NCBI GenBank assembly: GCA_043750125.1
Contig: JAYVCD010000262.1
Coordinates: 1 to 10,857, forward strand
From: Archangiaceae bacterium
GTDB lineage: Bacteria; Myxococcota; Myxococcia; Myxococcales; Myxococcaceae
Length of the DNA stretch: 10,857 bases
Direction of reading: 5' to 3'
Under the pieces are notes generated by a model. The model saw nothing but the letters and a program-made list of their open reading frames with translations. It was not told the DNA's origin and did no database searches. Shown here in pieces: positions 1 through 10,857 of the stretch. Both the position numbers and the translations under genes were made by a program. Numbering within the stretch: position 1 is the first letter of the stretch; each line of letters opens with the position of its first letter.

Positions 1-533
1 CCGCGCATCACCAGGTCGAGCGCGATTTCCGACTTCCCGATGCCGGACTTGCCCATCAGCAGCACCCCGACTCCGAAGACGTCGGTCAGCACCCCGTGCA
101 GGGTGCCGACCGCGGTCAGCGCCTCTTCGAGGTACGCCTGCACCTGGCTGATGAACTGCGAAGAGGCGAGGGTGGTTCGCATCAGCGTCAGCCGGGCGTG
201 CTCGCAGCCCTCTTTGAGCGCGGTGGGAATCTTGAGCCCCTTGGTCACCACCACGCAGGCCAGCTGGGCTTCGAAGATTTTGGCGAGCACCTCTTGCTGC
301 TGCACATCGCTCAGCGTGCGCAGGTAGCTGATCTCGGTGTTCCCGAAGACTTGCATCCGTTCGGGGTGCAGATGCTCGGTGAAGCCCGTCAGCGCCAGCC
401 CAGGCTTCTGAATCCGGGAGGAAGAAATCTTCCGGGTCAGCCCTTCTCTTCCCGCGACGAGCTCGAGCCGGAGGTCGACGTTGTTTGCTTCGAGAAGCTG
501 GGTGATTTCGATGCTCGGCAAAGTCGCGGTCAT
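1..533 (-). CDS. hprK: HPr(Ser) kinase/phosphorylase, N-terminal ~177 codons (runs off the left edge)
   Basis: Manual translation from ATG at 533: MTATLPSIEITQLLEANNVDLRLELVAGREGLTRKISSSRIQKPGLALTGFTEHLHPERMQVFGNTEISYL...LHGVLTDVFGVGVLLMGKSGIGKSEIALDLVMR. It contains the HprK N-domain signature (IQKPGLALTG, RxQVFGxTE) and the Walker A GKSGIGKSE-x-ALDL. Absent from the ORF track because its stop lies outside the window. Confidence 0.96.
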   Translation of the reverse strand, partial: MTATLPSIEITQLLEANNVDLRLELVAGREGLTRKISSSRIQKPGLALTGFTEHLHPERMQVFGNTEISYLRTLSDVQQQEVLAKIFEAQLACVVVTKGLKIPTALKEGCEHARLTLMRTTLASSQFISQVQAYLEEALTAVGTLHGVLTDVFGVGVLLMGKSGIGKSEIALDLVMR

Positions 534-598
534 AAAGGCAGGGGAAGCTTAACCGCCTCGGTCTTCGGGCCAGTCTGGTAAACGCTCAGGTCCCCCCG

Positions 599-2035
599 AT
601 GCGGCGCCTCTCCTTTGCGCAGTTGGTGCTCCTGGGCGGCCTGCTCGTCGGAGCGGCGCTTCGGCTCTGGGTGGCCTTCACCGACGACGGCATCTTCTGG
701 CCCGACGAGGTCTACCAGTCGTTGGAACCTGCCCACCGGTGGGTGTTCGGCTACGGAATGGTGGCCTGGGAGTTCATCGAGGGCGCGCGCAACTGGGCCT
801 TGCCGGGGTTCATCGCTTTCTGGTTCAAGCTGTCGGCGCTGTGCGGGCTCGACTCGCCTTCCGGGTACCTGGGCGTGGTCCGCACGGTGTTCGTCGCGAT
901 TGCGGTCGGCGGGGGCTACGGGGTGTGGCGGCTGGCGCGGGCGTCGGGCGCCGAAGACGTTCCGGCGGCGGTGGCGGCGCTGAGCCTGATGCTCTGCGCC
1001 CCGGCGATTTATTTCTCGCACCGCGCGATGGCCGAGAACGCGAGCGCACTCCCGGTGGTGTTGGGGCTGTGGCTGTTGCTGGAAAAAGAGCAGACCCGGC
1101 GCAGTCGGGTGATCGGCGCTTCGTTGTTGGGGCTGGCGGTGCTGCTTCGCCTGCAATGCGGGCTGTTCTGCGTCGGCGCGCTGGGGGTGTTGTGCGCGCG
1201 CAAGCAGTGGCGGGCGGCGCTCGAGGTGTTCGCGGTGCTGGCGGTGTGGGCGGTGGGGTATGGAGCGCTCGACGCGTTCACCTGGGCGGCTGCTCCGGGA
1301 GCGAAGTACGGGGGCTGGTTTCACTCGGCCTTCAAGTACCTGCAGTTCAACTTGATTGAAGGGCGGGCCTCTCAGTGGGGCACTGCGCCTGCGGCGTTCT
1401 ACGCGCGCGCCCTGTTCACTTCGATGCCGGGAATGGCGCTCGCGCTGGCGCTGGGGATTCTGCTCGCGGTGCGTCGGGCGACCGGGCTGGTGGCGATCGG
1501 TCTGCTCTTCGTCGTCGCGCACAGCGCGATTCCCCACAAGGAGCTGCGCTTCATTCTGCCCGCCTTGCCGTTGCTGTTCGCGGCCGCAGCGGTGGGGTAC
1601 TCGCAGCTGAAGCCGGGCCGGCAGTCGGTGGTGTTGGTCGGGGTGGTGTTGGCGGCGGTGGTGTCGGCGGTGCGGTTTCGGGCGCTGACGTTCGGCGATC
1701 TGGGCGCGTATCCGGAACGAAAGGACGCCAGCGCCTGGGATGACTACGGGCCGGTGTTCCGGTTGATGCGCACCGCGAGCCGGTTTCCCGACGTCTGCGG
1801 TTTGTGGATTGAAGTCCACCTCGCGTGGACAGGGGGCAGCACCTACCTGCACCGGCGGGCGCCGCTGTACATGCCGGGAATGCCGGTACCGGCGGGGGCG
1901 GTCAATTACGCGATCGCCTCGCGGGGGAAGATTGCCGGAGGCACGGTGGTCGCGTCGGAGGGAGGCATGGACCTCGTTCGACTGCCGGTTTCCCAGTGCA
2001 CAGCGGACCCCGGCTACGGGTGGATCTTGCCGTAG
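599..2035 (+). CDS. Polytopic membrane glycosyltransferase, GT-C fold, PIG-B/GPI10/Alg9-like mannosyltransferase family (GT22)
   Basis: 478 aa with many hydrophobic segments. The N-terminal loop motif PDEVYQSLEPAHRWVFGYG..WEF and the later motif HKELRFILP match PIG-B/Alg9 family signatures. Confidence 0.85.
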   Translation: MRRLSFAQLVLLGGLLVGAALRLWVAFTDDGIFWPDEVYQSLEPAHRWVFGYGMVAWEFIEGARNWALPGFIAFWFKLSALCGLDSPSGYLGVVRTVFVAIAVGGGYGVWRLARASGAEDVPAAVAALSLMLCAPAIYFSHRAMAENASALPVVLGLWLLLEKEQTRRSRVIGASLLGLAVLLRLQCGLFCVGALGVLCARKQWRAALEVFAVLAVWAVGYGALDAFTWAAAPGAKYGGWFHSAFKYLQFNLIEGRASQWGTAPAAFYARALFTSMPGMALALALGILLAVRRATGLVAIGLLFVVAHSAIPHKELRFILPALPLLFAAAAVGYSQLKPGRQSVVLVGVVLAAVVSAVRFRALTFGDLGAYPERKDASAWDDYGPVFRLMRTASRFPDVCGLWIEVHLAWTGGSTYLHRRAPLYMPGMPVPAGAVNYAIASRGKIAGGTVVASEGGMDLVRLPVSQCTADPGYGWILP

Positions 2036-2057
2036 GGGGTGCTAGACCCCGCGACAA

Positions 2058-2405
2058 ATGGCCGACTGTCTCTTCTGCAAGATCATCGACGGGCAGATTC
2101 CCGCAGTGAAGAAGGTGCACGAGGACGAGCAGTGCATCGGGTTTCTCGACATCAACCCTCAGGCTCCGACGCACGTGCTGTTCGTTCCGAAACGGCACAT
2201 CGCGACGCTCAATGACTGCACCACCGAAGACCGCGAGTTGATGGGTCATTTGATGTTCGCGGCGGCGAAGCTGGCGCGCGAGAAAGGTGTCAGTGAGACC
2301 GGGTACCGCACGGTGATGAACTGCAACCGCGACGCGGGTCAGACGGTGTTTCACATTCACCTTCATTTGCTCGCCGGCCGCGAGCTGCGGTGGCCTCCCG
2401 GGTAG
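2058..2405 (+). CDS. hinT: Histidine triad (HIT) nucleotide-binding protein, HinT/PKCI-like purine nucleoside phosphoramidase
   Basis: 115 aa with N-terminal DCLFCKI, the FLDINPQAPTHVLFVPKRH segment, the triad GQTVFHIHLHLL and a C-terminal WPPG. Confidence 0.93.
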   Translation: MADCLFCKIIDGQIPAVKKVHEDEQCIGFLDINPQAPTHVLFVPKRHIATLNDCTTEDRELMGHLMFAAAKLAREKGVSETGYRTVMNCNRDAGQTVFHIHLHLLAGRELRWPPG

Positions 2406-2467
2406 TCGCTGACCTCGGCCCGGCCGAATCACCCAGCCTGACCGACCTGTTCCCGCGGCGTTTACGA

Positions 2468-2483
2468 TGGTGCGCGGTTTGCT
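2468..2483 (+). promoter_or_regulatory. Putative sigma54 (RpoN) -24/-12 promoter
   Basis: TGGTGCGCGGTTTGCT has exact GG-N10-GC spacing and is close to the consensus TGGCACG-N4-TTGCW. It is intergenic and ends 12 nt before the ATG at 2496. Confidence 0.65.
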
Positions 2484-2495
2484 CTAGCTGCCGGC

Positions 2496-2672
2496 ATGGA
2501 AACACCTGCCATCATCGAGATTCAACGGGTCGCAAACGAGTGGTTCGTCGTGGTGCCGCAGCGGCAGGGCGCTCCGATCAAGTTCATGTGCGAGAGCCTG
2601 CGGGATGCCCAACGATTCGCAAGCGCGCTTCACGCGCGTCCGGGATCGCCCCCGCCTCGCCGGGTCGTCTAG
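2496..2672 (+). CDS. Small hypothetical protein (58 aa)
   Basis: ATG 2496 to TAG 2670-2672: METPAIIEIQRVANEWFVVVPQRQGAPIKFMCESLRDAQRFASALHARPGSPPPRRVV. The pattern suggests three beta-strands plus a helix, and it is preceded by the sigma54-like site. It is shorter than any ORF in the supplied track. Confidence 0.6.
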   Translation: METPAIIEIQRVANEWFVVVPQRQGAPIKFMCESLRDAQRFASALHARPGSPPPRRVV

Positions 2673-2675
2673 CGC

Positions 2676-2873
2676 TCAAGTCGTTGCGGCCGTGCCCAGG
2701 AGTGCGGTGAATCGTTCGACGCGCGAGCGATGGACGAGCTGAGGATGGATGCGCCGCCCCGAAGTCGCCCGGGCTTCGTGGTGCTCGGAGGCTCGGTAGC
2801 CTGCGGTCTTGCTTCGGTTTGAGATGCGAAGACGGGAGACCACGCTCAGGGCGGGCGTTTGCGTATGGGCCAC
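2676..2873 (-). CDS. Possible small basic hypothetical protein (65 aa)
   Basis: GTG-start ORF that fills the gap and stops 3 nt from the convergent 58-aa ORF. No recognisable motif, so it may be spurious. Confidence 0.25.
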   Translation of the reverse strand: MAHTQTPALSVVSRLRISNRSKTAGYRASEHHEARATSGRRIHPQLVHRSRVERFTALLGTAATT

Positions 2874-2914
2874 CCCGGGTTAGTGAAGCTCGGAGTGCGG
2901 GCATTGGCGGGAAA

Positions 2915-2953
2915 GAGGGTCATTTCAGGGCTGACGAGGGTCTTTTCGAGGGC
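2915..2953. repeat. Imperfect direct repeat, 21-bp period
   Basis: GAGGGTCATTTC-AGGGC at 2915 and GAGGGTCTTTTC-GAGGGC at 2936, in intergenic DNA downstream of the TonB gene. Confidence 0.5.
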
Positions 2954-2983
2954 GTCGTGCGTTTGCAGAGCCGGTCCGCAGCC

Positions 2984-3631
2984 TTACGGTTTGAAGCGCA
3001 CCGGCACGGTGAAGCAGCGGCCGAACGTCTCGGGGCCAAACGGAGCCGCACCCGGCACCACGCAGTCCCGCGCCGCGTGATCGAGCAGCTCTGAGCCCGC
3101 GGAACGAATCAGCGTCGATTCGCGCAGCACCCCGGCCGCATCGAGACAAAAGCGAATCTGCGCCTCGCCGGTCTGGTGGAAACGACGGGCGGCGGCCGGG
3201 TAGCACGTGAGCGCGACCCGCTGCAGCCGGGCCGAGAGCGCGGCGGTATCAATCGGTGCGCCGTCTCCGCTGCGGGCTTCTTCCGAGTCGATCGAGGAGG
3301 CTCCTGCTGCGGACGGAGGGGCTCCTTTGCCTTCGCGGGCCGGGGCCGACCCAGGGTCCACCGCCACTGCCCCCGCCACCCCGCCCGCCACGGCAGGCTT
3401 GCTCACCGGCCGCCGAGGCTGCGGCGCGACGGGCGCTACCGGCTCGACGGGCTTGGCCGCCGGGGGCGAGACGAGAGCCGCCAGCCGCATCACCTCGATT
3501 TGAACCGGCTTGTCCTTCTGTGCTCGTCCGGGCACGAGCGCGACCGGGGCGTCCGCCTCTTCCCAGAACAGCGCCAGCCCCGCGGCGTGCAGCGCCAGCG
3601 ACAGTCCCGCGGCCACGACTTCCCGCTTCAT
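2984..3631 (-). CDS. tonB: TonB-family energy transducer (215 aa)
   Basis: The likely start is ATG 3631 (MKREVVAAGLSLALHAAGLALF), overlapping the ABC gene stop as ATGA. It has an N-terminal TM with S-x3-H, a Pro/Ala-rich linker, and a TonB C-terminal domain (YPAAARRFHQTGEAQIRF...SAGSELLDHAA...VPVRF). The upstream part of the 442-aa track ORF is an off-frame reading of the ABC gene. Confidence 0.88.
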   Translation of the reverse strand: MKREVVAAGLSLALHAAGLALFWEEADAPVALVPGRAQKDKPVQIEVMRLAALVSPPAAKPVEPVAPVAPQPRRPVSKPAVAGGVAGAVAVDPGSAPAREGKGAPPSAAGASSIDSEEARSGDGAPIDTAALSARLQRVALTCYPAAARRFHQTGEAQIRFCLDAAGVLRESTLIRSAGSELLDHAARDCVVPGAAPFGPETFGRCFTVPVRFKP

Positions 3632-4416
3632 CGCGCGGTCTCGGTGAGGACAAAGAACGTTCGACCCTTCGCGGCGACCCCATCGATCGGCACCTGGTAC
3701 AGCGCGGACAGACTCTCTTTCGTCAGCACTTCCCCCGCCGGGCCGGCTGCCTGAACGCGACCGTCCTTGAGCAGCATCGCGTGGGTGGCCCACGCCGACG
3801 CCTGGTTCACATCGTGAAGCACCGCCACCGCCGCCAGTCCCGCATCGACCCGAAGCCGCACCTGTCGCAGCACCGCCACCTGATGCCGCAGATCGAGGAA
3901 CGCGGTCGGCTCGTCGAGCAGCAACAACTCGGGGGCCTGGACCAGGGCGCGGGCGAGCCAGACCAACCGTCGCTCGCCTCCGGACGCCTGGGTGAGCGGG
4001 CGATCTGCAAGGTGTTCGACTCCCAGCTCGGCCAGCGCCGCGCGCGCTCGGGTCACGTCGGAGGCCGATGGGAGGCCCCAGGATCCCAGGTGGGGCGCGC
4101 GTCCCATCAGCGCCAGCTCGAGACCGGTGAACGCCGCTCCTTCGTCCGACGGACTTTGCGGCACCCAGGCGACCTTCCGGGCCAGCTCGGTGCGCGAGAC
4201 CCCGCGCGGGTCGAGGCCACACGCGCGCACTTCGCCCCGGGCCGGCAGCAGCCCCAACGCCACCTTCACCACCGTGCTTTTTCCAGCCCCGTTGGGCCCC
4301 AACAACGCCCACAGTTGTCCGGGTTGAACTTCGAGCGACACCGCATGCAGCACGGGCACCGCGCCGTAGCCGGCCGTCACCGAGCCCAGCGTCAAGCGGG
4401 TCTCGACGGGGCTCAC
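3628..4416 (-). CDS. ABC transporter ATP-binding protein, iron-siderophore/heme/cobalamin (FepC/HmuV/BtuD) family
   Basis: Walker A GPNGAGKST, Q-loop WVPQ, family motif MGRAPH, signature ASGGERR, Walker B LLLLDEPT followed by LDLRHQ, and H-loop LHD. Confidence 0.93.
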   Translation of the reverse strand: MSPVETRLTLGSVTAGYGAVPVLHAVSLEVQPGQLWALLGPNGAGKSTVVKVALGLLPARGEVRACGLDPRGVSRTELARKVAWVPQSPSDEGAAFTGLELALMGRAPHLGSWGLPSASDVTRARAALAELGVEHLADRPLTQASGGERRLVWLARALVQAPELLLLDEPTAFLDLRHQVAVLRQVRLRVDAGLAAVAVLHDVNQASAWATHAMLLKDGRVQAAGPAGEVLTKESLSALYQVPIDGVAAKGRTFFVLTETAR

Positions 4417-5009
4417 TGATTCTCAGCTTTGGCCAACTCGCCCTTCAGCACCTCTTCCAGCGCGCTCGCTTCTTTGACGAACGACGACTCGGGGGTGGAG
4501 TCCTTGCGGCCTTCCATCGCCAGAATCTGAATCCGGTATTTCCGCGCCGTCGTCTCGTTGCGCGCTTCGAGCCGGTCGAAGTCGCCCTTCACCGCGCGCC
4601 AGGCCCGCTCGGCCGGGGGGTACACTTTGGGCGCGGCCGTTTTCTTCTTCTTCCCCAGGCCGGTGAGCTCCTCCGCGTCGGTCACCGGAGCCGGGGCGGG
4701 GGCGACCAGAACTTCTTTGGACTTGAGCTCGCGCGACTTGCGCTCTTTGAGCGTTCCCATCGGACCGTCGCCCAGGCCCAGCTGCGGGTCGCCGCCCTTC
4801 CCCTGTTGCTCGGCTTCCATCTCGGCGCGGAACATGTCCCAGGCCACCGCGCCGCCGACCCCGAGAATCAGCAGCAACGGAATGAGAATGTAGAGCGCCT
4901 TCGAGGTCTTCTTCTTCGGGGCGACTGCGAGCGCAACCTCGTCCACTGCCGCAGGCGATGCGGGAGCTGAAGCGGAAGAAACCGGAGGTTTGGCGGCTGG
5001 ATTCGCCAC
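4413..5009 (-). CDS. Single-pass membrane protein (198 aa) resembling the TM/C-terminal region of the upstream kinase
   Basis: GTG start, basic patch KKKTSK, TM ALYILIPLLLILGVGGAVAW, and a probably helical C-terminal domain. Its stop overlaps the ABC gene start (GTGA 4413-4416). Confidence 0.85.
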   Translation of the reverse strand: MANPAAKPPVSSASAPASPAAVDEVALAVAPKKKTSKALYILIPLLLILGVGGAVAWDMFRAEMEAEQQGKGGDPQLGLGDGPMGTLKERKSRELKSKEVLVAPAPAPVTDAEELTGLGKKKKTAAPKVYPPAERAWRAVKGDFDRLEARNETTARKYRIQILAMEGRKDSTPESSFVKEASALEEVLKGELAKAENQ

Positions 5010-5066
5010 GACTGGGGCGAGGCTGTAGCACGCCGAAAAATTCCGTGCAGCCCGTCGTCGTCGCGC

Positions 5067-7106
5067 TCAGTGCTGCCGGACTTTTCGTTTCCCCGGAGCT
5101 CGAGCCGGCGCTGACGTGTTGGGGGCCGTCAGCGGAGCGAGCTCTCCGTCTACCGGGGGCAGGGGGTGGGCTTCGGGAGCGACTTCCCGACCGGGAAAGG
5201 CGGGGGGGTCGATGGCTATTTCCGGCGGAGGGGCAGACTCCAACGGCTCGGCGTCGTTGGGCGGCTGGGGTTTGACCTCTCGCGAGCGGCGGTCGTCGGT
5301 GCTCGAGGTGCCCATCGGCTTTTGGTTTCGCTCCTGCTCCTGCATCGTCTTTTGCGCCTGGTCCTGGTTCAGGTCGTAAAGGACGAACCCCGCGACGGCC
5401 AGCAGCGCAATCAGGGGAATTACCACCCACATGAAACCGCTGCGACCGGTGGAAGTCGCCCCGGTCGACTCTTCGGCCCGGTCCACCACGGGAGGCGGCT
5501 TGTTCTTCAGTGCCTGCGGAAGCGGAGCGGTGACCGAGCGGGCCGGCAGCGAGGCGCGGCGTCCTTCCATCACCACCGGCACGCGGGCGGGCTCGAAGGT
5601 CTGCGAGGGGACGCTCGTCATCACCGCCGGCAGCCCACCCAACTCAACCCGGGGCGCTTCGAACGCAATTCCCGCCGGAGTGGTGGTCTCGCTCGAAGGC
5701 CAGGGAGTGCTGGGTTGCAGCGTCGGAATCGGGGCTTCATCCGGCATGCTGACCATCGCGCGGGTCGTGACCGGCTCGCCGTTCGCATCGAACGCGCTCG
5801 GGGGGGCGCTGAGCAGCAAGTTGATGCTCGGCATCGTTTCGCGATCTGTCGGGGGCGGCCGGCCGTCGTCTTCTTTCAGACGAAGGGTGGGGACGAAGGA
5901 CAGTCCTCCACCCGGTGAAGTGGGCCTTTCGCTCATTCGAACGCGCAGCGAGCCGGGGCGGGGCAACTCGGGCAGCTCGGGCAGGCCCTTGAGCTTGCGC
6001 GGGTCGGTGGGCATCGGGGTGAGCTCGTGGCTCAGGGGCGAGAGCGAGGCGGCGCGCGTCGGCTCGAGCTCGCGGACCACCAGCGCCGCAGCCAGGCGCT
6101 GTTCCCGCAACGAGGCCAACAGCTTGCGCTCACTGCTGTACTCGACCGCAAAAGCCTCGCGCATGAAGCGACTGCAGCTCTCAGGGCCGGCCGCCGGGTC
6201 GATGTCCACCAGCACCGACATCAGCCGGCCCCGGAATTCTTCCGCGGTCTGGTAGCGCTGGGCCGGGTCGACCGCGAGCGCCTTCATCACCGTCTGCGCC
6301 ACCGGGCCCGGGCACAGCGGCTCTACGTCCTGGATGTTGGGGATGTTGGGGTTGGAGACCCGGGCCAGCAGCTCGTTGGCCGGCACGTCTTCGAAGGGGT
6401 TTTTTCCTGCGACGAGCTCGTAGAGAACCAACCCCACCGAGTAGAGGTCGGTGCGGCGATCCACCTTGGTGTGCCGCGCCTGTTCCGGCGACATGTAGAG
6501 GAACTTTCCGAGCACGATGCTGGGGTTGGTGCGCGCGACGTTGAGCGTCGACTTGGCCAGGCCGAAGTCGATCACCTTCACCTCGCCTTCGTACGAGATG
6601 AGGACGTTCTGCGGGCTCACGTCGCGGTGAACGAGGCCAATTTCTTTCTCGTCCTCATCGCGCTTGCGGTGCGCGTAGGCGAGCGCGTCGAGCACCCGGG
6701 CCAGGGTGTAGAGGACGAAGGTCAAAGGCAGCGGCATGCTGCGCTCGTTGGCGCGGGCGGCGACCTTGCGCAGGTCCTTCCCGTCGACGAATTCGAGCGC
6801 GAGGTACGGCTCGCCTTCGTGCAGCCCCATGTCCAGCACCTGGGCAATCGAGCCGTGCTGAAGCTGGACCAGGGTCTTGGCTTCGTTGACGAAGCGGCTG
6901 ACGAAGTCTTCTTCCTGGGTGAGGTGGGGAAGGATCTTCTTGATCACACACTGCTTCTCGAAACCCTGAACGCCTTCGAGGCGGGCGAGGAAGATTTCTC
7001 CCATGCCTCCGGTGGCCAGAGGCATGAGCAGCGTGTACCGGCCGAATTGAATCGGCTTGAACGGGCGCAAGCGGGTCTGGGGGGTGGGCAGGTGCAACGA
7101 CCACAT
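5067..7106 (-). CDS. Membrane-anchored Hanks-type Ser/Thr protein kinase
   Basis: Motifs LATGGMGEIF, VIKK, HRDVSPQN, DFGLAK, GKFLYMSPEQ and DLYSVG, then a long Pro/Ser/Thr-rich linker, the TM FMWVVIPLIALLAVAGFVLY and a short Pro-rich tail. The exact start is uncertain by a few codons. Confidence 0.96.
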   Translation of the reverse strand: MWSLHLPTPQTRLRPFKPIQFGRYTLLMPLATGGMGEIFLARLEGVQGFEKQCVIKKILPHLTQEEDFVSRFVNEAKTLVQLQHGSIAQVLDMGLHEGEPYLALEFVDGKDLRKVAARANERSMPLPLTFVLYTLARVLDALAYAHRKRDEDEKEIGLVHRDVSPQNVLISYEGEVKVIDFGLAKSTLNVARTNPSIVLGKFLYMSPEQARHTKVDRRTDLYSVGLVLYELVAGKNPFEDVPANELLARVSNPNIPNIQDVEPLCPGPVAQTVMKALAVDPAQRYQTAEEFRGRLMSVLVDIDPAAGPESCSRFMREAFAVEYSSERKLLASLREQRLAAALVVRELEPTRAASLSPLSHELTPMPTDPRKLKGLPELPELPRPGSLRVRMSERPTSPGGGLSFVPTLRLKEDDGRPPPTDRETMPSINLLLSAPPSAFDANGEPVTTRAMVSMPDEAPIPTLQPSTPWPSSETTTPAGIAFEAPRVELGGLPAVMTSVPSQTFEPARVPVVMEGRRASLPARSVTAPLPQALKNKPPPVVDRAEESTGATSTGRSGFMWVVIPLIALLAVAGFVLYDLNQDQAQKTMQEQERNQKPMGTSSTDDRRSREVKPQPPNDAEPLESAPPPEIAIDPPAFPGREVAPEAHPLPPVDGELAPLTAPNTSAPARAPGKRKVRQH

Positions 7107-7239
7107 TGAACAATGTTCTGCGTTGGCACTCCACCGTTGCCGAGCTTTTCCGGCGGCGCGCGGCCCCTTTGCCCGGCCGGGGTGGGCTGATAGGGGGCTT
7201 TCCGGACCGGGTCGCGAGGCCCGAAGTGCCGCAGCGCGC

Positions 7240-8973
7240 TCAGCCCTTCACGCCCGAGAGCGTGCCCGAGGCGCTGTCTTCTTCGATCACTTCGAAAACA
7301 GCGGTGCGGATTTTACTGCCGGACAGCGGCCGTTCGCCCAGCGGAGTCACGTCGAACCGCGCCCCGATGGACGCCAGCGTCTTGCCCGTAATCAGCACCT
7401 GCCCGGGCTCGGCGGTGGCGCAGACCCACGAGGCGATGTTCACCGGCTCACCGATCGCTGTGTAGTCCAGCCGCGCTTCGCTGCCGACCGTGCCCGCGAG
7501 CACCTTGCCGGTGTTGAGACCAATCTTCAGTTGGCAGCGCTCGCGCGGAGGCCGCCTGGCCATCGCTTTTTCCCATTCAAGCTTCAGCGCCACCGCGCAG
7601 CGCACCGCCCGAAGCGCGTCGTCTCCCTTGCTGTACGGAGCGCCGAACAACGCCATCACCCCGTCGCCGAGGAACTTGTCGACCGTTCCTTCGAAGCTGA
7701 AAATCGTGGTGGTCGCCCGCTGGTAGAACTCGTTGAGCAACTCGACCACCCGGTCGGGCGTCACCTTCTGGGCCAGGTTCGAGAACCCGGCGATGTCGGC
7801 GAACAGCACCGTCACCAGCTGCTCTTCGAGGACCGTCATCTTCGCGCCCTTCCGCTTGAGCTCGGTCACCCGTCGCTCGACGATGTCCGGGCCGTGGAAG
7901 CGTTCGAGCGCCTTGCGCAGGTGGAGATCCGTGGTCGGCAACCGCTCTTCGAACTTCTGCACCCCGGTGTAGATGAGCTGCGCCACCGCGGTCGCCACGT
8001 CGAGCAGGTCTTCGAGCGGCTCCGGGCTGATTCCGTGGCGGTTCAAATACAAGACCCCGGCCCAGGGCGCGCCGTTGCCAATCGGAATGCAGAGCACCTG
8101 GTCCACATTGTAGAGGACGACCGATTCCCGTTCGGCGAAGCGCGAATCGTCGCGGACGTCGTTGACGGCGATCGCCGCTCCCTTCGCCAGCGCGGCGTCG
8201 ACCACCGCATCGGACACCGGCACTTCGCCTTTCTCGAGCTTCCCCCCGTGCCGGACTGCGGCAGGGACCACCAACCCCGAGCTGTGGCGCAGCAGCACGA
8301 CTCCGGTGGTGGCGCCGACCCGTTCCATCACCCGGTCGGTCACGTCCTCGAGGAACTCCTGCAGCGAGCTGGCGGTGGCGAGCTTCTCGGCGACCTTGAA
8401 CAGCATCACCAACGAATGCCAGGCAATCGGAGTCTGCTTCGCCGCCTCGAGGTCGACTTCGCCCGTCTTCGGCTGATCGTCTTCGACCAGGTCTGCGTCG
8501 GTGGCGAACGGCATCGTCCCCGGGTTGAACGGCTTGATGTTGTCGAGGACCCGGAGCACCACGCTGTCGCGCACGTCGCGGGCGAGGATCACCGCCGAGC
8601 CGATGTCGATGCCGCGGCCGAAGCGCTTCACCGCTCCGTTCGCGCCCAGGTCCACCATCTCGGTCGCGGCGGTCTCGACCGTCGAGGGCTGCTTGATGAC
8701 CAGCGCGTTTTCGCCGACTTCGAGAACGTCTCCGGCCACCAGGGGCGAGGTGCCGACCAGCGCGGTGCCGTTGACCCTGCTTCCGTTGCGACTTCCGAGA
8801 TCTTCCGCCTGCAGGGCGTCGCCGTTGACGGTGATGCGGGCGTGCTTTCGTGAGACCAGGTCTCCCGAGAGAACGATGTCGTTCTCGTCGGCGCGGCCCA
8901 TGTGGGTCACGCCCTCGGGAAGCTCGTACGCGGTGTCGAAGTACCCCGGACCATTGATGATGAGCTGCCACAT
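7240..8973 (-). CDS. FHA-GAF-class III adenylate/guanylate cyclase domain protein
   Basis: FHA motifs: MGRADEND...VSRKHA...DLGSRNGSRVNG. GAF-like motifs: DVRDDSRF...VLCIPI...GVLYL. Cyclase motifs: VLFADIAGFS, DKFLGDGVMALFGAP, IGLNTG, DYTAIGEPVNIASW. Confidence 0.93.
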   Translation of the reverse strand: MWQLIINGPGYFDTAYELPEGVTHMGRADENDIVLSGDLVSRKHARITVNGDALQAEDLGSRNGSRVNGTALVGTSPLVAGDVLEVGENALVIKQPSTVETAATEMVDLGANGAVKRFGRGIDIGSAVILARDVRDSVVLRVLDNIKPFNPGTMPFATDADLVEDDQPKTGEVDLEAAKQTPIAWHSLVMLFKVAEKLATASSLQEFLEDVTDRVMERVGATTGVVLLRHSSGLVVPAAVRHGGKLEKGEVPVSDAVVDAALAKGAAIAVNDVRDDSRFAERESVVLYNVDQVLCIPIGNGAPWAGVLYLNRHGISPEPLEDLLDVATAVAQLIYTGVQKFEERLPTTDLHLRKALERFHGPDIVERRVTELKRKGAKMTVLEEQLVTVLFADIAGFSNLAQKVTPDRVVELLNEFYQRATTTIFSFEGTVDKFLGDGVMALFGAPYSKGDDALRAVRCAVALKLEWEKAMARRPPRERCQLKIGLNTGKVLAGTVGSEARLDYTAIGEPVNIASWVCATAEPGQVLITGKTLASIGARFDVTPLGERPLSGSKIRTAVFEVIEEDSASGTLSGVKG

Positions 8974-9040
8974 GGGATTCCCCAGTATGGCAAAGCCTGA
9001 ATGAGGTGGGGCAACCGCCGCGTGTTAAATGCGCGGGCAC

Positions 9041-9922
9041 ATGCCCGTTCGCCTCGTCGTCACCGACATGGACAACACGCTCTACTCGTGGGTCGACTAC
9101 ATCGTCCCCGCGATGGAAGCGCTGGTCGCCGCGGTCTGCCAGGCCACCGGCTTCCCCCGAATCAAGGTCGTCCAGTCCTTGAAGACCGTCTATTCGAAGT
9201 ACGAGAGCAACGAGTACCCGTTCGCGCTTCAAGAGAGCACCCTCTACGAGGAGTTCCCCGAGTTCGGCTCGTTCGACAAGCTGATCATCGAGCCGGCCCG
9301 CATGGCGTTTGCCGAGGCGCGGAAGAAATACATGAAGCCGTATAAGGGCGTGCTCTCGACGCTCGAGGCGCTCAAAGAGCGGAAGATTCCGGTCGTCGCG
9401 CTCACCGATGCACCGCGCAATCCGGCCGAGCAGCGCGCCAAGCGCATGGGCTTCGACCTGCTGTTGGGCAGCATCTACACCTTGCCGGGCTTCCAGCTGC
9501 CCGCGTCCCCCGAAGGGCACACCCTGGTCGCGCCGGACATCTTGCAGAAAGAAGAGCGAGGCCACTACCGCGCGGCGTGCCCGGTAATCGAGCTGCCGCG
9601 GGACTACGAGAAGCCCAACCCCAAAGGGCTGCTGCAGATTTGCCGGACCTGGTCGGTGAATCCGGCCGAGGTGTTGGTGATTGGGGATTCGCTGATCAAA
9701 GACATCGGAGTCGCGCGGGAAGTCGGCGCGGTCGATTGCTGGGCGGAATACGGGACCTACGTCAGCCTGGAATACCGGGAACGGCTGGACATCATCTCGG
9801 CGGCGTCGGTCACCCGTCGGCACGCGGCCAGCGTCTACGAGTCGGGGCAATTGCCGCAGAAGGCGACCCACGTGATGTCGAACTTCTCGCAGATTCTCGA
9901 TGTGATCGACGGCACCCGCTGA
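9041..9922 (+). CDS. HAD-superfamily hydrolase (phosphatase/nucleotidase-like)
   Basis: Motif I TDMDNT, motif II ALTD, motif III EKPNP and motif IV IGDSLIKD. ATG 9041 is preferred over 9029 because it places motif I at the usual N-terminal position and 9029 overlaps a -10-like element. Confidence 0.9.
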   Translation: MPVRLVVTDMDNTLYSWVDYIVPAMEALVAAVCQATGFPRIKVVQSLKTVYSKYESNEYPFALQESTLYEEFPEFGSFDKLIIEPARMAFAEARKKYMKPYKGVLSTLEALKERKIPVVALTDAPRNPAEQRAKRMGFDLLLGSIYTLPGFQLPASPEGHTLVAPDILQKEERGHYRAACPVIELPRDYEKPNPKGLLQICRTWSVNPAEVLVIGDSLIKDIGVAREVGAVDCWAEYGTYVSLEYRERLDIISAASVTRRHAASVYESGQLPQKATHVMSNFSQILDVIDGTR

Positions 9923-9926
9923 AGGC

Positions 9927-10067
9927 TCACAGCCTCCAGGTGTAGTTGACCTTCAGCACCAGCCGGGGGTTGAGCGCCAGCCAGGCCTCGGCGATCGCCC
10001 CGGCGCTCGGCCCTCAAGATGGCGTACGGCCGCAGCTGCACCGAGAGCAGCGACGGGGTGGGCAGCC
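9927..10067 (-). pseudogene. 3' remnant of a gene with a beta-barrel-like C-terminus; 5'-truncated and frameshifted
   Basis: The minus strand reads LPTPSLLSVQLRPYAIL, shifts frame by one base near 10014, then reads GPSAGAIAEAWLALNPRLVLKVNYTWRL-TGA(9929-9927). Codons are almost all G/C-ending and the pattern alternates hydrophobic residues. Confidence 0.5.
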
Positions 10068-10457
10068 CTGGCTCCGGTTCGTGCGGTGCGGGGCAACAAT
10101 GACCTGGGAGCCTGGGCCGAGCCGTTGCCCGCCGCGCGAGTCGAACGCTTTCTCGGGGTACCGGTGCTGGTGATCCACATTCTGGGGAAGGTCGACGAGC
10201 CCACGCTGGCCGCCCGGTTCCTGCTCGAAGCCGAGCGACCCCGGGTGGTGATTTACGGGCACAGCCACCAGCCGTTGCTGGAGGTGCAAGACGGGATCCT
10301 CTACTTCAACCCCGGCAGCGCAGGCCCCGGGCGCTTCAAGCTCAAGCCGGCTGCGGGACGGCTGACGATTGAGAAGGGCAAGGTGCAAGGCGAGCTGTTT
10401 GCGCTCGAAGGGGGACAGGCGAGGAAGGTGGGGGAACAGTCGATGGAACTGAGCTAA
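10062..10457 (+). pseudogene. 5'-truncated YfcE/MJ0936/Vps29-like metallophosphoesterase
   Basis: Family-like sequence begins at about AALAPVRAVRGNND and includes IYGHSH and FNPGSAGP. The N-terminal metal-binding motifs (SDTH and HAGD) are absent from the in-frame upstream sequence back to the HAD gene. Confidence 0.8.
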
Positions 10458-10468
10458 TTGAGGCCCCC

Positions 10469-10678
10469 ATGATCAGAGTCGTTTCCCTCGCCATTCTCGC
10501 CGCCGGCATCGTTCTTCTCGTCCTCGGGATCAACGCCTCGAACTCGTTTCATTCCGATGTCTCGCGCTTCTTCACCGGCTCTCCCAGCGATCGCGCGGTC
10601 TGGATGATGACTGGGGGCGTGTTGATGACCGTCGGTGGAATTGCGGGCTTCGCGCTCAACACCAAAAAAGGGCGCTAG
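10469..10678 (+). CDS. Small two-TM membrane protein, DUF3185-like
   Basis: 69 aa with two hydrophobic segments flanking SDVSRFFTGSPSDRAVW, a motif I recognise from DUF3185 proteins. A GAGG RBS lies at 10460-10463. Confidence 0.8.
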   Translation: MIRVVSLAILAAGIVLLVLGINASNSFHSDVSRFFTGSPSDRAVWMMTGGVLMTVGGIAGFALNTKKGR

Positions 10679-10745
10679 CTCCTCCGACCCCATCCACTCG
10701 ACGCGGCCCTCACTTCGCCCCCGGTCACCCGCGCTGGATCTCCGC

Positions 10746-10857
10746 CTACCCGACTGAGCGAAGCGCCGATTCAGTTCGGGGCAGCTTGACCAGCGAGAGC
10801 GTGTGGACGAACGAGTGAAGGGTGTCCCATTGCACGCCGCGGAAGGTGATGCCCGAC
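10746..10857 (-). CDS. 3' end of a gene entering from the right edge; function unknown (possibly a PilZ-like C-terminus)
   Basis: ...SGITFRGVQWDTLHSFVHTLSLVKLPRTESALRSVG-TAG(10748-10746), with mostly G/C-ending codons. The PilZ idea rests only on GxxF followed by a helix. Confidence 0.55.
   Translation of the reverse strand, partial: SGITFRGVQWDTLHSFVHTLSLVKLPRTESALRSVG

Follow-up and report, generated by a model that had tools for sequence, protein, structure and literature searches.

A receptor kinase gene and its kinase-less neighbour in a Myxococcota family: probable duplication and loss of a membrane-anchored module

Introduction

Why should a bacterial receptor kinase gene be followed by a small gene whose product resembles the kinase's own membrane and outward part? 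The question is raised by a contig of an Archangiaceae bacterium (JAYVCD010000262.1), analysed over 10,857 nucleotides, a stretch that we call the window. A preliminary description made from the letters alone had taken the small gene for a kinase-less paralogue born of a partial tandem duplication, acting as a co-receptor or as a dominant-negative decoy.

To our knowledge, control of bacterial Hanks kinases by their outward parts is poorly understood outside the PASTA kinases. Small single-pass membrane regulators such as MgrB and SafA act on the sensor kinase PhoQ; in plants, receptor-like proteins (RLPs) pair with adaptor receptor kinases such as SOBIR1, and truncated paralogues of receptor-like kinases (RLKs) exist. 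Marcotte et al. and Enright et al. reportedly set out in 1999 the gene-fission or "Rosetta-stone" principle, by which one gene in some genomes is two genes in others.

A survey of bacterial Hanks kinases describes, in the passages cited here, a C-terminal transmembrane (TM) helix as the commonest architecture (25 of 42 families), ties only three families to a second domain beyond kinase and TM, and makes no mention of a kinase-less paralogous partner, with no occurrence of "co-receptor" (bioRxiv 10.1101/2025.01.12.632604). Division of a membrane protein between two genes by fission is described for Split-Doa10, and the cited passages call such cases rare (PMC3464245). Our literature search found no bacterial kinase split by duplication of its membrane anchor.

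Here we argue that the locus is, on balance, probably best explained by a history of duplication and loss together with a two-piece receptor today.

Results

Layout of the locus

The features on which the argument turns are these:

5067-7106, minus strand: gene for a Hanks-type Ser/Thr kinase, 679 aa (open reading frame; Pkinase E 1.5e-32)
6246-7019, minus strand: kinase catalytic domain, residues 30-287 (Pfam PF00069)
5373-5438, minus strand: kinase TM helix, residues 557-578, FMWVVIPLIALLAVAGFVLYD (Kyte-Doolittle maximum 2.68), paralogous copy 1 of the module TM
5070-5372, minus strand: extracytoplasmic tail of the kinase, residues 579-679 (sequence, alignments)
5010-5066, minus strand: 57-nt spacer from the kinase stop to the GTG start of the small gene (sequence)
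4413-5009, minus strand: small gene, 198 aa, a stand-alone membrane module (homologues)
4830-4898, minus strand: TM of the small protein, residues 38-60 (hydrophobicity; AlphaFold2 helix 36-71, pLDDT about 93), paralogous copy 2 of the TM
4635-4829, minus strand: juxtamembrane region of the small protein, residues 61-125 (motifs QQGKGG, PMGT, RKSRELK and DAEELTGLGKKKK)
4434-4616, minus strand: predicted C-terminal three-helix bundle of the small protein, residues 132-192 (AlphaFold2 pLDDT >90)
3628-4416, minus strand: FecE/HmuV-like ABC transporter ATPase (family match; synteny)
2984-3631, minus strand: TonB-C-domain protein, 215 aa, with an N-terminal TM (conserved downstream neighbour)

The kinase runs from a cytoplasmic catalytic domain through a long Pro-rich linker and one TM to an outward tail of about 100 residues. 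Its catalytic domain belongs to the Hanks type (113.5 bits against a PF00069 cut-off of 31.7), keeps the motifs CVIK at 53, HRD at 160, DFG at 180 and SPE at 206, and has a dN/dS of about 0.08 against same-genus orthologues. The tail contains a Gln/Glu-rich stretch, PMGT..RRSREVKP, a Pro-rich stretch, DGELAPL and a terminal GKRK patch, and ends at the point where a three-helix bundle starts in the fused orthologues described below.

Kinase and small protein have one hydrophobic segment each (557-578 and 38-60). We set the start of the small gene at GTG 5009, since the N-terminus MANPAAKP is conserved among homologues; the recorded copy begins 21 residues further in. The N-terminus probably lies inside, because it is Lys-rich ahead of the TM and the protein is acidic behind it, and the juxtamembrane region is predicted to be disordered (AlphaFold2 pLDDT <50, residues 73-117). 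The GTG start of the ABC ATPase gene overlaps the TGA stop of the small gene (GTGA, 4413-4416), and the ATG of the TonB-like gene overlaps the ATPase stop (ATGA). A promoter and terminator scan found no terminator-like site between kinase and small gene, and over the window no more sites than in shuffled sequence; Rfam gave 0 matches on the window.

The small protein is a paralogue of the kinase tail

Sequence comparison confirmed the 198-aa protein as a paralogue of the kinase's own membrane and outward part. BLASTP aligned the two collinearly from the TM to the acidic motif (E 0.004, 28 of 111 identical). The Smith-Waterman score of kinase residues 541-679 against the small protein was 92, compared with 35.5±6.1 for composition-matched shuffles (0/2000) and 39.8±7.6 for shuffles that keep local composition in blocks of 10 (0/2000). 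With the TM deleted from both it was still 59 against 31.6±5.5 (3/2000), so that hydrophobic bias alone does not account for the match. Profiles of six split-type kinase tails and of the small-protein family matched over 59 columns, from the TM to RKSRELKP (hhalign probability 94.2%, E 1.2e-7), the two TMs being aligned in this comparison as in the Smith-Waterman one. In whole-genome searches, small-protein-family profiles matched the window's own kinase tail at E 4.9e-5, 1.9e-11 and 8.4e-14. The preliminary claim of a paralogy extending beyond the TM, for which shuffle statistics had been proposed as the check, thus held. Its pairing of DAEPL in the kinase with DAEEL in the small protein is doubtful, as the tail alignment places the conserved acidic-Leu motif before the Lys patch at the later DGELAPL...GKRK.

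The match at E 1.9e-11 covers profile positions 15-148 of 215. The window kinase tail accordingly has the TM and juxtamembrane motifs of the module and lacks the three-helix bundle, the protein ending in GKRKVRQH where the profile match stops; since it stops at the Lys patch, the window kinase has lost the bundle.

A profile match in G057 was dropped, as it fell on the Ala/Pro-rich N-terminus and TM of an unrelated vWA protein; because this protein matched at E 3e-5, the weakest profile E-values are partly compositional. Other genomes with profile matches alongside G057 were G061 and G037.

The duplication would be old, since tail and small gene have no similarity at the DNA level (17 against 13.3±1.7; 27 of 500 codon shuffles equal it), and a recent duplication or gene conversion in the window was dropped on the same ground. 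The tail evolves at much the same rate as the disordered linker (dN/dS 0.32-0.37 and 0.38-0.40; all dN/dS values given here are rough, because dS of 0.5-1.8 is near saturation), and 403 of 720 permutations score as high as the true pairing of tails with their own partners. Tail and partner hence give no sign of concerted evolution or co-evolution.

The module is confined to one Myxococcota family

By the sequence evidence the small gene is a real gene. Its homologues form 25 clusters, 48-99% identical, with conserved N- and C-termini; dN/dS over the juxtamembrane region and bundle is 0.21-0.28; and it occurs in four of the five genomes of the genus, the fifth ending at a contig edge. The best-conserved part is the bundle (70-75% identity within the genus), whose AlphaFold2 helices (132-150, 152-168, 174-192) all have pLDDT >90.

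The protein belongs to an unnamed, kinase-linked module that we defined from alignments built in this analysis: a single TM with a conserved Pro, then [RK]SRE, an acidic-Leu motif and a Lys patch, and a bundle homologous to the C-terminus of fused kinases, with the 3' end of the gene adjoining the FecE-like ABC ATPase gene. Across the alignments R93 and E94 are invariant and P44, S92, L118, G119 and K120 nearly so.

In Pfam and NCBIfam the small protein had no match at E <= 0.01, be it to a curated family of ABC-importer or TonB-system components or to any other. Foldseek against the PDB gave no match at E <= 0.001 and a PDB sequence profile search nothing below E 0.088; a wide fold search with VIA-align returned generic helical bundles only (best Z 8.7, below the meaningful level for such bundles), and the ESM Atlas gave no usable match, all TM-scores being <=0.36. 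A metagenome locus scan with P0059 alone found none. Outside the window's family the module was seen in 0 of 185 genomes. It is an unannotated domain, and it was found only in this Myxococcota family. The taxa that carry it are mostly uncultured genomes.

In most relatives the module is part of the kinase

Most relatives within the family have the complete module, from TM through juxtamembrane motifs and Lys patch to the C-terminal three-helix bundle, fused to the orthologous kinase. The module profile is matched in 34 of 201 family genomes, in 30 of which open frames of 685-989 aa contain the module in full, and fused forms span at least five genera. An exhaustive profile search gave 53 matches, 11 of which are full-length proteins of 594-791 aa with the module at the C-terminus and an N-terminus that matches the conserved kinase N-terminus of the window kinase. 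In all five fused kinases tested (that of G081 and four profile matches), Pkinase is the sole Pfam family above its curated cut-off. A word-index search for longer homologues returned no fused form, although such forms exist, which reflects the sensitivity limit of the index.

The kinase of G081 (P0028) shares 46% identity with the window kinase in an alignment that runs through the TM and the SREVK motif, and its residues 499-671 align with the whole small-protein family (hhalign probability 98.5%, E 1.8e-15). As its residues 1-585 align to the window kinase, kinase and small gene match different parts of one gene elsewhere, as in gene fission; the roughly 90 residues common to both alignments are the duplicated segment. 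The ABC ATPase gene lies directly 3' of the module, without an intervening TM-bearing frame, in 11 of 12 fused loci.

These fused orthologues, for which the preliminary description had proposed a domain search, change the meaning of the extra helical domain of about 60 residues noted at the outset. The domain is real, with three confidently predicted helices; it was not added in the small gene, being ancestral and lost from the kinase.

Split, intermediate and truncated loci

Both genes are present in the window and in four further genomes, and a fifth, L013, shows the end of the kinase tail. In the six split-type kinases the TM and the basic R-E motif are present in 6/6, the terminal Lys patch in 4/6 and the bundle in 0/6. 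The kinase directly adjoins the small gene in five of the six partner-bearing loci whose upstream side is visible, the exception being G187. There unrelated genes adjoin the small gene and its ABC ATPase and TonB-like neighbours, and an orthologous kinase was not found in the fragmented assembly (1380 contigs, 97% complete), the best kinase match being 44% identical; the small protein may thus be able to do without the kinase.

In G214 the kinase, 800 aa long, bears a complete though divergent module (hhalign 91%, E 1e-6) with a helical C-terminus, and 23 nt downstream lies a 167-aa stand-alone copy whose stop overlaps the ABC ATPase start. Just this combination would be expected from a tandem 3'-end duplication. 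A 4-nt start/stop overlap between module end and ABC ATPase is found at all junctions read (window, G081, G214). In G298 and G273 the kinase ends about 25-30 residues past the TM and the ABC ATPase gene comes directly next, with neither small gene nor bundle, so the kinase may not need the bundle.

Phylogenetic placement

In a kinase-domain tree of 21 rows, a branch (97/95) sets apart the seven partner-bearing kinases, which nest among 12 fused-only and two truncated kinases under a root that we placed on the most divergent pair, P0052/P0058, which is not an independent outgroup. One of the seven, the fused 791-aa P0081, is labelled partner-bearing solely because the longest contig listed for it and that listed for P0068 are of equal length (39,211 nt).

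In the module tree, one clade (91/77), itself nested in fused modules, unites all 16 small proteins with three kinase-attached modules. A clade of all small proteins alone was rejected (AU p 3e-5) because P0068 (172 aa), 44% identical to the P0081 module, groups with that kinase's module, which implies more than one duplication, or gene conversion. A second independent stand-alone clade in an earlier tree proved unreliable: P0046 and P0051 are fragments of the fused P0083 and P0085, and the contigs of P0049 and P0054 are <1 kb.

Discussion

The nested partner-bearing clade, the G214 locus and the window kinase that ends at the Lys patch argue together that the small gene is a tandem duplicate of the kinase gene's 3' end, followed by loss in the kinase. 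Very probably, then, an ancestral fused receptor underwent a tandem 3'-end duplication, and the kinase copy in the window's lineage lost its bundle. The ancestor would have been one bitopic receptor kinase with a cytoplasmic Hanks domain, a disordered linker, a TM, a juxtamembrane stretch with [RK]SRE motif, acidic-Leu motif and Lys patch, and a periplasmic three-helix bundle, its gene translationally coupled to the ABC ATPase and TonB-like genes behind it. One lineage of the family would have gained a tandem duplicate of the gene's 3' end, reaching from just ahead of the TM to the stop codon, which gave a full-module kinase and a stand-alone module gene, a state that apparently persists in G214. 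In the window's lineage the kinase copy would then have shed the bundle, and the stand-alone copy would have retained it with the ancestral 3' junction to the ABC ATPase gene; the 57-nt spacer is the junction made after the duplication. The TM may stand in both genes because an outward domain would be separable from a single-pass protein only with a signal-anchor of its own. The partial tandem duplication first proposed for this locus is supported by the fused orthologues, the derived clade and G214, with the amendment that the whole module from TM to stop codon was duplicated, and not the TM and juxtamembrane part only.

Against this history, chance or compositional likeness of two single-pass proteins deserves practically no weight. 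Post-TM pairwise scores are not significant in four of the six split loci (in the five other than the window, 24, 142, 292, 63 and 112 of 1000 shuffles reach the score), and the vWA protein gave a profile match of similar E on its Ala/Pro-rich region and TM; the shuffle tests and the profile E-values down to 8.4e-14 speak against it, and fused orthologues that align to both genes already refute it. Nor is it at all likely that the split state is ancestral and the fused kinases are products of a deletion between the two TM repeats. Such a deletion between tandem paralogous repeats is mechanistically easy, and the fused kinase fragment P0083 has a module grouping with stand-alone copies, which could be a re-fusion; but the partner-bearing kinases group in a single nested clade, every deeper branch bears fused forms when the tree is rooted as above, such forms are spread over several genera, and a primary split leaves unexplained why G214 has a small copy beside a kinase with a complete module.

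What the two genes do today is less firmly read. Under the two-piece receptor that we favour, the small protein would bear the periplasmic bundle, use its TM and juxtamembrane segments, paralogous to those of the kinase, to associate with it and thereby control kinase clustering and autophosphorylation; the reading assumes that the ancestral TM or bundle self-associated. That the two proteins physically associate, with a co-receptor the more likely role and a decoy the less likely, is an appreciable possibility that we rate somewhat below an even chance; both roles face counter-examples in G187, where no orthologous kinase was found, and in G298 and G273, which have no small gene. A decoy that forms non-productive heterodimers through the common TM and juxtamembrane region, lowering trans-autophosphorylation of the kinase, is improbable. 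The small protein does share that segment while lacking a kinase domain, and tandem genes 57 nt apart with no terminator-like site between them are consistent with co-expression; yet a pure TM decoy would not need the bundle, which is the best-conserved part of the protein, and repeated loss of the kinase bundle only where a small copy exists, the g55 truncations aside, fits replacement in trans better. It is also conceivable, if rather unlikely, that the two products took up independent jobs after the split, the module's true partner being the ABC ATPase/TonB-like pair or an envelope structure; fusion in relatives would then only mark a shared pathway, and the leftover kinase tail would be a decaying anchor. 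The module's 3' end adjoins the ABC ATPase gene in every architecture, the G187, G298 and G273 loci each have one piece without the other as far as found, and the kinase tail has linker-like dN/dS and no own-partner signal. Such a separation is opposed by the adjacency of kinase and small gene in five of six visible partner-bearing loci, by the TM kept in every split kinase and the basic R-E motif in 6/6, and by fusion in at least 30 genomes, which argues for a close functional tie; the 1380 contigs of G187 also count against it.

Known systems place the two-piece receptor in context. As in Rosetta-stone pairs, what many relatives encode in a single fused gene is found here in two adjacent ones, a correspondence that implies a functional link. 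Unlike such pairs, the halves overlap, with TM and juxtamembrane region in both genes, because the split ran through tandem 3'-end duplication and then loss, and one genome, G214, still shows a fused module side by side with a separate copy. Like the RLP/SOBIR1 pairing in plants, a kinase-less single-pass protein bears the outward domain while the related kinase has a short outward part, and the kinase-less form derives from a receptor-kinase gene. In contrast to plants, the kinase here is N-terminal and cytoplasmic with its TM near the C-terminus, the bacterial orientation, and the outward domain is a three-helix bundle of about 60 residues with neither LRR nor LysM and no Pfam family; there is no sequence relationship, so that the likeness is one of analogy, drawn from sequence, and not of membership. 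MgrB and SafA, too, are small bitopic proteins encoded near, or acting on, a membrane sensor kinase, but their targets are histidine kinases to which they are not paralogous, and they are far shorter.

Among Hanks kinases with a C-terminal TM, the window kinase has an ordinary architecture and intact catalytic motifs, and differs in an outward module that has no Pfam family. Doa10 is polytopic and was cut between TM segments, whereas splitting the single-pass protein here required duplication of the TM. Passages of a study on soluble yeast proteins describe heteromers of duplicated homomers as a common outcome of duplication (PMC6711710), which is the expected reason why the two TM/juxtamembrane copies might still bind; for the present locus, self-association of the ancestor is an assumption.

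Because relatives still carry the module fused to the kinase, the splitting of a receptor gene is visible in several stages. We tentatively propose, and regard as doubtful for now, that the small protein could be an obligate trans-acting sensor subunit held by the duplicated TM and juxtamembrane region, a bacterial counterpart of the plant RLP/adaptor-kinase arrangement, in a family that would keep at least four stages of the process: fused, fused plus copy, truncated kinase plus copy, and truncated kinase alone. A single receptor thus occurs in fused, duplicated, split and truncated natural variants, which share one gene neighbourhood and are therefore directly comparable. The position of the module ahead of the ABC ATPase and TonB-like genes suggests that Ser/Thr phosphorylation is connected with an envelope system for transport or energising. 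The history also supplies a concrete route by which a single-pass membrane protein may be divided between two genes, its anchor being duplicated first; should the small protein be an obligate sensor subunit, TM duplication would be the general route to gene fission of single-pass receptors.

Organization of the locus and its two membrane proteins

The Hanks-type Ser/Thr kinase and its 198-aa neighbour lie in a row of genes on one strand:

7240-8973, minus strand: FHA-GAF-nucleotidyl cyclase (FHA, GAF and adenylate/guanylate cyclase domains, assigned by domain matches)
5067-7106, minus strand: Hanks-type Ser/Thr kinase, 679 aa
4413-5009, minus strand: small gene, 198 aa, without a Pfam or NCBIfam family
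3628-4416, minus strand: FecE/HmuV-like ABC ATPase
2984-3631, minus strand: TonB-C-domain protein

Between the end of the upstream cyclase gene and the kinase are 133 nt, and 57 nt separate the kinase from the small gene. Overlaps of 4 nt (GTGA, ATGA) are found at both the small gene/ABC ATPase and the ABC ATPase/TonB-C junctions. The locus is flanked at 3-2405 by genes for an HPr kinase, an Alg9-like GT22 glycosyltransferase and a HIT hydrolase, the latter two of which occur again in G159, a genome with a separate small gene (locus L015, 6568-9364; tblastn, 54-80% identical), next to an HPr-kinase-like N-terminus recognized by eye only. About 580 nt (2406-2983) separate the convergent HIT and TonB-like genes, and an Rfam search of this interval returned 0 matches; reading frames of at least 80 aa overlap it.

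The kinase has intact catalytic motifs and a single transmembrane segment (TM, residues 557-578) followed by roughly 100 residues. The small protein also has one TM (38-60), with Lys on its N-terminal side and acidic residues on its C-terminal side. Since the kinase domain must be cytoplasmic, the C-terminal parts of both proteins should face the periplasm. Homologues of the small protein form 25 clusters (48-99% identity) and have in common an N-terminal MANPAAKP, QQGQGGE, RKSRELKPKE, LTGLGKKKKP and a terminal KPENQ. The conservation of MANPAAKP at the longer start places the start codon of the small gene at the GTG at 5009; for the same reason the start of a recorded copy (P0003, 177 aa), which begins 21 residues after that GTG (window 4947-5009), is probably annotated too short. 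AlphaFold2 models a long TM helix (36-71), disorder (73-117) and a three-helix bundle (132-192, pLDDT above 90); no informative match was found among solved structures, Pfam, NCBIfam or Atlas clusters.

The kinase tail and the small protein are paralogous

The preliminary description had read the small gene as a kinase-less paralogue of the membrane and extracytoplasmic part of the kinase, and shuffle statistics, profile-profile alignment and whole-genome profile matches all bear out that the resemblance is real. BLASTP aligned the two proteins collinearly (E 0.004), and local alignment of the last 139 residues of the kinase with the small protein scored 92, against 35.5±6.1 for shuffles (0/2000 as high) and above every shuffle that preserved local composition. 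Leaving the TM out of both gave a score of 59 against 31.6±5.5 (3/2000 shuffles). Six kinase tails from split loci (truncated kinase plus separate small gene) aligned to the small-protein family from the TM to RKSRELKP (hhalign 94.2%, E 1.2e-7), and family profiles run over the whole genome matched the tail of the window kinase at E values of 4.9e-5, 1.9e-11 and 8.4e-14. One detail is doubtful: DAEPL was probably paired wrongly with DAEEL, and the acidic-Leu motif conserved ahead of the Lys patch is the later DGELAPL. The window kinase tail and the small gene have no DNA-level similarity, and at most other split loci the region after the TM does not reach significance by pairwise score alone; the two copies are therefore old, and the kinase copy is diverging fast.

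Fused orthologues carry the whole module

Orthologous kinases were found to carry the C-terminal domain of the small protein fused to them. In G081, a genome of the same family, the small gene is absent and the kinase, 46% identical to that of the window through the TM and SREVK motif, carries the whole module (TM, juxtamembrane motifs, Lys patch and C-terminal three-helix bundle). Its residues 499-671 match the small-protein family along the whole length (hhalign 98.5%, E 1.8e-15) and the window small protein by BLASTP (E 7e-9), and the ABC ATPase follows directly.

When 1.84 billion representatives were searched exhaustively by profile, 53 matched. Eleven were full-length proteins (594-791 aa) with N-termini matching the conserved N-terminus of the window kinase, all with a C-terminal module; several others were N-truncated fragments of fused kinases. 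Pkinase was the only Pfam family above its curated cut-off in the five fused kinases scanned (G081 and four from this search). A broad module profile matched at least 34 of 201 family genomes, a floor, the first look having been strict; in 30 of these 34 the full module lies within open frames of 685-989 aa. The ABC ATPase directly follows the kinase stop, with nothing between, at 11 of 12 fused loci, and no ABC frame was seen in the twelfth. The module was found in 21/115 genomes inside the family and in 0/185 of a phylum sample outside it. The small gene itself occurs in six named records, all metagenome-assembled genomes labelled Archangiaceae, Myxococcaceae or Myxococcales.

Architectures of the locus across relatives

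Locus types among the genomes compared
Type A: kinase with fused module only, then ABC ATPase; G081 and others
Type B: fused kinase plus stand-alone copy; G214 (locus L067, contig C52, 2026-5695, minus strand)
Type C: truncated kinase plus small gene; window, G154, G211, G075, G159, and G178 (of its kinase, the contig holds the tail only)
Type D: truncated kinase alone; G298 (L033, C10, 1257-3971), G273 (L034, C23, 1378-3952)
Type E: small gene without kinase; G187 (L010, C56, 1-3072)

The order kinase, small gene where present, ABC ATPase and TonB-like gene holds at every locus compared, except in the kinase-less G187. Genome G214 is in the duplicated state: its 800-aa orthologous kinase bears the complete module in a divergent form (hhalign 91%, E 1e-6), with a C-terminus that is helical in a single-sequence model, and 23 nt further downstream comes a stand-alone module gene of 167 aa, its stop overlapping the ABC ATPase start. 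A second type B case may be given by the fused kinase P0081 and P0068, a 172-aa protein 44% identical to the P0081 module, the link between the two being contigs of equal length.

All six type C kinases retain the TM and basic R-E motif and end before the bundle, and four of the six keep the terminal Lys patch. Within the genus of the window the small gene is present in 4/5 genomes, and in the fifth the contig breaks off within the kinase. The type D kinases end 25-30 residues past the TM, with the ABC ATPase next and neither bundle nor small gene. In type E, an unrelated 365-aa ORF (no Pfam family) precedes the small gene, ABC ATPase and TonB-like gene; no orthologue of the window kinase was found in the whole fragmented G187 assembly (best match 44% identical). 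The opposite strand at that locus encodes a TM kinase that is unrelated. The 318-aa P0077 has a module-like TM (VVLLPLFCFITAGAYIGWDLY) at its start and the helical bundle at its end, with ~180 extra residues between them, ~130 of which (about 95-225) look helical-repeat-like by eye; this protein may represent a fragment or a further variant.

Duplication preceded loss of the kinase bundle

With the tree root chosen as the most divergent pair (P0052/P0058), which is not an independent outgroup, one branch (97/95) of a maximum-likelihood tree of the kinase domain (21 rows) sets off the seven partner-bearing kinases, which are embedded among twelve fused-only ones, and a module tree (31 rows) groups all 16 small proteins with the three kinase-attached modules of this lineage in one clade (91/77) that lies within the fused modules. 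The two type D kinases group elsewhere, with a fused kinase; an earlier 17-row kinase tree agrees. In the module tree, the 12 small proteins of type C lineages form a clade (100/98). Both trees and type B fit a tandem duplication of the 3' end followed by loss of the kinase bundle. Paralogy, a fused ancestor, and duplication then loss are established. The partial tandem duplication proposed earlier as the origin of the pair is thus upheld by the nested trees, the fused-plus-copy state of G214 and the fused orthologues.

The duplicated segment would have begun a few residues ahead of the TM and ended at the stop. The downstream copy would have kept the ancestral ABC ATPase junction and, judging from the aligned region, gained a start in the Ala/Pro-rich pre-TM linker; the kinase's own bundle would have been lost later, apparently more than once. 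A single clade of all small proteins was rejected (AU p 3e-5) because P0068 groups with the module of P0081 (100/100), and this pairing implies more than one duplication, or gene conversion. Another protein, P0083, looks like a kinase joined to a small-type module and could be a re-fusion.

Discussion

What the split does for the kinase is less certain than how it arose. The small protein and the kinase may still associate through their common TM and juxtamembrane segment, a reading to which we give somewhat less than an even chance; in that case the small protein would provide the bundle in trans and modulate how the kinase clusters and autophosphorylates. A split of this kind is plausibly made viable by duplication of the TM, since a domain that faces outward requires a signal-anchor of its own. 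When self-associating proteins are duplicated, heteromers are reported to be a common outcome (PMC6711710).

According to the main rival reading, the module in fact serves the ABC ATPase/TonB-like pair and has lost contact with the kinase. The trio of small-gene module, ABC ATPase and TonB-C gene is conserved in all loci compared, and association with the kinase is opposed by types D and E, by the linker-like substitution rate of the kinase tail, and by the absence of own-partner matching between kinase tails and small proteins of split loci. The kinase tail has a rough dN/dS of 0.32-0.37, the kinase domain one of 0.08, and the small-protein juxtamembrane region and bundle one of 0.21-0.28. 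The ABC ATPase, FecE/HmuV-like, falls below every NCBIfam equivalog cut-off, and no permease or binding-protein gene for it is present in the window. As FHA domains bind phospho-Thr, the FHA-GAF-cyclase is a candidate target of the kinase; its place next to the kinase is not constant, the two being nonadjacent in the other loci compared and ~6 kb away in genome G155.

[quoted passage not shown] Searches of the open literature, main articles only, turned up neither a bacterial kinase paired with a kinase-less TM paralogue nor any account of the module. The nearest concepts are fission-versus-fusion gene pairs and plant RLK/RLP pairs, and the evolutionary series described here is clean and useful.
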